From contig JBOHNS010000003.1 in NCBI GenBank assembly GCA_050730835.1, positions 1 through 59,035 on the forward strand: a stretch of DNA of 59,035 nucleotides, in the 5' to 3' direction. Source of the stretch: Candidatus Saccharimonadales bacterium. Its GTDB lineage: Bacteria > Patescibacteriota > Saccharimonadia > Saccharimonadales > UBA4665. The translations under genes were made by a program, and so were the position numbers. Within the stretch, counting starts at the first letter, position 1; the number at the start of each line of letters is the position of its first letter. The notes under the pieces are model-generated. The model saw only the letters and a list, made by a program, of their open reading frames with translations, searched no databases and was not told the DNA's origin. This document shows positions 1 through 59,035 of this stretch, one piece after another.

Positions 1-121
1 AATAGGCCCTTCGACTTCGCTCAAGGTCATTCGCTTCGGCGCATAACTCTGTTACTACTTAAAGTTTTTGCTAAGTCGAATGGTTTACCATGAGTAAGGC
101 AGATTTATCTGCAGAATCGAA

Positions 122-312
122 TGGTGCGGGTGGCGGGAGTCGAACCCGCGTTTTGGCCTTGCCCGTACTCCGCAGTTGCTGGTGCGAGATACCAGAGTCG
201 AACTGGCGTCTCTTGCTTGGGAAGCAAACATACTGCCGCTGTACTAATCTCGCTCTTTGGCAGCTACGTAGGATGTTGGAAGGCCACATAATAGCCGTTA
301 TACTACACCCGC
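122..312 (-). tRNA. tRNA-Trp(CCA)-like gene interrupted after anticodon-loop nt 37 by a 116-nt insert (exon 1 = 312..276, exon 2 = 159..122)
   Basis: Minus strand 312..276 = GCGGGTGTAGTATAACGGCTATTATGTGGCCTTCCAA and 159..122 = AGGCCAAAACGCGGGTTCGACTCCCGCCACCCGCACCA. Joined, they give a 75-nt cloverleaf: acceptor GCGGGTG/CACCCGC, D-loop with GG, anticodon stem TGGCC/GGCCA, loop TTCCAAA, T-arm GCGGG-TTCGACT-CCCGC, encoded CCA. Neither half folds alone. Confidence 0.6.
180..253 (-). tRNA. tRNA-Gly(CCC), lying entirely inside the insert of the split tRNA above
   Basis: Minus strand GCGAGATTAGTACAGCGGCAGTATGTTTGCTTCCCAAGCAAGAGACGCCAGTTCGACTCTGGTATCTCGCACCA: 7-bp acceptor GCGAGAT/ATCTCGC, anticodon stem TTTGC/GCAAG, loop TTCCCAA, T-arm GCCAG-TTCGACT-CTGGT, encoded CCA. 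Confidence 0.9.
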
Positions 313-343
313 GCCGCTTCTGGTTTTAGCCAAAAGCCATTTT

Positions 344-362
344 CCATTGACCATTGACCATT
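344..362. repeat. (CCATTGA)n heptamer tandem repeat, about 2.7 units
   Basis: ccattga ccattga ccatt read directly, about 30 nt upstream of the split tRNA 5' end. The same unit recurs at 17420 and 18746. Confidence 0.85.
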
Positions 363-486
363 TATGGCCGGCTACGCCGATATTTAATATTCAAAAGCTT
401 TTACTAATAAAAGCTTTTGGCCAAAAATTGTTACAAGTTTTTAAGCCAGTCGCCAATGGCTTTTAGCTTATTAAAAAGCTAAAAGC

Positions 487-562
487 TGGAGCCACCTAGC
501 GGGGTTGAACCGCTGACCTTCGCGTTACGAATGCGATGCTCTACCAACTGAGCTAAGGTGGC
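487..562 (-). tRNA. tRNA-Thr(CGT)
   Basis: Minus strand GCCACCTTAGCTCAGTTGGTAGAGCATCGCATTCGTAACGCGAAGGTCAGCGGTTCAACCCCGCTAGGTGGCTCCA: acceptor GCCACCT/AGGTGGC, D-arm GCTC/GAGC, loop TTCGTAA, T-arm AGCGG/CCGCT, CCA encoded. Confidence 0.9.
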
Positions 563-652
563 GATCAATGCCAACTCTGGCATTATAGCAAACGTCTCTT
601 GAACATTATCCGTTAATTAGGCTAATATATATTCAAGAATTATTAAGCAAGT

Positions 653-1081
653 TTGGAGAAACCAGAGATACTAAAAGATTTCAAAAAATTTATCCTGCGT
701 GGCAACGTGGTCGATCTAGCTGTGGCCGTCGTTATCGGCGCGGCGTTTGGCAAAATAATCACGGCGCTGGTCAGCGATTTCATTACGCCGCTAATCGCTT
801 CCATTTACTCCAGCTCCAGCTTCGCCAAAGATTATTTCACTTTTAACGGCAGCAAATTTATGTATGGCGATTTCGTTAACGCGATTATAACTTTTGTGAT
901 TATAGCAGCTGTGATATTTTTCCTAATAATCCAGCCAATTAATAAATTACACGCCCGCGCCGAGCGTCGCAAAACGCCGCTAGAACCAACTGACCGTGCT
1001 TGCCCAGAATGCTTAAGTCTTGTCCCCAAAGCCGCCAGCCGCTGCGCCTTCTGCACCGCCAAAATCAAGCCTCAAAGCTAA
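653..1081 (+). CDS. mscL: Large-conductance mechanosensitive channel MscL with a C-terminal CxxC...CxxC zinc-ribbon tail
   Basis: N-terminus FKKFILRGNVVDLAVAVVIGAAFGKII..., two TM segments typical of MscL. C-terminus CPECLSLVPKAASRCAFCTAKI. TTG start. Confidence 0.85.
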   Translation: MEKPEILKDFKKFILRGNVVDLAVAVVIGAAFGKIITALVSDFITPLIASIYSSSSFAKDYFTFNGSKFMYGDFVNAIITFVIIAAVIFFLIIQPINKLHARAERRKTPLEPTDRACPECLSLVPKAASRCAFCTAKIKPQS

Positions 1082-1183
1082 ATAAACTTTTGCTTGAACG
1101 ATTTTGAAAGCCTGGCGGCCGACTTTAAACAGCTCGTCAATAATTTTTTTTGAGCGGCAAGCCATTAGCTCAGCTTGCTTAAA

Positions 1184-1780
1184 CTACCCTGCCGCTTTTT
1201 GTTTAATAAATCCGGCAAGCCGAAAACTGCCGAAGCTTAGCGCATAAAAAATGCTAAAGCTGTGCCCGGCGCTCGGCAACAAACCTTTATCTGCGCCATC
1301 GATTATGGTATCTTTGGGCGGTACGACGCCATCGGCCAGCGGTCGAAAAGATTTTATGCGTCGGCGCTCGGCCGCCGGCAGTTTGCCGAGGCTGGCCGGC
1401 AGCATGGCTAGCGATTGTTCAAAAGCCGGGTTTTGCTCAAATCTAGCCCTGGCAATAGTTTGCGGATTGTGTATTTTACCGCAAATCAAAACCACTTTGT
1501 CGACGGCCGCGCTGCGTGCCACAAAAGCATTAATGGCGGCGCTAGCGCCAGCGCTCGCGCCAATCAACGAAACGCGCTCGCCCCGTCCGGCGCATTCGTC
1601 TATCTGCGCAATTATTTTGTCTAATTTCGGCCGAAACGCTTGCTTATCAGCCCAGCCAATATAATGATAATCAACCTTAAGCTTATAAACGCGCCAAAAA
1701 TTTATTAACCTAGTCTGCACCTGCCGAAAATCATCATCCCCGAGCCCCGGCAAATATATAACGCGCCGATAGTGTTTCAT
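1184..1780 (-). CDS. Alpha/beta-fold hydrolase (esterase/lipase-like)
   Basis: 198-aa ORF with nucleophile-elbow motif GASAG (LIGASAGASAA). Confidence 0.55.
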   Translation of the reverse strand: MKHYRRVIYLPGLGDDDFRQVQTRLINFWRVYKLKVDYHYIGWADKQAFRPKLDKIIAQIDECAGRGERVSLIGASAGASAAINAFVARSAAVDKVVLICGKIHNPQTIARARFEQNPAFEQSLAMLPASLGKLPAAERRRIKSFRPLADGVVPPKDTIIDGADKGLLPSAGHSFSIFYALSFGSFRLAGFIKQKAAG

Positions 1781-1891
1781 AATCTTTTTCTAAGCATACC
1801 AGAATATCCGCTTATGTTTGGCGATAGCCGTCCGATTATACAATATTCTCCAATGACGCTTCAGATTTAGCAGACTTATTAACAAGATTGA

Positions 1892-1916
1892 ACGGTTTGG
1901 CGGGCTCGACCGGATT
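1892..1916. repeat. Distal att repeat (partial tRNA-Asp 3' end copy)
   Basis: Identical to 7075..7099. Flanks differ on both sides. Confidence 0.8.
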
Positions 1917-2255
1917 AGCGGGCTTCGCCCTTTATCCGCTCGCCTTTCTCGAAGCTAGCTTCTGCGAGAGGCTCGCTCCACGAATCGGCACCCCTTCGGG
2001 TTATGCCGATTCAAATCATGAGCGAAGCTCATCAAAAGAATAAGACCCATACCTTTGGCATGAGTCTTATTCTTTGGCGGGACATAGAGTCCGATTTCCG
2101 AACAGCTACACTAACCGCCTAATCTACAAAAATCTTTTTGCAGGCTATAACACCCAAACGCCCCCCTGCCGTGGTGGCTGTCGCAGGTACCATCAAACAT
2201 ATATAATATATAGCGAAGCGTAGGTATGTGAGCACAGGTTCACGGAGCAACAAAT

Positions 2256-2615
2256 ATGAAAACCAAAGATTTAACACCGCGTCAAAATGCCTATATGCAG
2301 GCTTATGTTAGCCCTGATAGCCCTAGCTTTGGCAACTCCTACCAAAGTGCTAGGACTGCCGGTTATAGAGACCAGACGGCTAGAAACCTTATGCACCTTA
2401 ATCCTGAATGGTTATCGGATAATATCGGACAAATAGTAGCTATTCAACCAGATGAGCTGATTACTGAACTAGCAACGATTATAAAAGACGGCTCAGAGCC
2501 AACAATTATCCGGCTTCGTGCTATAGAACTTAACCTAAAAGCATACGGGATGTTGTCTCAGCGGCAAGAAGCGGCTCAAACAGCCGTAACACTCAATATA
2601 GATTTAACCAGTTAA
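2256..2615 (+). CDS. Terminase small-subunit-like HTH protein
   Basis: LTPRQNAYMQAYVSPDSPSFGNSYQSARTAGYRDQTARNLMHL resembles the N-terminal HTH of phage TerS (Terminase_2-like) proteins. Recognition by eye only. Confidence 0.45.
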   Translation: MKTKDLTPRQNAYMQAYVSPDSPSFGNSYQSARTAGYRDQTARNLMHLNPEWLSDNIGQIVAIQPDELITELATIIKDGSEPTIIRLRAIELNLKAYGMLSQRQEAAQTAVTLNIDLTS

Positions 2616-3373
2616 TAGCCATACTGATGAAGTTCGGCAGCAATACATTGCGACATCGCACTAGAGCTACCAGCGCCAGCATTACCCAATATTACGCCGC
2701 AGTTTTGTTGAGCAACAGCAAGTGCTTGACTATATGTGTACCCAGAACCGCCACTTGACGATGTTTTCGTACCCCTTAAAATTACCTCGTCGGTTGCAGG
2801 GTAAACAACAGATGTAGTTGGTGGGCCATTATTGGGTGTAGTACAAGTTTCCTTCTCGCCTTTTAATCCGTACGTTTTAGTGTAGTTCTGACCTATGTAA
2901 CTTGTTGGGTCATCTTCGTAGATAGTGTGATAAGGGATAGAGATATAGGTGCACGAGGGGAAGAACGGCGGTTTGTACGCCGTGCCAGGAGGAGACGTGC
3001 TATGTCCGCTTGCCACCGTACTTAACTGAGCGGGCTCGGCCGATTTAACTGGTTGGGTTTCTGAAGTTGATTTTTTGACTGTATTAGGTGGTGGTTTGTC
3101 GCAACTATGCTGGCCGTAGACCTCGATACACAGCCCATCATTGTTATTGCCTGCCTGAACACTTAGGCTGCTTCTGCCGGCTACTTTTGTGTCTAGCGAC
3201 CCTGAATGTACCATTTTGCTATGACTAACCTGCCAAGCAGTGGCCGCGCCGCCACAGGCGAGCACTATGAACAGACCCACGCCACCAAGCAACAATTTAC
3301 GCTTAGAGAGTCTTAACATTTTCCCTGTTAGGCTTTCCTTAAAACTACGCAACCACATAATTTTTCTCATCAT
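2612..3373 (-). CDS. Membrane-anchored protein with a G5-like domain
   Basis: N-terminal TM (LLLGGVGLFIVLACGGAA). The segment IPYHTIYEDDPTSYIGQNYTKTYGLKGEKE...VILRGTK resembles a G5 domain. Confidence 0.45.
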   Translation of the reverse strand: MMRKIMWLRSFKESLTGKMLRLSKRKLLLGGVGLFIVLACGGAATAWQVSHSKMVHSGSLDTKVAGRSSLSVQAGNNNDGLCIEVYGQHSCDKPPPNTVKKSTSETQPVKSAEPAQLSTVASGHSTSPPGTAYKPPFFPSCTYISIPYHTIYEDDPTSYIGQNYTKTYGLKGEKETCTTPNNGPPTTSVVYPATDEVILRGTKTSSSGGSGYTYSQALAVAQQNCGVILGNAGAGSSSAMSQCIAAELHQYGY

Positions 3374-3831
3374 AATTTAGACATCATTTCTTTGAAGCCA
3401 GTGTAGTCCTTATAAAGTTCGGCGTCGCTAGTTTCGGATACGGCGGCTAGGTTATCTCTAACTCGCCCCGCCTCTGGCGTATCAGTCCAGCCGCTATCCA
3501 GCAGCTCTGTCAGTTGCTCGTTTTTATACTCTAGCAAGGCGATGGTATAGGCCCTAATAACAGGGATAGTGTACAGCTTACCTGCTGTCGAAGGTATTTT
3601 GCTAGCAGGCACATTTTCCTTATTCCTTCCAGTGGTGTCCTCGCCTAGCAAGTAATCCACGGATAAAACACATAGGTTCTTAAACGCATCGTCATCTTTT
3701 GGATAGGCTATAGTCTTCTCGATTAGCGGACGGTACTCCCCTTCAACCATATTCTTATACAACATCACCTTTAGCTGTAGGTATGCATTATTAAACTTCT
3801 GGATTGACCGCTGCTTTGAAAATAAGCCCAT
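3370..3831 (-). CDS. Hypothetical protein (element-borne)
   Basis: 153-aa ORF overlapping the downstream gene by 4 nt. No recognisable motif. Confidence 0.45.
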   Translation of the reverse strand: MGLFSKQRSIQKFNNAYLQLKVMLYKNMVEGEYRPLIEKTIAYPKDDDAFKNLCVLSVDYLLGEDTTGRNKENVPASKIPSTAGKLYTIPVIRAYTIALLEYKNEQLTELLDSGWTDTPEAGRVRDNLAAVSETSDAELYKDYTGFKEMMSKL

Positions 3832-4078
3832 TAGGTACCTCTATTGTTGGTGCGGCAATCAAAAAGCCTGCCGCTAAACTGATGGCTCGCGCCACCCACA
3901 CCGGTTTCCCGATATGACCATATACAACAGTAGGCCTAACGACAGGCTGTTTGTTGTATATGGATTTGGGGCGACCGTGCCGCCGCAGAGCGACGGTTTA
4001 GGCCTAAGTGGCGTACCACTTATCAGAGATTATAAGTCAATTGGAATGAAATAGTACATAGCTTGGTATTATTAAGGT

Positions 4079-4681
4079 ATGCCTGAAAATGAACATAGTC
4101 GGAGACGTTTTAAGTTAAAGGCCGGTGAATACGACTGGTATAAAGAGCAGGTTGCTAGCGACAAAGAGTTTGTTGCTAAGCTGAAAAGACTGGCGACACG
4201 CCGTGCTCGTAGTTATCCACAACACAACTCGCCGTTAATTCGACGACTTATTGCTGGTCTAGCCGATGATTACGACCTTAGCACCGATGACATTGATGAA
4301 CTTCTTGTGACGGTAATTCAAGGAGCTTCTAGGCAGAGCCGTAAGGGTAGTATTGGCTTCGACTTGCTCACCAGACAAGCTACCGTCACGTATAACATTG
4401 ATGATTGTAGCGACAAAGAAGCCGAGGAGCTTTTCAGGAAATCCCTTGCGGCTCGCCGTCGTGACTTTGGCGACCCGAAAGCCCCTAGGCGTAGGCTGCC
4501 ACAAGAGGCAGAGCTACTTTACGCAATACACCGAGCGGTCAAGCGCGGCCTTAAGCGCCAAGCTATATTTGATTTGTATGCTGCCAGTGAACTCACTGGC
4601 TCCAAACCCAATTTAGTACAATTCAGCACACCCGTAGACCTTATGAATTACTATTACCGACACACAGAGGAAGTCACGTAG
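4079..4681 (+). CDS. Hypothetical protein (element-borne)
   Basis: 200-aa ORF, basic and helical in composition. No family recognised. Confidence 0.45.
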   Translation: MPENEHSRRRFKLKAGEYDWYKEQVASDKEFVAKLKRLATRRARSYPQHNSPLIRRLIAGLADDYDLSTDDIDELLVTVIQGASRQSRKGSIGFDLLTRQATVTYNIDDCSDKEAEELFRKSLAARRRDFGDPKAPRRRLPQEAELLYAIHRAVKRGLKRQAIFDLYAASELTGSKPNLVQFSTPVDLMNYYYRHTEEVT

Positions 4682-4742
4682 TTTAAACACCCCCCTTAAC
4701 TGTTACTCAAAGCTTGTCCATTTCTGTCGATACTAATGGGGT

Positions 4743-5243
4743 ATGAGTAATGACTTTAGTACAAATGGGGGCTGTTTAATGGGGAATGGCGATGAATTGG
4801 GCAATAGTCCAATGCCTAACCTTAAACCCTCCATTGAAGAAGTAGATACACTAGCAGATGAACTAGCGGGCGAGTTCGACAACCCAGATTACCGTACCTG
4901 GTACTGCAAGGTTATTTACGAGTTCGGCGTTGACCGCGTGAATGGCTGGCGAAAGCGCGCCCGCAGCGGCGACTTTCCAGGAAGACTATTCGGCTTTTAC
5001 GTACGTGAAGCCCGTGAGCGCAAAGGCGGCAATCGTAGTGTTCACGACAACGCTAGCCAGCCCACCGCTAACGGGAAAGACACCGTTTACCCTGTACGCG
5101 GCGACGAAACCAGCGAAGAGCTGCTAGCTAATATGCAGAAAACTCTTGGCGAGAAACCAGCAAGCCAGGAAGCCAGCAAGGAAAGCCAAGCTAATAATGT
5201 TCGGCGAGTATTTGGTGATTATTTAGAGGAAATCGACGCGTGA
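4743..5243 (+). CDS. Hypothetical protein (element-borne)
   Basis: 166-aa ORF. No family recognised. Confidence 0.45.
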   Translation: MSNDFSTNGGCLMGNGDELGNSPMPNLKPSIEEVDTLADELAGEFDNPDYRTWYCKVIYEFGVDRVNGWRKRARSGDFPGRLFGFYVREARERKGGNRSVHDNASQPTANGKDTVYPVRGDETSEELLANMQKTLGEKPASQEASKESQANNVRRVFGDYLEEIDA

Positions 5244-5425
5244 GTATCACAGCTGCCGATATAGACTATGAGCAGCTCCGCCGGATACTCGAGCGTGAGC
5301 TTGACCGCCCTGTCAGTATCGACGAGGCCACCGGTATAGGCAAGCACCTGGTAAACGTTTACGAAATCTTGCTTTATAACGGGGGTGAATGTGATAAAAT
5401 AGAAATGGACACAACTAATCGCTAG
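5240..5425 (+). CDS. Small hypothetical protein (element-borne)
   Basis: 61-aa ORF whose start overlaps the upstream stop by 4 nt (translational coupling pattern). Confidence 0.35.
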   Translation: MSITAADIDYEQLRRILERELDRPVSIDEATGIGKHLVNVYEILLYNGGECDKIEMDTTNR

Positions 5426-5526
5426 GACTACCATTGCTTCTTAATGGGGGCAGTTCGTACAGCTTCTAGCGAGGTTGTGTCCGCGAGCTGTCCCCATTAA
5501 GTTGATAGCTCTGAAAGGAGAAAGCA

Positions 5527-7122
5527 ATGGTAGAAGAAGCTGTAAGATGCGTGGTGTTAGCTCGTGTATCTAGCCGCGCACAAGAGGAAGAGGGCTACTC
5601 ACTAGACGCCCAGGAGCGGTTAGCAAACGAGTACTGCCCTAAGAAGCAACTCAAGGTTGCTAAAACATTCAGGATAGCGGAAACAGCGTCAAAAGCAACG
5701 GAGCGGCGGGTATTTAATGAAATGATGAAGTACCTAACAGCTAACCGGATTAAGCAGCTAGTCGTCGAGAAAGCAGACCGCTTAACTCGCTCATTCAAAG
5801 ATATGGTAATGATTGACGACTGGCTAGAAGCTGACGATAGTCGCCACGTACATCTAATCAAAGATAGCTTAGTAATGTATAAGCACTCGCGCTCTCAAGA
5901 CAAGCTGAACTGGGGTGTTAAGGTACTGTTTGCCAAGAACTACACTGATAATCTTCGAGAAGAAGTTTACAAAGGCCGAATGGAAAAGCTAGCGGACGGC
6001 TGGCTACCAGGTAAACCACCATACGGCTATAAGACTATCGGCGAAAAGAAGCATAAAATACACATACCCGACCCTGAAAAAGTACCGCTGCTAATTAAGT
6101 TGTTCGAAAGCTACCTAAACCCTAGTCATTCTTTGACTACCATTACTAGGTACGCAGGTGATATCGGTATACGCACTAGCAAAGGCCGCCCGTACTCGCG
6201 CAGCACTCTAGCCGAAAATATACTGGCTAACCCATTCTACACCGGTAAAAATCGCTGGCAAGGTATAGATTATGACGGTAAGCAAGAGCTATTTTTAGAT
6301 GAAGACTTATGGAGCGCCGTGCAAGCTAAGATGCACCGAAAAACGCCACCGAAATACCAAAAGCACGACCCCGACTTGCGTGGAATTATCCAATGCGAAG
6401 ACTGTGGTGGCACAATTTCCTGGGAGTTTCAAAAAGGCACCTGGTATGGCCACTGCAATCGCTACAAGGGTTGTCCGTCAAAGAAGTATGCTACACAGAA
6501 GATTATCGAAGAGCAGCTGTTTAAGCACTTCGAAAAGCTGTTGTGCCCATCGCCTGAGATTGCCGAGTGGATTATCGAAGCGCTTAAAGCCAAGCACCAA
6601 AATGATATGTACGATTACAGCGCTAGCGTCGAGCAGCTACGCAGCAATCACGACAGCCTGAAGCGCAGTCTGGATATCCTATACGAAGACAGGTTGAGCG
6701 AGCGTATATCCGTTGAAAGGTACGACCAGTTGAGTAAAGAAAAAGTTCAGCAGCAGAAAGAGCTTGAGACGCAAATTACCGGCCTGGCCGACCGCAGCCG
6801 CAAGCAGCTTCACAGAGGCGTTGACGTACTCGAAAAATCACAGCAAGCAGCGGTAGTGTATGCCACCAAATCGCCTGCCGAGAAACGCATATTACTGAGT
6901 GAGCTATTTACCAGTCTCAAACTAGACGGCACTGCATTACACGTTACTTACAACCCATATACAGAGGCGATTTCGAAACGGGTCGAAAGGCACCGCAAGG
7001 TCGTTAGCAACTTTCGAACTAAAGAAAACACCCCCAATAACGGGGGTGATACCGAGCTTGTCACAGCTCTTCGTACGGTTTGGCGGGCTCGACCGGATTT
7101 GAACCGGCGATCTCCTCCGTGA
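5527..7122 (+). CDS. Large serine recombinase (integrase)
   Basis: Resolvase catalytic N-terminus VVLARVSSRAQEEEGYSLDAQ, recombinase domain, zinc ribbon CEDCGG...HCNRYKGC, C-terminal coiled coil. RBS AAAGGAG precedes the ATG. The last 14 codons are encoded by the att core and tRNA-Asp sequence. Confidence 0.9.
   Translation: MVEEAVRCVVLARVSSRAQEEEGYSLDAQERLANEYCPKKQLKVAKTFRIAETASKATERRVFNEMMKYLTANRIKQLVVEKADRLTRSFKDMVMIDDWLEADDSRHVHLIKDSLVMYKHSRSQDKLNWGVKVLFAKNYTDNLREEVYKGRMEKLADGWLPGKPPYGYKTIGEKKHKIHIPDPEKVPLLIKLFESYLNPSHSLTTITRYAGDIGIRTSKGRPYSRSTLAENILANPFYTGKNRWQGIDYDGKQELFLDEDLWSAVQAKMHRKTPPKYQKHDPDLRGIIQCEDCGGTISWEFQKGTWYGHCNRYKGCPSKKYATQKIIEEQLFKHFEKLLCPSPEIAEWIIEALKAKHQNDMYDYSASVEQLRSNHDSLKRSLDILYEDRLSERISVERYDQLSKEKVQQQKELETQITGLADRSRKQLHRGVDVLEKSQQAAVVYATKSPAEKRILLSELFTSLKLDGTALHVTYNPYTEAISKRVERHRKVVSNFRTKENTPNNGGDTELVTALRTVWRARPDLNRRSPP
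7075..7099. repeat. tRNA-proximal att repeat
   Basis: Identical to 1892..1916. Confidence 0.8.
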
Positions 7123-7156
7123 CAGGGAGGCGTGATAACCACTTCACTACGAGCCC
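7081..7156 (-). tRNA. tRNA-Asp(GTC)
   Basis: Minus strand GGGCTCGTAGTGAAGTGGTTATCACGCCTCCCTGTCACGGAGGAGATCGCCGGTTCAAATCCGGTCGAGCCCGCCA: acceptor GGGCTCG/CGAGCCC, anticodon stem CCTCC/GGAGG, loop CTGTCAC. Confidence 0.9.
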
Positions 7157-7329
7157 TCGTCCTTAGCGTACGCGCCAATCTTGTTTTGCCGCTCTAACGC
7201 CAAAAGCTTCGACCTGGCGCTACGGTCGTACTCTCAAAACTCCATTCAGTCGCTATGCTCCTTGAATTGGAGTTTTGTATAGCCATAATCTAGACAGCTC
7301 CATGTTTTATTTCAAGCTTGACCCAGAAA

Positions 7330-7410
7330 GGAAAAGAGCAGCGAGCTTGCCCGCCAAAGGCGGGTCGGCTTAGCCGACGAGCGATGAGAAAAACCGTAGC
7401 TTTGTCTCAT
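7330..7410 (+). repeat. Intergenic element family R1, copy a
   Basis: GGAAAAGAGCAGC, then a variable hairpin, then GCGATGAGAAAAACCGTAGCTTTGTCTCAT. Related copies at 39821, 40052, 44732(-), 45481(-). Confidence 0.6.
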
Positions 7411-7468
7411 CCCACAACAGAGGTAATCATAGCAGCTGGTGAATTTAAAAGCAAATCTTTAACAGCGC

Positions 7469-8572
7469 TTAATCTTTGATAAACACCCGCGGTTTTTGGC
7501 TAGCCTTAAGCGGTTTTATGAAACTATTGATGCTTTTGAAATTGAACAGGATATGGCCAGCTTTGATTTGCCCGTGTTTACTCGAAATAACTTTGTCGAT
7601 TTCCAGGGCGTTGCCCAAATCGACGATACCGGAAATCTGGCCGGGCTTTAGAGTTTGCAGGGTTGCCAGCGTCTGCGGCGGAACGTTCTGGCTGCTTTGA
7701 TTGATGATAAAGCCGAATTTGCCACCATTAGCATTAGTAGCGGTGTCTTCTGAATATTGTTTGGCCACCTCAGAAAATTTAGTTTTGCCGCTATTTAATA
7801 AATCGAGCGCGTTTTGGGCTCGTTGGTGGGTCGCGCTGTCCAGCTTAGAAACGACTTTTTGGGCTAGCAGCTGCTGCTTTAATTCGGTTTTAAAATCTGC
7901 TTCTGTCCAACCATAAAATTGACTCAAGACGCCATCAAGCTGCTTGTTAGTGCTGCCTAAACGATCCTCGCGCCGCACCAAATTTAATTCGTTATTAACT
8001 TCATTTGGGCTGACTGACACGTGATTTTTAGCCGCCAATTGTTTAATATAGCCCTGATTGATAACTTGCTTTAAGGCCAGCTTTTTAAAATTAGCCAGCT
8101 GCGCTTTGCCCGACTTGCTGCTAAAGTTGACCTGCTGTTGATTCTGATAATAATGAATGTAGTGGCGCAGCTGAAATAAATAATCCTGGTAGCTGACCCA
8201 GCGCGGCCCGGCTTTGGCCGCCGGAAACGGAATTACCTCGCTAACGGCGTAAATAAAGCTAGAATGCGTCTGAAATTTGTAAATTACCAGCAAACTATAG
8301 CCGAAAAATACCAGCACGATCAGCACAAAAAAGCCAATCGAATAGCGCACGATATTATGTTTTGATTGTTTCAGCGGATAAATATATTTACGCGCCCCGC
8401 CAATCACTTCTTCGCGCTGCGAAGCCAGCGTTTCGTTGGTAATATTGGGCAGGTTTTTTAAGGCTTCGTCGAAGCGCGTGGCGGCATCCTTTTTCTTGAT
8501 GTGCGGCCGTTTAAGCTTTTTCAATTTTTGCGCGCTCGGTAATTGTAATTTGGGTAGTTTCTTACGTTTCAT
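7469..8572 (-). CDS. Parvulin-type peptidyl-prolyl isomerase (PpiC/PrsA/SurA-like), membrane-anchored
   Basis: One TM (FFVLIVLVFFGYSLLVIY). C-terminal rotamase motif YSEDTATNANGGKFGFI...PGQISGIV. Start taken at MKRKKLPK (8572), which overlaps the upstream stop. The longest ORF reaches 8683. Confidence 0.7.
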   Translation of the reverse strand: MKRKKLPKLQLPSAQKLKKLKRPHIKKKDAATRFDEALKNLPNITNETLASQREEVIGGARKYIYPLKQSKHNIVRYSIGFFVLIVLVFFGYSLLVIYKFQTHSSFIYAVSEVIPFPAAKAGPRWVSYQDYLFQLRHYIHYYQNQQQVNFSSKSGKAQLANFKKLALKQVINQGYIKQLAAKNHVSVSPNEVNNELNLVRREDRLGSTNKQLDGVLSQFYGWTEADFKTELKQQLLAQKVVSKLDSATHQRAQNALDLLNSGKTKFSEVAKQYSEDTATNANGGKFGFIINQSSQNVPPQTLATLQTLKPGQISGIVDLGNALEIDKVISSKHGQIKAGHILFNFKSINSFIKPLKASQKPRVFIKD

Positions 8573-9140
8573 TTTCGATTTCCGGTCCTTGACCGCCTGG
8601 AGTTTGATAGGATTTTGGCACGACACCCATTTGGCGCAAAATTTCCAGTATCCGCTTTTGGGTTTTGGCCGGATGATGGACATAGTGAATCACCAAATCG
8701 CCCATCATAGTTTGCAACATAACCGTGCCAAAGCCGAGCAGCGTCTCCTGCAAGCCGGATATTTCGTAATTCACCATCTGAATTTGATGCAACGCCATAT
8801 CGACCACACCGCGGTGAAACAGGCCTTTTTGAGTAATTTGCACCAACCGCTGGCTGGTCACAATAAACACGCTGTAGTGCCAACTAATCCAAAACGGCAG
8901 AAACACAATAATCCCGACGCCAAGGCCAATGCCAAGGCCGCCAAAAAACCAACCAAAGCCAATACTAGGTTTAAATAGCGACGGCAAAGCGCCCAAAACC
9001 AGCGGCAGCAGACCCAAAATAAGCCCCTTGCGCATCACCAGTGGATGCTTGCGAAAAACATACAGCACCTCCTCGTCATCAAATTGATCGTCAAAATATT
9101 TGACGTGCTCGGCCGAACTGTCGTCTTGCTTTTTGGCCAT
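8562..9140 (-). CDS. Membrane protein with a bacterial PH (YdbS/YdbT-like) domain
   Basis: Two TM helices followed by ...SVFIVTSQRLVQITQKGLFHRGVVDMALHQIQMVNYEISG..., the pattern of DUF304/bPH_2 proteins. Confidence 0.5.
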   Translation of the reverse strand: MAKKQDDSSAEHVKYFDDQFDDEEVLYVFRKHPLVMRKGLILGLLPLVLGALPSLFKPSIGFGWFFGGLGIGLGVGIIVFLPFWISWHYSVFIVTSQRLVQITQKGLFHRGVVDMALHQIQMVNYEISGLQETLLGFGTVMLQTMMGDLVIHYVHHPAKTQKRILEILRQMGVVPKSYQTPGGQGPEIENET

Positions 9141-9187
9141 GACTATTATTGTAGCAATCTTAGCTGGAAATTTCTTGCTGTTCCCCT

Positions 9188-9262
9188 TGGTGCCCCCGAA
9201 CGGATTCGAACCGCCAGCTTCTCCTTAGGACGGAGTTGTTTTATCCATTGAACTACAGGGGC
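9188..9262 (-). tRNA. tRNA-Arg(CCT)
   Basis: Minus strand GCCCCTGTAGTTCAATGGATAAAACAACTCCGTCCTAAGGAGAAGCTGGCGGTTCGAATCCGTTCGGGGGCACCA: acceptor GCCCCTG/CGGGGGC, loop GTCCTAA, T-loop TTCGAAT. Confidence 0.9.
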
Positions 9263-9346
9263 AGGCTTTAAGCAGATCGGGCATTTGCATTCATGATATT
9301 CTGCTTTAATTTACAAGTTTACTTAAAATAAGAGCTTAAACAAACT

Positions 9347-9904
9347 TTAGGCATGAGTAAAATGCTCGTGAGCTACTTTATAGCTATGCAGTTCATCCGG
9401 CTTAAACCACAGGGCTATTTCTTTTTTGGCCTCTTCGACGTCTCCGGAAGCATGCAGCAAATTAGCGGCGCCCTTGCCTGCCGACGAAGCCCTGCCCAAG
9501 CTTAAATGAGCATAATCGCCGCGTATCGTGCCCGGCGCCGAATCTTTTGGCCCGGTGCTGCCAACCAGCTTGCGCACAACCTCAACGATATATCCACCTT
9601 CTAAAACCGCGGCAATAACTGGTCCGCTACGCATGAAAGACCTGGTTTCATCGACAATCATGCGGCCGATTTCTTCGGCCGATTCGGTATATTTTATACC
9701 GTAGTTGTCCCAATCTTTTTTGGTCTTATTGCCGACAATAGGCACTAGCGAGTCTGGATAATGCTCGGTCAGCATTTTGGCGTCTGGCACCAGCATTTTC
9801 ATAGCCACAATTTTGAATCCCGCCCTTTCAAAGCGGCTTAAAATTTCACCGACTAGAGCGCGCTGAACGGCATCGGGCTTAAAAACTACGAGCGTCTGTT
9901 CCAT
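9347..9904 (-). CDS. ndk: Nucleoside-diphosphate kinase (long form)
   Basis: TLVVFKPDAVQRALVGEILSRFERAGFKIVAMKM... and active-site region NLLHASGD. Confidence 0.8.
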   Translation of the reverse strand: MEQTLVVFKPDAVQRALVGEILSRFERAGFKIVAMKMLVPDAKMLTEHYPDSLVPIVGNKTKKDWDNYGIKYTESAEEIGRMIVDETRSFMRSGPVIAAVLEGGYIVEVVRKLVGSTGPKDSAPGTIRGDYAHLSLGRASSAGKGAANLLHASGDVEEAKKEIALWFKPDELHSYKVAHEHFTHA

Positions 9905-9996
9905 AATGTTTTCCTATTTAATTTTTTAATTGTAACAGATATGGCCATAATCAGGCAACTAAAGCTAGCCTAAAAAATGCTATAATAAAGTCTGCC

Positions 9997-10944
9997 ATGC
10001 AATTTGCTAAAACCAAAACCGAATTTTTGGAATATTTGGAAATCGAGCAAAACCGCTCGCAAAAAACCATCGCCAATTACGACCATTATTTGACGCGCCT
10101 AATCGATTTTGCCGGTGACGATATTGCGCTCAGCGACATTACGCCGGAGCTAGTCCGCAAATGGCGGCTTTGGCTAAACCGGCTAGGCACAAATACTAGC
10201 GACGAACTGCAAAAATCGACCAGTAATTACCATTTAATCGCGCTTAGAAGCTTCCTGAAATTTTGCGCCAGGCGCGATATTCTAGCATTACCCGCCGATA
10301 AAATTGAGCTGGCTAGGACCGTCAGAAAACAAGTAACTTTTCTCAATGAAAGTGAGTTGAACAAATTATTTGCTCAGCCTGACCTCAATAAATTAAGTGG
10401 ATTACGCGACCGAGCGATTTTGGAATTGCTATTTTCTAGCGGCTTGCGCGTCTCAGAACTGACCAATTTAGACCGCGACCACGTCAATTTAACCCGCCGC
10501 GAATTTATGGTCCGCGGCAAAGGCCAAAAGGATCGCCCGATTTTCATCAGCCCCGAGGCCGCCAAATGGATTGATCATTATTTGCAAAAACGCCAAGACA
10601 CGGCCGCGCCACTATTTGTGCGCTACCGCGGCGCTAAGACTATCGATAATAGCGGCAATTACAGCCGTTTAACACCACGCAGCGTGCAGCGCTTAGTCAG
10701 CCGCTACGCTCGTCTGGCCGGCATCACCAAGCACGTCAGCCCACACACTTTGCGCCATAGTTTTGCCACAGATTTATTAATGAACGGCGCCGATTTGCGC
10801 AGTGTCCAAGCCATGCTCGGCCACAGCAACATCGCCACCACTCAAATTTATACGCACGTAACCGATCCGCATCTCAAAAGCGTGCACGAGCGGTTTCACG
10901 CCAATGTAAGACAAAACTTAAAATCCTTGGGAAGTCTAGATTAA
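9997..10944 (+). CDS. xerC: Tyrosine recombinase XerC/XerD family
   Basis: C-terminal catalytic region HTLRHSFATDLLMNGADLRSVQAMLGHSNIATTQIYTHV (R-H-R-Y signature) and an N-terminal SAM-like core-binding domain. Confidence 0.85.
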   Translation: MQFAKTKTEFLEYLEIEQNRSQKTIANYDHYLTRLIDFAGDDIALSDITPELVRKWRLWLNRLGTNTSDELQKSTSNYHLIALRSFLKFCARRDILALPADKIELARTVRKQVTFLNESELNKLFAQPDLNKLSGLRDRAILELLFSSGLRVSELTNLDRDHVNLTRREFMVRGKGQKDRPIFISPEAAKWIDHYLQKRQDTAAPLFVRYRGAKTIDNSGNYSRLTPRSVQRLVSRYARLAGITKHVSPHTLRHSFATDLLMNGADLRSVQAMLGHSNIATTQIYTHVTDPHLKSVHERFHANVRQNLKSLGSLD

Positions 10945-10983
10945 ATATTTGCCAAGCTTAAAGACGCGCCCGCCAAGCATAAA

Positions 10984-12075
10984 TTAACAAGCGGTATTAA
11001 TTCCAACCACAAAGGGCCGGACGGTGAATTGTTTGCAAATGCCGTTTTTGATTTGCAGGGCATTGTCAGGCACGTCGTTATTACCGACGCTATTAATCGA
11101 TACCCGCTCCTGGATGCGCCTCAGTTCGTCGCTGGCCTTGCCGGTAGAATCGATCAAAGCTTGAGCATTATATAAGTGCAGTTGCCCGGAAGCATCGGAA
11201 CTAGTGGAACTAGCTGTTATCGAAAGATCGGCGCTTAGATAAATTGGCGTGATGTGCAAATAATAAGTTCCGTTAGGGGCGGACGGCAGACCACCACTTA
11301 AATCTTCCGTGCAGGCATATTGTCCGGTCGCAGCCGAACCGCACGAAGCGCTAACAACTTCCCCGTTTGATATGCTGGCGCTGCCGGCAGAATGGCCGGG
11401 CTGCAAAAACACGGTTTTAGTATCCTTTTGCAACTGGCTTTGGTTTGTCCAGCCGGATGCCGGCGCAATATCAACCTGCAACATGCCGGCGCTGCACGTG
11501 CTGGCCGGCCAGCTATCACGCGCCGGAAAACTATCATTACTCGGGCAACTACTAAAATTATAACTAGAAGCGCCGTCTTGTTGCCAGCTAATCGTAATCG
11601 ATTTTACGGGCGTAGCTACGCCGACTCCGCCGGCCCCATTTTGGCCGAAAATCGGCACCACCTGGCCATGGCCGGTGGCTAGCGGCACATAGTTTAATGA
11701 TAGCGGCGCGGTATTGACCAGCAAGCAAGTATAGGCAACGTTACTCGACAAATTACTAGCCGCCGAGCCGCCGTAGCTGCCGCCAGTGCAGCTAGTTTGA
11801 TTGGGCGGAATAATAGTCGGTGTGTTACCTATGTCAGCCTTAATCACCGCATAAGCATCATTGACGCCGCTTTCGGCCGCGTAATAAGCTGTTGTGCTCA
11901 GCTGCGCGTCGACAGCCCGCCGCTGTTCCTGGCGAGCATTACTGGCAAAGCCCAGCACAATCAAGCTTAAAACAATAATCATTATCAAAGTAACGGCAAA
12001 GGCAGCAAAGCCGTCTTGACGCTGCTTCAGGCCAGCTGCCAGTCTTGGTAATTTAATGATTTGAATTTTAATCAT
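10984..12075 (-). CDS. PilX-like minor pilin / pilus-associated protein
   Basis: N-terminus GFAAFAVTLIMIIVLSLIVLGFASNARQEQRRAVD...AYYAAESGVNDAY resembles the PilX N-terminal domain. Last gene of the pilin block. Confidence 0.55.
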   Translation of the reverse strand: MIKIQIIKLPRLAAGLKQRQDGFAAFAVTLIMIIVLSLIVLGFASNARQEQRRAVDAQLSTTAYYAAESGVNDAYAVIKADIGNTPTIIPPNQTSCTGGSYGGSAASNLSSNVAYTCLLVNTAPLSLNYVPLATGHGQVVPIFGQNGAGGVGVATPVKSITISWQQDGASSYNFSSCPSNDSFPARDSWPASTCSAGMLQVDIAPASGWTNQSQLQKDTKTVFLQPGHSAGSASISNGEVVSASCGSAATGQYACTEDLSGGLPSAPNGTYYLHITPIYLSADLSITASSTSSDASGQLHLYNAQALIDSTGKASDELRRIQERVSINSVGNNDVPDNALQIKNGICKQFTVRPFVVGINTAC

Positions 12076-12083
12076 AACTTACT

Positions 12084-12758
12084 TTAATGTATACGCGAAC
12101 TTACCGTTGTTGTCAAAGTCGAAACATCGCAAAACTGGCCGCCAAAACTTTCTTGCGGACACGAATAAGCCTTGATGGGCGTCGCGGCAAACTCATTGCC
12201 ATAGCCGACTGTCAAACTAATTTTAAAAGTTGGTTTACCGCTAATGGGCTGAGTGATCGATAATTGGCCGAGCCGCAGGTCATGGGCCAATAATTCGTGG
12301 TTGCCACTGCCGCCGCCATTAGCGGCATGCAAATAGCCCACAAATTTAGCCGGCAAACTGCCGCCGCTAGGACAAGTCGGATTATTGCCGCCGAGCACTA
12401 ATAAAGCGTGCGGTACTTGGCCAGCTGCTGTGTTGCTGCCGATTTCTTTATTCAGCTGATAAACATAAACATTATTACCAATGCAAAAATAACCATTGCC
12501 CGATCCACCGTTATTAGATGTTAGGCTCACCGAGCTAGACTTATTAAACTGAATAGCCTGGGCAATGGTTTGCAGCACGCTTCGAGTAGTATCCTGGGTC
12601 TGGGCATCGACATCGCCTTTTACATAAGTATTGGTGACATAAAGCACAGCCACCGTGACGATCAAAAGCACAATTGCAAAAACGGCCGTGGCAATCAACA
12701 GCTCGACTATGGTAAAGCCTTGGTTATTAGATTTGAGTTTGCTATGCATTTGCTTCAT
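12084..12758 (-). CDS. Minor pilin (prepilin-type N-terminal cleavage/methylation domain)
   Basis: NQG/FTIVELLIATAVFAIVLLIV class III signal. Confidence 0.7.
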   Translation of the reverse strand: MKQMHSKLKSNNQGFTIVELLIATAVFAIVLLIVTVAVLYVTNTYVKGDVDAQTQDTTRSVLQTIAQAIQFNKSSSVSLTSNNGGSGNGYFCIGNNVYVYQLNKEIGSNTAAGQVPHALLVLGGNNPTCPSGGSLPAKFVGYLHAANGGGSGNHELLAHDLRLGQLSITQPISGKPTFKISLTVGYGNEFAATPIKAYSCPQESFGGQFCDVSTLTTTVSSRIH

Positions 12759-12769
12759 GAATTTTTGTC

Positions 12770-13279
12770 CTACTGCGTCCGATAATATAGCTGAGTATAA
12801 TTTTGGCCGCCGGTGATGCTCGGCCAGGTTATTATTACTTGATAAGTTATAGCTGTTACCTTCGGGCTGGTTGAAATATTGGCCGGATTTAATATGGCTG
12901 CGCTGCTAGGCACTGGGCTGTCGGTGATTTTGTAACAATAGGGCGTAGCGCTGGGGCAAGTGGCGACGACATTAGATTGATCGCTAGCTATCAAGCAATG
13001 GGCAAAGCTTAATGGCTGTCCGCTAGCATCAAAGCAAGTTGCTGTAACGGCCCCGGCCGGACCAGATTGTAACGAGCCGGCGCTGCGCAAGCTTTCGATT
13101 TGGGATTGAGCAATCGTCAGTGCCTGGGTGTGTTCCTGAGCATCGCGCTCGCTGTTCAGTGAACGGTTAGAGGTGGCGTAAGCTCCAGCCAGAATCAGAC
13201 CCAAAATCGCCGTCGCAATTAGCACCTCTACGATAGTATCGCCCGCTTGGCTGGTTAATTTTACAAACTGCAATTTCAT
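12770..13279 (-). CDS. Minor pilin-like protein
   Basis: AGD/TIVEVLIATAILGLILAGAYA: pilin-like hydrophobic N-terminus with Glu at +5. Confidence 0.6.
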   Translation of the reverse strand: MKLQFVKLTSQAGDTIVEVLIATAILGLILAGAYATSNRSLNSERDAQEHTQALTIAQSQIESLRSAGSLQSGPAGAVTATCFDASGQPLSFAHCLIASDQSNVVATCPSATPYCYKITDSPVPSSAAILNPANISTSPKVTAITYQVIITWPSITGGQNYTQLYYRTQ

Positions 13280-13283
13280 AGGC

Positions 13284-14228
13284 TTAGGCGCAACCTTTCT
13301 GGCTAAAACGTTTTAAGGTGATGCTGGTCGGGCTATTCGATCCGCCGATTATCATTAGCGCCGATTCGCCAGTCGAACCGCTATCAAAGCAAATATTGAC
13401 ACCGCCGTCCGGATTTTTAGGCGCAATCTGGCTGCCAAACCTACCAGTATTGACGTAACAGACCGATCCAGGCGGCGAACTGGGGCAATTATCGGTCAGA
13501 CTATTGATTTGCCCGACTTGCGTAGCCTTGGTTTCCGTCAAACTGGAACCAGGCATGGGAATAATCTGCACATTCTGAGAGCCAGAGTTCAAATCATTCG
13601 TAACACTCCCCGAATAGCCATTAAAGGTCGTCAAAAAGCCCACGGCGCCGATATTAGTTGTGCTGCCGCCATTACTATACGTCATGCCGCCATGATGCAC
13701 AGTAATGCCATAGGGCAAGCTTGTGGCTGAAGTTATGTCGGGTCCGGCAATGCTGCTAGTCGGTATCGCTTGAGCTAGATTAGTAACATCATCCGTGCCT
13801 GTTCCGCCTGGCGCATACTGCCGCCCCACAACCGGATAAATTGTATAAGTTTGATTGTCTGACGAGCCGGTACCAAACTGCAAGACCTCGCCAATAAACG
13901 TGCAGCCAGTATTGGTCCCCAAAGTGCTGCTGCCACCGCCAGAGATAGTCGGCGCACCGCTCAAGCCGGCCGAGCATTTGTAATCCGGCGGTAAATTATA
14001 GTAACCATTAGCCACATTGCCAACCGCGCTTTGCAAACCCGAAGTCAGCTGGGTGATGCCGGTAGAAAACTCGGTTTTACTTTGTTTACCGCTGAGCAGC
14101 GTCATGGCGCTGGCAAAAATCGCCGCGCTAACAGCTAAAAAAATTATAATTTCGATAATCGTAAAACCGCCGCAACTTTTTGCCAAGTCCGGCCTAGTCA
14201 AAATATCGGGCTTTTTGACACCCTTCAT
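13284..14228 (-). CDS. Minor pilin-like protein
   Basis: CGG/FTIIEIIIFLAVSAAIFASA class III signal. Start taken at MKGVKKPD (14228). The longest ORF reaches 14324. Confidence 0.6.
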   Translation of the reverse strand: MKGVKKPDILTRPDLAKSCGGFTIIEIIIFLAVSAAIFASAMTLLSGKQSKTEFSTGITQLTSGLQSAVGNVANGYYNLPPDYKCSAGLSGAPTISGGGSSTLGTNTGCTFIGEVLQFGTGSSDNQTYTIYPVVGRQYAPGGTGTDDVTNLAQAIPTSSIAGPDITSATSLPYGITVHHGGMTYSNGGSTTNIGAVGFLTTFNGYSGSVTNDLNSGSQNVQIIPMPGSSLTETKATQVGQINSLTDNCPSSPPGSVCYVNTGRFGSQIAPKNPDGGVNICFDSGSTGESALMIIGGSNSPTSITLKRFSQKGCA

Positions 14229-14338
14229 GCCTTGAATTATAGCACAGAAGCATAAGCGTGTACCAGATGGAATATGATAGATGATAGTCAGAGATTTCAA
14301 GTTGGCGTTTTTGCAAACTATCAACTGTAAACTATAAA

Positions 14339-14459
14339 GGACTTTCGCATTTTAAACGCAGTTTGGGATGAAAAACGAGCACCGAAATGTAGGCGTATTA
14401 AAATACGCCGGAATGAGGAGCGCAGGTTTCCGCCCAAAATGTGCAAAATGCGTAAGTCC
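14339..14459. repeat. Long imperfect palindrome, family R2, copy 1
   Basis: ggactttcgcatttt...gcagtttgggatgaaaaacgagc...ggcgtattaaaatacgcc...gcgcaggtttccgcccaaaatgtgcaaaatgcgtaagtcc. The arms pair around the apex GTATTAAAATAC. Related copy at 44870. Confidence 0.6.
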
Positions 14460-14474
14460 TATCAGCCTAAAACT

Positions 14475-15326
14475 CTAGCCGATGAATAAATTTTTGTACC
14501 AGGTGATTACGCCAGCGCCAAATAAATAGGTGATGACGGTCGCGAGCATCAAAAACGGGCCAAACGGAACCTGGCTGCGGCGATTCATGTGTCCGAAAAT
14601 CATAAACGGCAATGACGCGATGGTGCCGGCCAGCGAGGCGATAAATAGCATCAGCACAGCTTCGGCCGGCTCGGCCAAAATTAGCCCCAAAATCACGCCC
14701 AATTTGACATCGCCGCCGCCAATCCAGCGCCCGCGCGAAACTTCAAACAACACGAAAAAAAATCCGGCGGCAATCAACACGCCGTAAACCGCGCCCAGCA
14801 AACTGCTTAAATCGCCGCCAAAAACCGTAATCATAATTAAAGCTTGCCAGGCCGCCAAACCAATCAACGGAAATACAATCCGATTGGGCAAAAGCTTCCA
14901 GCGCAGGTCATAAACGCTAAGCGCCGTAAAGCCGACTATAAAAGCCAGCCATAAAATAAACTGAAACAGCCCCACGCCGCTAAATCCGAGCGGCCAAAAA
15001 TAATACGAAAAAACAAATAGTCCGGGCACGATAATTTCCACCAGCGGATATTGCTTTGCAACCTGCTTCTGGCAATAGCGGCATTTACCGCGCAACCACA
15101 GCCAGCTAAAAACCGGCAGCAAATCGCGCACGGCTAGTTCCTGGCCGCAGCTTGGACACATCGAATGACCGCGAAAAATCGACAGCTTTTTCAGCCGCGC
15201 CTTGGTTTTTTTAGATTTTTTGGATTTGGCTATTTTGGCCTGCTCGTGCAGCCGCCAGACCAGCGCATTGCAAAAACTGCCCAGCGCCAATCCCACCACA
15301 ATCAACACCACAACAATCACAAACAT
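14475..15326 (-). CDS. pilD: Prepilin peptidase (A24 family)
   Basis: CPSCGQELAVRDLLPVFSWLWLRGKCRYCQ zinc-binding N-terminal domain followed by a polytopic membrane domain. Confidence 0.85.
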   Translation of the reverse strand: MFVIVVVLIVVGLALGSFCNALVWRLHEQAKIAKSKKSKKTKARLKKLSIFRGHSMCPSCGQELAVRDLLPVFSWLWLRGKCRYCQKQVAKQYPLVEIIVPGLFVFSYYFWPLGFSGVGLFQFILWLAFIVGFTALSVYDLRWKLLPNRIVFPLIGLAAWQALIMITVFGGDLSSLLGAVYGVLIAAGFFFVLFEVSRGRWIGGGDVKLGVILGLILAEPAEAVLMLFIASLAGTIASLPFMIFGHMNRRSQVPFGPFLMLATVITYLFGAGVITWYKNLFIG

Positions 15327-15339
15327 TAGCCTTATCGTA

Positions 15340-15393
15340 ACACAAAAAGGCGCCCCATGTTTTAAGGTTTAATTAAAAACCGTGGGACGCCTT
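15340..15393 (-). terminator. Putative intrinsic terminator/attenuator downstream of the major pilin gene
   Basis: Minus strand AAGGCGTCCCACG, 21-nt loop, CATGGGGCGCCTT, then TTTTTGTGTT. Confidence 0.45.
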
Positions 15394-15426
15394 AAGGTTT
15401 ACAATTTATTACAATTTATGCTTTAT

Positions 15427-15975
15427 CTAATCGTTGATGCATTGATTGGCCGGTGAGCCACCAGTTTCTGTTTGGTAAAGAATGGCGACCGAGCGAGATC
15501 GGGCCTTGGCAGCTACGCCAGTTCCGGTAGGGTTACATTCTTCGCCGGTGTCTACTACGACAGTTTCTGTGGTGGGCTGCGTACCGGCTCCTGGACCTTG
15601 TTGATATTCCATTGATACGGGAAGTGTTGACAGGCCAGGGTCGTAATAACCAAGTTTTGCGGATTCAATGTTCTTGTCGGTTGAGTCACAATGAGTTGTA
15701 CCTTTAGTGCACAAAAATTCAACTGATCTAGACGATCCAGCTTTTTGCACTGTGTCGGGGAACTGGCCGCCATTATTGTCAATGTAATTAGAAAGCGCCG
15801 CACCGATGGCTGAGACGTCGTTTTTGCGCTGAGTGTTGCGGGCGCTGCGCTGCAAAGCTGGAACGGCCAAGAAAACGATTAATAAGATTAATCCGGCAAT
15901 GGCCAAGACAATCATGGTTTCGATGATGGTGAAGCCCTGATTATCAGATTTTCGTTGTTTAATATTTGTTATCAT
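15427..15975 (-). CDS. pilA: Major type IV pilin
   Basis: NQG/FTIIETMIVLAIAGLILLIVFLAVPALQRSARNTQRKND. ATG at 15975 is preceded by AAAGGGG. Sits between pilC and pilD. Confidence 0.75.
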   Translation of the reverse strand: MITNIKQRKSDNQGFTIIETMIVLAIAGLILLIVFLAVPALQRSARNTQRKNDVSAIGAALSNYIDNNGGQFPDTVQKAGSSRSVEFLCTKGTTHCDSTDKNIESAKLGYYDPGLSTLPVSMEYQQGPGAGTQPTTETVVVDTGEECNPTGTGVAAKARSRSVAILYQTETGGSPANQCIND

Positions 15976-16165
15976 TTGCAGCAAGTGCCCCTTTGCTTAC
16001 TAGGTTATTTTTTATTATTACTATCTTATACTTTTAAATGATACAGCTAGTGCTAATAAAAAACAATAGCTTTATCCACAGGAAGAGCTGGTTAGTTTAT
16101 AGTTTTTGGTTAATAGTTTATAATGTCCGAAACCTAAACCCTACAAACTATCAACTAAAAACTTC

Positions 16166-17389
16166 TTAAAACCGGATATTGCCCGAGCCGGCCAGACTGT
16201 AAACCGGCAGCAGCACGGCGGCTACGATAATCAGCGCCATGATGCCAAGCAACACCATCATAATCGGTTCAATGATGGTCGAAATGTTTTTGATGGCGCT
16301 GTCGACTTCTTTTTCGTAATATTCGGCGGTTTTGGCCATCATTTTTTCCATCGAGCCAGATTGTTCGCCGATGCGCAGCATGTTCGGCACCAGCGGCAAA
16401 AAGTTGGGATCATTCGTCAGCGAATCGCTCAAGGCTTTGCCGCCTTTGACTTTATCGGCCGCTTTTTTGATGGAATCTTCGACCAGCACATTGGAAACCG
16501 CATCGGACGTAATCTGCAAAACTTGCAACAGCGGCACGCCGGCGACCACCAGAGTCGAGCCGGTGCGGGCAAAGCGCGCCATATAAACTTTTTTAAATAA
16601 ATTTGATAGCGGCGGCATGCGCAATTTTATAGTGTCAAAAGCCCGGTGCCCGGATTTGGTACTCAGATAACGCTTCAGCAAAAAGCCTAACACGATGACA
16701 ATTATCAGCACCACCCACCAATAATGAATCACAAAATACGACAAGCCCAGCAGCGCGCGCGTTTCGATGGGCAGTTTGGCGCCAGGAAAAGTTTTATACA
16801 GCACCTTGACCTGCGGCAAAACCTTGACCAGCATAAACACCACAACGGCAATCATGATCAAGACAACAATCGCCGGATAGGTCAGGGCGCCGCGGACTTT
16901 GCTCAAAATATCGGCGTCTTTTTCTTGCTGAATGGCAATCCGCTCCAGCGCTGTGTCCAGAGTGCCGGACGTTTCGCCAGCCGCCACTAGGCTGATAAAC
17001 ACTTTGTCAAAGACATTTGGATGGCTGGCCAGCGCTACCGATAAAGCCGTGCCGCCTTCGATTTGGACCGTCAAATCGCTGATGACTATTTTGAGCGGCT
17101 TGGACGTGGTTTGGTCGTTGACGCTGCGCAAACTTTGGGCCAGCGGCAAGCCGGCATTGATCAGGGTCGATAATTGGCGCGCAAACAACACGCGGTCTTT
17201 GGCCCGCACGCGGCTGAGTTTTTTCAGCGGTCCGTTTAGCAGTTTCGAGCCGGTCAGTTTGATTTCGATCGGCGTCAAGCCTTCTTTTTTGATGACGCGC
17301 GCAGCGTCTTGCTCGCTTTGAGCCTCGACATTGGCCTTGATCCGCGCACCGGTGCTCGGATTGCGCGCCACGTATTGATAGGTTAGCAC
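16166..17389 (-). CDS. pilC: Type IV pilus platform protein PilC
   Basis: Polytopic GspF/PilC architecture. With a GTG start at 17389 (GGAG 7 nt upstream) the N-terminus is MLTYQYVARNPSTGARIKANVEA, matching canonical PilC N-termini. The longest ORF (to 17437) starts inside the heptamer repeat. Confidence 0.85.
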   Translation of the reverse strand: MLTYQYVARNPSTGARIKANVEAQSEQDAARVIKKEGLTPIEIKLTGSKLLNGPLKKLSRVRAKDRVLFARQLSTLINAGLPLAQSLRSVNDQTTSKPLKIVISDLTVQIEGGTALSVALASHPNVFDKVFISLVAAGETSGTLDTALERIAIQQEKDADILSKVRGALTYPAIVVLIMIAVVVFMLVKVLPQVKVLYKTFPGAKLPIETRALLGLSYFVIHYWWVVLIIVIVLGFLLKRYLSTKSGHRAFDTIKLRMPPLSNLFKKVYMARFARTGSTLVVAGVPLLQVLQITSDAVSNVLVEDSIKKAADKVKGGKALSDSLTNDPNFLPLVPNMLRIGEQSGSMEKMMAKTAEYYEKEVDSAIKNISTIIEPIMMVLLGIMALIIVAAVLLPVYSLAGSGNIRF

Positions 17390-17419
17390 CAGTCGCTCCA
17401 GACGCTCGCTAAGCTCGCT

Positions 17420-17452
17420 CCATTGACCATTGACCATTGACCATTGACCATT
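17420..17452. repeat. (CCATTGA)n heptamer tandem repeat, about 4.7 units
   Basis: Read directly. On the coding strand (TCAATGG)n places an ATG every 7 nt just upstream of pilC. Confidence 0.9.
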
Positions 17453-17649
17453 TTTGGAACGGACTTCGTCCGTAATAATCGATTTAGAGTTTGCTCAATG
17501 AGAAATGACAAATGAGCCATAAATGTGAATTGGCGAATGGCAAATGGCAATTTAGGACAATGCTGCGGATTGTAAGTTTCATAGTTAATTGCTAATCGGT
17601 AATGCATGGCCATTGGTAAATTGCTAATTGGTAATTGAAGCATAGCGAC

Positions 17650-18717
17650 TTATTCCCTCATCAATCGTTCAAGTTCTTCCATGTCGACGGCCACATTGCG
17701 CGCTTCTTCATAAGTAATGGTGCCGTCTTTGACCAGGCCGACCAAATTTCTGTCCATCGATTGCATGCCAAATTCAGCGCCGGTTTGGATGACGGCCTCC
17801 AACTGGTGACTTTTGCCTTCGCGAATAATATTGCGCACCGCCGGCGTAGCCACCAAAACTTCGGCCGCTACCACCCGGCCGCCACCAATGGACGGCACCA
17901 GCCGCTGCGAACAAATGACTGTCAAAATGTTGGCCAGCTGGGCGCGGATTTGCGATTGCTGATGCGGCGGGAAAACGTCAATCATGCGATCAATACTTTG
18001 CGACGCGCTGTTGGTGTGCAGCGTGGCAAACACCAAGTGCCCAGTTTCGGCAATCGTGATGGCGCTCGCGATCGTCTCTAAATCACGCATTTCGCCGACC
18101 AAAACCACGTCCGGATCCTCGCGCAAAGCCGAGCGCAGCGCCGCGCTAAAAGAATAAGTATCATAATGCACCTCGCGCTGCACGACAATCGATTTTTTGG
18201 ATTTGTGGGTGTATTCGATTGGGTCTTCGATGGTGATGATGTGCTTGGATTGTTCACTGTTGATGCGGTCGACTAATGACGCCAAACTGGTCGATTTGCC
18301 CGATCCCGTCGGACCAGTAACCAGCACCAAACCGCGCGGATAATTAGCAAACTTGCTGACAACCGCCGGCAAACCGAGCTGCTCGACGCTCAAAATTTCG
18401 TTCGGGATCAGCCGCAAAGCCGCTGCCATATTGCCGCGCTCGTGAAAAGCGTTGACCCGAAATCGGCCGAGATCGCCGAAGGCGAAGCTGAAGTCGAATT
18501 CTTTGTCTTTGAGCAATATCTGCTTTTGGTCCTCGTCCAAAATGGCAAACACCAGCGTCTCCAGCGTTTCTTCGGTCAATAAATCGGCGCCGTGCACAGC
18601 GACCAGCGTGCCGTCAATCCGAAGCATCGGCGGCAGCCCGACCTGCAAGTGCAAGTCGGAAGCTTTTTTGCGCACGACTTCTTCCAGCAAAACTTCGATT
18701 TTAGGCTGGCCTTGCAC
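17650..18717 (-). CDS. pilT: Twitching-motility ATPase PilT
   Basis: ASDLHLQVGLPPMLRIDG, Walker A GPTGSGKST, Asp box, His box. GTG at 18717 preceded by AAGGGAG. The longest ORF (to 18756) starts in the degenerate heptamer repeat. Confidence 0.9.
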   Translation of the reverse strand: MQGQPKIEVLLEEVVRKKASDLHLQVGLPPMLRIDGTLVAVHGADLLTEETLETLVFAILDEDQKQILLKDKEFDFSFAFGDLGRFRVNAFHERGNMAAALRLIPNEILSVEQLGLPAVVSKFANYPRGLVLVTGPTGSGKSTSLASLVDRINSEQSKHIITIEDPIEYTHKSKKSIVVQREVHYDTYSFSAALRSALREDPDVVLVGEMRDLETIASAITIAETGHLVFATLHTNSASQSIDRMIDVFPPHQQSQIRAQLANILTVICSQRLVPSIGGGRVVAAEVLVATPAVRNIIREGKSHQLEAVIQTGAEFGMQSMDRNLVGLVKDGTITYEEARNVAVDMEELERLMRE

Positions 18718-18745
18718 TAGACGCTCCCTTGGGTCGCTCGATTGG

Positions 18746-18766
18746 CCATTGACCATTGACTGTTGA
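18746..18766. repeat. Degenerate (CCATTGA)n repeat, 3 units
   Basis: ccattga ccattga ctgttga, in the same position relative to pilT as the 17420 repeat is to pilC. Confidence 0.7.
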
Positions 18767-19026
18767 CCCTTTTTGGCGCGCGTTGCGCCTGTAGTAATTT
18801 ATTTATTAATTCACCCCATGACAAATAAAAAATGTGAAATTTGAAATATGAAATAAATGCCGAGACGCTGCCTTCGGTCGCTGCCATGAGCCATTTACCA
18901 TTAACAAATGACCGAGCATTAGCAATTAACAATTTACCAATTGTTGAAGCTACATGGCTAATAGCTAATTGGCGATGCATTGCTACTGGTAATTTGGTAA
19001 TTGGTAATGTCTGCTTTTTCATATTT

Positions 19027-20814
19027 TTAAATGCTGCCTTCAGATGCCACGCGGTTTATTTCGGTTACGGTGGTTTGCCCGCTTAAAACTTTCAAATAGC
19101 CGTCCTCGCGCATGGTTACCATGCCTTCAGTTTGAGCTTGGGCTTGGATTTCACCGCTGGTTGAGCGTTTTAAAATTAAATCCTGAATTTTATTAGTTAC
19201 TTCGAAGGCTTCGTAAATGCCCATGCGGCCTTTGTAACCTTCGGGTGCTTCCAGGCTGTCAATGCCTCTACTTAAAGTATAAGCGTTTTGTGCCCGAAGT
19301 GGCAAGCCTTGATAGCCCAAATCATGGCTGACTTTCTGCTGATCGGCCAGGCTAGCCGGCAAAATGTTGTTCATGGCGGTGTTAATGGCGGCTGTTTCTA
19401 CGGCATCAGACGTATAATTTTCTTTTTGCGAGCCGATACGGCGCACCAAACGTTGGCCGATAACGGTGCGCACCGTCGAAGCAATCAAAAATGGTTCGAC
19501 GCCCATATCGAGCAGTCGCGGCAAAATGCCGCCCGCCGAATTGGTGTGCAACGTCGAAAAAACCAAATGTCCGGTCAGCGCCGCCTGCACCGCTAGTTCG
19601 GCCGTTTCTTTGTCGCGAATTTCGCCGACCATAATGACGTCCGGATCTTGACGCAAAATCGAGCGCAGTCCGGACGCAAAAGTCAAACCAACGCCATTAT
19701 TGACCTGGATTTGATTAATGCCGTCAATTTTATATTCCACCGGATCTTCCATGGTAACGATATTGACGTTACTAGATTTTATTTCTTGCAGCAGCGCGTA
19801 CATAGAAGTCGATTTGCCCGATCCCGTCGGGCCGGATGTCAAAACCATGCCGCTGGTTTGCGCCACGCCGTTTCTGACAGCGCGCAGCGTCCGGCCACCA
19901 TAACCCATGTCTTCCAGTCTCAGACTGGTGCCGGATTTATCGAGCAAGCGAATCACCACTTGCTCGCCCCAAACCACCGGCGAAATGGCGATACGCAAAT
20001 CGATTTTGTGCCCGCCCGCGATAATGCTAAAGTCGCCGTCCTGCGGAATGCGGTGTTCGTCGATTTTCAAACTCGATAAAATTTTGACGCGCGACACCAG
20101 CGCCGGCTCGGTGCTTTTGCGCAACTGCATAATTTCGCGCAGCATGCCGTCGATGCGGCAGCGAATTTTGAACATGGTTTCGGTCGGTTCCATGTGCACG
20201 TCGCTGGCGCGGTTGCTGGCGGCGTATTCCAAAATCGTCGACAGCGCCTCAGATATCGGCGAATCTTGGACGATGGTTTTGATAGTTTTATCTTTGTCGT
20301 TTAGGGCCGGAGTTTTGGCGTTTTGTTTGCCGGGCGAGCCGATAACTTCGCCGGCAATATCCTGGCCAAGGCTTAACTTATACTGTTTTAAGACATTGCG
20401 AATGCCCGATTCGCTGGCTGAATAAACTTTTAGCGGTCGGCCGATTTTGTTCGATAAAAAATCTACCGCCTGCAAATTATCGGCGTCCAGCATAGCCACC
20501 ACCAAGCTGTTTTGCATTTCGCCCAGCGGCACGGCCATATAATGTTCAGCCGTGTCCTGCGGCAATAGCTCCAAAACCTTGCTATCAACGCGCGCCTTGC
20601 TCAGATTGACATAGGGCACTTTGTTGATTTTGGCAATAATGCCGGTTAACTCTTCATCGCTGACATGGCCGCCGCTGACCAATAAGCCCATAAACGGCTG
20701 GCCTTTTTGCTTGGCTTCTTCTTTGATTTTGGTGATATCACCGGGCGTAATAAGCTTGCGCCGCAGCAGCTCGTCCTCGACTTGCTTTTGGGTGTCAACC
20801 GATAAGACCGCCAT
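19027..20814 (-). CDS. pilB: Type IV pilus assembly ATPase PilB (GspE family)
   Basis: 595 aa. N-terminal GSPII_E_N-like domain, Walker A SGPTGSGKST, GspE signature regions. Confidence 0.9.
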   Translation of the reverse strand: MAVLSVDTQKQVEDELLRRKLITPGDITKIKEEAKQKGQPFMGLLVSGGHVSDEELTGIIAKINKVPYVNLSKARVDSKVLELLPQDTAEHYMAVPLGEMQNSLVVAMLDADNLQAVDFLSNKIGRPLKVYSASESGIRNVLKQYKLSLGQDIAGEVIGSPGKQNAKTPALNDKDKTIKTIVQDSPISEALSTILEYAASNRASDVHMEPTETMFKIRCRIDGMLREIMQLRKSTEPALVSRVKILSSLKIDEHRIPQDGDFSIIAGGHKIDLRIAISPVVWGEQVVIRLLDKSGTSLRLEDMGYGGRTLRAVRNGVAQTSGMVLTSGPTGSGKSTSMYALLQEIKSSNVNIVTMEDPVEYKIDGINQIQVNNGVGLTFASGLRSILRQDPDVIMVGEIRDKETAELAVQAALTGHLVFSTLHTNSAGGILPRLLDMGVEPFLIASTVRTVIGQRLVRRIGSQKENYTSDAVETAAINTAMNNILPASLADQQKVSHDLGYQGLPLRAQNAYTLSRGIDSLEAPEGYKGRMGIYEAFEVTNKIQDLILKRSTSGEIQAQAQTEGMVTMREDGYLKVLSGQTTVTEINRVASEGSI

Positions 20815-20835
20815 ATTTATTTAAACCTTTAGCCC

Positions 20836-21093
20836 TTAGCCCTTAGTCTTGGGTTGAGCAAACGGAGTCAGATTATTATTGTTGCCAATCTTAATAAGTT
20901 GCGTCGGATTAATCGATTTTTGATTAAAATATTTTGTGTCCGGCGTCGGAAAATTCTCGGAAATCGACGGCACAACTTCAACTTTTTGCTGGCGATTCTT
21001 GGGCGTGTTAAACAAAAATTTGGCGACAAATATCGAAATCACGGCGCTCACGGCAACGGCGATAATGATGGTTACGATATCTTTTTGTTTCAC
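20836..21093 (-). CDS. Small single-pass membrane protein in the pilus operon
   Basis: 85 aa, N-terminal TM (IVTIIIAVAVSAVISIFVA). Overlaps the upstream gene by 4 nt. Function not recognisable. Confidence 0.45.
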   Translation of the reverse strand: MKQKDIVTIIIAVAVSAVISIFVAKFLFNTPKNRQQKVEVVPSISENFPTPDTKYFNQKSINPTQLIKIGNNNNLTPFAQPKTKG

Positions 21094-21758
21094 TGTATTT
21101 CCCTGCTGGTGATGACGAATTTTTTACCTGGTTGATAATATGTTTGATAGCTGGCTTCTAGCGTCAGATCATTTTGGTTGCCTGATAATTTCATAGTCAG
21201 CGGCTGCAGCGGCCGGATGGAATTTTGAAAGTCGCTGACCACTTTTTGGATGTTTTGATAGCCGCCATCAATTTTAAAACTAAATGGCATAGCCACCGGC
21301 GCAGGCGAGGCGCTAGCCGTATTTTGCTGCTGCAACTGATCGTCGGTGCCACCAATCTCATCGATATTAATGCTTTGGCGGCTGAGCAAAGCTTGCAAAC
21401 TGCTGGTCAGCGCCGGAAAATCATATTTGCTGGGCAAAGCGTCTAGCACAATTTGGGCGTTGTCGCCGTCGCTGGCTTGCTGGCCGCTAGAATTGCCGCC
21501 GATAATATTTTGCGTCTGGGTTTCGAAAGCTTTGTACGAAGCATTAAGGTTTTGTTCGACACTAACATCGCTTTTTAGCTGCGTTAAGGCCGTTTTGCGG
21601 GCCGCGGCCACCCGATTTTGATAGCCCATTTGGCTAATCAAAGCCCGGCTGGCGATAAACGAAAAGATAATCACAAAGGCCGCGACCGAAGTTACGGCCA
21701 CAATCGTGGCGTTAGCTTTATCGATTTTGAGTTGCTTGACTGACGGCGACTTGGCCAT
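21090..21758 (-). CDS. PilO-like pilus assembly protein
   Basis: Bitopic: TM, then coiled coil, then a C-terminal domain. Lies directly after pilN with a TAATG overlap. Assignment rests mostly on position. Confidence 0.5.
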   Translation of the reverse strand: MAKSPSVKQLKIDKANATIVAVTSVAAFVIIFSFIASRALISQMGYQNRVAAARKTALTQLKSDVSVEQNLNASYKAFETQTQNIIGGNSSGQQASDGDNAQIVLDALPSKYDFPALTSSLQALLSRQSINIDEIGGTDDQLQQQNTASASPAPVAMPFSFKIDGGYQNIQKVVSDFQNSIRPLQPLTMKLSGNQNDLTLEASYQTYYQPGKKFVITSREIQ

Positions 21759-22453
21759 TATTGATTACCTCCGCTGCTGGGTTGGCCTTGTTGAATTTTA
21801 GGTTGTTTTTTGAACAACAATGTTGGCCGCTGGGCAATCGAATTGCTGGCAATTTTGTTCGGAACCGTTAGTTGGCCGCTCTTAGAAGTGTCAAAAATCG
21901 CCCGATCAAAATCCAGATCGATTTTATAATTAGCGCCTTTGCCGGTTTGCAAACCAAAGGACGACAAAACGACATTAGAAAAGGCCGAGCTTTTAGTTTT
22001 GCCATAAGTCGTCGATTTCAGCGTATCGACGTATTGGTTGACGGTTTTCAAATCATTGGCGTTGCCTTGAATTTCTAGTGTATTATTTTGAAAATCAGCA
22101 TTGAGCGACGAAATATTGGCCGCCACCGGTGTAACTTTGGCCATATCATTAAACAGCCTGGTGGCCACCGGTTTCTGGGCGTCGATGGACGGCAGCGCGC
22201 CCAGCTGGTTTTGCACCGTTAAAATTTTATTGAGATCATTGGTTCTGCCCAGTTGGCTTTGATTGCTTTTGATATTATGGTTTAAATAGCTCAGATGGTT
22301 TTTTTGAATAATGTCAACGTAGACAATCAAAATAATAAATATGACTAAGACCACAATGGCCACGGCCACGGACACAAAAATCACCAGCCGTTTGATCCGC
22401 TGCGCGCGGATAAAAGCCATCTTGACATCGGGCAATAAATTAAACTGAATCAC
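21758..22453 (-). CDS. pilN: PilN-like pilus assembly protein
   Basis: With GTG at 22453 the N-terminus is MIQFNLLPDVK (the conserved INLLP motif of PilN) followed by a TM. The longest ORF reaches 22513. Confidence 0.6.
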   Translation of the reverse strand: MIQFNLLPDVKMAFIRAQRIKRLVIFVSVAVAIVVLVIFIILIVYVDIIQKNHLSYLNHNIKSNQSQLGRTNDLNKILTVQNQLGALPSIDAQKPVATRLFNDMAKVTPVAANISSLNADFQNNTLEIQGNANDLKTVNQYVDTLKSTTYGKTKSSAFSNVVLSSFGLQTGKGANYKIDLDFDRAIFDTSKSGQLTVPNKIASNSIAQRPTLLFKKQPKIQQGQPSSGGNQ

Positions 22454-22595
22454 AATGCAAAACTCCGGTTTGCCATTAGCTTGTGGCCTGTAACTTGTAA
22501 CCTGTATCGCCAAAAGCCGATGGCTTTTGCAATAAATATATCAGCGCAGCTGGCCAAAATGATGACATGATAATAGCTAATGGCTAATGGTCTCG

Positions 22596-23648
22596 TCATA
22601 GCTGCCGCTCCGCCAATCCCGCGGCCACCGCGAATTGATTAGACACGGCTAGTAGCTCGTTCTGCCGATTGGGCGTGAATGACACGTTGCGCCAGGCATT
22701 GCCAATCTCGACATTGACACCGAATTTATTGGCAATATAAAGCGGCAATTCCGGCAAGGTCGCCGCGCCGCCAGTAACGATAATGCGCTCCAGCTTGGCA
22801 GCCGGATAGCGCGTCGCAAAAAACTTGATCGACTTTTCGATTTCGCCGACCAAAACATCGATGGTGCCGATAACCGCCTGATAAACTTGACCTTCCAGCT
22901 TGTCTTTATTGAGCCCAAATTTCGATACAAATTGCTGCGCCTGGGCATTATCGACGTTCAAATTTTGCGCCGCCGAGCGGACAATCGCTTCGCTGCCAGT
23001 GGCAATCGAGCGCACCAAATGCGGCGCATCGTTCATAATGATCGCCAAATCGCTGCTGCGGTTGCCAATATCCAGCACCATTTGCGGCGTCGTCGCGCCG
23101 GCCGGCACCAGCGCGCGGCCAAGTGCCAAACTGTCCGGCTCAAACGCGATGACGTTCAAGCCAAGGCTTTCTAGCATATCCAAACGATCCTCGATAAAGC
23201 TATTGGTAACGCTCGATAGCAAGATTTCAATCTTGGTTTTGTCGCTCGGTGAATCGCCGATGCTGGCAAAATCGATTTTGGATTCTTTGATCGATGTCGG
23301 AATCAGCGAATCGGCCTGATATTTAATGGCCGAATTCAGCTCGTTGCCCGGCAGCCGGTCAACGTCCACGACGGTTGTAAAAACTTTCTGCGCCGGCAAA
23401 CCAACGGCCACATTGCGCGTCGTCATATCGGCCTGGGTAATTAATTCTTTGATGGTTTTGACTAATTTTTGCTGATCAACTTTGGAATCGCTGGACACAA
23501 CTTTGGCCTCAATCGGCACATAAGCGTATTTCACCAGCGACTTACTGCCGCCACTGCCGTGCAAATGCACCAACCGAATCGCCGTCGTGCCAATATCCAA
23601 GCCAAAAAAATCAGACACTCCATTAAGCACGCCCGCTAGCAAATTCAT
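22596..23648 (-). CDS. pilM: PilM, actin-like ATPase of the pilus alignment complex
   Basis: FGLDIGTTAIRLV... and a second phosphate motif IIVTGGAATLP. First gene of the locus. Confidence 0.8.
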   Translation of the reverse strand: MNLLAGVLNGVSDFFGLDIGTTAIRLVHLHGSGGSKSLVKYAYVPIEAKVVSSDSKVDQQKLVKTIKELITQADMTTRNVAVGLPAQKVFTTVVDVDRLPGNELNSAIKYQADSLIPTSIKESKIDFASIGDSPSDKTKIEILLSSVTNSFIEDRLDMLESLGLNVIAFEPDSLALGRALVPAGATTPQMVLDIGNRSSDLAIIMNDAPHLVRSIATGSEAIVRSAAQNLNVDNAQAQQFVSKFGLNKDKLEGQVYQAVIGTIDVLVGEIEKSIKFFATRYPAAKLERIIVTGGAATLPELPLYIANKFGVNVEIGNAWRNVSFTPNRQNELLAVSNQFAVAAGLAERQL

Positions 23649-23889
23649 GCTGTTAGTTTTGGCCTCGACTGTTTAGTTTTGCTGGTTTTATTTGATTAAT
23701 CATTTTGCCCACTCTGAAATTTTCCCGTGCTTTGGATTATCTTGTAACGAGATTCATTGCCCTTAATTATACCACAAGCGGCGTGCAAGCATACAACTAT
23801 TTTTTGCCCCAAATTTTTCGCCGGCAAATAAACAACATCCTGCATCACAAAAACCACATTTAAGAGCTTCAGCTTCGTAAATAAATTTA

Positions 23890-24222
23890 TTAATCAGGCG
23901 AAAACATAGCGGTCAGTATGGCGCTGAGGCTGGCTCGGTCTTTTGCGCTTAATGGCGCCAAAATCTGGCTGGCGCGGCGCTTGTCGATGGTTTTTATTTG
24001 GTCGCAGGCCAAAGCGCCAGGATGATTGCCGTAATTAACAGACAGATAAAACGGCAGCGAGCGCATGGTGCTGGTCAGCGGCACGACTATAACCGTGCCG
24101 AGCGTGTCATTCATTTCGTCTGGTGAAACGACGGCGCAGGGGCGAGTTTTTTGCATTTGACGGCCGAAAGTTGGCTCCAGATTGCACCAATAGATCGTAA
24201 ATTGCTTGGGGCTGACTTTCAC
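23890..24222 (-). CDS. mazF: MazF/PemK-family toxin
   Basis: IYWCNLEPTFGRQMQKTRPCAVVSPDEMN...VIVVPLTS. Confidence 0.8.
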   Translation of the reverse strand: MKVSPKQFTIYWCNLEPTFGRQMQKTRPCAVVSPDEMNDTLGTVIVVPLTSTMRSLPFYLSVNYGNHPGALACDQIKTIDKRRASQILAPLSAKDRASLSAILTAMFSPD

Positions 24223-24226
24223 TTTG

Positions 24227-24499
24227 CTACGTCAAACCGTCTTTTAGTGTAGCTTCAATCTCGGCCCGCAAATCGCCGTAGTCATCAATCGTTGCCGGCT
24301 GACCATGCGCCGCAATTTCTCGCTCAATTTGCTGGCGCCAACCCGGCCGAGCTTTCGTGGGGGTTCGCAAAATAATCGCCCCGCGCCGCACATCCAGCTG
24401 CACCACGCCAGTCAAACCGCTCATCGCCAGCACTTGCTTTGGCAAACGCACAGCCATGCTGTTGCCGTCTTTGACTAGCTTGGTGGTGATAGTTGTCAT
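24227..24499 (-). CDS. mazE: AbrB/MazE/SpoVT-type antitoxin
   Basis: LVKDGNSMAVRLPKQVLAMSGL swapped-hairpin motif, directly upstream of mazF. Confidence 0.75.
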   Translation of the reverse strand: MTTITTKLVKDGNSMAVRLPKQVLAMSGLTGVVQLDVRRGAIILRTPTKARPGWRQQIEREIAAHGQPATIDDYGDLRAEIEATLKDGLT

Positions 24500-24603
24500 A
24501 GTGGTTACATTATACCCACTTGGTTAGCCAAGTGTCAATACACGCTTTAGCTAATTAACATGAATGAAAAATGATTAATGCTAAATAATGAACTAAAAAT
24601 TTA

Positions 24604-27600
24604 TCAAAGTATCGGCGGCAAACTGGTTATCGCCTGCACGGTCGGCCCCTTTTTCTGGTTCGGATAAGTCAGCCACACTGACGGCGAGTAGTCAAATTCC
24701 TCGGCAGCAGAATTGCCTGATCCTGAACCGCCAGATCCGCCGCCGCTACTACCGCCTACTGATCCGCCGCCACCTGATCCACCCGGTCCCGAGCCACCCG
24801 ATCCGCCGCCACCAGAACTGCATCCCCCACCATGGTGTCTGCCCCCACCACGAGAAAGTATACATTTAGCCGTAATGATTATAGGATTCATGGATTGGTT
24901 ATTAAGTTGTACGCTGGCAGCCTTGGCTCCAAACGACGGCCCCGCGCCAGGACTAGCCAAATGAATTGTCGAAACATCGCCAGCGCTATCGTAGGCCGTC
25001 CGATGCAGCGTAAGACTAGACGCCACCAGACTGCCATTGACGACCAAATTGGTGTCGCCGCAAGTCTGGGCTTTCGGCGCGCTGCCATCAGGCGGCGGAT
25101 CATAAAACCAGTCGGCCTGGCCAATGCCCGCACAATCATTAATCGTGCCGCCGTTTTCGGCCACATATTGGCCGGCCAATTTGCCGACGTTATTATCGAT
25201 ATTAATATCCCCGCCATCAGTAATTATTTCCAAATTCGGCATTTGCGATAGTTGAGATGTTACGCCGCCGTATGTAATATCGCCGCTAATAGTTATCGCC
25301 CCGCTGGAATATATGGCGATGTTGCAACCGAGCGGTATCGTGGCGCCGGAAATCGTGCCGCCAGCAACTTGATAGGCGTGGTGGCCCGAACAACCGTTGA
25401 TGGCTCCCGTCAGACTGCCGGATGGCAATGTCGTAAGCCCGGGATTGGTCTGACCGGTGGCGTAATAATTGCTGCCGCAATCGCTGGAGCTGGCGCCAAA
25501 ATACCCGCCATAGGGTGAACTATTCGTATTAGAAAACGTCAAACCTGTCGGCGGCCCCGGCCCGCTGTTCTGCGAACTGGCAAATTGATCGATCGCGGCG
25601 GCTGCAAAGGCTGCCAGCTGCGTGCCGGCGCCAGCATAACCGCCAGCCGCGTCTCGGTTAAAAGCCGCAATCGGCGCGCTGCTATTGGTGCACTGAAACG
25701 GCGCGCTGGCCGTGCCGGCTGCCGTCGTAGTCCCGGCCACAGCATCGCCGCCAAAAACTTTCAAATATGGCTCGGCATGAGTATAGGTCGAGCAAGTGCT
25801 GGCCGGCGGCGGATTGGGCTGGGCGCGCATACCAACCGTTGCAACTCTGCCGCCTGCGCTATTAACAGCCAAATGTCCCCACGGCGTTTTGGTGCTAATG
25901 GTGCCGTGCGACGGATTGGTGCTCAAATCAAAACAAACTTTATCACCATATTTCAGCGGCGGCAAACTAACCGGAAAATTCCAACTAACGCCCACCGTGC
26001 CAGTTGCAGTTGAGCCAGTTCCATAAGGCCCATAGGACGATTTTAGATTAGGACTAACCGTGCCGCCATAAGTACCGCTCGCCACAATTGAGCCATTGTT
26101 CGTTTGATGGAACACACTAACCGTCACGTGCGTATCAATGCCACTAACCTCAGAAGCCACGCGCAAATTCTTGCCGGCCGGCCCGTCCTCGGACTCATCA
26201 AACTTAACCTTTACCGAACCGTTATAAGTAGCCTGGGTCGGATTTTCCGGATCATTAATATTAGACGTCCCGTCCTGCGGCACCAAATCATACGTCCGGT
26301 TGAAGCAGGCGTTCATATTGTAGCCATTGGCATCGGACTCCGTATTAACATAATCCGTAGCCGGCGTAACGCCTTGATGCCAGTCGTACCACGGTTGTCC
26401 GGTGTAGGTGTTGGCAAGGTGAGTACAAGTGGCATTCTGGCCGCCACCGCCCGTATCGCCAGCATTGCAATAGGAAAAGTCAAAGACTTGAAAATTAAAG
26501 CCACTAATACAGTTGCCTTGTGCATCAAAAGCTGTGCACTGAAACTGGGTGCTAAAGACATTCGTGGCAGTATAATGAGTATAGTGATGGCAAGTGCTAA
26601 AGGTTCCATTAAGCGTATCGCCGCCGTTACAGGTATAATAATCTGGGCTAGACGATGAATACCAGTTTGTCTTGGTGTAATAGTCTTGGTAGCTAATCGA
26701 AGCTTGGTTATGATCATACGGATAAGTGTTGACAAACGGCGTGTAATCAACCGTGGCGCTGGTGAACGCGCCCTTTGTGCCAGCGGGCGGTTTGGAAGTT
26801 AGCGCCACTGCGCTGCCCCCAATGGCCGTGCTGCTTAAATCATTAACACTATTAATTTTTGTCTGGCCGTCTTTCTTCCGCTGCGTGTATTGATCGTTAG
26901 GAATGGTTGTGGCGCCGCTTTTGCCCGAGTCGTCTGCGAAAGTATTGGGCAATGGAATGGTAACTATGGTATTAGTCGCAATCCTCGGATCCCCCGGGCA
27001 GTTAATAGTCGTTGGCGGCGGTATAGGCGGCATAACATTTCCATTACCTGCTACCAGATTATAACAGAGACCAGAACCACGGCTACCCGGATCGCTTGTA
27101 CCGGTCACGGCTTTATCAATTGCTTCAATGCCGATCGTATTCGTGTTGCCCGGGCCAGTGTTTAATAGGCTTAGATAGCTTGCTAAATTCAGCGAGAAAT
27201 TAGCTGCGGTACTATTACTTTCGGCGGCGGTTGGGGTGCCATTGATATATAGCCTGGCCCAGTCATCTGCGATGCCCTCAAAAGTAGCTCCGCCCGCTTT
27301 GATATCAGCCAAATCTGCTGGAGTTATTGTAAAACTTTCCTGAAACAGGCCTATTCCGTTTGAGTAAACATTATCTGGAGCTCTGGCACCCCTCGGATAA
27401 TTTTGATAGTACAAACCTGGAGCACCTTCACCTGTATACATTTGGTCGACAGGATCTTCACTAGTGCCGTATGGATAATTGCTTGGCCATATTGCTGTAG
27501 CATTATTATAACTAGAGCAACCGTCCAACTTACTGGAAAAGCCAGATCCGACGCCGCCAAGGTTACCTCCGCTTGTGCCCCAACCACCGAGGCTTGTGCC

Positions 27601-27981
27601 GCTACTAAGCCAGGCGCCACTTGATGAACCGGCATCAAAATAGCGATTACTACAATTAGAACTTTGATTAAAAGTATCGCCATTATCTCCGCGGTATTCT
27701 GGTTGATAGGGCAGTATCTTCTGCATTTGACCGCCCGGGCCTGCCACGCCGCCGCATTTGTCGCTACGCGACGGCCAATTTACATTGCCACGTATGGCGC
27801 CGTACTGACTCAAAGAATACCATCGAGCGTGGACGCCGGGATCGCCACTACTTGCCAAAACTTGCGATGACGCAGAAGCAGCCAGAGCCACCGGTGATTT
27901 AACTATTAAACCACCTATCAATGAAACAGCAGCTATAACAAACACTAAGATTAACATGTGGCGACTTTTAGTGAAGGTCAT
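24604..27981 (-). CDS. Very large secreted protein with a PA14-like domain and a Gly/Ser-rich C-terminal tract (putative adhesin)
   Basis: Signal-like N-terminus MTFTKSRHMLILVFVIAAVSLIGGLIVKSPVALAASA. FTITPADLADIKAGGATFEGIADDWARLYINGT resembles PA14. Long G/S/T/N/Y-rich body, C-terminal GGGGSGGSGPGGSGGGGSVGGSSGGGSGGSGSG. Start uncertain (27981 or 27960; longest ORF reaches 28050). Confidence 0.6.
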   Translation of the reverse strand: MTFTKSRHMLILVFVIAAVSLIGGLIVKSPVALAASASSQVLASSGDPGVHARWYSLSQYGAIRGNVNWPSRSDKCGGVAGPGGQMQKILPYQPEYRGDNGDTFNQSSNCSNRYFDAGSSSGAWLSSGTSLGGWGTSGGNLGGVGSGFSSKLDGCSSYNNATAIWPSNYPYGTSEDPVDQMYTGEGAPGLYYQNYPRGARAPDNVYSNGIGLFQESFTITPADLADIKAGGATFEGIADDWARLYINGTPTAAESNSTAANFSLNLASYLSLLNTGPGNTNTIGIEAIDKAVTGTSDPGSRGSGLCYNLVAGNGNVMPPIPPPTTINCPGDPRIATNTIVTIPLPNTFADDSGKSGATTIPNDQYTQRKKDGQTKINSVNDLSSTAIGGSAVALTSKPPAGTKGAFTSATVDYTPFVNTYPYDHNQASISYQDYYTKTNWYSSSSPDYYTCNGGDTLNGTFSTCHHYTHYTATNVFSTQFQCTAFDAQGNCISGFNFQVFDFSYCNAGDTGGGGQNATCTHLANTYTGQPWYDWHQGVTPATDYVNTESDANGYNMNACFNRTYDLVPQDGTSNINDPENPTQATYNGSVKVKFDESEDGPAGKNLRVASEVSGIDTHVTVSVFHQTNNGSIVASGTYGGTVSPNLKSSYGPYGTGSTATGTVGVSWNFPVSLPPLKYGDKVCFDLSTNPSHGTISTKTPWGHLAVNSAGGRVATVGMRAQPNPPPASTCSTYTHAEPYLKVFGGDAVAGTTTAAGTASAPFQCTNSSAPIAAFNRDAAGGYAGAGTQLAAFAAAAIDQFASSQNSGPGPPTGLTFSNTNSSPYGGYFGASSSDCGSNYYATGQTNPGLTTLPSGSLTGAINGCSGHHAYQVAGGTISGATIPLGCNIAIYSSGAITISGDITYGGVTSQLSQMPNLEIITDGGDINIDNNVGKLAGQYVAENGGTINDCAGIGQADWFYDPPPDGSAPKAQTCGDTNLVVNGSLVASSLTLHRTAYDSAGDVSTIHLASPGAGPSFGAKAASVQLNNQSMNPIIITAKCILSRGGGRHHGGGCSSGGGGSGGSGPGGSGGGGSVGGSSGGGSGGSGSGNSAAEEFDYSPSVWLTYPNQKKGPTVQAITSLPPIL

Positions 27982-28441
27982 AACCAAGCGAGGCCAATAC
28001 ATTATTGTTTTTATCATAAACGATTTGAACTTTAGCACCAACTTTGACACCGCTCAAATCTTTAGTCGGAGTAAATAAAAGAGTTTTGGTGTAGACAGTT
28101 TTCGAGTTACTGGTAACTGTTAGCGATTTAGCCGGCTTGGTATTGCTTAAAATAGTAATTTTATGATCTTTTATAGCTGTAATTGTTCCGCCCATAGCTA
28201 GAGCATTTTTGGGCTGTACCGGAACAGTAATATGCTTATACACCGGCGCTGAATGAGCCGGCCGATAAAAAAACTGCCACCAAATCGCCGCGGCCACTAG
28301 CAAAATAACCACCACAAGCGCTGCGCCCAGCAGCCAGAGTTGCTTGGGCGACAAATTCTTAAAAGACCAATGCTGTTTGCGCGGCGGCTTAAAACTGTTC
28401 GACACGACGGCGGATTTGTTTGGTTTTGGTTGGTTAGCCAT
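27968..28441 (-). CDS. Membrane-anchored hypothetical protein
   Basis: 157 aa, one TM (LWLLGAALVVVILLVAAAIWW). Overlaps the start of the large gene downstream. Confidence 0.5.
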   Translation of the reverse strand: MANQPKPNKSAVVSNSFKPPRKQHWSFKNLSPKQLWLLGAALVVVILLVAAAIWWQFFYRPAHSAPVYKHITVPVQPKNALAMGGTITAIKDHKITILSNTKPAKSLTVTSNSKTVYTKTLLFTPTKDLSGVKVGAKVQIVYDKNNNVLASLGYDLH

Positions 28442-28555
28442 TTTTAGCGACTGGTTTAATTAACCTTATGCTTATAATCTATCAGTATAAACCACCAGCC
28501 AGTCGGCCGCAAGCAGATTGCGACGGCTGGCTATTATGCTTTTATTATTAACCAT

Positions 28556-28595
28556 CTACTTGCTACTTGCTACTTGCTACTTGCTACTTGCTACT
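28556..28595. repeat. (CTACTTG)n heptamer tandem repeat, about 5.7 units
   Basis: Read directly. On the coding strand (CAAGTAG)n encodes the last 5 residues and the stop codon of the toxin gene at 28577..28864. Confidence 0.9.
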
Positions 28596-28864
28596 AAATT
28601 ATAAACTTGGTTATGACTGCCGATGTCTAGAAAAATTATGTAATCCCCAGTTTCTTCATATATCACGCGAATGTCGCCAGCAATAGAGAACGCCCGTTTG
28701 CCATTGATCTTGCCCTTTAAGGCATGATCGTTTAAGGGATAGGCACGTTCGCCGGCTTCAAGGGCAGTAAGGCGGCTAATGTAGGCAGCTCTTAAATTAC
28801 CGTTCGGTGCAATTCGCTTTTTGTAGGATTTGTCAAAGCCTTTACTAAGACGTATCGGTTTCAT
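28577..28864 (-). CDS. YafQ/RelE-family toxin
   Basis: FDKSYKK...LNDHALKGKINGKRAFSIAGDIRVIYEETGDYIIFLDIGSHNQVY. Confidence 0.7.
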   Translation of the reverse strand: MKPIRLSKGFDKSYKKRIAPNGNLRAAYISRLTALEAGERAYPLNDHALKGKINGKRAFSIAGDIRVIYEETGDYIIFLDIGSHNQVYNLVASSK

Positions 28865-29148
28865 AGTTTGTCTAGGTGAGACATCATGTCTTGGACTGTA
28901 TGAAACGGCTTACTGACGTTCTTGGCCTGTTTGGCGTCTTCGGCTGCTTTATTGAGTCTCCTGAGTGCAGCGGGGCTTGGTTCGCCCCAATCATCGTCAC
29001 CAAAGCTAACGATGCGGCCTTCGGCCTCTGCCTGCGCCCAAACCCGAATATAGGCTTGAGCCGAGTCAAATCCGAGCCGTTTGGCTTTGGCCTCTAATTG
29101 TTCGCGGACAGTTTTATCAATTGGTATGTGGAGTATAGTGGTGCTCAT
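28861..29148 (-). CDS. Cognate antitoxin (RHH/DinJ-like)
   Basis: 95 aa, 4-nt overlap with the toxin. N-terminal IPIDKTVREQLEAKAKRLGFDSAQAYIRV. Confidence 0.55.
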   Translation of the reverse strand: MSTTILHIPIDKTVREQLEAKAKRLGFDSAQAYIRVWAQAEAEGRIVSFGDDDWGEPSPAALRRLNKAAEDAKQAKNVSKPFHTVQDMMSHLDKL

Positions 29149-29214
29149 AGTTTAAGGATTATAGCAAAATAATATCAACTTTGTCGACGCCGGCTTTAGA
29201 TTATGGCAGTGATT

Positions 29215-29631
29215 TTAGCGCCACGACGCCAGAGATTTGGTTGGCAAAAGTTTTTGGGCAAATTTGGCTAAAGACAAATCATTGGTAATAAATACATCAA
29301 CACCGGCTGATAAAGCTGTTGCCACATGCAGGGCGTCCGGCAGTTTCAGCCTGTTGCCGTAGCGTCGCCGAAGCTGGCCGGCCTTTAGGCAAATATCATC
29401 ATCGGCCGCAATTGTGGCAAAATGCTGAATATGAAAAAAGAAATTTTGCACATCCAGCTCGTTAGCACTTTTAGAAGCAATACCCAGAACTTCGCCGTAA
29501 GCTATCGACGAAGCAATGGCCTGATGCTTGCCGCCAGCAATATCGCGCACCAATTGCTGAGCAACCAGACTGTGTTTTTCATGCCCGGCAAGTGCCGCAA
29601 TCAAGACATTACTATCAAGCGCAAGACGCAC
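29215..29631 (-). CDS. vapC: PIN-domain toxin VapC
   Basis: LALDSNVLIAAL... with C-terminal ...ATALSAGVDVFITNDLSL acidic residues. Confidence 0.8.
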   Translation of the reverse strand: MRLALDSNVLIAALAGHEKHSLVAQQLVRDIAGGKHQAIASSIAYGEVLGIASKSANELDVQNFFFHIQHFATIAADDDICLKAGQLRRRYGNRLKLPDALHVATALSAGVDVFITNDLSLAKFAQKLLPTKSLASWR

Positions 29632-29648
29632 AATGCCTGCTAACTTTT

Positions 29649-29882
29649 CTAATCTTCATCGCGCATCTGCCGCAGTTTGGCGGTAGCATTTTTGGGAAAG
29701 ACTTCGTCATATGCACCTAAAAAATCGTCAAGTTCTTGGTCTTTACGAAAGACGATTTCCCTGTCTGTAACTTGCTTAATTGTAAAGCGCTGACCAGCCG
29801 GTTTCGTCAAACCCAGCTTTTTGCGAGCCGCTTTTGGTATAACAACTTGATACTTAGCAGAAAGTGTGACAACTGTTTTCAT
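29649..29882 (-). CDS. vapB: AbrB/SpoVT-type antitoxin VapB
   Basis: MKTVVTLSAKYQVVIPKAARKKLGL. Start taken at the internal ATG (29882); longest ORF reaches 29918. Confidence 0.7.
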   Translation of the reverse strand: MKTVVTLSAKYQVVIPKAARKKLGLTKPAGQRFTIKQVTDREIVFRKDQELDDFLGAYDEVFPKNATAKLRQMRDED

Positions 29883-30126
29883 ACGTTTAACTATAGCAAA
29901 TCGTTTAACAGTAATCAACTTAATACACCCGAATTACGAAATTCTACCTTTGTCATTCCGACCAACGCGGAGAAATCCCGACATAATTGCAATAGAGCCA
30001 ACGGGATCTCTGGACCAGTACCAACTTCAAGAAGACTGTCTTCTATAGGTGTTATTTTGTGGTAGCAATTAGATTATAGAGCTGGTTTGCGACGCCCGAC
30101 ACCAATTGAGGCCAGAAAAGCTATAG

Positions 30127-30429
30127 CTATAGCCGGGCGTCATAAACGTTGGCGGCGGCGCCGATTAGCTGAGCGTCTGCGCTGACAAAAACATAGTCTT
30201 CGGCGCTGGCCTGAGCCAGCAACAAAACATCGAATGGGTTTTTGTGCTTCAGCCGCACGCCGTCGTAGGCCTTCAAATGTTCGGTATCGATGTCCAGCAA
30301 CGAGAAGCCGGCAAGTTGCATGCCTTCCAGCAAGTAGGCGGTATTATGGGGAAATTTCTTGGTTTTATGTTTGATAGCTAATTCCCACAGCGTAGCTTTT
30401 GACACATAGACTCTGGCTCCAGAACACAA
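30127..30429 (-). pseudogene. Decayed PIN-domain (VapC-like) gene lacking an intact N-terminus and antitoxin partner
   Basis: C-terminal two thirds are PIN-like (VYVSKATLWELAIKHK...HKNPFDVLLLAQASAEDYVFVSAD). The in-frame upstream sequence NIFIWSLEQVDKL lacks the first catalytic Asp and an ATG and is closed by TAG. No antitoxin ORF lies upstream. Confidence 0.5.
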
Positions 30430-30650
30430 AAGCGCCTGGGTGCTGGAACTAAGCTTGTCGACTTGCTCAAGCGACCATATAAAAATATTGTTACGACTTT
30501 GTCCATAAATTTTATTCTATAACGCTTTTATAATGTAGGTCAAGACATGGTCAAGTCAAGAATCTTGAAAACTCCCACCCTGAGTCATTTTGACCTTAAG
30601 CCGAGAACTATCAATTACAGCTTCTAATGTACGGCTCCGCTTCCAAGTGT

Positions 30651-31046
30651 TTATAGTTTGACCACTTGCAAGCCCGGGATGTGAACGAAATCCCTGTCGA
30701 GAGTTAGCAACTTTTTGTTATGCTCCATAGCTATGGCCGCAATCCACATGTCGTTAGTGCCGATTGGCCGGCCGGCTTTGCGAAGTTTTAGGTAAATTTC
30801 CGCGTAGATGCTGGTTGTCTTATCATTTATTGTCAGTGTATCAACATTAGGCGCGTCCAGAAAACGCCTTAACAGCCCTTCGTTTGCCTGCCTTTTGTTC
30901 CCCGCCGCAAAGCCGGCGCGCAATTCCGCCACAACAATCAAAGGAATCAGTAGCTGATGCTTTGGTGAAAACCACGCCGCCAGGCGGCTGTCGCTGGCTC
31001 GACCATAAGCCGAGATGGCACTGCTATCGACGACAATTATTGCCAA
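30651..31046 (-). CDS. vapC: PIN-domain toxin VapC
   Basis: MAIIVVDSSAISAY... and TNDMWIAAIAMEHNKKLLTLDRDF. Confidence 0.8.
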   Translation of the reverse strand: MAIIVVDSSAISAYGRASDSRLAAWFSPKHQLLIPLIVVAELRAGFAAGNKRQANEGLLRRFLDAPNVDTLTINDKTTSIYAEIYLKLRKAGRPIGTNDMWIAAIAMEHNKKLLTLDRDFVHIPGLQVVKL

Positions 31047-31288
31047 AGCTTTTCGTCCACTCTGGACAAATTCTCGATCGCCGCGTCAAAGCTATCGTCA
31101 ATTTGCATTGCGCCGAATAGCCAGCCAAAGTCATCATCAGCTGACGTTTTGGTAGCACCAAAAAGCTGCAAACACAATAAATCGACCACCGTCTGATTAA
31201 ACGATTGGCCGGTTTGCCGCGAGCGCTTGCGAATGCTTTGATCGACGGCCGGCGGAATGTTGCGTATGGTGTATTGCAGCTTTGTCAT
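31037..31288 (-). CDS. Antitoxin (Arc/FitA-like RHH)
   Basis: MTKLQYTIRNIPPAVDQSIRKRSRQTGQSFNQTVVDLL. Overlaps vapC by 10 nt. Longest ORF reaches 31360. Confidence 0.6.
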   Translation of the reverse strand: MTKLQYTIRNIPPAVDQSIRKRSRQTGQSFNQTVVDLLCLQLFGATKTSADDDFGWLFGAMQIDDSFDAAIENLSRVDEKLWQ

Positions 31289-31404
31289 GCCTACATTGTA
31301 GGCTATGCAGGCATATTGCGTCAACTGGTTCGAGCCATTTAGAACTTCAATCAAATCCATAAATTACAATGAACTCTCAAAAACTCTAACCTTCCATCTA
31401 AAAA

Positions 31405-31432
31405 CTATAACCTAGAACCTATAACCTAAATC
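31405..31432. repeat. Degenerate heptamer repeat (CTAKAAC)x4
   Basis: ctataac ctagaac ctataac ctaaatc, immediately left of the GC-rich cassette boundary. Confidence 0.7.
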
Positions 31433-31436
31433 GTGG

Positions 31437-33363
31437 ATTGCGACATGTCAGACTTAAATACCCCGAAAGTGGGATACAGACAGGGTCGCAAAACGGTATG
31501 GCTCAAACAGCCGAGTGAATGAGCGCCTGCTCTTATCCCGAGAAAAATCCTCTCGATCAAAGAGCAGGTCGCTCTGATCCACTTTTACGCTGCCCGCGCT
31601 ACGATAGCGCTGACAGCACCTGCTGCACAACACTCTGGCTGACGGCGGCGGAGCCACCGAAAACCTGGATGTTGCGCACCGACTTCGTCGAGCTCAAGTA
31701 GCTCAACGTGTTGGCCGGCAGGGGGACGTTTGGGTTCACCAAGATGATCGGTGAACCTTCAAGCCCGAGTGCCGGGTCGGCGGCAAGCGCGTCTGGGAAG
31801 TCCAACCCTGTGGCAACCCCAATGGTGCTGGGGTTTGGGAAGAACTTCTGGGCGACGGCGACTGCCGTACCAAACCGATCGGTGTCTGCGACACAAATCG
31901 CCTGGGGGTCTGCCTGGCAAGCTTCCCCGCCGACTGCGTAGACTGTGGCTGGCTGGCTGGATGCCAGGTAGGCCGCGGTCACCGCTGACTGGCTGCTGCC
32001 ATTGCTCAACAGGATTGCTGCTTGCTGAGCGACGGCTGCTGGCCCGGCGGACAATGCGTCCGGGAAGTTAAGCCCCGTGGCCAGGAAGTCCACCTTGGGG
32101 TTACCCAACTGCCTAGCAACGGCGACAGCCGTAGCAAAGCGGGTCGGCCCGGACACGCGAACAACTTTGTAGCCCAGCGCCTGGATGGCGTTGGCTACGT
32201 TTGGTGCAAGCGCCGCGTTACCTCCAAGGAGGTACACGGTGCCGCCGGCTGGCAGAACCCGCTGCATCTCAGCCGCTGTGGCTGAGTTGAGCTTGCTAGG
32301 CTCTGTCAACAACAACGGACCTTGCTTGGCCGCAGCCAAAGGCCCGCCGGTCAGGGCGTCTGCGTAGACGTCATTCCTGGCCACAACGACTGACTGAGCG
32401 TTGCCAGCAGCATAGTCGGACTTCGACACAGCAATCGCCGTACCAATCCGGTTGGGCGGCTGGCCGCTCTCCCGCGTGGTCGAGACACCACTTGGCGGCG
32501 CTGGTTGCGTCGTCGAAGTAGTCGGCGGCCCGGTCGTGCTTGTACTGCTCGGCGGTGGTTGCACGACAGTTGTCGTCGTGCTCGCCGGCGGCGCTGGCGG
32601 CTGTGTCGTCGACGTGGTCGACGGCACGGTGGTCGTTGTCGATCCCATCGTGGTCGACGTGGTCGACGTTGACGTCGTGGTGGTTGTACCACCGCCGCCA
32701 CAGTCTGTCAGCCCGGGTAGCGTGAAAAAGCCACCTAGACTGTAGTCCGTGTCGTCGCTTGGCAGGCGGTTCTGCCCGAGCCCGATTCCCCAACTTGGAG
32801 AAATGGTCTCATTGACGGGATACGAACTCGACAACGAGAACGAAAACCTCCCCTTAGCGTCAATGGAAATATGCTGCGTATTTCCAGTTGACACATAGAA
32901 AAAGTGATACGTTGCCACCTGCGGGCCAGGCAGGTTACTCACTACACCGGAACCGCTGATGGTGCCGGCGCAGTCTCGCATTACCGTGTAGGTAACGCTG
33001 TAACTGCCGGTGCCATCCGAAAAGGGCGTACTGGCCGTCACGGTAGCGCTCGGCTCACTGGCGCTGGCTGCGCCGGAGGACACAAACCCTCCGACTGCTA
33101 GCGTAGCAGCCATGATTGTTGCGGTGGCGGGAAGCCATCGTCGCCTCAAGAATGAGAACATTTAAGTTCTCCTTTCGTTTAGCTTCGGCTTATCGCCTGC
33201 ACCGCAAATCCCAGGGTGGGATACGGACACAAGATTCTTAATAAATTAATTAAACCGCTTTTTAGATAAACTTAAACAATAAAGCAGCCCATAAAAATCC
33301 TCTGTCCGCATCCCAAACTTGGGAAAACCATATATTTTGCGAAAATTAGTCTGACATGTCAAT
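31437..33363. other. GC-rich single-gene cassette bounded by imperfect inverted repeats (putative horizontally acquired insert)
   Basis: Left end ATTGCGACATGTCAGACT...GTGGGATACAGACAG (31437..31483). The reverse complement of the right end reads ATTGACATGTCAGACT...TTGGGATGCGGACAG (33363..33302). The interior is visibly much more GC-rich than the flanks. Confidence 0.5.
31599..33161 (-). CDS. Secreted protein with a Thr/Ser/Pro-rich linker and three cell-wall-binding repeat 2 (CWB2)-like repeats
   Basis: Signal peptide MFSFLRRRWLPATATIMAATLAVGGFVSSGAASA. Linker TTTTTSTSTTSTT...QPPAPP. Three repeats of the type (D/N)R(I/F)(G/A)TA(I/V)AV(S/A)...(A/V)(V/A)(T/R)(G/N)..(F/Y)(P/A)DAL(S/T/A).GP.A..(Q/E)..P(L/I)(L/I)L, each containing DAL plus a Gly-Pro segment. 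Confidence 0.7.
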   Translation of the reverse strand: MFSFLRRRWLPATATIMAATLAVGGFVSSGAASASEPSATVTASTPFSDGTGSYSVTYTVMRDCAGTISGSGVVSNLPGPQVATYHFFYVSTGNTQHISIDAKGRFSFSLSSSYPVNETISPSWGIGLGQNRLPSDDTDYSLGGFFTLPGLTDCGGGGTTTTTSTSTTSTTMGSTTTTVPSTTSTTQPPAPPASTTTTVVQPPPSSTSTTGPPTTSTTQPAPPSGVSTTRESGQPPNRIGTAIAVSKSDYAAGNAQSVVVARNDVYADALTGGPLAAAKQGPLLLTEPSKLNSATAAEMQRVLPAGGTVYLLGGNAALAPNVANAIQALGYKVVRVSGPTRFATAVAVARQLGNPKVDFLATGLNFPDALSAGPAAVAQQAAILLSNGSSQSAVTAAYLASSQPATVYAVGGEACQADPQAICVADTDRFGTAVAVAQKFFPNPSTIGVATGLDFPDALAADPALGLEGSPIILVNPNVPLPANTLSYLSSTKSVRNIQVFGGSAAVSQSVVQQVLSALS

Positions 33364-33556
33364 GTGCGAACCTTGGGCGTCTTGATGGACAGCAACGCGA
33401 GCGATAAAAATCTTTGATTTTTATCGAGCTCAAAGCGGTGTCCGACGTTCCAATGTTGCTATTAAGCAACTTTAGTGCAGTTTGGCCAAAAAGTCAACCT
33501 CCCATAAATCTGAATCACAAAACCCCCCATCGGCGAAATTTGAATATTTTGATTGC

Positions 33557-33889
33557 CTAAAGCGGAGTGAAAATCAAACGTATGGCGGCCAGCACTGCAA
33601 CAAGTTTGGCAGTTTCCAGCGTGCCGTAAATTTGGCTGACAACCGACGGGTCGGCGGTAAATAATTTGTCGGGGCGAGCGTAGCTTTTGACCGGCAGGCT
33701 GCCGCTATGAAAATCTTTGGGCGCCAGCAAAATTGGGTTAGAACTGGAATAAGTTTTGGAGGTAATTTGGCACAAAATTATATCGCCAAAGTCGCCAATG
33801 GCGACAATTAGCGCCGGGCGCAGTTTCTTGATCGTCAAATCGGAAAACGGAAACGCGATCGAAACGACTTGGCCTATTTTAAGCTTGCC
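33557..33889 (-). CDS. mazF: MazF/PemK-family toxin
   Basis: GQVVSIAFPFSDLTIKKLRPALIVA...ILCQITSK...ARPDKLFTAD. ATG at 33889 overlaps the antitoxin stop. Confidence 0.75.
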   Translation of the reverse strand, partial: GKLKIGQVVSIAFPFSDLTIKKLRPALIVAIGDFGDIILCQITSKTYSSSNPILLAPKDFHSGSLPVKSYARPDKLFTADPSVVSQIYGTLETAKLVAVLAAIRLIFTPL

Positions 33890-34113
33890 CATGCTTTGTC
33901 TTCTGCTGGTCGCAACCAATCTTTGGCCAAAACTTTTTCCGATAAAAGCATGGTTTCAGACACTTTGGTTTTTTCTGGCTTGGCGGCCACGATGCTGATT
34001 TTGCCGTTGACAGCCTTTAGTTCAACGGCGCCGTTGAGGCCGCTTTCTTGAAGCAAAGGCTTCGGAATCCGTACACCTTTAGAATTGCCAATAGTTATGA
34101 TAGAAGTCTTCAT
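33874..34113 (-). CDS. mazE: AbrB/MazE-type antitoxin
   Basis: MKTSIITIGNSKGVRIPKPLLQESGL. Confidence 0.75.
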   Translation of the reverse strand: MKTSIITIGNSKGVRIPKPLLQESGLNGAVELKAVNGKISIVAAKPEKTKVSETMLLSEKVLAKDWLRPAEDKAWASLK

Positions 34114-34257
34114 AGTAATTACATTATAGTTACATTAACCTTACCCTGTCAAGTCGATTTCCTGGATTTCCTGAGGACTGTCCTCGGACAGATGAGAAAA
34201 ATGTGAATTTAGGTTTGTGGGTTTTAATCTGGGCTGGCGGCAGTCGGCGCGGCAAGC

Positions 34258-36435
34258 TCAGTTTTTTACAGCCGCTAAAGCGCGAGGTTGGCTGGCGGGC
34301 GGCAAAACGGCTGGAGCGGTTTTTGGAAAAGTGAAGCCGAATGTGCTGCCACGACCCTCCTGGCTATCAAAAATTATGGCGCCGCCTTCGCCCACAATAA
34401 CTTTTTGGGCCATAAATAATCCCAGGCCCGTGCCGTCCGGCCGAACTGTCCGAGCATTGGCGGCGCGGTAAAATTTGGTGAATAAATGATGCTGCTCGTG
34501 CCGCGGCACGCCGATACCATTATCGATAATTTTCAGCTCCACGCTGTTTGGCTTATCGCCCAACTTGATTGTAATTTTACCGCCGGCCGGCGTGTAATAA
34601 ATGGCGTTATCCAAAAAGTTCATAATCACTTGGCGAGTCTTATTTTCGTCCAGGTTCATTAACGGAAAATTCGCTGGTTTATGGTAATGCAGACTTAGCT
34701 TGCGCGAACCAAAAGTTTCCTGCAACTGGCCGATTTCATCACTAATAATATCAGCCAGATTAACAAGCGTAGGCTCAATCACAAATTTGCCGGTCTTCAG
34801 CCGCGACACATCCAATAAGTCGGTAATCAAAAATATCATGCGCTCAGAACTGCTAAACGCTTGGCTCAAAAAATGCTTTTGCTCGGAGCTGATTGCGCCG
34901 GCATCACCCTCCAAAACCATGCTCAAATAACCTTTTATCGATGTCAGCGGCGTGCGTAATTGGTGCGAGGCCATGGAAATAAAGTCATCTTTGGTCTCGT
35001 CGAGCTGGCGCAATTTCTGGTTGGATAATTTTAATTCTCTGGTGGCTTGGCCGATTTTTTGCTGCAGCGTGCTATTAAATTCCTGGATTTGCTGCAGTCG
35101 CAAAACGTTTTGCAGGCTAATGGCGATTTCTTCGGCCGCCGTGGTTAATAGCTTAATGTCGACGCTCGGATAAGTCGCGCCGGAATTTTTATAGCCCAAA
35201 ATTATAAAGCCCATGGCTGATGGGCCAGTCGCCAGCCGCGCTGCCAGCGCCACGCCGTTTTCGGCGAAAAGTTTGGCCAGTTTGGACGGCCTGTCTTGCA
35301 GCTCCCGGGCAATCATAAGCGGCTTTTTGGCGCAATGTTTGATGAGCGCCTCGAGCAACTCGGCATCATCGCCAGCCGATTTTGGCTCCTGATCAATAAT
35401 TATAAAACGCACAAAGGCCGGCTTGAGCGCTTTTTGCAGTACCAAACCGGCCGACTTTTTGAGCGCCGGCAAATCACCAGCCTGAACCAGCGCGTGGCTG
35501 AGCTGATTCAGCACATCCTGCGGGTCATAAGCATCTTGATAAAATAATTTATCCGTCAGCTCATCAAAAAACTGCTTCAGCCGCGTAAACAATAAAGCAG
35601 CCACGCCGGTCGCCACCGACAAAAATATCTGCACTAGCAAAGCAAAATGCAAATCAAAAACGTAATCGGCCAGCCCAAAAATTATAAAACCATAACCGCT
35701 TGCCAAAACGACAATCGACAAACCATAAGCCAGCGCCCGCGCCGCCGCCAAACGAATATCAAACATACGATGCTTGACAATGGCGTAAACCATCGCGGCA
35801 GCGAACAAAACCGAAAACACCGGCCCCAGCCAAACCACACTATAAAACCCAAAACTCGGCAATATCAAATCAAACAACGTGCCGCTCACGCCGGCCGCTA
35901 CGATGCCAGAAAAAATCCAGCGCAATTGGGCCTTTTTAACAGCTTTGAATTTTTTTAAACCGCTGGCAAAAGTCAGCAAAACCACCAAAAACATGATTAC
36001 AAACAGGCAGCTAAAAACGCTTTGCCCGACCGCATTGAAAATCAAAGCTTTGTGCCCAGGCAGCAAATTGACGCGCTCCACGATGCTGGCCGGCCAGACA
36101 ACAATCAGACCTACGAAGGCCGCGACTGGCAAGCCGTAGATCAAAGCGCGCCGCTTGAGGCCAGTCTGGCCAATCCAAAAACCGGCAAACAGCGCCATAA
36201 AATAAACGATCAAAAGCGCCGCAATATAATAAATATCAGCATAAATCATAGCCCGCTCGGCGCTGCCGGCCACCAAAAACAAAGCGATGCCAACGCTCCA
36301 CAGCGCCACACCAGCGCTCATCAATAAAAACATGCTATTGGCGATTCGTCGCCAGTCGCGCAGCTGTACGAACAATCCGAGAAACAGATTCAAGGCGCCG
36401 GCAACTAAAATGCTGGTTATTTCGGCTGTCTGCAT
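34258..36435 (-). CDS. Sensor histidine kinase with a multi-TM N-terminal domain
   Basis: At least 6 TM segments. H-box ISMASHQLRTPLTSIKGYL, N-box MNFLDNAIYYTP, G-boxes IDNGIGVP and GTGLGLFMA. Confidence 0.85.
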   Translation of the reverse strand: MQTAEITSILVAGALNLFLGLFVQLRDWRRIANSMFLLMSAGVALWSVGIALFLVAGSAERAMIYADIYYIAALLIVYFMALFAGFWIGQTGLKRRALIYGLPVAAFVGLIVVWPASIVERVNLLPGHKALIFNAVGQSVFSCLFVIMFLVVLLTFASGLKKFKAVKKAQLRWIFSGIVAAGVSGTLFDLILPSFGFYSVVWLGPVFSVLFAAAMVYAIVKHRMFDIRLAAARALAYGLSIVVLASGYGFIIFGLADYVFDLHFALLVQIFLSVATGVAALLFTRLKQFFDELTDKLFYQDAYDPQDVLNQLSHALVQAGDLPALKKSAGLVLQKALKPAFVRFIIIDQEPKSAGDDAELLEALIKHCAKKPLMIARELQDRPSKLAKLFAENGVALAARLATGPSAMGFIILGYKNSGATYPSVDIKLLTTAAEEIAISLQNVLRLQQIQEFNSTLQQKIGQATRELKLSNQKLRQLDETKDDFISMASHQLRTPLTSIKGYLSMVLEGDAGAISSEQKHFLSQAFSSSERMIFLITDLLDVSRLKTGKFVIEPTLVNLADIISDEIGQLQETFGSRKLSLHYHKPANFPLMNLDENKTRQVIMNFLDNAIYYTPAGGKITIKLGDKPNSVELKIIDNGIGVPRHEQHHLFTKFYRAANARTVRPDGTGLGLFMAQKVIVGEGGAIIFDSQEGRGSTFGFTFPKTAPAVLPPASQPRALAAVKN

Positions 36436-36438
36436 TTT

Positions 36439-37488
36439 TTAAGCGCTCTTTTTGACGACGAATACGTTGTAGGCGCCGTCAGTTGGTTGATAAATTTCGA
36501 GGCTCATTTTTTGCTCGCTAAACGCGCGGCGGATTAAAGTCACGACCATTTCTGCTGAGCGCGGCTTTACGCCCGGCCAGCCGGCGCCGCGCTTGCTCAA
36601 ATTAATCTGCTTGTGCTTGCGGCGCATATTGGCTAGCAATATCAGGCCATCGGTTTTTACTAACGAGCTAGCCGTTTGCAACAATTGCACGCAAGACCGG
36701 TCATTCAGATATTCAAAAATGCCCATCATTTCCACGACGTCGGACCCGCCGGCGCCAAATTTTTTGATAAGTTCAGCTCGCCGCAGAATATTAATTTCCA
36801 GAGTTTTGAGCTGAGTCGATTTCATGCCTTCGTATTGGGCAATTTCGGCGGCGATTTTTAGCGCCACCGGATCAAGATCGGCTAGTTGCAATCGGCATTT
36901 ACTAGCCGGCAGGCCAGATGCGGCTAGCATCAAAAAGCCTGGCGCGGCTGTGCCGCCGGCTAGACTTGTCCAGGTCAAACTGGTTAGGTTTTGCTCGCGG
37001 ACATATTGTTCTGTCAGCCAAGCGCCAACCACCGTACGTGTCCGAATGCCGATGGCGTCAAGCGCGTGGCGAAACATACGCCGCATTAGAAAATCAATTT
37101 TCTCGCCGCTGGCCAGTCCGGACAATTCCGGATGGTGCATAGGTTCCAGCGCCAGTGAGTCCGGCATCAATTTGGCCCAAGCCGAAAAAACCGGCATGAG
37201 CTGCAGCGCCCGGCGCGCCCGATTATTTGGATGATCAAAAGTAAGCTCCGGCCGGCGCCGCAAATAGCGTTCCAGGCCAGCCGAAAAAGCTTGCGTACCC
37301 AAACGCTCCAGTTGATATCGATTGCCTTGGTAGCCGTCTTTAACGCTTAGCCGCACAACTGTAAATCCGCCGTCGCGCGGCAGGCGCTTTTTGACGTGCA
37401 CCATTTTGGCCGCGCCGCGCCGGTCAATCATTTTACGCACATGCGCTTTATTTAAATTCAAGCTATTTTTTGATGACAGCATTTTCAC
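36439..37488 (-). CDS. Putative class I SAM-dependent methyltransferase
   Basis: Motif-I-like SLAGGTAAPG, then ADLDP and VVEMMGIFEYL. Weak recognition. 4-nt overlap with the upstream hydrolase. Confidence 0.45.
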   Translation of the reverse strand: MKMLSSKNSLNLNKAHVRKMIDRRGAAKMVHVKKRLPRDGGFTVVRLSVKDGYQGNRYQLERLGTQAFSAGLERYLRRRPELTFDHPNNRARRALQLMPVFSAWAKLMPDSLALEPMHHPELSGLASGEKIDFLMRRMFRHALDAIGIRTRTVVGAWLTEQYVREQNLTSLTWTSLAGGTAAPGFLMLAASGLPASKCRLQLADLDPVALKIAAEIAQYEGMKSTQLKTLEINILRRAELIKKFGAGGSDVVEMMGIFEYLNDRSCVQLLQTASSLVKTDGLILLANMRRKHKQINLSKRGAGWPGVKPRSAEMVVTLIRRAFSEQKMSLEIYQPTDGAYNVFVVKKSA

Positions 37489-38252
37489 TCCGCTGGTAAT
37501 TTATCGACTGGGCATACGGAAGCCAAAGCTTGGCCAATGTTAGTTTTAAGTAACGGCTCAAAAAACGGCAGCCATTCGTCCATGCCCCAAAAAGCCCGGA
37601 TAATGGTCGCAATGTGTTTGTTGGTCGCTAGCGGCACAAAAGTCAGGTCTAGCCCCAAATTTTTTGCTTCATCAAGTAAAATTTTGGTATTAGAATGCTT
37701 AATCACCGGATCGTTCAGGCTGCCAAAAACCAAAATTGGCCGCTTGCCAATTAAATGCAGTTGGTGCAATGGCTCAATCGCCTCAAAAATTTTATAGGCC
37801 TCAGCTAGGCCCAGATTTTTGTTAATCAAAGTCTGCCTCATATGATTAAGCGGCAAATAATCCCAAACCTGAAGCGCCGTACTGCCATAAACCGTAACCA
37901 GCAAAATCCGCTCAAAGTCGTTAATAATTTTAGCGGCTCTAAGCGCCATAATCGAACCAGCGCTGGCGCCAATCATGCCAAATTTAATTCCAGGATAAAC
38001 GCTTTTATAAGCCTTGACCCGGGCAGCCATATCGTCAACTATGTTATGGCTTAGCGGTACTAGCTCTTCTGGATCAGATCTTAAAAACGGATGGTAATCA
38101 TAGCTTTGCAGCAAAAATCCGCGCCGGTTTAGCACTCTAAAAACCGGTTGATAATACCAATACTTAGTCCCTAGACTAGCCACAAAAAATATAATCGCAC
38201 GCGGCGGCCCATCTGGCTGGTAGGATACGCTTCGAAAACTAAGTTTTGCCAT
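37485..38252 (-). CDS. Alpha/beta-fold hydrolase
   Basis: Nucleophile elbow GASAGS (FGMIGASAGSIMAL). Confidence 0.55.
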   Translation of the reverse strand: MAKLSFRSVSYQPDGPPRAIIFFVASLGTKYWYYQPVFRVLNRRGFLLQSYDYHPFLRSDPEELVPLSHNIVDDMAARVKAYKSVYPGIKFGMIGASAGSIMALRAAKIINDFERILLVTVYGSTALQVWDYLPLNHMRQTLINKNLGLAEAYKIFEAIEPLHQLHLIGKRPILVFGSLNDPVIKHSNTKILLDEAKNLGLDLTFVPLATNKHIATIIRAFWGMDEWLPFFEPLLKTNIGQALASVCPVDKLPAE

Positions 38253-38337
38253 AATAATTTTTGTTTTATTAGTTAGTATTCGTTAGTATAAAGCTATAGC
38301 AAATCATTTTCAAGCTTTCTAACTTTAGGACAAAATT

Positions 38338-38709
38338 ATGGCAAAAATCGCGATCATCGAAGACGAGCAAACCATTTCCGAAATGTATCGGCTGAAATTC
38401 GAGCTGGAAGGTTTTGATGTAGAAACAGCCGAAAACGGCAAGCTCGGCCTGAAATTATTAGAAAAAATGAAACCCGATATCGTGCTGCTCGACATCATGA
38501 TGCCAGAAATGAACGGCGACGAAGTGCTAGCAAAAACTCGCGGGCAAAGCTGGGGCAAAAATCTAAAAGTCATTGTCCTAACTAACGGTGGCGAGCAAGA
38601 AATCCCGCCCAGCCTGAAAAATTTAGGCGTCGCCGCCGTGGTCCTAAAATCCGACATGACGCCCCACGAAGTCGCCGATCTAGTAAAAAACCAGCTCGCC
38701 AAAACTTAA
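38338..38709 (+). CDS. Single-domain response regulator (receiver only)
   Basis: IAIIEDEQ...PDIVLLDIMMPEMNG...VIVLTN...K: CheY-like D/D/T/K pattern with no output domain. Confidence 0.85.
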   Translation: MAKIAIIEDEQTISEMYRLKFELEGFDVETAENGKLGLKLLEKMKPDIVLLDIMMPEMNGDEVLAKTRGQSWGKNLKVIVLTNGGEQEIPPSLKNLGVAAVVLKSDMTPHEVADLVKNQLAKT

Positions 38710-38740
38710 TTTTGGCTTTTATAACTGTTAAAATAAAATT

Positions 38741-39817
38741 ATGAGTTTAAGTATAGGCATTATCGGTTTGCCAAATGTTGGCAAATCAACTTTGTTTAAC
38801 GCGCTAGCCGACAATAATGTTTTGGCAGCCAATTATCCATTCGCCACGATTGAGCCAAACACTGGAACCGTGCCGGTGCCGGACGAACGCTTAGCCGAGC
38901 TGGCCGGACTTTATAAAACACAAAAAATTGTAGCGGCCAGCGTAACATTTATAGATATTGCCGGCTTGGTTGCCGGCGCGGCTGAGGGCGAAGGCCTTGG
39001 CAACCAATTTTTAAGCCACATCCGCAGCTGCAACGCGCTTGTGCAGGTTGTCCGAATTTTCGAAGACGACAATGTTATAAATAGTAGCGGCGAGGCGCCT
39101 GATGCCAAAAAAGACATTGGGGTAATTACAACCGAGCTGGTGCTGGCGGATCTACAGACCGTCGACAATCGCCTGCCCAAACTAGACAAAGAATCGCGCG
39201 CCAATCCCAAGCTGCGGCCGCGAGTCGAAAACCTGCAAACCGCTAGAAATTTATTAGACGCCGGCCAGCCAATATGGCAAAAGCCAGAACTAATTACCGG
39301 CCTGGCAGATTTACAATTACTAACTGCCAAGCCAATAATTTATGTTTTTAATTGCAACGAAAATGATTTAAATAACTGTCAAATGAACACAAAATATACT
39401 CAATTAGTCGCGCCGGCCAAAGCAATTTTTATTTCAGCAAAACTAGAAGACGAATTGCGCAGTCTCGATGAAGATGACAGATCGGAAATGCTGGCCAGCT
39501 ACGGCCAGAGCAAGTCCGGGTTAGACCAACTAATCCGTGCTGCCTACGACACGCTAGGCTTGCAAAGTTTCCTAACGGCCGGCGCAAAAGAAGTTCGCGC
39601 CTGGACAATTAAAAAAGCTACCAGCGCACCGCAAGCCGCCGGCGTAATTCACGGCGATTTCCAGCGCGGCTTCATCGCCGCCCAAATAATTGATTATGAC
39701 GACCTAATATCAGCTGGCTCTGAAGCCGCAGCCAAATCAGCCGGAAAAATTAGAACCGAAGGCAAAGACTATATTATGCAACCCAATGATATAGCTGAGT
39801 TTAGATTTAACGTCTAG
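38741..39817 (+). CDS. ychF: Redox-regulated ATPase YchF
   Basis: GIIGLPNVGKSTLFNAL, ANYPFATIEPN, C-terminal TGS/YchF domain RAWTIKKATSAPQAAGVIHGDFQRGFI. Confidence 0.9.
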   Translation: MSLSIGIIGLPNVGKSTLFNALADNNVLAANYPFATIEPNTGTVPVPDERLAELAGLYKTQKIVAASVTFIDIAGLVAGAAEGEGLGNQFLSHIRSCNALVQVVRIFEDDNVINSSGEAPDAKKDIGVITTELVLADLQTVDNRLPKLDKESRANPKLRPRVENLQTARNLLDAGQPIWQKPELITGLADLQLLTAKPIIYVFNCNENDLNNCQMNTKYTQLVAPAKAIFISAKLEDELRSLDEDDRSEMLASYGQSKSGLDQLIRAAYDTLGLQSFLTAGAKEVRAWTIKKATSAPQAAGVIHGDFQRGFIAAQIIDYDDLISAGSEAAAKSAGKIRTEGKDYIMQPNDIAEFRFNV

Positions 39818-39820
39818 CCA

Positions 39821-39975
39821 GGAAGAGCAGCCGGACAAAATGTATTCCATTTTGCCCGCGCGATGATATTTGAGCGGTTAGCGAAAATATATGCCGAGCC
39901 AGAGAAATCAATTCCTCAAAAGTAAAAGATTTCTCTGCGCGAAGCTATAGAAACCCGCTTGCGGGTGTCTCATAG
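39821..39975 (+). repeat. Family R1, copy b (appears to carry an internal insertion)
   Basis: GGAAGAGCAGC, hairpin CGGACAAAATGTATTCCATTTTGCCCG, CGCGATGA, about 85 extra nt, then AAACCCGCTTGCGGGTGTCTCAT. Confidence 0.45.
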
Positions 39976-40051
39976 GCGTTATGCAGCCAAACGACGTAGC
40001 AGAATTCCGCTTCAACGTTTCAAAGTAACTCACTTCAATTAATCACTGACT

Positions 40052-40139
40052 GGAAAGAGCAGCGTGCGGTTTGCGCCAGCAAATTCGGCTTTTGCCGAAA
40101 GTACGCGATGAGAAAACCGCGTTAGCGGTTGTCTCATGG
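40052..40139 (+). repeat. Family R1, copy c
   Basis: GGAAAGAGCAGC, a variable hairpin region, then CGCGATGAGAAAACCGCGTTAGCGGTTGTCTCATGG. Confidence 0.6.
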
Positions 40140-40140
40140 T

Positions 40141-40833
40141 TTAGCGAGCATAATAGCGCCGGCGCGAATAAGGCAACTTGGCGTTAGCCAATCTTTGGGC
40201 TGTCAATTTATCGGCGTCCGAAACCGGCCAATTCATCGGCACGTAGTTGACGCTTTGTCTGGCATTTTGGACTTGGACTGGATTGGGCTGGCTATTATCG
40301 GCCGAGTAATTTTGGTATTCAGCCGGTGGCAGCGGTACAAAATAGACTGGCTGCGCCGCTTGAAATTGTTGCGGAGCTAGGTTGGGCTGCGTTTGAGTCG
40401 TCTGAGCATTCGATGCTTGAGTAGAATTAGAGCTTGAACCATTTTTTAGTTCATTTATTTTTTCTTGCGAATAGGTGAAAACGCGGTGCAACTGCTGATA
40501 ATTCCAGCCATTGAAAGTCAAATCTCTGTTTGTAGAGTTGACGCGAATTGTGGCGTTCACCAACCGCCGGCTGAAATCCACCTGGCTAATTTTGTCGTAC
40601 CAAATGGTCTGGACATTGAAAAACAGTGGCTTGCGATCAATCAGTATTAGCCGCTGGTTGGTCGCGGCCAGCATGCCAAAACCGCCCTCGTAATAACCAT
40701 TGACGCATTGCTCAACCTTCTCGTCCTCGTGCAAAACTTTACTAAGCTCCTTGACGCGAGCCGAATCCCAAATGCCGGATTTTCTAAAATTTATCTTTCT
40801 TAGCTGAGATTCGAGTTTGTGTAAACTTAACAT
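40141..40833 (-). CDS. PH-domain (YokE/GRAM-like) protein with a Gln/Asn-rich C-terminus
   Basis: EKVEQCVNGYYEGGFGMLAATNQRLILIDRKPLFFNVQTIWYDKISQVDF matches the bacterial PH-like fold pattern. Confidence 0.5.
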   Translation of the reverse strand: MLSLHKLESQLRKINFRKSGIWDSARVKELSKVLHEDEKVEQCVNGYYEGGFGMLAATNQRLILIDRKPLFFNVQTIWYDKISQVDFSRRLVNATIRVNSTNRDLTFNGWNYQQLHRVFTYSQEKINELKNGSSSNSTQASNAQTTQTQPNLAPQQFQAAQPVYFVPLPPAEYQNYSADNSQPNPVQVQNARQSVNYVPMNWPVSDADKLTAQRLANAKLPYSRRRYYAR

Positions 40834-41067
40834 TATGCCTCCTTTTTAAAAGGGTTAAAATATTATAGCCTTTAAAATTATTTTATTATTTATTGTTTTA
40901 TTGAAAGGCTAGTGCAAGCTACTATATTGCTGTTTCAAATTTTAAACGGTTGGCTAATTCACAAAAACCATAAGATTTTAATCACAAACGCTCTAGAGAC
41001 AATTACTTCAAACGAGCTTATAAATAGCTTTAAATTAATTGGGTTAGTTTGCCCGACATGCCATAAT

Positions 41068-41723
41068 ATGGCTATGCTAACCGAGCAACACCAGTTACAA
41101 ATATTGGTCAAATTTTTTCATAAGGGCAAACGACTAGAGTACAAAAAAAGCCAGTATGTCATTCGGCCGGGCGAAGCGCCGGCTGGGGTTTTTATGTGGA
41201 ATCTGGCCTGGTCAAAGCCTATGATATCACCAAATATGGCGAAGAAAATTTGCTAATAATCCGAAAACCAGGCGAATTTTTGGGGTTGACTTGGGCCATA
41301 ACCGGCCAAGACCGGCAAATTGTCTACGAAACTTTGGACGCCACGACAGTTTGGCGGGTTTCGCGGCGCAAATTTATAGCCTTCATTCGCGAGCAGCCGG
41401 AAGCCGCGCTGCCTTTGCTTGATATGGTGACTAATATGTACCGTTTGCATTCCGAGCACATTTTGAGCCTGGAATATCGCACCGTGCGCGAGCGGCTAAT
41501 ATCATATTTGCTCTACACCGCCAATCGCTTTGGCGCAGTCCAACCCAGCGGCAAAATTTTACTAAACGTGCCGCTGCGCCATCAAGACATCGCCAGCTCC
41601 ATCAGCTGCAGCCGCGAAACCACCAGCCGTGCCATCGGCGAGCTGGAACGCAAAGGGCTTTTGACCAACAAGCAACTTTTTATAACACTCAAAAATCTCG
41701 ACGAATTGCGCAGTTATCTATAG
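41068..41723 (+). pseudogene. Crp/Fnr-family regulator gene interrupted by a 1-nt frameshift in a T5 run (41189..41193)
   Basis: Frame A (from ATG 41068) gives ...YKKSQYVIRPGEAPAGVF. Frame B continues YVESGLVKAYDITKYGEENLLIIRKPGEFLG... (cNMP-binding fold) and ends with the HTH RHQDIASSISCSRETTSRAIGELERKGLL. One extra T would fuse them. Confidence 0.65.
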
Positions 41724-41810
41724 TTTGGAAGTTAGAAGATGGAATTTGGAATATGGCAATAAGCTACGCTGCTTTCTAAGAAAATAATCGCGCCAGCGAT
41801 CGCCGCTAAG

Positions 41811-41866
41811 CCACCTTCCACCTTCCACCTTCCACCTTACACCTTACACCTTACACCTTACACCTT
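41811..41866. repeat. Compound heptamer microsatellite (CCACCTT)4(ACACCTT)4
   Basis: Read directly, between the convergent 3' ends of the Crp-like gene and the PRTase gene. Confidence 0.9.
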
Positions 41867-41878
41867 ATAAATTCTAAC

Positions 41879-42565
41879 TCACTTCCAATTCAAAATCACG
41901 CTCTTGATCATAGCGATAACCGCCTCGTGGTCCGGCTGATCGTTTGTTTCATAATAATGATCGGTTTCGATATAGTCGCTGGCCACGCTCAAACAAACTA
42001 TTTCATCGGCCATAATGTGCATGTGGTCGACGGCTGGAACGCTAGCAATCGGCGTCGCGATAATTAGTTTTTCGATACTAATCGGCTTCAAAAAATCGGC
42101 CGCGACGTCCAGCGAAAAGCCGCTCTTCAGACCGTCGGACACCAAAATCACGTTATGACCCTTCAGTAAATCTTTGCTGATCAAACCGCCATCACCAATT
42201 AACCGGTTCATTTCGTGCGTCAGCTGAAAGCGCTGCTGGTCGATCAAGTTGCGATATTCTTCGCGTAATTCTTCCAAATCGCCCGTCGAATATTCCTGGT
42301 TATAAGTCAGCGTGCCTTCCTGGCTGACGGCGGCCAAAGCATTCGGCTCGCGCGGCAAAACAATCGGCGAGCTCATCAGCATCGTCAAAACTGAGTGCAA
42401 ACTGATGGCAATTTCCGCGGCCACCATCACCGAACTATCGCTCAGCGCCACCACCGCGCAGTTTTCGTAGCGATAATCGGCCGCCAATTTTTCGGCCAGC
42501 AGCTTGCCCGCTTGATCGCGGCTGGCAAAATACATTGAGCCCGTTTTCATTTCGTTGCTAGCCAT
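41879..42565 (-). CDS. Phosphoribosyltransferase-family protein
   Basis: PRPP-binding-like motif NVILVSDGLKSGFS. N-terminus FASRDQAGKLLAEKL is typical of predicted PRTases. Confidence 0.55.
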   Translation of the reverse strand: MASNEMKTGSMYFASRDQAGKLLAEKLAADYRYENCAVVALSDSSVMVAAEIAISLHSVLTMLMSSPIVLPREPNALAAVSQEGTLTYNQEYSTGDLEELREEYRNLIDQQRFQLTHEMNRLIGDGGLISKDLLKGHNVILVSDGLKSGFSLDVAADFLKPISIEKLIIATPIASVPAVDHMHIMADEIVCLSVASDYIETDHYYETNDQPDHEAVIAMIKSVILNWK

Positions 42566-42718
42566 CCTAATCCAAGTTTACCATTTGCAAGCAGCTTTTT
42601 CAGTAGCAATAATTAGCAAATAATGGTTTTTTGGTAGTCAAAAGCAGCTTAAGCTGCTTTAATAATAAATCGCTTTAGCGGTTCAATAATGCCATATTCC
42701 GCCACTAACTACCATCTA

Positions 42719-43450
42719 CTATTTACCAACTACTAACTTATAAAACCGTTCCTGGTTGCCTTTGGCGCCCAAAACTCTCAAGTCGGCTTTGGCCAGGGTA
42801 ACAAAATATTGTTTGGCCCAGCTTTCAAAATCTTTGAAAATATCGCGCCGCAAATGATCATTTTTGATAACGCCTTTATGTTTGAAATTTGAGCTAGCAG
42901 CTTCAAACTGCGGCTTGACCATGGCCACTATTTGGGTTTTTTGACAACTAAGCCGCGCTATGCTAGGCAAAATTTCGCGCAAAGATATAAAGCTGACGTC
43001 GATCACGACAATATCCGGAACTTCTGATAGTTCACGCACATCGCGAACATCGGTTTGCTCATATAGTTCAATTTTTGGATTACCGCGCAAGCTGGATGCC
43101 AACTGGTTTGTGCCAACCTCAATATCAATTACTTTTCTAGCCGCGCGGCGCAACGCGTAATCCGTAAATCCGCCCGTGGAACTACCGACATCCAGAACAA
43201 CTTTTCCGCTAAAGTCTAAATCTAGCGCCGTAGCTACCGAAGCCAACTTCAGCGCCGCCCGACTAACATATTGTTCGCTAGCGACAAGTTCCAGACTAGC
43301 TTTTTCATCAACAAAAAATCCCGGTTTAGCAACCACCCGCCCAGCAACTTTCACCTGCCCAAGTTTAATATAACTCTCCGCCTGGCTACGAGTTGTGACC
43401 AAGCCTTTAGCTACTAGCGCTTGATCGAGCCGTAATTTAGAATTTGCCAT
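42719..43450 (-). CDS. tlyA: TlyA-family rRNA 2'-O-methyltransferase (S4 + FtsJ domains)
   Basis: RLDQALVAKGLVTTRSQAESYIKLGQVKV (S4) and VLDVGSSTGGFTDYAL (SAM motif I). Confidence 0.85.
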   Translation of the reverse strand: MANSKLRLDQALVAKGLVTTRSQAESYIKLGQVKVAGRVVAKPGFFVDEKASLELVASEQYVSRAALKLASVATALDLDFSGKVVLDVGSSTGGFTDYALRRAARKVIDIEVGTNQLASSLRGNPKIELYEQTDVRDVRELSEVPDIVVIDVSFISLREILPSIARLSCQKTQIVAMVKPQFEAASSNFKHKGVIKNDHLRRDIFKDFESWAKQYFVTLAKADLRVLGAKGNQERFYKLVVGK

Positions 43451-43461
43451 GCTAATAACGG

Positions 43462-44028
43462 CTAATCCTTCACCCGTTCGCGGTAGGCGCCGGTCGTGGT
43501 ATCAATGGAAACAACTACACCTTCTTTTATAAAGGCTGGGACTTTGACGGTAATGCCGGTTTCTAACGTAGCGTTTTTCATGACACTAGAGGTTGTATCG
43601 CCTTTAACCGCGTCTTCGGTGTAAGTTACTTTTAGTTGCACATTTTTCGGCAAATCCAGACTAATTGGATTGCCATTAAAAAATTGCAGCGTTACTTTAT
43701 CGCCCTCTTTTATGTAGCCCGCGTAGTCCCCGACTAAATCGGCCGACACTTCAAACTGCTCGAAAGTCTGCTCGTTCATGAAGTGAAATGTTGCACCATC
43801 TGAATACAAATATTGTACAGTTTGATTCGTCACATCGGCAGTATCGAGCTTTTCGTTGCCTTTGAATGCCTTTTCTAAAACTCGACCATCGAACAAACTT
43901 TTTATGCGCACATTAACAATCGAACCGCCGCGCCCCATAACTTTTTGGCCATATTCGATCACGCGAAACGGCTGGCCTTCCCATTCAAAAACCGTGCCCT
44001 TTTTTAAATCGGTAATACTTAGCGCCAT
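43462..44028 (-). CDS. efp: Elongation factor P
   Basis: ITDLKKGTVFEWEGQPFRVIEYGQKVMGRGGSIVNVRIKSL and the three-domain length of 188 aa. Confidence 0.9.
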   Translation of the reverse strand: MALSITDLKKGTVFEWEGQPFRVIEYGQKVMGRGGSIVNVRIKSLFDGRVLEKAFKGNEKLDTADVTNQTVQYLYSDGATFHFMNEQTFEQFEVSADLVGDYAGYIKEGDKVTLQFFNGNPISLDLPKNVQLKVTYTEDAVKGDTTSSVMKNATLETGITVKVPAFIKEGVVVSIDTTTGAYRERVKD

Positions 44029-44037
44029 AACTTTCTC

Positions 44038-44373
44038 CTATTTTAATTCGTCAATAATTTGTTCAATTTGCGCACTGATTTGCGCCACGTCCACCGCGCT
44101 GAAGACATTATATTCGCTAAGCGCCAAGATGTTAGCCCGCAGCGAACCTAGCATTTTTCTAGCAGTCCGAGCATTTTCTAGCTGCTCATCTTTATTTTCG
44201 CTCATTTCATAATCACGAATGTCCAGCCTGGCGTCAGCCATTTCCCGCCGCAAACCATTAATAAGCTTAGCCTCTTTAACTGGCAAACTCAAAACATCAA
44301 TTCCCGACAATATGCCGTTAAATTGAGTCTGAAGCTGCGAAGCTAATAAAAAAGGCGAGCTTTGTTTTTCCAT
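44038..44373 (-). CDS. Hypothetical helical protein
   Basis: 111-aa ORF with good coding context between rpsR and efp. No family recognised. Confidence 0.45.
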   Translation of the reverse strand: MEKQSSPFLLASQLQTQFNGILSGIDVLSLPVKEAKLINGLRREMADARLDIRDYEMSENKDEQLENARTARKMLGSLRANILALSEYNVFSAVDVAQISAQIEQIIDELK

Positions 44374-44394
44374 ATTACCTTTTGTTAAAAATTA

Positions 44395-44500
44395 CTATAG
44401 AGTGATGCAATGCAAGGAAGCGATGAAGCCCGCAAGCGAGCCGTATTAAAATACGGCGAGCGCGGACTGGAATTGCTGACGCCGCAGTGCGCGCTCTATA
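44395..44500. repeat. Long imperfect palindrome, R2-like
   Basis: tatagagtg...gagccgtattaaaatacggcgag...gcgctctata. Same apex GTATTAAAATAC as the 14339 copy, but the arms are more divergent. Confidence 0.45.
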
Positions 44501-44513
44501 TTAATTTTAACTC

Positions 44514-44717
44514 TTAGTTGTTAGCTACAAATGGAAGTAATGCAATGTGCCGGGCACGCTTAATCGCCACCGCCAAATGGCGCTGCTGGCTCTCGTTCAA
44601 GCCCGTCTTTTTGCGCGTTTCGATTTGCCCGTAAATATTGACGTAGCGCTGCAACGTCTTAAAATCTTTGTAGTCAAAATAAGCTACATCAGTTTTATGT
44701 TTAAAAATCTTCGCCAT
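44514..44717 (-). CDS. rpsR: 30S ribosomal protein S18
   Basis: [54 protein letters not shown] at 44717; longest ORF reaches 44738. Confidence 0.85.
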
Positions 44718-44731
44718 AATTTTCTGGAACG

Positions 44732-44800
44732 GAGACAAACCTACGGTTTTTCTCGTCGCGCCGGCAAAATGGAATACATTTTGTCGGGCTGCTCTTTTCC
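44732..44800 (-). repeat. Family R1, copy d
   Basis: Minus strand GGAAAAGAGCAGC, hairpin CCGACAAAATGTATTCCATTTTGCCGG, then CGCGACGAGAAAAACCGTAGGTTTGTCTC. Ends 15 nt before the rpsR ATG. Confidence 0.6.
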
Positions 44801-44869
44801 CCTCCGTCCATGCTCCTTTCTTGTTTAATCTTAATAATTACGCTAATTATTTTAACGAATTTTGGCTAG

Positions 44870-44960
44870 TGCAGTTTGGGATGGAAACCGAGCACAAAAT
44901 CTTAAGCTGTATTTTAATACAGTGTAGATTTTTGACGCAGGTTTACGCCCAAAATGTGCA
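44870..44960. repeat. Long imperfect palindrome, family R2, copy 2
   Basis: tgcagtttgggatggaaaccgagcac...ctgtattttaatacag...gacgcaggtttacgcccaaaatgtgca. Arms are nearly collinear with the 14339 copy. Confidence 0.6.
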
Positions 44961-44972
44961 GCCATAAATTTG

Positions 44973-45461
44973 TTAAAATGGGATGTCGTCTAGATTAATC
45001 GGCTCGTCGCCGATATCTTCAATGGCGACATCTTCGTCTTTAGCTTTTTTGCTAGGCGCCGGTTTGCCGGTGGAACCATTGTCGTTGTCGTCGCTAGAGT
45101 TGGAGCCGCCATTATCATCGCTGCCGCCAGCGCGGCCATTTAAGAATGTTACGTCGCTAGCGTTTACTTCGACTTTGCTGCGCTTCACGCCGTCTTGTTC
45201 CCAACTGCTTGATTGCAATCTGCCTTGAACCAGGCAGCGGCTGCCTTTTGTCAAATATTGACTAACGCGCTCGCCCAGCGCTGCCCAGGCTACGATATTG
45301 ACGAAATCGGTCGCCTCTTGCCACTCGCCGCTTTGATTTTTGTAGGCGCGGTTGAGCGCCAAGCTAAAACTGCATACGCTTTGGCCGCTCGGGATTTGGC
45401 GCAATTCCGGATCGCGCGTTAAATTGCCCATTAAAATTACTTGATTTACGCTTCTGGCCAT
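44973..45461 (-). CDS. ssb: Single-stranded DNA-binding protein
   Basis: VNQVILMGNLTRDPELRQIPSGQSVCSFSLA OB fold. Acidic tail ends DDIPF. Confidence 0.9.
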   Translation of the reverse strand: MARSVNQVILMGNLTRDPELRQIPSGQSVCSFSLALNRAYKNQSGEWQEATDFVNIVAWAALGERVSQYLTKGSRCLVQGRLQSSSWEQDGVKRSKVEVNASDVTFLNGRAGGSDDNGGSNSSDDNDNGSTGKPAPSKKAKDEDVAIEDIGDEPINLDDIPF

Positions 45462-45480
45462 AATCTATCGCGGGGCTAAT

Positions 45481-45550
45481 AAGACAAAACTACGTTTTTC
45501 CCACCAGCGCGGTCAAAATGGAATACATTTTGCTTTAAGCTGCTCTTTTG
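45481..45550 (-). repeat. Family R1, copy e (degenerate)
   Basis: Minus strand GCAAAAGAGCAGC, hairpin AAAGCAAAATGTATTCCATTTTGACCG, then CGCTGGTGGGAAAAACGTAGTTTTGTCTT. Confidence 0.5.
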
Positions 45551-45593
45551 CCTTTAACCCCTACTCCTTTCTGCTTTGTTAATCATACCAAAC

Positions 45594-45983
45594 CTAAGAC
45601 TCTTCGTCATCTTCATTAGCGTCGTCATCCTCTTTGCCGCCGCCAACTTGCGCGCGCGCGGCTTTTTCGGCCTTGGCGGCTTCGGCTTTGGCGATGGCCT
45701 TTAAATCTGGCCTGGTAATTAGAAAACGTATGACTTCGCCAGTAATATTGAGCGTCGATTCGACTTTGGCAACGTTTGCGCCGGGCAATTCGACCGTGTA
45801 AAAAATGTAAATCGCCGATTCCGCCTTTTTAATTTTATAGGCCAGCTTGCGCTTGCCCCAATTATCGGATTTAACGACTTTGCCGCCGTTATCCGTAAAT
45901 ATTTTTTGGACGCGCTTTTCGGACTTTTCCAGATCGATTTCCAGATCCGGATCGTAGAGCACCACGATTTCGTATTGATTCAA
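45594..45983 (-). CDS. rpsF: 30S ribosomal protein S6 with an acidic/Ala-Lys C-terminal extension
   Basis: MNQYEIVVLYDPDLE...GKVVKSDNWGKRKLAYKIKK...IYIFY. Standard rpsF-ssb-rpsR gene order. Confidence 0.85.
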   Translation of the reverse strand: MNQYEIVVLYDPDLEIDLEKSEKRVQKIFTDNGGKVVKSDNWGKRKLAYKIKKAESAIYIFYTVELPGANVAKVESTLNITGEVIRFLITRPDLKAIAKAEAAKAEKAARAQVGGGKEDDDANEDDEES

Positions 45984-46253
45984 TTTGCTAAAACCTCCTT
46001 TGGATTATAAAGCCCGCGCGCACTTTAATTTTGGCCGCGAGCTAAAGTTTATTAATATTAGCAGCTTAGCGCATTTACCTCTATTCGTCAAGCAAATTAT
46101 CAGCCGCCGTTACAGCTCAATATCGCAACCTGGTAAAACATCCCATTTTTGACGCGATCGGTTCAATTATGCAACGCAGGATTAACTTTGGTTAAGGTTT
46201 TTATTTGTTAAATTTTAGAGTTTTTCGACTATAGCTTTTTAGTTGGAGGTTTT

Positions 46254-47132
46254 TCAAGCGGCTGGGGCTAGATCTAATTGCGAACAAATTTGGCGCAAGA
46301 GCAGACTACCGATTCTTTGGATTTTCCGAGCCCGTTTTTCACGGTTACGCGTCTGGCCAAAAGCAATCTCGTCGTGCACGACTTTTAGAGGTGCTTTTGC
46401 GTCTGGACACCACAAATTTTGGTTCAGCAATTGTTTGTAGCACCCATGCAAACAAGCCGTGTGCGGCTTGATAGCCAGTGCCAGGAACTGGTGTGCCAGA
46501 GCGCATTGTCGCTGTCTATCATCCTGGCTGTCCAGATTGTAAACTCGTAAAAATTCATTAATCAGTTTAGTTGGAATATTATCGACTGTTTGATTGTCCA
46601 GCACATAAGTTTCAAAAAATTGTTTGACCGATGTTTTGTCCATAATTCTAACCTCGCCGCTGGTTTGCAAACGCTGGATTTGCTCGTCGCTAAGCTTTGC
46701 TTGCCTCGGCGAATCGCCGTTAAAATCCAGGCCAAAGCGCGGCACATAGCCGGCGGCGCAAAAAACTAGTGCCTTAAAACGCGCTTCGTTGCTTTGCGGC
46801 AGGATCGGCCCACCGTAAGCCGAATGATAAGCATCGTGATACAAGCGCATGACGAACTGGCCACGACAATCGCGCACGGCACGGCCGTCTTGGCTGGCTA
46901 ATTCTGGAGATGAACTGGGATGATAGGCGTGGTTCCAGTCGGCGTAATTTTTGCCGCCGGCCGATCTTCGCTCGGCATTAAGCACAGTATTTTCTATTAA
47001 AACCTGGGTTGAAACGTTCGGCACAAGCAAAAGCGGTACGCCGGTTAATTCGTCGATAGGCGTCGCCTCGCGTCTAGAGTCTAGTTGGAGTGCCTGGCTC
47101 GACGGATTATTTAGCGAGAGTTCCGGCGACAT
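46254..47132 (-). CDS. Hypothetical protein
   Basis: 292-aa ORF, stand-alone. No family recognised by eye. Confidence 0.45.
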   Translation of the reverse strand: MSPELSLNNPSSQALQLDSRREATPIDELTGVPLLLVPNVSTQVLIENTVLNAERRSAGGKNYADWNHAYHPSSSPELASQDGRAVRDCRGQFVMRLYHDAYHSAYGGPILPQSNEARFKALVFCAAGYVPRFGLDFNGDSPRQAKLSDEQIQRLQTSGEVRIMDKTSVKQFFETYVLDNQTVDNIPTKLINEFLRVYNLDSQDDRQRQCALAHQFLALAIKPHTACLHGCYKQLLNQNLWCPDAKAPLKVVHDEIAFGQTRNREKRARKIQRIGSLLLRQICSQLDLAPAA

Positions 47133-47149
47133 TATTGGTTAGCCTCTTG

Positions 47150-47190
47150 CCGCCAAAAGAAAAACCTGTGCCGCCTCAGCAGCACAGGTT
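47150..47190 (-). terminator. Putative intrinsic terminator downstream of ftsK
   Basis: Minus strand AACCTGTGC, loop, GCACAGGTT, followed by TTTTCTTTTGG. Confidence 0.45.
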
Positions 47191-47365
47191 TGGCATTTTT
47201 GACAATAGAACAGCTCTTTAAGAAGAGCCAAGCGGCAGCGGCAGACCCGAATTTTACTATTCAGAAACGCCTGAATTGCCGCCACTTGATGCCCTCCATT
47301 TGGCATGTTTATTTTAATTTTATGTTAAAACAAAACGCTAGCGAAATGCAAGTTTTTATTAAATT

Positions 47366-49579
47366 TCAGGCGGTTGCACTGTCTTCGTCGCTGGAAAAAT
47401 CTTGGCTATCGGTTGCTTCGCTGCCGCCGAAGACATCATCCAGGCTGCTGATCAAAACTTCGCGGGCTTTGTTGCCGCTGGATGGACCGATGATGCCCTG
47501 CTCTTCCATTTTGTCAACGATTTTGGCGGCGCGACCGTAGCCAAGGCCGAGCCGGCGCTGCAATAAACTGGTACTGACTTTGCCGCTTTGCAGCGCCACG
47601 GCGACGGCGTCTTTGTAAACCGGTTCGTCGCTGGTGTCGACGTCTTGCGCTACGACGCTGCCCCGGCCGATTTGCACCGGCTGGCTAATAATTTCGTCGT
47701 CGTATTGCGGCGGCCGCTGCATTCGAATAAAATCTGTCACTTTGTGGGTTTCGGTATCTGATATAAAGGCGCCTTGCACGCGAATCGGTTTTGGCCGCTC
47801 AGCCGTCATTAATAGCATGTCGCCCTGACCAAGCAACTTTTCGGCGCCGATATGGTCGATCATAACGCGCGAATCTACCTGGCCAGGTACCGAAAAAGCG
47901 ATGCGCGCCGGAATGTTATTTTTGATTAAACCGGTTATCACGTCAACCCGCGGCGACTGCGTAGCCAAGACCAAATGAATACCGACAGCGCGAGCTTTAG
48001 CGGCAATGCGCACAATTAGCGCCTCCACGTCGCGCGCCGCCATCATCATCAAATCGGCTAGCTCGTCAATGATAATCACAATGTAGGGCATGCCTTCTTG
48101 CTGCTTGAAATTATTGTAATCGCCAATGTTACGCTTGCCAGCCGCTGATAATTCACGGTAGCGGCGCTCCATTTCGGCGACCGCCCATTTGAGCGCGCTG
48201 ATGCACTTTTCCGGCTCGATAATAACTGGCGTTAACAGATGCGGAATATCTTGATAAGGCGTCAACTCAACCCGCTTCGGATCAACCAAAATTAGCTTCA
48301 TATCGGACGGACTGTTGCGGTAAAGCAAGCTGGTAATTAGCGTGTTAATCATAATCGATTTGCCCGATCCGGTTTGGCCGGCGATAAGCAAATGCGGCAT
48401 TTTATCGAGCGCGCCGACAATCGGCTGGCCAGAGATATCTTTGCCGATTGCAAAGCCCAGTGGATTGTTGAGCTTTTGCCAGTCTTCAGAAGCCAGCAGC
48501 GAACCAACTCGCACCATGGCCGGCTTGACGTTCGGCACTTCTATGCCGACCGCTTTCTTGCCCGGAATCGGCGCTTCGATACGAATCGATTCGGCGCCCA
48601 AATCCAAGGCCAAGTTGCTTTCCAGCGCCGTAATTTTGGTCAGTTTGGTGCCGGCCGGCGGTTTGAGCGTGTATTGTGTAACGCGCGGTCCGACATTGGC
48701 CGATTCCATTTCGACATTAATATTAAAATTGCCGAGCGTTTCGCGAATCGTTTGGACATTTTCATTGACGTTGCCAGCGCCTGCTTTATCTTGCTGCTGG
48801 CTTAATAAATCAATGCCGGGAAATTGCCAATCGGTATCGCTCGCCAAAGTCAGGGCATCGTGGGATTCGGCTGAACTAAGTTTTTGGGCCGTGTTTTTGA
48901 TATTTGTGTGCTGTGGCTTTTCCAGCTCCGAAACATGCTCCACCGGCACGCCTTCATTCAGTTTGAAATCAGGCGGCTCGGCGCCTTGCTTGAGTGCAGC
49001 CAGATCGGTGTCATCATCTTTGGCGCCTCGTTCAAATAATTTGCCAATTTTTAATAATACTTTGGGCGAAATCCCAGCCGCGAAAAACGCCGCAAATAGC
49101 GCAAAAATAAAAAACATAATCGATGCCGGAAATTTATCCAGCGCACCCAAAACCGCGCCGCCAATTCCGCGGCCAAGCGCGCCGCCGTGCCCATGCTGCC
49201 AAACAGCCTGCGGTGAAATCCGACTGGCAAAAACCGTGAACAACCAGCAGCTCGCAAAAACCAGCGCCGCCAGCAAACTCACCAACCGCCCAAACGGCAT
49301 TTTATGCTCATCGTCCGCAAATTTATAAACCGCCCAATAAATAAAGGTCGGAATCAAGACCCAAGCTGCCCAGCCAAAAATAGCATAAGCGATGCTAAAC
49401 AAATCTTTCGGCAAAGCTCCGCCGCCGCCAAACCCGCCAAACAGCAAAAATAAGGCCAACACCAGCAAAACCACGCCGCCGGCAAACGGCCAAAAATTGG
49501 ATTGGCTTTTGGCGACCGAAGCCTGTTTTTTGGCAACCGTCTTTTTGGCGGCCGATTTTTTCTTTTTCTTTTTAGCCAT
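47366..49579 (-). CDS. ftsK: DNA translocase FtsK/SpoIIIE
   Basis: N-terminal TM block. Motor domain with Walker A LIAGQTGSGKS, IIIDELADLMM. C-terminal gamma winged-helix VSTSLLQRRLGLGYGRAAKIVDKMEEQGIIG. Confidence 0.9.
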   Translation of the reverse strand: MAKKKKKKSAAKKTVAKKQASVAKSQSNFWPFAGGVVLLVLALFLLFGGFGGGGALPKDLFSIAYAIFGWAAWVLIPTFIYWAVYKFADDEHKMPFGRLVSLLAALVFASCWLFTVFASRISPQAVWQHGHGGALGRGIGGAVLGALDKFPASIMFFIFALFAAFFAAGISPKVLLKIGKLFERGAKDDDTDLAALKQGAEPPDFKLNEGVPVEHVSELEKPQHTNIKNTAQKLSSAESHDALTLASDTDWQFPGIDLLSQQQDKAGAGNVNENVQTIRETLGNFNINVEMESANVGPRVTQYTLKPPAGTKLTKITALESNLALDLGAESIRIEAPIPGKKAVGIEVPNVKPAMVRVGSLLASEDWQKLNNPLGFAIGKDISGQPIVGALDKMPHLLIAGQTGSGKSIMINTLITSLLYRNSPSDMKLILVDPKRVELTPYQDIPHLLTPVIIEPEKCISALKWAVAEMERRYRELSAAGKRNIGDYNNFKQQEGMPYIVIIIDELADLMMMAARDVEALIVRIAAKARAVGIHLVLATQSPRVDVITGLIKNNIPARIAFSVPGQVDSRVMIDHIGAEKLLGQGDMLLMTAERPKPIRVQGAFISDTETHKVTDFIRMQRPPQYDDEIISQPVQIGRGSVVAQDVDTSDEPVYKDAVAVALQSGKVSTSLLQRRLGLGYGRAAKIVDKMEEQGIIGPSSGNKAREVLISSLDDVFGGSEATDSQDFSSDEDSATA

Positions 49580-49600
49580 ACGACTCTACATTATAACAGT

Positions 49601-49843
49601 TTAAGGCTGTTCAAGCGAATTGATATTTAACTCCTGTTTGCGGGTTTCGATGGCCGCAATCTGGCCGGCAAACTCTTCCGTAATATATGGGTTGGCGTGC
49701 GTTTGGCCGCCCGACTCCGCCAATTCGTCAAAATAAGCTTCGCGGACGATAAGCATGCCCAGTAAACTTGAATCGCCGGCGGCTTCACGCTCTAGCCAAG
49801 GGTGAGTTTCGAAATTAACAGTTTCCGACGAAGGTTTTGGCAT
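49601..49843 (-). CDS. Small hypothetical protein
   Basis: 80-aa ORF between rnj and ftsK. No motif recognised. Confidence 0.4.
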   Translation of the reverse strand: MPKPSSETVNFETHPWLEREAAGDSSLLGMLIVREAYFDELAESGGQTHANPYITEEFAGQIAAIETRKQELNINSLEQP

Positions 49844-49881
49844 AAATCATATTATATCACTATAACATCATATTTGTCAAA

Positions 49882-51906
49882 CTAATCGACGCGGGCGTCT
49901 TGGCTGAGCAAGCGTTCGCGCATTTCGCGGAAGCGCTTTTCCTGCTCGCTGGCGATTTCTTCGGATGATTTGGTTTTGCCCGCGTGAACGGTTTTAATAT
50001 CGCCCTTGCCGCCGATAATGTTTACTACCGGAATAACGATCGGGCTGCGACCGGTTTGTTCGAACAAAAAGTGCGTAATGTGTTCGCGCAGTTCCTGTTT
50101 GAAACGATCTAGTTCAATGCGTTTGTAGCGCTGGCCGACGGCGCGCTTTAGTTCCTGGCGCAAATCATTCATCAGCTCTTCGCTATCGCGCATGTAGATG
50201 AATCCCCGACTAATGATGTCTGGGCTAGCCAGCAAATTACCAGACTTTTTATCAACAGTTAAAATCACGGCAATTAAACCTTCTTCGCTCAAAAGCACGC
50301 GGTCTTTGACTACGATATTGCTAACAACCGAGCCAGTTTGATCGACCAAAATCGTACCGTGCGGCACTTCTCCGTCAACTGCCATTTTATCTTTCGTAAG
50401 AGTAATGACAGCGCCATTGCCGACATTCAAAGTGTTGGCGCGAGGTATGCCTTGCTCGACAGCCAAGTCTAAATGATATTTTTTGGCCGTATAATCTCCG
50501 TAAATCGGGATGAAGAATTTAGGTCTAGTCATGTTAATCATCTCGGCATATTCGTCGCGTGAACCGTGGCCGGAAACGTGCAGCGGGCCAACGCCGTCAA
50601 GTTCGTGCGTTTCGTGGCGAAAAACATGTACGTCTTTCTGCAGCAAACCATCAACCATTTTGCGAATATGGTCGTCGTTACCGGAATATGGAATCGGCGT
50701 GCTTGAAAGCACTACCGTGTCTGATTGTTTAAGTTTTATGTGGCGATGATCGCCGCTGGCCATGCGCTGCAACGCGGAACTCGGCTCGCCTTGGCTACCG
50801 GTACAAACCACTACAACTTCTTGATCTTTCATATTTGAAACATTAGCTATCGGCACGAATGTGCCTTTTGGAATTTTCATAAAGCCATGGCGAACGGCCA
50901 TTTCTAGGGTACTGACCATGCTGCGTCCGTCCATCGCCACTTTTTTGTTGTGGTGAACAGCAGCATTGACGATCATTTGAACACGGTTCATGTTTGTCGA
51001 AAACAAACCTATAAATACGCGGCCAGGCGCTTGAGTCATAATGTCCACGAAGCTCTGCTCTATCGTGCTTTCGCTAGGCGTGCGGCCCAAACGTTCAGGT
51101 GTCGTACTTTCACTTAACAACGCAAGCACGCCTTGTTTTCCAAGTTCCGTTAAGCGCTCAATGTCGCTCCGCTCATGATCTAGCGGATTCGGATCCAACC
51201 GAAAATCACCGGTATTGATAATCCGGCCAATGGGCGTGTCGAGCACAATACACGTGCTACCCGGAATCGAATGGGTTATGCGCACCAGCTCCACGAAGAA
51301 AACGCCGACTTTTAGCCGCTCGTGCGTGTCTTCATTCATCATGATAGTTTTTAGCTCAAAACCGTCGGGCATCGGCAAACCAAAGTTTTCAAAAATTTCT
51401 TCAACCCGGCCAATAGTAAATTTGCTGCCGTAAATCGGAGCCGGAAATTTCGGCACGATGTGCGGCAAGCCGCCAATATGATCCAGGTGTCCGTGCGTAA
51501 TTATGTAGGCTTTAAGCTTGGGCTTAATGCTTTCTAAATATGTAGTGTCGGCAATGGCATAATTAATGCCCGGCAAGTCAACGCCAAGTTCATTACCGCA
51601 GTCCAGAATCACGGCGTCATTCTGGTATTCGACCAACATCATATTCTTGGAGCCACCGCCGTCCATGCCGCCTAGACCGATTATTTTTAAGCGCGGCGAG
51701 TCGTCGATTACGTTAGCCCGCCGTTCTTTATTAGATTCTGCCGGCATCGCCGCTGCATATTGATTGGCAATTTTTTGCGCGTCTTCCTGGCTACGCCGCT
51801 GCGCACGAATAGCTGCGCCACGTGAACTGCGGCTACCGCCAGAATTACCGCTAGGCCGATTAGGCCTTTTATTATTGTTAGTTGAGTTGTTAGGATTATT
51901 ATTCAC
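49882..51906 (-). CDS. rnj: Ribonuclease J
   Basis: Metallo-beta-lactamase motif ITHGHLDHIGGLP, beta-CASP and C-terminal domains. GTG start preceded by AAAGGAG. N/S/R-rich N-terminal extension. Confidence 0.9.
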   Translation of the reverse strand: MNNNPNNSTNNNKRPNRPSGNSGGSRSSRGAAIRAQRRSQEDAQKIANQYAAAMPAESNKERRANVIDDSPRLKIIGLGGMDGGGSKNMMLVEYQNDAVILDCGNELGVDLPGINYAIADTTYLESIKPKLKAYIITHGHLDHIGGLPHIVPKFPAPIYGSKFTIGRVEEIFENFGLPMPDGFELKTIMMNEDTHERLKVGVFFVELVRITHSIPGSTCIVLDTPIGRIINTGDFRLDPNPLDHERSDIERLTELGKQGVLALLSESTTPERLGRTPSESTIEQSFVDIMTQAPGRVFIGLFSTNMNRVQMIVNAAVHHNKKVAMDGRSMVSTLEMAVRHGFMKIPKGTFVPIANVSNMKDQEVVVVCTGSQGEPSSALQRMASGDHRHIKLKQSDTVVLSSTPIPYSGNDDHIRKMVDGLLQKDVHVFRHETHELDGVGPLHVSGHGSRDEYAEMINMTRPKFFIPIYGDYTAKKYHLDLAVEQGIPRANTLNVGNGAVITLTKDKMAVDGEVPHGTILVDQTGSVVSNIVVKDRVLLSEEGLIAVILTVDKKSGNLLASPDIISRGFIYMRDSEELMNDLRQELKRAVGQRYKRIELDRFKQELREHITHFLFEQTGRSPIVIPVVNIIGGKGDIKTVHAGKTKSSEEIASEQEKRFREMRERLLSQDARVD

Positions 51907-51941
51907 GGGTTCTCCTTTTGTTAGTTTATATAAATAAATTT

Positions 51942-52553
51942 TTAGTTTACTTGGTTGATGATTTCCGGAATCCGCGCGAAATCGTCGATTAATGTCTGGC
52001 GCATTGATCCATTATACAAAGCGGCAGCGGGATGAAATAACGGCAGAATTACTATTTCTAGCACGTCTTTAGCTTCCTTTAGGCTAAGTTTTACGCGCTT
52101 TGGCTTGCCATGGCATTTACTAATTTGCAGATCCGGCAAGAAGCAATTCAGACTGTGGCGACCTAATGTCGCCACAATTTTCGGCTGAATAACTTCTAGC
52201 TGGGCCTGTAAATAAGGCAAAAACTGTTTCTTTTCTTCCGGCAACGGATCGCGGTTATCCGGCGGCCGATACTTTACAATGTTCGTGATATAAACGTCCT
52301 CGCGCTTTAGTCCTATCATCTCTATCATTTCGTTAAGAAATTTCCCGGCTGCACCGACAAACGGTTTACTCTGCAAATCCTCATTTTTGCCAGGCGCCTC
52401 GCCGATAAACACAATTTCCGCCGCCGGATTACCATCGCCAAAAACCAATTGCGTAGCACCCGCCACCAGTTCCGGACAAACTTTATCCGCTAAAATTTTA
52501 GCTTGTATTTCGTCTAGCGCCTTTTGATTAGCCATTAGCTTGTTACTTGTCAC
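51942..52553 (-). CDS. Uracil-DNA glycosylase, family 4
   Basis: VFIGEAPGKNEDLQSKPFVGAAGKFL and C-terminal HPAA motif. Confidence 0.8.
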   Translation of the reverse strand: MTSNKLMANQKALDEIQAKILADKVCPELVAGATQLVFGDGNPAAEIVFIGEAPGKNEDLQSKPFVGAAGKFLNEMIEMIGLKREDVYITNIVKYRPPDNRDPLPEEKKQFLPYLQAQLEVIQPKIVATLGRHSLNCFLPDLQISKCHGKPKRVKLSLKEAKDVLEIVILPLFHPAAALYNGSMRQTLIDDFARIPEIINQVN

Positions 52554-52559
52554 GATACA

Positions 52560-52925
52560 TTATCCTTTTGCCTGTAACGATGGAGTTTTGGTGGTGTTAA
52601 TAGTTTTTTGCAAAATCATAACAAAACGCTGGGTTTGATCTTGTAGTTCCCTATTCTTAGTCTCGTTATCGCCTAACTTTTCTACTAATTTTAGCCAATA
52701 TAGCGACTCGGCGGCTTCTTTTTTAGCGATATAGATTTTGTTGATAAAATCCCGTTTTGAAGCTGCATCCTGCGCTTCCGAATAGTTCGCTCCAATACTT
52801 GTGATAGAGCGAGTGAGCTGGTTGATAACCGGCAGAGGAATCGGCTGTTTCTCGACAAACCGTATCACTCCAACGCTTAAATCGAGCATTCCATCAACGA
52901 TTTTCTTACTAATTTCATTCGACAT
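52560..52925 (-). CDS. Four-helix-bundle protein (23S rRNA intervening-sequence protein family)
   Basis: LTRSITSIGANYSEAQDAASKRDFINKIYIAKKEAAESLYWLKL is the family signature. Confidence 0.75.
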   Translation of the reverse strand: MSNEISKKIVDGMLDLSVGVIRFVEKQPIPLPVINQLTRSITSIGANYSEAQDAASKRDFINKIYIAKKEAAESLYWLKLVEKLGDNETKNRELQDQTQRFVMILQKTINTTKTPSLQAKG

Positions 52926-53112
52926 AATCGTTACAAGTTACAAGCTAATGTTTAGTCACAAGTGACATGTTACAGGTTAATTATTTCCATTTTCGACGTC
53001 TTTTCCGCCTACGTTTCGCTGCTTTCTGTAATCTGATTGCAGACTACAGAAAACCGGAAACTCCTGTGGACTTCGCTGGTTTATTGTTAAATTTGCCGCC
53101 GTCATCTTAAAA

Positions 53113-55260
53113 TTAAGCTCCTGATTTGTCGCCGTTTGATTCTTGATCCACCGCTCGCATGCTTAATTGCAGGCGTCCGCGGTCGTCGATGGCGACTAAT
53201 TTTACGTCTACAAGATCGCCTTCTTTTACTACGTCGCTTGGGCGTTCGACCCGCTCGTTTTTCATAGCGCTAACGTGAACTAATCCATCTTTGCCTGGCA
53301 ATATTTGCACGAAGGCGCCAAAATCAAGGACGCTAACTACTGGCACGCCGCGGTAAATCCTGCCGACTTCTGGATCTTCGGTGATGTTTTGAATGTACTG
53401 TTTGGCGGCGTCGATTGAAGTTTTGTCTGGGCTAGCGATCATTACTGTGCCATCGTCTTTGATGTCGATCTCGGCGCCGGTTTCGGCGATAATTTTATTA
53501 ATCGTCTCGCCGCCCTTGCCGATAACTTCGCGGATTTTGTCAGGATTGATATGAATCGCTTCGACTTGCGGCGCGAACGGGCTAATTTCCTTGCGAGCTT
53601 CGGCCAGAGTTTGCAACATGCTGTCTAGGATATAAGCGCGGCCATCCTTGCCTTGCATTAGCGCCTGCTTCAAAATTTCTGGAGGCAGACCGTGGACTTT
53701 CATATCCATCTGCAAAGCGGTAATGCCTTTGCTCGTGCCTGTTACTTTGAAATCCATATCACCCGCGAAATCTTCCGCGTCAGCGATATCGCTCAAAATC
53801 ACAATCTTATCGCCTTCTTTCATTAAGCCCATAGCGATGCCGCTAACTGGGGCTTTTAATGGCACGCCGGCATCCATTAATGCTAGACAACTAGAGCAAG
53901 TCGCCGCCATAGATGTCGAGCCGTGCTGGCTCATGATTTCTGTGACGCTACGAATAGTGTATGGAAATTCTTCTACGCTAGGCAAAACTGGGATAAGCGC
54001 ACGCTCGGCCAAGTAGCCGTGACCGATTTCGCGGCGGCCTGGCGAACCAAGTCGTTTAATATCGCCTGTGGTATAACCTGGCGCGTTGTAGTGATGGATG
54101 TAGCGGCGCTCGCCTTCGCGCTCCATGGTATCGACTAGCTGCGCGTAAGAAGTCGAAGCTAGCGTAACGATGTTCAACCCTTGCGTCATACCGCGAGTAA
54201 ACAGTGCCGAGCCGTGAGTTCTAGGCAAAATTCCGACTTCGCTAGACAGGTCGCGGATGTCGGTTGATTTGCGGTTATCGGGCCGCAAGCCGTCTTCTAA
54301 TATACCTTTTCGTACGTCTTTATTCGCGGCGCTAGCGAAAGCGTCGTGATAATCATTGCGAACTTTAGCAAATTCTTCTTCGCCAAGTTCTTCCTCAAAA
54401 TGCGCTATTAAATCTTGCAGCAAAACGTGCATTTTCTCGTGGCGCTCCGGGTAAGTGCCGCGCAACTCTGCGCCCATTTTGCCCTCTAGCCATTTATTAA
54501 CTTGGGTTTGAATGTCTTCACTAGGCAAGCTAAGTTCGTATTCTTGCTTGGTTACGCCAACTTTTTTGACTAGCTCGTTTTGTAGTTCAACCGCTGGCTG
54601 AATAGCCTGATGCGCGTATTGCAAAGCCTCGGCCACTTCGTCTTCAGAAACTTCGTTAGCGCCAGCTTCAACCATCATAATCGCTTCTTTGGTGCCGGCT
54701 ACAACTAAATCTAGCTTACCTTCGTCGAGTTCCTGCGGCGAGGCGAAAGCTTTGAACTTGCCATCAACCATTCCTACGCGCACACCAGCCACCGGTCCGT
54801 CAAACGGCGCGCCGGATAGCATAAACGCTGTGCTCATGGCGATCATCGCAACCATGTCTGGGCGGAAGCTTGGATCCATAGAAAGCATTGTAGCGACACC
54901 CTGCACTTCGTGCCGGTAGCCTTTCGGCCACAACGGGCGAATTGGCCGGTCAATCAAGCGGCCGATTAAAACGGCGTCGTCGCTAGGACGGCCTTCGCGC
55001 TTAATAAACCTGGAGCCGCTGATTTTGCCAGACGCGTACATTTTTTCTTCATAATCAATACTTAGCGGAAAATAATCCATGCTAACCGGCTTTTCGCTAG
55101 CCATCGCCGTGCCTAGCACAACCGTATCGCCGTAGCGCACAATCACGCTAGCGTCGCTACGAAAGCCAACGCGGCCAACTTCTAGCGATAACGTCCGACC
55201 GCAAAACTCAGTCTCGACTTTTATAATTTCTTTACCAAACGGGTTAATTGTCTGCCCCAT
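53113..55260 (-). CDS. pnp: Polynucleotide phosphorylase
   Basis: Two RNase PH domains, then KH (IGKGGETINKI) and S1 (GRIYRGVPVVSVLDFGAFVQILPGKDGLVHVS). Confidence 0.95.
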   Translation of the reverse strand: MGQTINPFGKEIIKVETEFCGRTLSLEVGRVGFRSDASVIVRYGDTVVLGTAMASEKPVSMDYFPLSIDYEEKMYASGKISGSRFIKREGRPSDDAVLIGRLIDRPIRPLWPKGYRHEVQGVATMLSMDPSFRPDMVAMIAMSTAFMLSGAPFDGPVAGVRVGMVDGKFKAFASPQELDEGKLDLVVAGTKEAIMMVEAGANEVSEDEVAEALQYAHQAIQPAVELQNELVKKVGVTKQEYELSLPSEDIQTQVNKWLEGKMGAELRGTYPERHEKMHVLLQDLIAHFEEELGEEEFAKVRNDYHDAFASAANKDVRKGILEDGLRPDNRKSTDIRDLSSEVGILPRTHGSALFTRGMTQGLNIVTLASTSYAQLVDTMEREGERRYIHHYNAPGYTTGDIKRLGSPGRREIGHGYLAERALIPVLPSVEEFPYTIRSVTEIMSQHGSTSMAATCSSCLALMDAGVPLKAPVSGIAMGLMKEGDKIVILSDIADAEDFAGDMDFKVTGTSKGITALQMDMKVHGLPPEILKQALMQGKDGRAYILDSMLQTLAEARKEISPFAPQVEAIHINPDKIREVIGKGGETINKIIAETGAEIDIKDDGTVMIASPDKTSIDAAKQYIQNITEDPEVGRIYRGVPVVSVLDFGAFVQILPGKDGLVHVSAMKNERVERPSDVVKEGDLVDVKLVAIDDRGRLQLSMRAVDQESNGDKSGA

Positions 55261-55453
55261 TTTTCTCCTTTTCAGTAGGTAACAAGGTTCAAGCCACCGC
55301 TTTTAAATAAAAGCAGAAACCTGTGCTTTATCACCCACGATTAATTAATTATTCCCTAGAATTTCAAGGTTCTAGATTGTTATTTCTAGCTATGACTAGC
55401 TAAACCTAATGTCCAAAATCCAAACCCTAGGAGAATTTATAAATGATCTAAAA

Positions 55454-55720
55454 CTAGCGGCGAATGCCGAGCTTTTTGATTAGAGCGAGGTAAGCCTGGC
55501 TATCTTTATCGGCAATATATTTAAGCAAGCGGCGGCGTTTACCAACCAGCTGCAATAGCCCACGGCGCGCCATAAAATCGTGCTTGTTAGCCTTCAAATG
55601 CTCTGTAAGTTCCTTAATCCGCTCGGTCATAATTCCAACCTGAACTGCGCTAGAACCAGTATCTTTTTTATCAGCCTGTAAATCTTTTACAATAGCCTGT
55701 TTCTTCTCACCTGTAATCAT
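55454..55720 (-). CDS. rpsO: 30S ribosomal protein S15
   Basis: GSSAVQVGIMTERIKELTEHLKANKHDFMARRGLLQLVGKRRRLLKY. Standard rpsO-pnp gene order. Confidence 0.9.
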   Translation of the reverse strand: MITGEKKQAIVKDLQADKKDTGSSAVQVGIMTERIKELTEHLKANKHDFMARRGLLQLVGKRRRLLKYIADKDSQAYLALIKKLGIRR

Positions 55721-55866
55721 GTAGGAACTACTTTAACAGAGACTACCCTCAATTGCAACCCAAAAAGTTTGTACACCAAAATCTTCAAATCTCAAGCCCA
55801 AAAACAACTACTAATTAAAATTCACATTTTTCTTACCCGTTTTAGGACGATCCTAAAGACTAAGGG

Positions 55867-56772
55867 TCAAGAATCCTTCGTCGCAACAATGACTTCGTTG
55901 TATTCGCCCATGATTCCTTTATTTTTGTCATACTGCGCAATAATCCTGGCATTCAAACCAGAGCTTTTTTTAATAAAACCAACGATATCATAACCCCAAT
56001 GCATCGTTACTGGAGAGCCATTTACATCAACTGGATTAAGGTGCCGTTCTGGTTCATGTAAAAAGATTGGGGCGCCGTCTTTACTTTTCTTTGCCCAAAT
56101 CTCAGTTCTCATGTGTTTGTTAATCATAGGTACCGTGAAGATGTAGGCACCACCAGTTTTGAGCGTGCGAGCTACTTCTTGGAATACTTTTTTAGGATTA
56201 TATATGTGCTCTATAACGTCCAGGGTGACAACCAGGTCAAAACTTTTGTCTTTGAAAGTTTGTTTTTCAAGGTCTTCGTTGCGAAAACCATCGACGATGG
56301 CACCGAACTTATGGTTAGGAAAATACTGTGTTGGCTTGTAGTGCTTGGCCTTATTTTTTAATCTCGGGCTAGCGCCTCGGCTTGAGGGTGAACTTTCATG
56401 AATTTTCATATCCTTCCAGTTTGGATAATATTCTTCGAGCACTGTCATCAAAGCCCGCTCCCTGGGTATAGATTGACAGCTTGTGCACAAGTAGTTATCT
56501 CTCAACCAGCTATCGCGCGCCGTGAAAACCACGCTTCTATCGCAACACGCACAATAGCCCTTGTGTGAAAAATAGTAGTCACCACCGATAATACTTTCGA
56601 CATCCGTCTCCTTAGGCTGTGAAACCCTAGAGTCTTGCGTGACTTGTGAAATGACTTTTCTGGCAAATCGATATGTAGTTTTAGCTAGTGGTAACCTTGC
56701 GGCTAATCTATGAACTTGAACGTGGAACTCTGTCACAAAAACTATGCCCTCATGATTAATGCGATCTTTCAA
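55867..56772 (-). CDS. Class I SAM-dependent methyltransferase with an N-terminal Cys4 zinc ribbon
   Basis: CACCDRS...CTSCQS, then FDLVVTLDVIEHIYNPKKVFQEVARTLKTGGAYIFTVP. Confidence 0.6.
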   Translation of the reverse strand: MKDRINHEGIVFVTEFHVQVHRLAARLPLAKTTYRFARKVISQVTQDSRVSQPKETDVESIIGGDYYFSHKGYCACCDRSVVFTARDSWLRDNYLCTSCQSIPRERALMTVLEEYYPNWKDMKIHESSPSSRGASPRLKNKAKHYKPTQYFPNHKFGAIVDGFRNEDLEKQTFKDKSFDLVVTLDVIEHIYNPKKVFQEVARTLKTGGAYIFTVPMINKHMRTEIWAKKSKDGAPIFLHEPERHLNPVDVNGSPVTMHWGYDIVGFIKKSSGLNARIIAQYDKNKGIMGEYNEVIVATKDS

Positions 56773-56908
56773 TCATCATAACACACCTACACAGACCCGG
56801 GCGATACGAAAGGAAAACTAAGAAAACTAAGGGGCTGGGATTTTAAGGGATTTTAAGGGGCTGTCCCGTAACAGATGGCCAAATTACAAATATTGATTTT
56901 GGGGATAG

Positions 56909-57169
56909 TTATTTATACAACTGGCTGTGCGTGCCTACAGCCACAAAAAGCGCGACATCATTATCTAAAATTTTGAAATGCGCCCGCCAATCGCCCCCGA
57001 AAGAAATTGAGTTGTGGTCTTGCCACTGGCCGGTTAATGGATGGTTGTACAGACTGGGATGATATGGTTCGGATTGAAATAAGTCAATCGCTGTCCTAAG
57101 GCGCTTTATCTGCGTAGGTTGCAATTTTATAACTTGTTTCTGGAACGACTTATGGTAGCGCAACTTCAT
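56909..57169 (-). CDS. YafQ/RelE-family toxin, paralog 1
   Basis: HPLTGQWQDHNSISFGGDWRAHFKILDNDVALFVAVGTHSQLYK. Confidence 0.7.
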   Translation of the reverse strand: MKLRYHKSFQKQVIKLQPTQIKRLRTAIDLFQSEPYHPSLYNHPLTGQWQDHNSISFGGDWRAHFKILDNDVALFVAVGTHSQLYK

Positions 57170-57171
57170 TT

Positions 57172-57453
57172 TTAAGTAGATTTTTCGAGGTGCTCAAACA
57201 TTTCGTCGGCAGAATCAAAAGCCGGGGATATATTTTTGCCGGCCGCGTAATCGGCTTCGGCTTCGTGTATAAGTTTTTTAAGATAAGGCGTTGGCTCTAA
57301 GCCTGTACCCACGACAATCCGCCGGTCGCGCAGCGCTTGGCGGACAACGACGTTCACGAAAGTCGTTACCGGCATGCCCAGCTGGGCCGCAAAAGCCTTT
57401 ATCTCTTGCTTGGTTTTGTCGTCCGTTTTAAAACTCAATAATGTTTTACTCAT
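57172..57453 (-). CDS. DinJ/RelB-type antitoxin, paralog 1
   Basis: MSKTLLSFKTDDKTKQEIKAFAAQLGMPVTTFVNVVVRQAL. Confidence 0.65.
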   Translation of the reverse strand: MSKTLLSFKTDDKTKQEIKAFAAQLGMPVTTFVNVVVRQALRDRRIVVGTGLEPTPYLKKLIHEAEADYAAGKNISPAFDSADEMFEHLEKST

Positions 57454-57515
57454 AGTTGTGTATTGTATGCTTATAGCACATACAAGTCAATACCGACTAA
57501 CCTATTCACTTTAAG

Positions 57516-57815
57516 CTAATTAAAGCTTTTTAGAATTTGCTCTGCGTTTAAATTTTGTAAATTCAACGCTTTTTTAGTCTCGAACTTGCCGACCTTTGTG
57601 CGGTTTAGGCCGGACATATAGGCGCCGGTTTTTAGGTTTTTGCCTAGATCTTCTACTAGGCTGCGGATGTAGGTGCCGCTGGAAACTTCGGTGGTGAACT
57701 CAACTAATGGGTAGTTATAATTTTTTAGTTCGATTTTGTGGATGGTTATTTGTATAGCTGGCTCAAGCGTGCCCACGGCTACGAAAAGTACGACATCGTC
57801 ACGTCGACTATCCAA
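57516..57815 (-). pseudogene. truB: 3' fragment of tRNA pseudouridine-55 synthase (truB) fused in frame to a remnant of a YafQ-type toxin 3' end
   Basis: Residues ...EFTTEVSSGTYIRSLVEDLGKNLKTGAYMSGLNRTKVGKF match the TruB C-terminal region. The first about 20 codons (DDVVLFVAVGTLEPAIQ; 57744..57805) are a frameshifted copy of the toxin end DVALFVAVGTHSQLYK. No TruB N-terminal catalytic domain lies upstream in the window. Confidence 0.6.
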
Positions 57816-57848
57816 GGATGATTACGACTAAAATACGCCTAATCGCAT

Positions 57849-58076
57849 CTACTTTTTCTGCAAAAAATCGTGGGGCGTGATGTCGATGTCTTTGCAAATT
57901 TGCCGGAGCAGAATTGGCGACAGGTCGCGGCCGCTGTGCATTGGCACAGTTGTCGCGCGACCATCGGCATGGCGGAATTGCTGATGCGAGCCTTTTTGTC
58001 GCGCCATAAAAAATCCGCGCGCTTCTAGCAGCTTGACCACTTGTTTGGGCTTAAGAACGGGTAGCTCGCCGCCCAT
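57849..58076 (-). CDS. hicA: HicA toxin
   Basis: LKPKQVVKLLEARGFFMARQKGSHQQFRH. Confidence 0.85.
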   Translation of the reverse strand: MGGELPVLKPKQVVKLLEARGFFMARQKGSHQQFRHADGRATTVPMHSGRDLSPILLRQICKDIDITPHDFLQKK

Positions 58077-58080
58077 TAAG

Positions 58081-58305
58081 CTAAACCACCACTAATTGCG
58101 TGCCGACAAATGTCGCTTCCGGCCGACGGCGGGACGAGCCGGTTTCATCCAGCACTAGCTGCACCACCTCTTGCAAATTGGCTTGCAACTCTTCCAATGT
58201 CTTGGCCTGCGTGTGGGCGCCAGCCAAATCCGGCACATAAGCGACGTAATAACCTGTGGCTGTATCTTTTTCGATAACGGCCGTGAATTGACGAGTTGCT
58301 TTCAT
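58081..58305 (-). CDS. hicB: HicB antitoxin
   Basis: FTAVIEKDTATGYYVAYVPDLAGAHTQAKTLEELQANLQEVV. ATG at 58305; longest ORF reaches 58344. Confidence 0.75.
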   Translation of the reverse strand: MKATRQFTAVIEKDTATGYYVAYVPDLAGAHTQAKTLEELQANLQEVVQLVLDETGSSRRRPEATFVGTQLVVV

Positions 58306-58432
58306 AATATATATTTTAACACAATATTGCGCCTGAAGCGCCACAAGGCAAAAAGCGGCTCTAGAGTTCTAAGAATCTGCCCCGTAACAGATAGCAAAAT
58401 TACCAATATTCAAATATTGGTTTTGTGAGTGG

Positions 58433-58693
58433 TTATTTGTATAGCTGACTGTGTGTGCCGACTGCTACGAACAAAGCGACATCATTATCTATAATTTTGT
58501 AATGCGCGCGCCAATCGCCACCGAAAGATATTGAATTGTGGCCTTGCCACTGGCCGGTTAATGGATGATTGTACAGGCTGGGATGGTTTGGCTTGGCTTG
58601 GAATAAAAGCAGGGTCGCCTTTAGGCGTTCCTTTTGTGCCGGTTTTAGCTTTGCGGCTTGTTTGTGCCATGATTTGTGAAAGTCTATGACCAT
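58433..58693 (-). CDS. YafQ/RelE-family toxin, paralog 2
   Basis: HPLTGQWQGHNSISFGGDWRAHYKIIDNDVALFVAVGTHSQLYK. The C-terminal half is nearly identical to paralog 1. Confidence 0.7.
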   Translation of the reverse strand: MVIDFHKSWHKQAAKLKPAQKERLKATLLLFQAKPNHPSLYNHPLTGQWQGHNSISFGGDWRAHYKIIDNDVALFVAVGTHSQLYK

Positions 58694-58712
58694 AAAGGAT
58701 AAAGGTAATTTG

Positions 58713-58988
58713 CTAAAAGGTGTCTAGATAGGCTTCTAGTTCAGCTTTGTTATTAACCCGGGTTATATTTTTGCCGGCCGCGTAGTCAGCTTCAGCTTCC
58801 CGAATCAGTTTCTTTAGATACGGCGTCGGCTCTAAGTCGGTGCCAATAACAATCCGCCGGTCGCGCAACGCTTGGCGGACAACGACGTTCACGAAAGTTG
58901 TTACCGGCATGCCCAGCTCGGCCGCAAAAGCCTTTATCTCTTGCTTGGTTTTGTCGTCCGTTTTAAAACTCAATAATGTTTTACTCAT
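58713..58988 (-). CDS. DinJ/RelB-type antitoxin, paralog 2
   Basis: The N-terminal 55 aa are nearly identical to paralog 1; the C-terminus differs. The upstream flank 58989..59035 is identical to 57454..57503. Confidence 0.65.
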   Translation of the reverse strand: MSKTLLSFKTDDKTKQEIKAFAAELGMPVTTFVNVVVRQALRDRRIVIGTDLEPTPYLKKLIREAEADYAAGKNITRVNNKAELEAYLDTF

Positions 58989-59035
58989 AGTTGTGTATTG
59001 TATGCTTATAGCACATACAAGTCAATACCGACTAA

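Follow-up and report, generated by a model that had tools for sequence, protein, structure and literature searches.

At one end of a 59,035-nt stretch of Saccharibacterial DNA (henceforth the window), a complete tRNA-Gly(CCC) gene lies within the anticodon loop of a second tRNA gene on the same (minus) strand. Sequence comparisons indicate that the outer gene is itself a tRNA-Gly(CCC), split between C35 and C36 rather than a tRNA-Trp. The same architecture was recovered at seven further loci, invariably with insertion at TTCC^CAA, and two of these are triple nests. We consider that the insert is probably a non-autonomous, site-specific mobile cassette that is moved by a putative trans-acting factor and replaces the very gene it destroys, the outer halves being relics that are never rejoined.

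The 5' part of the outer tRNA-Gly(CCC) occupies 278..312(-) (positions 1-35, ending in ...CCTTCC) and its 3' part 122..161(-) (positions 36-76, starting with CAAGGCC and ending in ACCA). Between them is found a 5' flank at 254..277(-) (AACATCCTACGTAGCTGCCAAAGA, with the conserved core CATCCTNCGTAG), which pairs with a 3' flank at 162..179(-) (GCAACTGCGGAGTACGGG, core CGGAGNNCRGG) whose 3' end is invariably GG; the two enclose the inner or cargo tRNA-Gly(CCC) at 180..253(-), a 74-nt gene with an encoded CCA. This inner gene is called by both ARAGORN and Rfam (RF00005, 61.2 bits), in agreement with a preliminary description of the locus, and the pairing of its flanks into a stalk, proposed there as well, was confirmed. 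The upstream neighbor, a tRNA-Thr(CGT) at 487..562(-) called by ARAGORN, is conserved and anchors a syntenic Thr-Gly-glycosyltransferase block. On the uncut region ARAGORN reports the inner tRNA alone even with its intron options; hence, in-silico excision is needed to see the outer tRNA. That the outer cloverleaf is not a chance product is indicated by random joins over a 116-nt gap elsewhere in the window, 0 of 20,000 of which yield a tRNA. The Logan assembly of run SRR27067709, which reaches 5 kb past the window, is identical to it across the 7,137 nt they have in common; together with the recurrence of the architecture at seven other loci from other assemblies, this disposes of the assembly error that had been entertained earlier. 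Promoter and terminator scans over 1..700 returned nothing informative, and BLAST of the first 8 kb against phages returned matches to tRNAs only.

The identity of the outer gene depends on where its halves are joined. The preliminary description had joined 312..276 to 159..122, at the canonical 37/38 intron position, and read the product as a tRNA-Trp(CCA) of archaeal type. ARAGORN indeed calls a 75-nt tRNA-Trp(CCA) for this join, so that a cloverleaf had been rightly perceived, with wrong boundaries and a wrong identity. Joined as 312..278 plus 161..122 (loop TTCC+CAA), the halves are called by ARAGORN as a 75-nt tRNA-Gly(CCC), which is identical at 72 of 75 positions to the uninterrupted tRNA-Gly(CCC) that a relative (L011) has in the corresponding syntenic place. 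Similarly, the L060 shell agrees with the L004 gene at 73 of 75 positions and the L082 shell with the ordinary gene of L029 at all 75. The usual tRNA-Gly(CCC) at this locus starts with GCGGGT(A/G)T, as does the outer 5' segment in the window. Applied to homologous nests, the 37/38 join gives CCT with C37 (L060) or CCT (L082), with CCA appearing in the window only, whereas the conserved anticodon CCC is obtained solely from the junction between 35 and 36. As only this junction gives both the conserved CCC and the match to L011, the insert lies at 277..162(-), inside the outer anticodon: its length of 116 nt stands as first described, with shifted boundaries, and the Gly-type loop TTCCCAA, which had been mentioned as a fallback, proves to be the right one. 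The CCA reading is an accident of the window copy, whose insert begins with AA. The combination G1-C72/A73, earlier taken for the archaeal tRNA-Trp identity set, is found in every Saccharibacteria tRNA-Gly(CCC) at these loci, and so is normal for tRNA-Gly here. With a bacterial host and no bulge-helix-bulge besides, a split tRNA-Trp(CCA) with an archaeal-style 37/38 intron holding a tRNA-Gly merits practically no credence, despite the ARAGORN call for the halves joined at 276/159.

The host is a CPR bacterium and not an archaeon: among the products of the window are FtsK, RNase J, PNPase, EF-P, SSB and the components of a complete type IV pilus, and the glycosyltransferase just past the window start belongs, by NCBI annotation, to a Candidatus Saccharimonadales MAG and has thousands of homologs in Saccharibacteria. 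Using that glycosyltransferase as an anchor, we fetched 80 species-representative Saccharibacteria loci. Most of them show the order tRNA-Thr(CGT), tRNA-Gly(CCC), about 400 bp and the glycosyltransferase, and the Thr-Gly distance in these 80 loci is mostly 2-30 nt where there is no insert. In L017, L035 and L058 the tRNA-Gly(CCC) is absent from its place after tRNA-Thr. It may be dispensable in some lineages, a possibility that weakens the argument for a needed replacement copy.

The cassette family, which is drawn from eight loci only, comprises ten shells, i.e. interrupted outer genes: one each in the window, L060, L074, L026, L038 and L082, and two each in L083 and L085. In the set of 80, an intact shell surrounds a different inner tRNA-Gly(CCC) in L060, and the shells of L074, L026 and L038 are decayed or partial. 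A scan of metagenomes with a pattern built on the conserved flanks gave four matches, of which three are true, namely the double nest L082 and the triple nests L083 and L085 (tRNA within tRNA within tRNA); the fourth, L084, is a chance match. A loosened version of the flank pattern gave 100 matches in viral contigs, all of them by chance and none containing a tRNA. In a blind screen, in which each of the 258 tRNAs at these loci was excised with 0-33 nt of flank on each side, shells emerged round tRNA-Gly(CCC) genes only. Wherever the junction is preserved it consists of TTCC, the insert and CAA, with TTAC or TTCT preceding the insert in two decayed shells, and all ten shells are consistent with a single insertion point where the junction survives.

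Across the family the insert measures 109-120 bp. Its 5' flank spans 19-25 nt and contains the core (T/A)NCATCCTNCGTAG; a 74-nt cargo tRNA-Gly(CCC) with encoded CCA follows, and the 3' flank, of 14-27 nt, ends in CT(A/G)CGGAGN(A/G)C(A/G)GG. The flank cores form imperfect inverted repeats, their 14-nt ends pairing at 10-13 of 14 positions. The flank motifs are confined to nested tRNA-Gly sites in the 738 kb made up of the window and the loci, and have a single site in the 59-kb window.

The inserts fall into two lineages. In lineage A, the flanks TACATCCTTCGTAG ... CTACGGAGTAC(G/A)GG accompany a cargo with GCG(A/G)GATT and a ...TGC anticodon stem; in lineage B, the flanks TCCATCCTCCGTAG ... CTGCGGAGGACGGG accompany a cargo with GCGAGTAT and a ...CC stem. 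The window copy is a hybrid of the two. In both lineages the flank type tracks the type of the cargo and not that of the shell, i.e. the flanks move with the cargo. For instance, the insert of L060 shares 88% identity with the inner insert of L083, as against 61% for the respective shells; for L082 and the outer insert of L083 the figures are 88% and 72%; and, the other way round, the window and L060 have inserts that are 72% and shells that are 91% identical. A-type inserts are found inside both ordinary and B-type tRNAs, and B-type inserts inside both ordinary and A-type tRNAs; hence, at least four kinds of target have been entered at the identical position. All that the targets have in common at the junction is CTTCC/CAAG, which is too short for homologous recombination. 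On these sequence grounds, the mismatch between inserts and shells is evidence for repeated, site-specific insertion. The layers alternate as A-B-A and B-A-B in the two triple nests, an order that arises in about 1 of 4 cases by chance and is not significant. We also considered whether the differing anticodon stem of the cargo (GC..GC versus CC..GG) confers self-immunity, and rejected this: the anticodon arm of the B-type cargo is the same as that of the L060 shell, which a B insert has entered, and L038 is apparently a same-type nest. Between the tRNA-Thr and the first Gly-type tRNA, L085 and L026 have a common spacer, ...TTCGCCAAG(A/G)CTTCGTATGGCAAG..., which looks like a decayed A-type 5' flank; it would imply an older layer of invasion whose shell is gone, and a fourth level in L085. 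At L057 (3475-3600), from which the tRNA-Gly(CCC) is gone, the remaining stretch TCGAGGACGGGCGCAG resembles a B-type 3' flank.

The interrupted genes and their cargo differ in fate. After in-silico excision, five of nine tabulated shells (window, L060, L082, the outermost of L083 and the middle one of L085) fold as tRNA-Gly(CCC), and three are fully intact. The L074 shell has a mutated anticodon and a disrupted T-loop; the middle shell of L083 shows C35 changed to T along with stem mismatches; the outermost shell of L085 has lost its 3' half and that of L026 its 5' half. On direct reading of the locus, the tenth shell, in L038, is decayed throughout. Thus, five of the ten shells are decayed or truncated, and the innermost tRNA is intact at every locus. 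The preliminary description had looked to the orthologous loci for a verdict on the outer gene, and its fallback that this gene was killed by insertion is borne out by them: relatives are nested too, with shells ranging from intact to decayed. In L026 and L038 the flanks have eroded together with the shells round an intact cargo, which suggests that the flanks are not needed for making the cargo tRNA. Cargo-type tRNAs without a shell are scattered over the glycosyltransferase tree (a rough neighbor-joining tree) and include those of the closest relatives of the window, L186 (75% identity) and L187 (72%); the inner tRNA of the window and the un-nested tRNA-Gly(CCC) of L186 belong to one sequence type. 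In several genomes a cargo-type tRNA is found 3-13 nt past tRNA-Thr with no scar. If such genes descend from cassettes, a very clean deletion of the shell would be required. Judged from these sequences, the pattern of decay fits an insertion that inactivates and replaces the host gene, the remains of which then erode.

In the scenario we favor, the resident Saccharibacterium tRNA-Gly(CCC) would have been split at C35/C36 by a 116-bp cassette made up of the 5' flank, a tRNA-Gly(CCC) and the pairing 3' flank. The cassette would enter tRNA-Gly(CCC) genes at TTCC^CAA, in the loop of their CCTTCCCAAGG hairpin, and could likewise enter the cargo tRNA of an earlier cassette, giving rise to nests up to three deep. 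Such an entry would be without cost to the cell because a working copy of the interrupted gene comes along. The inner tRNA would be matured normally, by RNase P at its 5' end and by 3' trimming to the encoded CCA, while the outer halves would stay unjoined and decay over time. We infer insertion at the level of DNA, a factor acting in trans and no splicing.

As to the chemistry, there is neither duplication nor loss of target sequence: each of the seven loop bases is present once, with TTCC preceding the insert and CAA following it. Nor do the two junctions have a common core: agreement with the empty site ends at CCTTCC on the left and resumes at CAAGG on the right, with zero overlapping bases. 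DDE transposition was rejected because the target duplication is absent, and conservative site-specific recombination by an integrase or serine recombinase because the junctions lack a common core. Exact insertion without duplication, loss or common core limits the chemistry to single-strand (HUH-type) transposition or to intron-like homing or reverse splicing. The former is known from IS200/IS605 and IS91, and both routes leave such exact, duplication-free junctions as their signature. The cassette fits neither family cleanly: it has no separate end hairpins and no ribozyme. No transposase (including Y1/HUH), homing endonuclease or reverse transcriptase was identified in the window. A large serine recombinase is encoded 5 kb away, but it belongs to what is probably a separate island and is absent beside the other nested loci, and is therefore not linked to the cassette here. 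A split tRNA of the Nanoarchaeum type was also rejected: both halves are on one strand with 116 nt between them, the complementary flanks go with the cargo and there is no bulge-helix-bulge.

The intact shells could be read against the cassette, in that they might mean that the outer gene is still used; an intact shell together with an intact cargo is just what a freshly inserted, spliced intron would look like. The insert would then be a true bacterial tRNA intron, cut from the RNA with religation of the outer tRNA-Gly(CCC), such that each transcript supplies two tRNA-Gly(CCC) and spread occurs by reverse splicing. Such an intron could be released by a staggered, RNase III-like cut of the long helix of anticodon stem and flanks, and then sealed by an RNA ligase that acts on 3'-OH and 5'-P ends. 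The fold of the region provides some support for this: in an alternative pairing register, the anticodon stem runs nearly continuously into the flanks in all seven homologs, with 95.5% of cells paired. From the outside inwards, the modeled helix consists of the anticodon stem followed by U32-A38 and U33-A37; a bulged C36, with C34 and C35 paired with the last two G of the insert; a 2-nt bulge and the first three bases of the insert paired with GNA of the 3' flank; and a 4-nt bulge before a 7-bp stalk. The pairing of the terminal GG with C34/C35 is present in the minimum-free-energy fold and in all but one cell per pair over the seven homologs, and among the pairs that GNA forms, one varies, with A-U in five sequences and C-G in the other two. 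Across the helix the two junctions are offset by 2 bp, as in an RNase III cut, though the agreement is one of geometry only; the 3'-OH and 5'-P ends from such a cut could be sealed by an Rnl-type ligase, and exact junctions without duplication are what splicing or reverse splicing gives. Nevertheless, we regard this modeled helix as weak evidence for function because it was drawn from the very sequences on which it was tested and its sole covarying pair mirrors the two lineages. Moreover, direct reading of the alignment revealed no bulge-helix-bulge, which consists of two 3-nt bulges containing the splice sites, 4 bp apart, at either candidate junction; the preliminary description had been unable to draw a clean one either. 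At the 35/36 junction, the 4-bp helix would have to form between C30 C31 U32 U33 and N-A-C-R, always with a C.C mismatch and a broken anticodon stem; at 37/38, UUCC would face C-R-G-G with at best three pairs, two of them wobbles, and no distal helix. The earlier view that the insert is not a group I intron also holds, for neither a group I intron nor another ribozyme is matched by Rfam in 1..700 at the gathering score or even at E<=10, and the catalytic core P3-P9 takes at least about 200 nt. EndA, RtcB and RNA ligase are absent among the ORFs of the 59-kb window plus about 5 kb. Finally, decay always strikes the shell and never the cargo, although splicing would make both redundant, and with its host gene restored the cargo need not equal the target tRNA. 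Hence, we regard splicing of the insert as unlikely. Quite unlikely, too, is its extended form, in which these would be the first bacterial tRNA introns outside group I, excised and religated by host enzymes, with the tRNA-precursor RNA reverse-splicing into the anticodon loops of other tRNA-Gly(CCC) in the manner of a protein-dependent mobile intron.

Another alternative dispenses with dedicated mobility: a single, ancient, accidental insertion might later have been spread and reshuffled by homologous recombination of incoming DNA. Saccharibacteria have competence-type pili, the window includes genes for type IV pili, the flanks are of common origin, and the combinations of inserts and shells would be accounted for by exchange inside the tRNA exons or in the adjoining genes. 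The patchy distribution of tRNA types on the glycosyltransferase tree is also what allele replacement would give. However, the shells are only 60-70% identical to any possible recombination partner shell, and the common stretch at the junction, CTTCC / CAAG, is far too short for RecA-type exchange. Furthermore, one and the same phosphodiester bond was the point of entry in at least four target types, and an insert inside the cargo of another insert needs a new insertion event. These points make recombination alone very unlikely.

In the literature searched (on tRNA introns in CPR and on nested tRNA genes), a tRNA gene within a tRNA gene is not described for CPR or other bacteria, and no paper in it links a tRNA splicing endonuclease to Patescibacteria. 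The cassette nonetheless has partial parallels in several known systems. The protein-spliced tRNA introns of archaea and eukaryotes resemble it in that they are inserted in the anticodon loop, may contain a second functional RNA, as in the archaeal tRNA-Trp intron with its C/D box guide RNA, and occur as related inserts in different tRNA genes; transposing tRNA introns of Thermoproteales are on record (Fujishima et al., 2010, as cited in PMC10714607). In contrast to these introns, which sit at 37/38, the cassette is found in a bacterial host, between 35 and 36 and with no bulge-helix-bulge; it carries a complete tRNA, of the isoacceptor that it interrupts, and the interrupted genes decay, which would not be expected of genes that are spliced. 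Group I introns that occupy the anticodon loops of bacterial tRNA-Leu, fMet, Ile and Arg (PMC3984707) share with it the exact, duplication-free insertion in the anticodon loop of a bacterial tRNA gene by an element able to home; however, 74 of the 116 nt of the cassette are tRNA, leaving no room for a core, and it has no homing endonuclease gene. Islands and prophages that integrate into tRNA genes, bringing a copy of the displaced 3' part, likewise complement the function they disrupt. They are kilobase-scale, encode their own integrase, repeat a core at both ends and replace part of the tRNA, whereas the 109-120 bp cassette carries a whole tRNA and lacks a repeated core. MITEs, palindromes derived from IS200/IS605 and REPINs are also noncoding, of about 100 bp and endowed with complementary ends, and IS200/IS605 elements insert after a fixed tetranucleotide with no target duplication. 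Unlike the many copies of such elements, the cassette apparently occurs once per genome and carries a functional gene; compared with MITEs, it has terminal inverted repeats but no target duplication, and compared with IS200/IS605, its ends pair with each other and no separate end hairpins are seen in the folds. The Dada DNA transposons of fish, which occupy fixed positions inside tRNA and snRNA genes (PMC8869645), are akin to it in their sequence-specific insertion into small RNA genes, but are eukaryotic, autonomous, kilobase-sized and aimed at a multicopy target, in place of which the cassette brings a replacement. The nesting of element in element recalls twintrons and nested insertion sequences, and the patchily distributed intervening sequences of bacterial and CPR rRNA are similarly hairpin inserts in the loops of a structural RNA. 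In the cassette, however, no ribozyme or transposase is seen, and a nest arises as each insert recreates its target.

If the cassette interpretation is correct, these loci harbor a minimal selfish element of an undescribed kind, of about 115 bp, protein-free and with one target per genome, which would do no harm, as it supplies a substitute for the gene that it splits. This would account for the patchy occurrence of tRNA-Gly(CCC) types across Saccharibacteria and provide a way for a core translation gene to be replaced horizontally in very small genomes. It would also point to a putative enzyme able to recognize the anticodon loop of a single tRNA gene (or of its transcript) and to insert DNA there with no base gained or lost. 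The nests would constitute an ordered record of successive invasions, which is rare for mobile DNA. Were the insert spliced instead, protein-dependent tRNA splicing would extend to Bacteria. On the practical side, the annotation of tRNAs in CPR genomes can miss or mislabel genes, as with the false tRNA-Trp that an intron-aware scan gives here.

Several further elements were observed around these tRNA genes. In the window, tRNA-Asp (7081-7156) and tRNA-Thr (487-562) are about 6.5 kb apart, as against 100-300 nt in many relatives. The intervening region, at about 600-7160, is probably an integrated element or its remnant: the above-mentioned large serine recombinase/integrase (5527..7122; PHROG integrase, E=2e-62) overlaps tRNA-Asp with its 3' end on the opposite strand, and the region also holds a terminase-small-subunit-like fragment (2256..2615), several ORFs belonging to no family and MscL. 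The same probable island contains a full-length LOOT RNA at 3881-4004 (-) (Rfam RF03000, 73.2 bits against a gathering score of 46.4); the LOOT motif, placed here in a Saccharimonadales genome, is not otherwise known outside unclassified marine metagenome sequence.

The Thr-Gly spacers, too, hold elements of other kinds. At L069 (3385-3580), a tRNA-Gly(CCC) is interrupted in its T-loop by about 100 nt that contain no tRNA, and a replacement tRNA-Gly(CCC) was not found nearby; a palindrome in this insert, ...CTTCACTTTAAAACTTGTTTTCAAAGTAGAAG..., resembles those in the Thr-Gly spacers of L030 and L040. In L008 (3250-3480) and L016 (3370-3520), a direct repeat of 19-22 nt of the 3' end of tRNA-Thr(CGT) brackets 110-150 nt before the tRNA-Gly, an arrangement reminiscent of an attL/attR scar left in tRNA-Thr by an integrase-type insertion. 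The spacer of the window (313-486) is unusually long, at 174 nt, and rich in AAAAGCTTTT / GGCCAAAAGC palindromic repeats; similar GGCCAAAAGC...GCTTTTGGCC motifs are found in the spacers of L033, L040, L068 and L080. These palindromes may represent a second family of small palindromic elements. Lastly, in the Thr-Gly spacer or just past tRNA-Thr of L027, L055, L081, L059 and L070, a hairpin CCCCA...GAATCCTCTC...TGGGG, or a shorter variant of it, adjoins the tRNA genes.

Follow-up and report, generated by a model that had tools for sequence, protein, structure and literature searches.

The stretch of DNA analysed here (the window) comprises 59,035 nucleotides and contains, at 31599..33161 on the minus strand, a gene for a secreted CWB2 protein of 520 amino acids, which was assigned from the list of open reading frames, Pfam and homologs. 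As an earlier sequence-only reading had claimed, it is the sole gene of a GC-rich unit, the remaining open reading frames there being overlapping ones in alternative frames. On the same strand, the protein begins with a signal-peptide-like N-terminus read from the translation (MFSFLRRRWLPATATIMAATLAVGGFVSSGAASA, residues 1–34; 33060..33161), followed by an orphan N-terminal domain predicted to be β-rich (residues 35–157; 32691..33059), a Thr/Ser/Pro-rich linker with a GC2 of 0.87 (residues 158–236; 32454..32690) and three tandem CWB2 (PF04122) repeats (residues 237–520; 31602..32453), which were delimited using Pfam, homologs and solved structures. This architecture, likewise proposed from sequence, was confirmed by the PF04122 HMM search, in which CW_binding_2 matched three stretches (E 5.1e-46; 155.5 bits against a gathering threshold of 24.9). 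The CWB2 module also matched the solved C. difficile structures of Cwp8 (5.8e-20), Cwp6 (1.5e-19) and SlpA-HMW (about 1e-16). The orphan status of the N-terminal domain was established by homolog and structure searches: a word-based homolog search found none, a full phmmer search of 1.84 billion representatives returned only artefacts from repeat proteins, and there was no paralog in the window. An AlphaFold2 single-sequence model of the domain was β-rich with a pLDDT of 60.5, and the best match against the PDB in Foldseek was no better than E 0.036. The product is probably exported and binds a cell-wall glycopolymer via the CWB2 trimer.

A Shine–Dalgarno sequence (GGAGA; 33168..33172, minus strand) is found 6 nt before the ATG, inside a small hairpin at 33154–33171. 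At the other end of the gene, 31 nt 3′ of the stop codon, an imperfect hairpin without a T tract (CCTGCTCTT...AAGAGCAGG; 31526..31568, minus strand) is a possible terminator. The 5′ leader is a 143-nt imperfect palindrome (33200..33342, minus strand) with the order c′ – b – AT-rich loop – b′ – c, which, folded as RNA, yielded −52 kcal/mol (z −5.6) for the minus strand and −33.8 kcal/mol (z −4.1) for the plus strand. Within it, module b′ (GGGATGCGGACAG; 33303..33315, minus strand) pairs with 33218–33229 across 73 nt of 26% GC. A hairpin with this 73-nt loop had been noticed from sequence, and its pairing is present (12/13), but it does not stand alone, being part of the larger palindrome. A σ70-like site, TTGACA-17-CAAAAT, with 10/12 matches (33334..33362, minus strand) points into the gene, and its −35 hexamer sits inside the right outer repeat described below. 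No promoter-like site with at least 9/12 matches was found within the 73-nt segment, and a search of 31300–33600 with Rfam yielded nothing meaningful, the best match being WsnRNA46, whose 27.8 bits fall well short of the gathering threshold (65.3).

The inverted repeats that the sequence-only reading had described as bracketing the segment are present at both boundaries. The left outer repeat (ATTGCGACATGTCAGACT, 18 nt; 31437..31454, plus strand) contains the 8-nt palindrome GACATGTC, and the right one (33346..33363, minus strand) reads ATTGACATGTCAGACT at 33348–33363 and includes a 12-nt perfect palindrome, TTGACATGTCAA, at 33352–33363. The two share a perfect 13/13 core and match at 16/18 positions when a 2-nt CG indel is counted; GACATGTCAGACT occurs at 31442–31454 and as the reverse complement at 33348–33360, with no further copies in the window. 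Three copies of GGGATRCRGACA had also been reported, and it was found exactly three times in the window, at 31471(+), 33218(+) and 33303(−). The left inner module b(L) (AAATACCCCGAAAGTGGGATACAGACA; 31456..31482, plus strand), directly to the right of which the GC-rich DNA begins, is an imperfect direct repeat (20/27 columns) of module b(I) (AAATCCCAGGGTGGGATACGGACA; 33206..33229, plus strand), directly to the left of which the GC-rich DNA stops; this direct-repeat score was reached by 102/2000 shuffles and is thus marginal. A c-like module (GTCGCAAAACGGTATGG; 31485..31500, plus strand) is an inverted copy of 33327–33342, placed inside b rather than outside. Both ends possess a TCGCAAAA(N3)TATGG module, of which TCGCAAAA is the 8-nt exact core, with a differing order relative to the GGGAT module, and the spacing from outer to inner module is 16 nt on the left versus 32 nt on the right. 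No simple model accounts for the differing module order at the two ends.

When dinucleotide-shuffled boundary regions were scored, the strict inverted-repeat score was reached in 1/3000 shuffles and the lenient score in 13/3000 and 27/2000. Since five perfect inverted repeats of at least 13 nt with arms 200–3000 nt apart are present in the window, it is the placement of the terminal repeat at both composition boundaries, and nothing else about it, that is significant, with p about 1e-3. A separate intergenic segment at 14338–14460 has 16-nt inverted repeats at its ends and has the 11-mer AGTTTGGGATG in common with the CWB2 element; its candidacy as a second family member was rejected, as its alignment score of 22 against a shuffle mean of 22.5 is that of chance.

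In 200-nt windows, GC was 0.575–0.67 at 31500–33200 versus 0.395–0.50 in the flanks, in agreement with the sharp rise initially seen by eye, and every other kilobase of the window was at or below 0.566. The foreign GC-rich DNA spans about 31483–33205, so that the compositional boundary is given by the inner GGGAT repeats and not by the outer repeats. Within the segment, GC was 0.33–0.44 in the outer repeats, 0.30–0.43 in the spacers, 0.26 in the loop, 0.54 in the 3′ non-coding stretch and 0.50 in the 5′ proximal stretch, with native intergenic DNA at 0.42. The outer repeats and the leader are accordingly AT-rich (0.26–0.44) and resemble native intergenic DNA, so that the repeats are unlikely to have been brought in together with the gene by a high-GC donor.

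The host genome is, on sequence grounds, that of a deep-branching Saccharibacterium: the neighbouring histidine kinase matched only Saccharibacteria/Saccharimonadales metagenome-assembled genomes (MAGs), with 37–49% identity, which bears out the earlier guess of a CPR bacterium. Among 5.8 billion proteins, no close homolog of the kinase was found, the best having 48% identity at near-full length, and related loci shared no synteny downstream of it. The lineage is without a close relative in any collection searched, and the single locus has nothing to be compared with. The CWB2 gene lies in a run of toxin–antitoxin genes, and no transposase is encoded within or adjoining the GC-rich unit, both as noticed previously. 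Only one recombinase was found in the window, 24 kb distant at 5527–7122; it belongs to the large serine type, has a Resolvase and a Recombinase domain, adjoins a tRNA-Asp and is weakly similar to CcrB, XisF and CcrA, far below curated cut-offs. A separate Logan assembly carries identical sequence across both junctions, where the sequence-only reading had asked for chimerism to be excluded: contig SRR27067709_5451 (16,956 bp) agrees with the window at 100% identity along 14,594 bp spanning the two. When the CWB2 protein and two flanking proteins, the RHH antitoxin and MazF, were searched for elsewhere, each turned up on a single Logan contig.

A homolog search with the CWB2 protein returned 3648 matches. 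Among the best 120 of these, all named matches were actinobacterial or from Dormibacteria, with 46–57% identity over the C-terminal 50–60% of the query. The nearest named relatives, at 50–57% identity, belong to Acidimicrobiales, Actinomycetes, Acidothermaceae and Motilibacteraceae, plus one from Dormibacteria, so that the predicted actinobacterial affinity of the nearest homologs holds among the named top matches. The contigs of the homologs have a GC of 0.67–0.70. In plasmid records, two actinobacterial matches (Embleya and Euzebya) were found with 38–42% identity, and Firmicutes matches in plasmid and phage records had 25–33% identity. No CWB2 protein was present in 63 loci fetched around kinase homologs, of which 57 were counted as Saccharibacteria-type. 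Searches for a donor at the DNA level using blastn gave just a 90-nt low-complexity match in Rhodococcus against plasmids and no match against phages. No paper treating Saccharibacteria or Patescibacteria together with CWB2 or PF04122 was among the 15 top-ranked results, out of 264, of a literature search.

Codon positions were evaluated against the window means, with GC1/GC2/GC3 values for the gene of 0.562/0.595/0.697 versus 0.529/0.398/0.525; GC3 of the other window genes had a standard deviation of 0.063 and a maximum of 0.656. About half of the GC excess of the gene is due to its content of Ala, Gly, Thr, Pro and Ser and not to codon choice. Nonetheless, the CWB2 gene had the worst fit to native synonymous codon usage among the 49 genes of the window, with a native-versus-actinobacterial log-likelihood difference of 0.056 per codon (next lowest gene, 0.392), and each of its six sub-regions scored lower than any of 94 native chunks of 120 codons. 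The whole gene is thus foreign, and a fusion of a native N-terminus to a foreign CWB2 module was ruled out, as codon usage is foreign in all sub-regions. With the most atypical synonymous usage of the 49 genes, a horizontal origin of the CWB2 gene is well supported, and the claim of a foreign gene, made before codon usage had been computed, has passed this check. The GC3 of the gene is well under that of the genes of its closest homologs (0.84–0.89), so the donor is unsampled or the gene has been partly ameliorated. The direction of transfer was inferred from taxon breadth alone, the closest homologs being no more than 50–57% identical.

Our preferred reading, which we hold with somewhat better than even confidence, is that an uncultured Saccharibacterium gained this single-gene islet by horizontal transfer and carries it in its chromosome, embedded in a resident palindromic element. 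As expected of an islet, composition and codon usage deviate, and the nearest named homologs among the top matches are found in a different phylum. According to this reading, an actinobacterial-type CWB2 gene encoding a signal peptide, an orphan domain of ~120 residues, a linker and a triple CWB2 module would have been acquired horizontally, possibly when a naturally competent epibiont took up DNA from its host. Natural competence, growth on Actinobacteria and a requirement for adhesins in the epibiotic lifestyle have been described for Saccharibacteria (PMC10633639). The foreign DNA would sit inside an AT-rich, native-looking palindromic element with outer ATTG(CG)ACATGTCAGACT and inner GGGATRCRGACA modules. 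Because the GC-rich DNA is bounded by such AT-rich modules, the inverted repeats would not be donor DNA but would form the two arms of a resident element, either MITE-like or a hairpin, and this element, which may once have been mobile, would either carry the gene or have received it. Expression would probably start in the right arm, at the TTGACA-17-CAAAAT site, a candidate promoter by its resemblance to the σ70 consensus, and proceed through the 143-nt structured leader.

A possible but rather unlikely alternative is that 31437–33363 is a mobile insertion cassette, that is, a non-autonomous transposon moved as a whole by a transposase encoded elsewhere in the genome. Such a unit would have inverted repeats at its termini, subterminal repeats to which the transposase binds, and a promoter of its own besides the passenger gene. 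The terminal inverted repeat (16/18), internal to which each end has another inverted module, the single passenger gene without a transposase, the inward-facing promoter-like site in the right end and the placement in a lineage-specific variable zone rich in toxin–antitoxin genes would all fit. However, the flanks ...AATCGTGG| and |GTGCGAAC have no direct repeat in register, so a target-site duplication is missing. No second copy of the ends was found in the 59-kb window, in 4.5 kb beyond its start or in the 63 related genome loci, and the pattern of outer repeat plus b module had 0 matches in JGI metagenomes and 0 in IMG/VR. Nor is there a known cognate insertion sequence. The Logan assembly is unbroken at the ends, whereas repeats present in several copies and exceeding the assembly k-mer in length would have broken it, and one of the three inner modules has the "wrong" orientation in addition to the differing module order. 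No empty site was encountered, the kinases of relatives being at most 48% identical and without downstream synteny. The term "cassette", which the sequence-only reading had used in the sense of a mobile unit, is consequently not upheld, and the CWB2 unit is at most a putatively mobile one. A gene-free resident copy of the palindromic element was likewise not found in the searched loci, JGI metagenomes or IMG/VR. The b...b′ hairpin pattern had a single match; this is perfectly palindromic, lies at the terminus of a contig of high GC and was discarded as chance or an assembly artefact.

It is improbable that the gene is native and an old resident, with its GC explained by a product rich in Ala, Gly, Thr and Pro and with palindromes serving as operators, leader structure or an invertible, phase-variable promoter segment between b and b′. 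Its GC2 (z 3.7) does account for about half of the GC excess, its GC3 is just 0.04 over that of the highest native gene, and some codon choices are native-like, e.g. TTG for Leu at 0.34. Furthermore, a 12/13 inverted repeat around an AT-rich 73-nt segment upstream of a surface-protein gene has the anatomy of an inverton, and GACATGTC is palindromic, as operators are. Against this, the gene is the clearest outlier in synonymous codon usage in every sub-region, no Saccharibacterial homolog was found among the named top matches or in the fetched loci, and the proximal non-coding DNA is GC-enriched on both the 3′ and the 5′ side. Moreover, no invertase is adjacent, the 73-nt segment is devoid of a promoter-like site of the above quality, and outside their palindromic portions the outer repeats are in inverse orientation, whereas two similar promoters would give direct repeats.

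Site-specific integration is quite improbable; in that case a serine recombinase, or one of another type, would have acted in trans, and the flanking repeats would be the resulting attL/attR hybrids. Integration by large serine recombinases leaves attL and attR that are inverted-repeat-like, without target duplication, and pseudo-SCC elements are a recombinase-less analogue. The inverted flanks without duplication, the large serine recombinase encoded in the window and the imperfect direct repeats of 24–27 nt that bracket the GC-rich DNA are consistent with such an event. When joined, the outer repeats rebuild a palindrome of ~36 bp (ATTGCGACATGTCAGACT/AGTCTGACATGTCAAT), a putative attB-like site by analogy with those of large serine recombinases. 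The recombinase itself, however, is most simply assigned to another element in view of its distance and its position beside tRNA-Asp, nothing resembling the ends was found near it, and the unequal outer-to-inner spacing is a misfit to symmetric half-sites.

A speculative extension, to which we likewise assign little probability, regards the AT-rich nested palindrome as a resident gene-capture and expression site of the CPR lineage, which host open reading frames would enter via competence at GGGATRCRGACA. Insertion there would leave an imperfect duplication of 24–27 nt, transcription would start from the outer-arm promoter, and the installed host-type wall-binding module would serve the epibiont to recognise its actinobacterial host. 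Such a site would be alike in function to the attI/Pc platform of integrons, but shows no sequence relationship to it and lacks an integrase next to it.

Finally, an assembly chimera, in which a piece of actinobacterial DNA would have been spliced into a contig of the Saccharibacterium, is highly improbable: although the sharp GC change is limited to one gene and all data come from a single sample, the Logan contig is identical across both junctions, the AT-rich leader, the Shine–Dalgarno sequence and a codon usage between the two worlds speak against it, and a double chimera precisely inserting one intact gene is unlikely.

C-terminal CWB2 trimers normally anchor a protein to the wall of its producer, so host binding is not the default reading. 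We infer that the ligand may nevertheless belong to the wall of an actinobacterial host and not to that of the bacterium itself, and the protein may plausibly have a role in attachment. Host recognition by CPR/Saccharibacteria epibionts beyond type IV pili and a few adhesins is largely unknown (PMC10633639). The CWB2 module is closest to those of Actinobacteria, and the hosts known for cultivated Saccharibacteria come from this phylum. Given this relationship of a wall-polymer-binding module, the protein is a concrete and clonable candidate for a determinant of host specificity, which we regard as a lead from a single locus and not as a finding. The locus is also a clean case, in a very small genome, of a foreign gene set within native DNA that is bounded by repeats and carries a putative promoter; should others be discovered, they would point to a route for domesticating acquired DNA, again a lead from one locus.

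Among known systems, the closest proteins are the actinobacterial triple-CWB2 (PF04122) proteins, with the same three repeats and, for MAG proteins of Acidimicrobiales, Actinomycetes and Acidothermaceae, 50–57% identity over residues 237–520. More distant are Cwp/SlpA of C. difficile, recognised through the matches to solved Cwp8, Cwp6 and SlpA-HMW. Both groups are alike in layout, with a variable functional domain combined with a CWB2 triple. The actinobacterial homologs pair CWB2 with glycoside-hydrolase, SpoIID, Kelch or Big-type domains and have a GC3 of 0.84–0.89, whereas the present protein has an orphan N-terminal partner and its gene, with a GC3 of 0.70, resides in a Saccharibacterium.

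The unit resembles integron cassettes in being a single gene without a recombinase of its own, beside a ~140-nt imperfect palindrome that folds better on one strand, and in lying downstream of a promoter-bearing structure among toxin–antitoxin units of one common orientation. Here, however, inspection revealed no GTTRRRY/RYYYAAC cores at the junctions, there is no IntI, the called genes that were checked, which cover part of the 59 kb, include no tyrosine recombinase, and the palindrome is 5′ of the gene and not 3′, with none comparable, and thus no attC-like palindrome, between the other toxin–antitoxin units. An integron cassette was rejected for these reasons.

Mobile insertion cassettes (MICs), such as MIC231 of Bacillus cereus, carry a passenger gene flanked by terminal inverted repeats and encode no transposase. 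The present unit has the same layout (16/18 for the repeats), but neither a cognate insertion sequence nor a target-site duplication or second copy was found, and its composition suggests a gene placed inside a resident palindrome rather than one travelling with its ends.

C. difficile phages likewise carry CWB2 proteins, and the wall-binding domain of the phage endolysin CD16/50L has been reported to be derived from host CWB2 and to bind the host wall polysaccharide (PMC9045149). That case involves a phage and a lytic enzyme, and the present one a cellular epibiont, an orphan partner domain and a putative binding to the host wall. In both, a parasite of a Gram-positive cell carries a CWB2-type module related to the wall proteins of its host lineage.

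The GC-rich segment holds one real open reading frame (ORF; 31599..33161, minus strand), which encodes a 520-residue protein; its remaining ORFs overlap in alternative frames, as is usual in GC-rich DNA, in keeping with the single gene seen in the sequence-only reading. Translation reveals a signal-peptide-like segment at residues 1–34, followed by an N-terminal domain of ~120 residues, a Thr/Ser/Pro linker of ~78 residues and, at residues 237–520, a triple of CWB2 repeats. The latter was confirmed by a Pfam search, in which three stretches matched CW_binding_2 (PF04122; E 5.1e-46), so that the architecture proposed earlier was borne out. The sequence also matches solved C. difficile Cwp8, Cwp6 and SlpA-HMW. 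As the CWB2 triple is a non-covalent wall-polymer anchor in C. difficile Cwp proteins, the same function is predicted for the present protein. The N-terminal domain is an orphan: a word-based search returned no homolog, HMMER, run in full against 1.84 billion representatives, yielded repeat-protein artefacts only, and the low-confidence, beta-rich model (pLDDT 60.5) had no structural match below E 0.036.

The sharp rise in base composition around this gene is real, with GC values of 0.575–0.67 at ~31500–33200 versus 0.395–0.50 in the flanks (200-nt windows) and at most 0.566 in all other kilobases of the 59-kb window. GC1/GC2/GC3 are 0.562/0.595/0.697, compared with means of 0.529/0.398/0.525 for the other 48 genes; GC2 has a z-score of 3.7 and GC3 exceeds the mean by 2.7 sd (highest native gene, 0.656). 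From these codon-position values, in particular GC2, amino-acid composition accounts for about half of the GC excess. The suggested codon-usage check, conditioned on amino acids, ranked the gene as the poorest native fit of 49 (–1.326 per codon), and its native-versus-actinobacterial log-likelihood difference was 0.056, the next lowest gene scoring 0.392. When 94 native chunks of 120 codons were scored for comparison, their minimum was not reached by any sub-region of the gene (signal segment, N-terminal domain, linker, individual CWB2 repeats). The gene is thus atypical along its entire length, which rules out the fusion of a foreign module to a native N-terminus.

Among the best 120 of 3648 homologs, all named proteins belong to Acidimicrobiales, Actinomycetes, Acidothermaceae and Motilibacteraceae, plus one from Dormibacteria, with 46–57% identity over the C-terminal 50–60% of the query, in agreement with the earlier label "actinobacterial-style". 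Two homologous genes were checked on three contigs (contig GC 0.67–0.70, gene GC3 0.84–0.89). Plasmid records provided two actinobacterial matches (38–42% identity), and plasmid and phage records together Firmicutes matches (25–33%). Composition, codon usage and homolog taxonomy support an actinobacterial-type CWB2 module and horizontal acquisition of the gene from an unsampled donor. The gene has a lower GC content than the relatives known so far, which would reflect either a donor of moderate GC or partial amelioration. On the question of an assembly chimera, a 16,956-bp contig from a Logan assembly of SRR27067709 shows 100% identity along 14,594 bp spanning both junctions; the same reads probably underlie it, and it thus represents assembler agreement, not independent sampling. 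Gene calls differ on this identical DNA: P0002, the recorded protein of the 59-kb contig, is a 321-residue truncation (31599–32561) starting at an internal GTG, residue 200 of the 520-residue protein, whereas the Logan contig carries the full-length call.

The neighbouring 725-residue histidine kinase retrieved almost only Candidatus Saccharibacteria/Saccharimonadales MAGs among GTDB representatives (37–49% identity), and its best near-full-length homolog in a 5.8-billion-protein collection was 48% identical. These homologs indicate a Saccharibacterium (CPR/Patescibacteria) from a lineage without a close sampled relative, as the CPR guess of the sequence-only reading had anticipated. Type IV pilus genes are found at 16–23 kb of the window, and the interval between them and the kinase operon holds a 1148-residue protein, a toxin–antitoxin run (YafQ/ParE-like, three copies of PIN, and MazEF, all on the minus strand) and the CWB2 gene, which accordingly sits within the toxin–antitoxin island described before. 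No part of this interval is common to any of the 63 related loci fetched around kinase homologs. The 1148-residue ORF (24604–28050, minus strand; GC2 0.55), placed between the pilus genes and the toxin–antitoxin run, had no Pfam/NCBIfam match and no relative in those loci, and may encode a lineage-specific surface protein. About six CTACTTG units form a tandem heptamer array (28556–28602) that overlaps the YafQ-like toxin gene at its 3' end. A looser heptamer-like array (CTATAAC CTAGAAC CTATAAC CTAAATC; 31377–31436) separates the left outer repeat from the beginning of the RHH antitoxin/PIN operon, for which it may serve as operator or promoter. Elsewhere in the window, positions 3881–4004 (minus strand) match the full-length LOOT RNA (Rfam RF03000; 73.2 bits versus a gathering score of 46.4).

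Imperfect inverted repeats bracket the segment as reported, at 31437..31454 and 33346..33363, with 16/18 matches including ATTG and a 2-nt indel. Within the window, GACATGTCAGACT is found only at 31442–31454 and, as its reverse complement, at 33348–33360, and GGGATRCRGACA only at 31471(+), 33218(+) and 33303(–). Perfect inverted repeats of at least 13 nt with arms 200–3000 nt apart number five in the window, and the outer repeat is therefore remarkable for position only. When the two boundary regions were dinucleotide-shuffled, its strict score was reached in 1/3000 shuffles and its lenient scores in 13/3000 and 27/2000; the repeat is taken as real, if not overwhelmingly so. The direct repeat of the inner GGGAT modules b(L) and b(I) (31456–31482 versus 33206–33229; 20/27 columns) was reached in 102/2000 shuffles and is marginal. 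Another 13-nt perfect inverted repeat, GGCTGCTTTATTG, has one arm in the cassette leader loop (33277–33289) and the other within an antitoxin gene 4.3 kb off (28942–28954); it is probably due to chance and indicates the background rate of such matches.

The pairing seen earlier across the 73-nt loop is present but is not the complete structure, as it belongs to a 143-nt imperfect palindrome (33200–33342), with RNA folds of –52 kcal/mol (z –5.6) for the minus, coding strand and –33.8 (z –4.1) for the plus strand. A TCGCAAAA(N3)TATGG module is inverted at both ends, but its place relative to the GGGAT module differs, being internal on the left and external on the right. The right outer repeat further contains a promoter-like site, TTGACA-17-CAAAAT (10/12 matches), pointing toward the CWB2 gene, the ATG of which is preceded by a Shine-Dalgarno GGAGA 6 nt upstream. 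A 6-bp hairpin, GAGAAC/GTTCTC (33154–33171), called terminator-like on the plus strand, spans this sequence and the first codons and could affect translation initiation. The intergenic element at 14338–14460, whose flanking 16-nt inverted repeats are 94% complementary and separated by 91 nt, was rejected as a relative of the cassette leader, with which it has an 11-mer in common but similarity not above shuffles. The sole metagenome match to the hairpin pattern (contig L071, 2865–2972) is a perfect palindrome at the extreme end of a high-GC contig and looks like an assembly fold-back artefact.

The outer repeats (GC 0.33–0.44), the spacers (0.30–0.43) and the 73-nt loop (0.26) can be compared with native intergenic DNA (0.42), while the 116 nt 3' of the stop codon and the 44 nt 5' of the start codon have values of 0.54 and 0.50. 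It is therefore the inner GGGAT modules, and not the outer repeats, that delimit the GC-rich DNA. The DNA carrying the repeats looks like native DNA rather than an import from a high-GC donor, and a native origin of the repeats is more likely than an imported one. The best reading is that a foreign gene resides within a resident AT-rich palindromic MITE-like element, whose arms would be the "terminal repeats" and whose right arm would supply the gene with a promoter and a structured leader. This element may have carried the gene as a mobile insertion cassette-like unit, or may simply have gained it through illegitimate or site-specific recombination once DNA had been taken up; natural competence and growth on Actinobacteria have been described for Saccharibacteria (PMC10633639). 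The term "cassette" is apt for the anatomy, but several findings speak against mobility: no transposase adjoins it, as already noted, its flanks show no target duplication, and the searched collections yielded neither a second copy of its ends nor an empty site.

A 531-residue large serine recombinase with Resolvase and Recombinase domains (5527–7122, plus strand) could in principle act in trans, and an attB-like palindrome results when the outer repeats are joined, but the inner half-sites are asymmetric and no connection between the enzyme and the repeat sequences was found. Its 3' end overlaps tRNA-Asp (7081–7156, minus strand), the enzyme resembles CcrB, XisF and CcrA weakly and below threshold, and upstream lie two inverted repeats (5409–5552) and ~5 kb of small genes that lack known domains; this region is probably an integrated element. 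An inverton at 33217–33315 would fit the anatomy, but invertase and promoter-like site within that segment are missing. An integron cassette was ruled out on core sites, integrase and array structure.

The CWB2 module might anchor the protein on the Saccharibacterium's own wall or target the wall of an actinobacterial host. The practical interest of the gene is as a candidate factor for host recognition by an uncultured epibiont. The 15 top-ranked literature matches included no link between CWB2 and Patescibacteria. The locus represents a horizontally acquired surface-protein gene of a known kind, possibly in a setting like that of mobile insertion cassettes. CWB2 proteins are also encoded by C. 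difficile phages, according to phage records, and the phage endolysin CD16/50L is a precedent in which a CWB2-type binding domain derived from the host serves a parasite (PMC9045149).

Follow-up and report, generated by a model that had tools for sequence, protein, structure and literature searches.

At one end of a contig from a small bacterial genome, the 3' end of a YafQ-type toxin gene runs in frame into the last codons of truB, amid toxin-antitoxin (TA) genes. How did the tail of truB come to lie there, does the chimeric reading frame encode anything, and does the organism still possess a working truB? The stretch analysed here (the window, 59,035 nucleotides) is one entire contig, C3, and position 59035 is the contig end. 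The genome, of the Saccharibacteria type, measures 0.95 Mb in 49 contigs. The original prediction, made from the sequence alone, was that duplicated TA cassettes form a mosaic around a truB that is either disrupted or complete just beyond the window edge.

Genes of the locus

Profile matches above cut-off confirmed that two full YafQ-type toxin genes are present, with HicAB between them (Table 1). Both toxins qualify as YafQ/RelE family members by PF15738 (cut-off 30 bits) and by RelE_StbE (TIGR02385, cut-off 27.9; 42.1 bits for tox1, 40.1 bits for tox2), while the score against the stricter TIGR00053 YafQ equivalog, 40.8 bits, is below its cut-off of 87.25. The antitoxins fit by position and size, with scores against TIGR02384 (33.0 and 29.9 bits; E 5e-8 and 5e-7) under the cut-off of 45.65, and their match to Pfam RelB (PF04221) is weak (E 0.016 and 0.031). 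The HicA and HicB-like domains, encoded by adjacent genes, both exceed their cut-off (27 bits for HicA as for PF15919). An Rfam scan of 55000-59035 gave merely two sub-threshold chance hits.

As in the DinJ-YafQ and RelB-RelE systems, a small RHH-type antitoxin gene lies immediately upstream of the gene for a RelE-fold toxin of about 86 aa, with its own sigma-70-like promoter, YafQ_toxin and RelE_StbE matches are above cut-off, and there are several paralogs per genome. Unlike in those systems, the antitoxins score below the RelB_DinJ cut-off, and near-identity between the two pairs covers the promoter and the antitoxin N-terminus, the antitoxin C-termini and toxin N-termini having diverged.

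Table 1. Features at the right-hand end of the window (positions are those of the window).
Feature	Position	Strand	Remarks
M repeat, copy t1	56831..56908	-	Abuts tox1 stop; left part TAACTATCCCCAAAATCAATATTTG, core ATCTGTTACGGGACAGCCCC, then 2 x TTAAAATCCC
tox1, YafQ/RelE-type toxin, 86 aa, intact	56909..57169	-	PF15738 39.0 bits, TIGR02385 42.1 bits
anti1, RelB/DinJ-type antitoxin, 93 aa	57172..57453	-	TIGR02384 E=5e-8, 33 bits; immediately upstream of toxin gene
Promoter flank copy 1, between truB-fragment stop and anti1	57454..57515	-	TTGACT-17-TACAAT at 57490-57462
Orphan truB 3' fragment, 77 codons and stop	57516..57748	-	PF16198 41.9 bits; alignment to TruB relatives
Putative recombination joint TAACCA	57743..57748	-	Perfectly common to toxin stop region and truB, inside the 16/19 (copy 1) or 15/19 (copy 2) look-alike
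tox3-psi, decayed 3' third of a third YafQ-type toxin, ~98 nt	57749..57846	-	~80% identity to tox1 and tox2, with indels
hicA toxin, 75 aa	57849..58076	-	PF07927 70.5 bits
hicB-like antitoxin	58081..58344	-	PF15919 30.8 bits; likely start ATG at 58305
M repeat, copy t2 (M')	58356..58432	-	Past tox2 stop; right half diverged
tox2, YafQ/RelE-type toxin, 86 aa, intact	58433..58693	-	PF15738 37.4 bits
anti2, RelB/DinJ-type antitoxin, 91 aa	58713..58988	-	Codons 1-35 nearly as in anti1; C-terminus diverged
Promoter flank copy 2, cut by contig end	58989..59035	-	Continuation into the intact truB of C13 expected
Recently shared module H, copy 1 (truB tail, flank, antitoxin 5' third)	57300..57748	-	Partner: 58835-59035, ~40 unseen nt and C13:1-208

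A working truB on another contig

The truB part of the chimeric ORF 57516-57815, expected to comprise about 75 codons, is readily recognized by TruB_C_2 (41.9 bits, cut-off 29.3). By contrast, TruB_N reaches only profile positions 118-149 and 19.9 bits against a cut-off of 27.3. The orphan fragment consists of the last part of the catalytic domain followed by the C-terminal TruB_C_2 domain, and the ORF does not qualify as a TruB tRNA pseudouridine-55 synthase, the catalytic N-terminal domain with the Asp of GHxGTLDP being missing. A profile search of the window gave no TruB_N match above cut-off, as had been anticipated.

An intact truB is found on another contig, at C13:3-824. It scores 168.5 bits with TruB_N, carries the catalytic motif GHTGTLDP (VGHTGTLDPLATG) and aligns full-length to relatives, and it leaves the contig start 8 codons short of the expected stop. 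The genes upstream of truB on contigs C13 and C31 are those found upstream of truB in the closest relatives; the nearest TruB elsewhere, among 5.8 billion proteins, is just 66% identical. Hence truB is neither lost nor disrupted, contrary to one branch of the original prediction, and its working copy is on C13.

The other branch, a further copy linked to truB and hidden by the window edge, proved right: the first 208 nt of C13 are 95.2% identical to 57541-57748. C13 matches the internal copy exactly over its initial 77 nt, and the window does so over its final 116 nt, which include the identical flank already noticed in the sequence (47 nt, 58989-59035 equal to 57454-57500). In the whole bin, the C13 start and the window end are the only contig ends that match the internal repeat copy. 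Since both lie inside the same repeat, about 40 nt apart in repeat coordinates, the two contigs most likely abut. On the minus strand, the order across the gap would then be intact truB; promoter flank, anti2, tox2 and M'; hicB and hicA; tox3-psi joined to the truB 3' fragment; promoter flank, anti1, tox1 and M; and lastly a methyltransferase gene, rpsO and pnp.

This order could be illusory in two ways. The assembly may have paired the wrong arms, the real molecules being a truB-anti1-tox1 chromosome and a 1,535-bp circle or tandem array, or C13 and C3 may belong to separate strains in a mixed population. Exact 127-nt overlaps occur at many other contig ends, which indicates de Bruijn assembly at k=127, and the exact repeat, at least 193 nt as observed or 233 nt should the identity extend through the unseen 40 nt, exceeds this apparent k; both C13 and the window stop within it. 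Strain variation could account for the 5% by which the two truB tails differ, and 49 contigs are consistent with a metagenome bin. Against this, the joint between toxin stub and truB is internal to the contig, with unique sequence on either side, and is hence real in at least some molecules. Moreover, 10 of 208 positions distinguish the fragment from C13, which excludes that one set of reads was collapsed or duplicated in assembly. Taken together, the two versions of this artefact are unlikely. A related worry, that an intact truB would lie next door and the fragment would be an assembly duplication, was justified in its first half: an intact truB is adjacent, but because of those 10 differences and the junction with unique sequence the fragment is no simple assembly duplication. 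As for the 1,535-bp unit, it may be a single integrated copy, a tandem array, or a circle plus an empty site.

Old pairs and a recently shared module

Sequence similarity between the two TA pairs is strikingly uneven. The near-identical part (97-100%) is confined to a module of about 0.48 kb comprising the truB tail, the promoter flank and antitoxin codons 1-35, which is present twice as a direct repeat with a period of 1,535 bp; 40-nt windows remain at 100% identity through the truB stop, the flank and the antitoxin start. In terms of synonymous divergence, dS is 0.12 for the truB tail, 0.05 for antitoxin codons 1-35 and 0.74 for codons 36-72, while tox1 and tox2 are separated by a dS of 2.1 with an omega of 0.08. 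These values point to two pairs that are old paralogs, both under purifying selection. With a toxin dS above 2 beside a truB/flank module that is 97-100% identical, a simple recent tandem duplication of the whole TA cassette is ruled out. The description as duplicated TA cassettes is thus misleading. The mosaic is real, but recent sharing is limited to truB tail, flank and antitoxin codons 1-35, and the pairs themselves diverged anciently. To judge from these alignments, a common promoter and near-identical antitoxin N-terminus set beside diverged antitoxin C-termini and toxin N-termini represent modular reshuffling, not simple duplication. A protein look-up gave no exact match to the anti2 protein elsewhere, and the 29-nt flank pattern was absent from the metagenome contigs searched.

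Differences within the truB tail are uneven as well: 7 of the 10 fall in one 40-nt window and are followed by the observed exact stretch. One single recent event does not account for this pattern, which counts against the explanation favoured below. In addition, the Glu of SLVEDLG is kept in the orphan fragment and in 5/5 aligned relatives and is Ala in the intact gene, a hint that the orphan could be the displaced native end and the tail of the intact gene of outside origin.

The joint between toxin stub and truB

A third toxin 3' end had been predicted as a 60-bp remnant at 57744..57805. The stub is real, but it is longer and more decayed than supposed, and actually covers about 57749-57846, directly after the hicA stop. 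With about 33 codons left and with indels, it fails the YafQ/RelE toxin test. The toxin frame is kept in the first ~10 codons only (DVVLFVAVGT); a 1-nt insertion then turns GTHSQLYK into GTLEPAIQ, destroying the C-terminal GTH..LY catalytic region, and carries the frame past the toxin TAA into that of truB. The in-frame fusion is probably incidental, because the frame depends on this insertion and lacks a good start codon or ribosome-binding site.

Could the ORF nevertheless encode a functional chimera? The product would be a free-standing RNA-binding TruB_C_2 domain whose N-terminal tag stems from the toxin, and it might influence tRNA binding or TA activity. Its 99 codons are open, the truB part is indel-free with an omega of 0.27 versus the intact gene, and the conserved SLVEDLG Glu is retained. 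That omega, however, rests on 10 differences only (5 synonymous, 5 non-synonymous), and recent copying or gene conversion explains the high identity equally well. Furthermore, the sole start is a TTG located 33 nt past the hicA stop with no visible ribosome-binding site, the frame upstream of the joint is open owing to the insertion in the decayed stub, and no similar ORF was found among the relatives searched. A functional chimera is thus very improbable; the ORF is presumably not expressed.

The original prediction noted that the sequence past the toxin stop resembles truB at the fusion point. In a formal alignment test, the first 19 nt past the toxin stop found their best truB match exactly there, at codons ~207-213, and the similarity is beyond chance: 16/19 positions for copy 1, a score reached by 0/2000 shuffles, and 15/19 for copy 2, reached by 6/2000. 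This similarity fits recombination guided by short homology. One boundary of the shared module lies within homologous antitoxin sequence, where the similarity fades within the antitoxin genes, and the other is an illegitimate joint at TAACCA, inside the 16/19 match. Such a pairing of homology with microhomology across the two boundaries is the hallmark of RecA-dependent or illegitimate recombination. The module could have arisen by templated gap repair or gene conversion, by unequal crossing-over, or through the insertion, anchored by homology, of a related strain's DNA.

Homology-facilitated illegitimate recombination, or microhomology-mediated repair, has been described for naturally transformable bacteria. 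The present locus resembles it in having one boundary in extended homology (the antitoxin 5' part or truB) and the other at a 6-nt perfect microhomology, and differs in that import from a donor strain fits no better here than intragenomic gene conversion. The most probable reading of the whole is therefore that the truB-rpsO spacer of this small genome holds TA modules and that the truB tail was duplicated by homology and microhomology recombination, not by a dedicated recombinase. The truB fragment would accordingly be a non-functional by-product of recombination, ordinary genome scarring; as a whole, this view is likely.

The spacer in relatives

All 10 relatives inspected have the order truB-rpsO-pnp, and their spacers, 0.1-5 kb long, carry unrelated cargo. 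An eleventh, G006, which belongs to another genus, carries two pairs in this interval, RHH-RelE immediately past the truB stop and DinJ-YafQ ahead of rpsO. The truB-rpsO spacer thus looks like a variable dumping ground in this bacterial family, filled here by TA modules. A second truB piece of the orphan-tail kind was not found among 40 related genomes. In P0002 and P0003, the two relatives with the closest TruB, the synteny (truB, a cmk-like gene, hrcA, grpE) departs from the family pattern and is not applicable, because hrcA-grpE lies here within contig C28, apart from truB. A literature search gave nothing specific to this arrangement.

Candidate mobile elements

The integrative elements phage 21 and e14 enter icd of E. 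coli, a protein-coding target gene whose 3' end they replace. The succession of an intact functional gene, inserted DNA and a slightly diverged orphan 3' end is common to that type and to the truB locus. However, the insert here, about 1.5 kb of TA genes only, has no integrase in or near it, and the ~0.48-kb repeat passes the gene end into the neighbouring antitoxin gene; a duplicated truB tail of this kind occurs in 0/40 relatives. The genome has a single tyrosine recombinase gene (PF00589), at 10339-10866, 47 kb from the locus. In view of this distance, of the relatives and of the stub at the joint being an old pseudogene, the proposal that a cassette targets this sequence finds no support.

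Integron cassettes offer another parallel: small promoter-proximal TA cassettes are each followed by a related element of ~80 nt, with an imperfect inner palindrome past the stop codon. Yet there is no adjacent IntI-type recombinase, the R' motif GTTRRRY of the RYYYAAC/GTTRRRY pair is not matched by eye (GTTACGG), and the element is conserved past the would-be crossover point, with no significant folding of a bottom strand.

This ~80-nt element, M, has 6 clear copies and 1 weak match genome-wide (pattern search, nhmmer). It is not clearly palindromic, and its identification as a terminator, attC or REP hairpin was rejected, DNA folds of both strands being no better than shuffles (z -0.03 to -1.84). 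M was absent at up to 2 mismatches from 150 genomes of the same family, and no exact match was found in viral contigs or GTDB genomes. Its copies lie only beside TA toxins and a Y1_Tnp gene, C35:17674-18288 (41.5 bits, cut-off 23), which has inverted M copies on both sides. On the same contig, the last 319 nt of a glycosylase gene recur at 89% identity, 3.1 kb downstream of their place in the intact gene; the duplicate is joined straight to the right end of M at a CCCAG microhomology, and VapBC and the Y1 gene lie between. The glycosylase case suggests something more systematic than a one-off accident.

These observations raise the possibility of a mobile cassette, a 1,535-bp unit (truB tail, DinJ-YafQ, M', HicBA and toxin stub) that enters gene 3' ends and supplies a replacement 3' end. 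Y1 (HUH, RAYT-like) transposases would make ends at M and homology would re-integrate the unit, a process comparable to the duplication of the 3'-conserved segment in complex class 1 integrons by circles that ISCR elements generate. Like REP/RAYT and ISCR-type capture by HUH transposases, the case combines a Y1_Tnp gene within inverted copies of the repeat that follows tox1 and tox2 with flanking segments duplicated beside captured genes. Such a cassette would also agree with the low copy number and the neighbours of M, with the glycosylase 3' end duplicated beside M and the Y1 gene, with the fact that the truB-like stretch at the joint is the left end of M, and with the conserved Glu kept by the orphan tail, as expected of a displaced native end. 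Other features argue against it. The Y1 protein stays below the NCBIfam RAYT equivalog cut-off (42.4 bits, cut-off 80), no Y1 gene lies within the window and no integrase near the locus, and the joints differ in the part of M used, left end at truB and right end at the glycosylase. M also folds no better than shuffled sequence (z -0.3 to -1.8), in contrast to REP or IS200/IS605 ends; as M is absent from the other genomes searched, mobility between genomes is undocumented, and none of the 40 relatives has a truB duplication of this kind. Nor would a site-specific event predict a repeat running beyond truB into the antitoxin gene. A mobile cassette of this design is accordingly quite improbable. 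Its wider form is more doubtful again, namely that the truB unit and the 3.1-kb VapBC/Y1-transposase glycosylase unit are products of one lineage-specific capture-and-reinsertion system in which a RAYT-like HUH enzyme acts at M, and that in this ultra-small genome small TA pieces shuttle, recombinase-free, back into the 3' ends of housekeeping genes together with a replacement 3' end.

Implications

For annotation, ORF 57516-57815 is a pseudogene fragment and should be called neither TruB nor toxin; for assembly, the direct repeat explains the contig break. With direct repeats of a few hundred bases, the locus can readily gain, lose or amplify sequence. If the M/Y1-transposase mobility were true, it would constitute an undescribed route for moving defence or addiction genes in Patescibacteria. 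On the favoured reading, recombination by homology and microhomology, the locus is a clean example of TA evolution in a reduced episymbiont genome: the partnerships between toxin and antitoxin C-terminus would be old and kept by selection, while the promoter and the DNA-binding N-terminus would have been swapped between copies.

The right end of the window

The genome (0.95 Mb in 49 contigs, 98% completeness), for which the nearest named TruB relatives carry the annotation Candidatus Saccharibacteria, includes the window as one whole contig, C3. All the elements that the original prediction placed at its right end were found, at the same coordinates, and the toxin 3' end occurs in three copies by both repeat finding and BLAST, the decayed stub tox3-psi being ~79–80% identical to each of tox1 and tox2. 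TTGACT-17-TACAAT is present in both promoter flanks.

Features of the locus and of repeat-associated loci elsewhere in the genome
Feature	Position	Strand	Remark
Contig end	59035		
Promoter flank	58989-59035	minus	47 nt
anti2	58713-58988	minus	RelB/DinJ-like
tox2	58433-58693	minus	YafQ/RelE
M'	58356-58432	minus	~80-nt repeat
hicB	58081-58344	minus	
hicA	57849-58076	minus	
tox3-psi	~57749-57846	minus	decayed toxin stub
truB fragment	57516-57748	minus	last 77 codons + stop
Promoter flank	57454-57515	minus	
anti1	57172-57453	minus	
tox1	56909-57169	minus	
M	56831-56908	minus	repeat
SAM-dependent methyltransferase	55867-56772	minus	
rpsO, pnp	beyond methyltransferase gene	minus	
HhH-GPD-type DNA glycosylase	C35:15047-15583		intact; within C35:15047-18685, outside window
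Y1_Tnp/RAYT-like gene	C35:17674-18288		inverted M repeats on both sides
Duplicate of last 319 nt of glycosylase gene	C35:18366-18684		89% identity, omega 0.42
Repeat-bracketed unit	C46:593-1492		
Repeat-bracketed unit	C31:9350-10135		
Repeat-bracketed unit	C4:22692-23412		
Repeat-bracketed unit	C21:8708-9240		

Old TA pairs and a near-identical module

The two DinJ/RelB-YafQ pairs had been described as duplicated cassettes. Recent duplication of the pairs is ruled out by the divergence of the toxins (dS 2.1, omega 0.08) and of antitoxin codons 36–72 (dS 0.74, omega 0.07), and these values indicate that both pairs are old and under selection. What is near-identical between the copies is a module of ~0.48 kb, termed H, made of the truB tail (dS 0.12), the promoter flank (0 differences over the 47 nt seen) and antitoxin codons 1–35 (dS 0.05). 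Identity in successive 40-nt windows is 100, 82, 95, 97, 100, 100, 100, 100, 100, 95, 90, 80 and 85%; beyond them it is 33–58% across the antitoxin C-terminus and toxin N-terminus, 80–92% in the toxin middle, and then lower again. Repeated recombination between neighbouring paralogs yields just such a patchwork.

An intact truB probably adjoins the window

Genome-wide, TruB_N matched one gene, at C13:3-824 (168.5 bits), which carries the GHTGTLDP motif and leaves the contig start eight codons short of the expected stop; truB is therefore intact, not disrupted as had been considered. The encoded protein has a ~55-aa insertion (residues ~33–88), absent from most relatives (228–240 aa) and present in the two closest (282–283 aa), and Ala replaces the conserved Glu of its SLVEDxG motif.

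C13:1-208 is 95.2% identical to window 57541-57748. Measured along the repeat, the end of the window corresponds to 57500 and the start of C13 to 57541, with ~40 nt unseen between them. The internal sequence is matched exactly by the final 116 nt of the window and by the initial 77 nt of C13, and no other contig end in the bin matches it. The exact core of H spans at least 193 observed nt, and 233 nt should the unseen 40 be identical too; either length exceeds the apparent assembly k of 127, which accounts for the contig break. Moreover, truB is followed by rpsO-pnp in 10/10 related genera inspected and in an eleventh, that of genome G006, and the genes that precede truB on C13 and on its neighbour C31 correspond to those preceding truB in the closest relatives. 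Contig ends and gene order thus make it rather probable that C13 adjoins the window end. Downstream of the two nearest truB homologs (64–66% identity; Logan contigs L035-L038) come a cmk-like gene, hrcA and grpE in place of rpsO-pnp, so that gene order on this side of truB has changed within the lineage.

Since the repeat has a period of 1,535 bp and its arms differ on either side of the exact core, the assembly graph fits one integrated unit, a tandem array, or an empty site plus a 1.5-kb circle. Only the first two of these contain the route that the contig takes from hicA via the fragment into anti1.

The fusion joint

The proposed similarity between the toxin flank and truB held under formal alignment, the best truB match being the exact fusion point: 16/19 for the first 19 nt past the tox1 stop (equalled by 0/2000 truB shuffles) and, at the same position, 15/19 for the tox2 flank (6/2000), with TAACCA (57743-57748) as the common core without mismatch. 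The toxin remnant is there, but its extent and decay had been misjudged, as it spans ~98 nt, reaches the hicA stop and contains indels. Likewise, the chimeric ORF (57516-57815) exists, but its in-frame fusion is probably incidental, an accident of decay: only DVVLFVAVGT is read in the toxin frame, after which a 1-nt insertion lets reading bypass the toxin TAA and enter the truB frame. With TTG as sole start and no evident ribosome-binding site, the ORF is most likely a pseudogene.

Origin of the module

At one boundary, H fades out inside the homologous part of the antitoxin genes; at the other it breaks off abruptly, at the look-alike (6 nt perfect, 16/19 imperfect) between the toxin post-stop flank and truB codons ~207–213. 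Together, the two boundaries point to H having arisen by homology plus microhomology recombination. A break between tox3-psi and anti1 could have been repaired with the truB-anti2 region as template, or unequal exchange could have been followed by conversion. A third route would be insertion of related-strain DNA anchored by homology, the orphan fragment being the displaced native tail. This last route may be slightly favoured, since the SLVEDLG Glu found in 5/5 aligned relatives is retained in the fragment but is Ala in the intact gene, and a TCC/AGT serine switch is among the differences; fragment and gene differ, however, at only ten positions (omega 0.27), seven of them in one 40-nt window. 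No recombinase gene lies near the locus, the sole tyrosine recombinase gene of the genome being at window 10339-10866.

A different possibility is that the cassette is mobile by means of repeat M and a Y1 transposase. M, the ~80-nt sequence that comes after both tox1 and tox2, has six clear copies in the genome and one weak match, with no occurrence found in 150 genomes of the family, viral contigs or GTDB genomes. Contig C35 holds three copies, one after vapC and two inverted around a Y1_Tnp (IS200-like, RAYT-like) gene. Between a glycosylase gene and a duplicate of its 3' end lie a response regulator, VapBC and this Y1_Tnp gene; the duplicate directly follows the outer M copy at a CCCAG microhomology (M-right/CCCAG/glycosylase), and the corresponding segment of the intact, upstream gene begins 3.1 kb before the duplicate. 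This locus repeats the truB pattern of intact gene, TA-bearing insert and orphan 3' end, which lends mobility some weight. Yet the truB and glycosylase joints use different M ends, M folding is not significant and the window has no Y1 gene, and such mobility is improbable. A weak M-like match (C44:5605-5647, nhmmer E=3e-4) lies within arginyl-tRNA synthetase coding sequence and could be fortuitous, or else an old insertion now translated as part of the protein. Two further Y1_Tnp (IS200-like) genes, in inverted orientation ~4.7 kb apart, occur at C23:22215-22448 and 27161-27391.

Other repeat-bracketed units were seen. A third DinJ-YafQ pair (15231-15814 in C34:15090-15942; DNA 68% identical to the anti1-tox1 region) has on both sides 116-nt direct repeats (87% identity) with GGTAGAA heptamer runs, and a TTGACA-17-TACAAT promoter just inside them. 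Direct repeats of 56–150 nt, spaced 400–700 nt, bracket one- or two-gene units on C46, C31, C4 and C21, one of them a VapBC pair; on C46 the repeat consists of the upstream gene's 3' end. These repeats may be target duplications or copies of intergenic repeat families.

A variable, TA-rich spacer

In ten relatives the truB-rpsO spacer measures about 0.1 to 5 kb; its genes are unrelated and include tail-fibre-like proteins and hypotheticals. In G006 (L054, C6:2253-6676), from a different genus of the family, an RHH-RelE/YafQ-like pair begins 29 nt past the truB stop and a second pair, DinJ-YafQ, immediately precedes rpsO. The spacer is a variable site and TA hotspot, and looks like a recurrent landing site for RelE/YafQ-type TA. 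Among 40 relatives searched, none has a second truB piece of the window's kind; in G013, truB was matched twice at full length, and in G035 the match was split.

The observation behind the original prediction is therefore confirmed and its interpretation partly supported. Its interest is modest, save for the link between M and the Y1 transposase, which is unproven. In this TA-rich variable spacer, recombination has left a scar that is a new example of known processes, namely mosaicism of TA paralogs and a microhomology joint that duplicates the 3' end of a gene.
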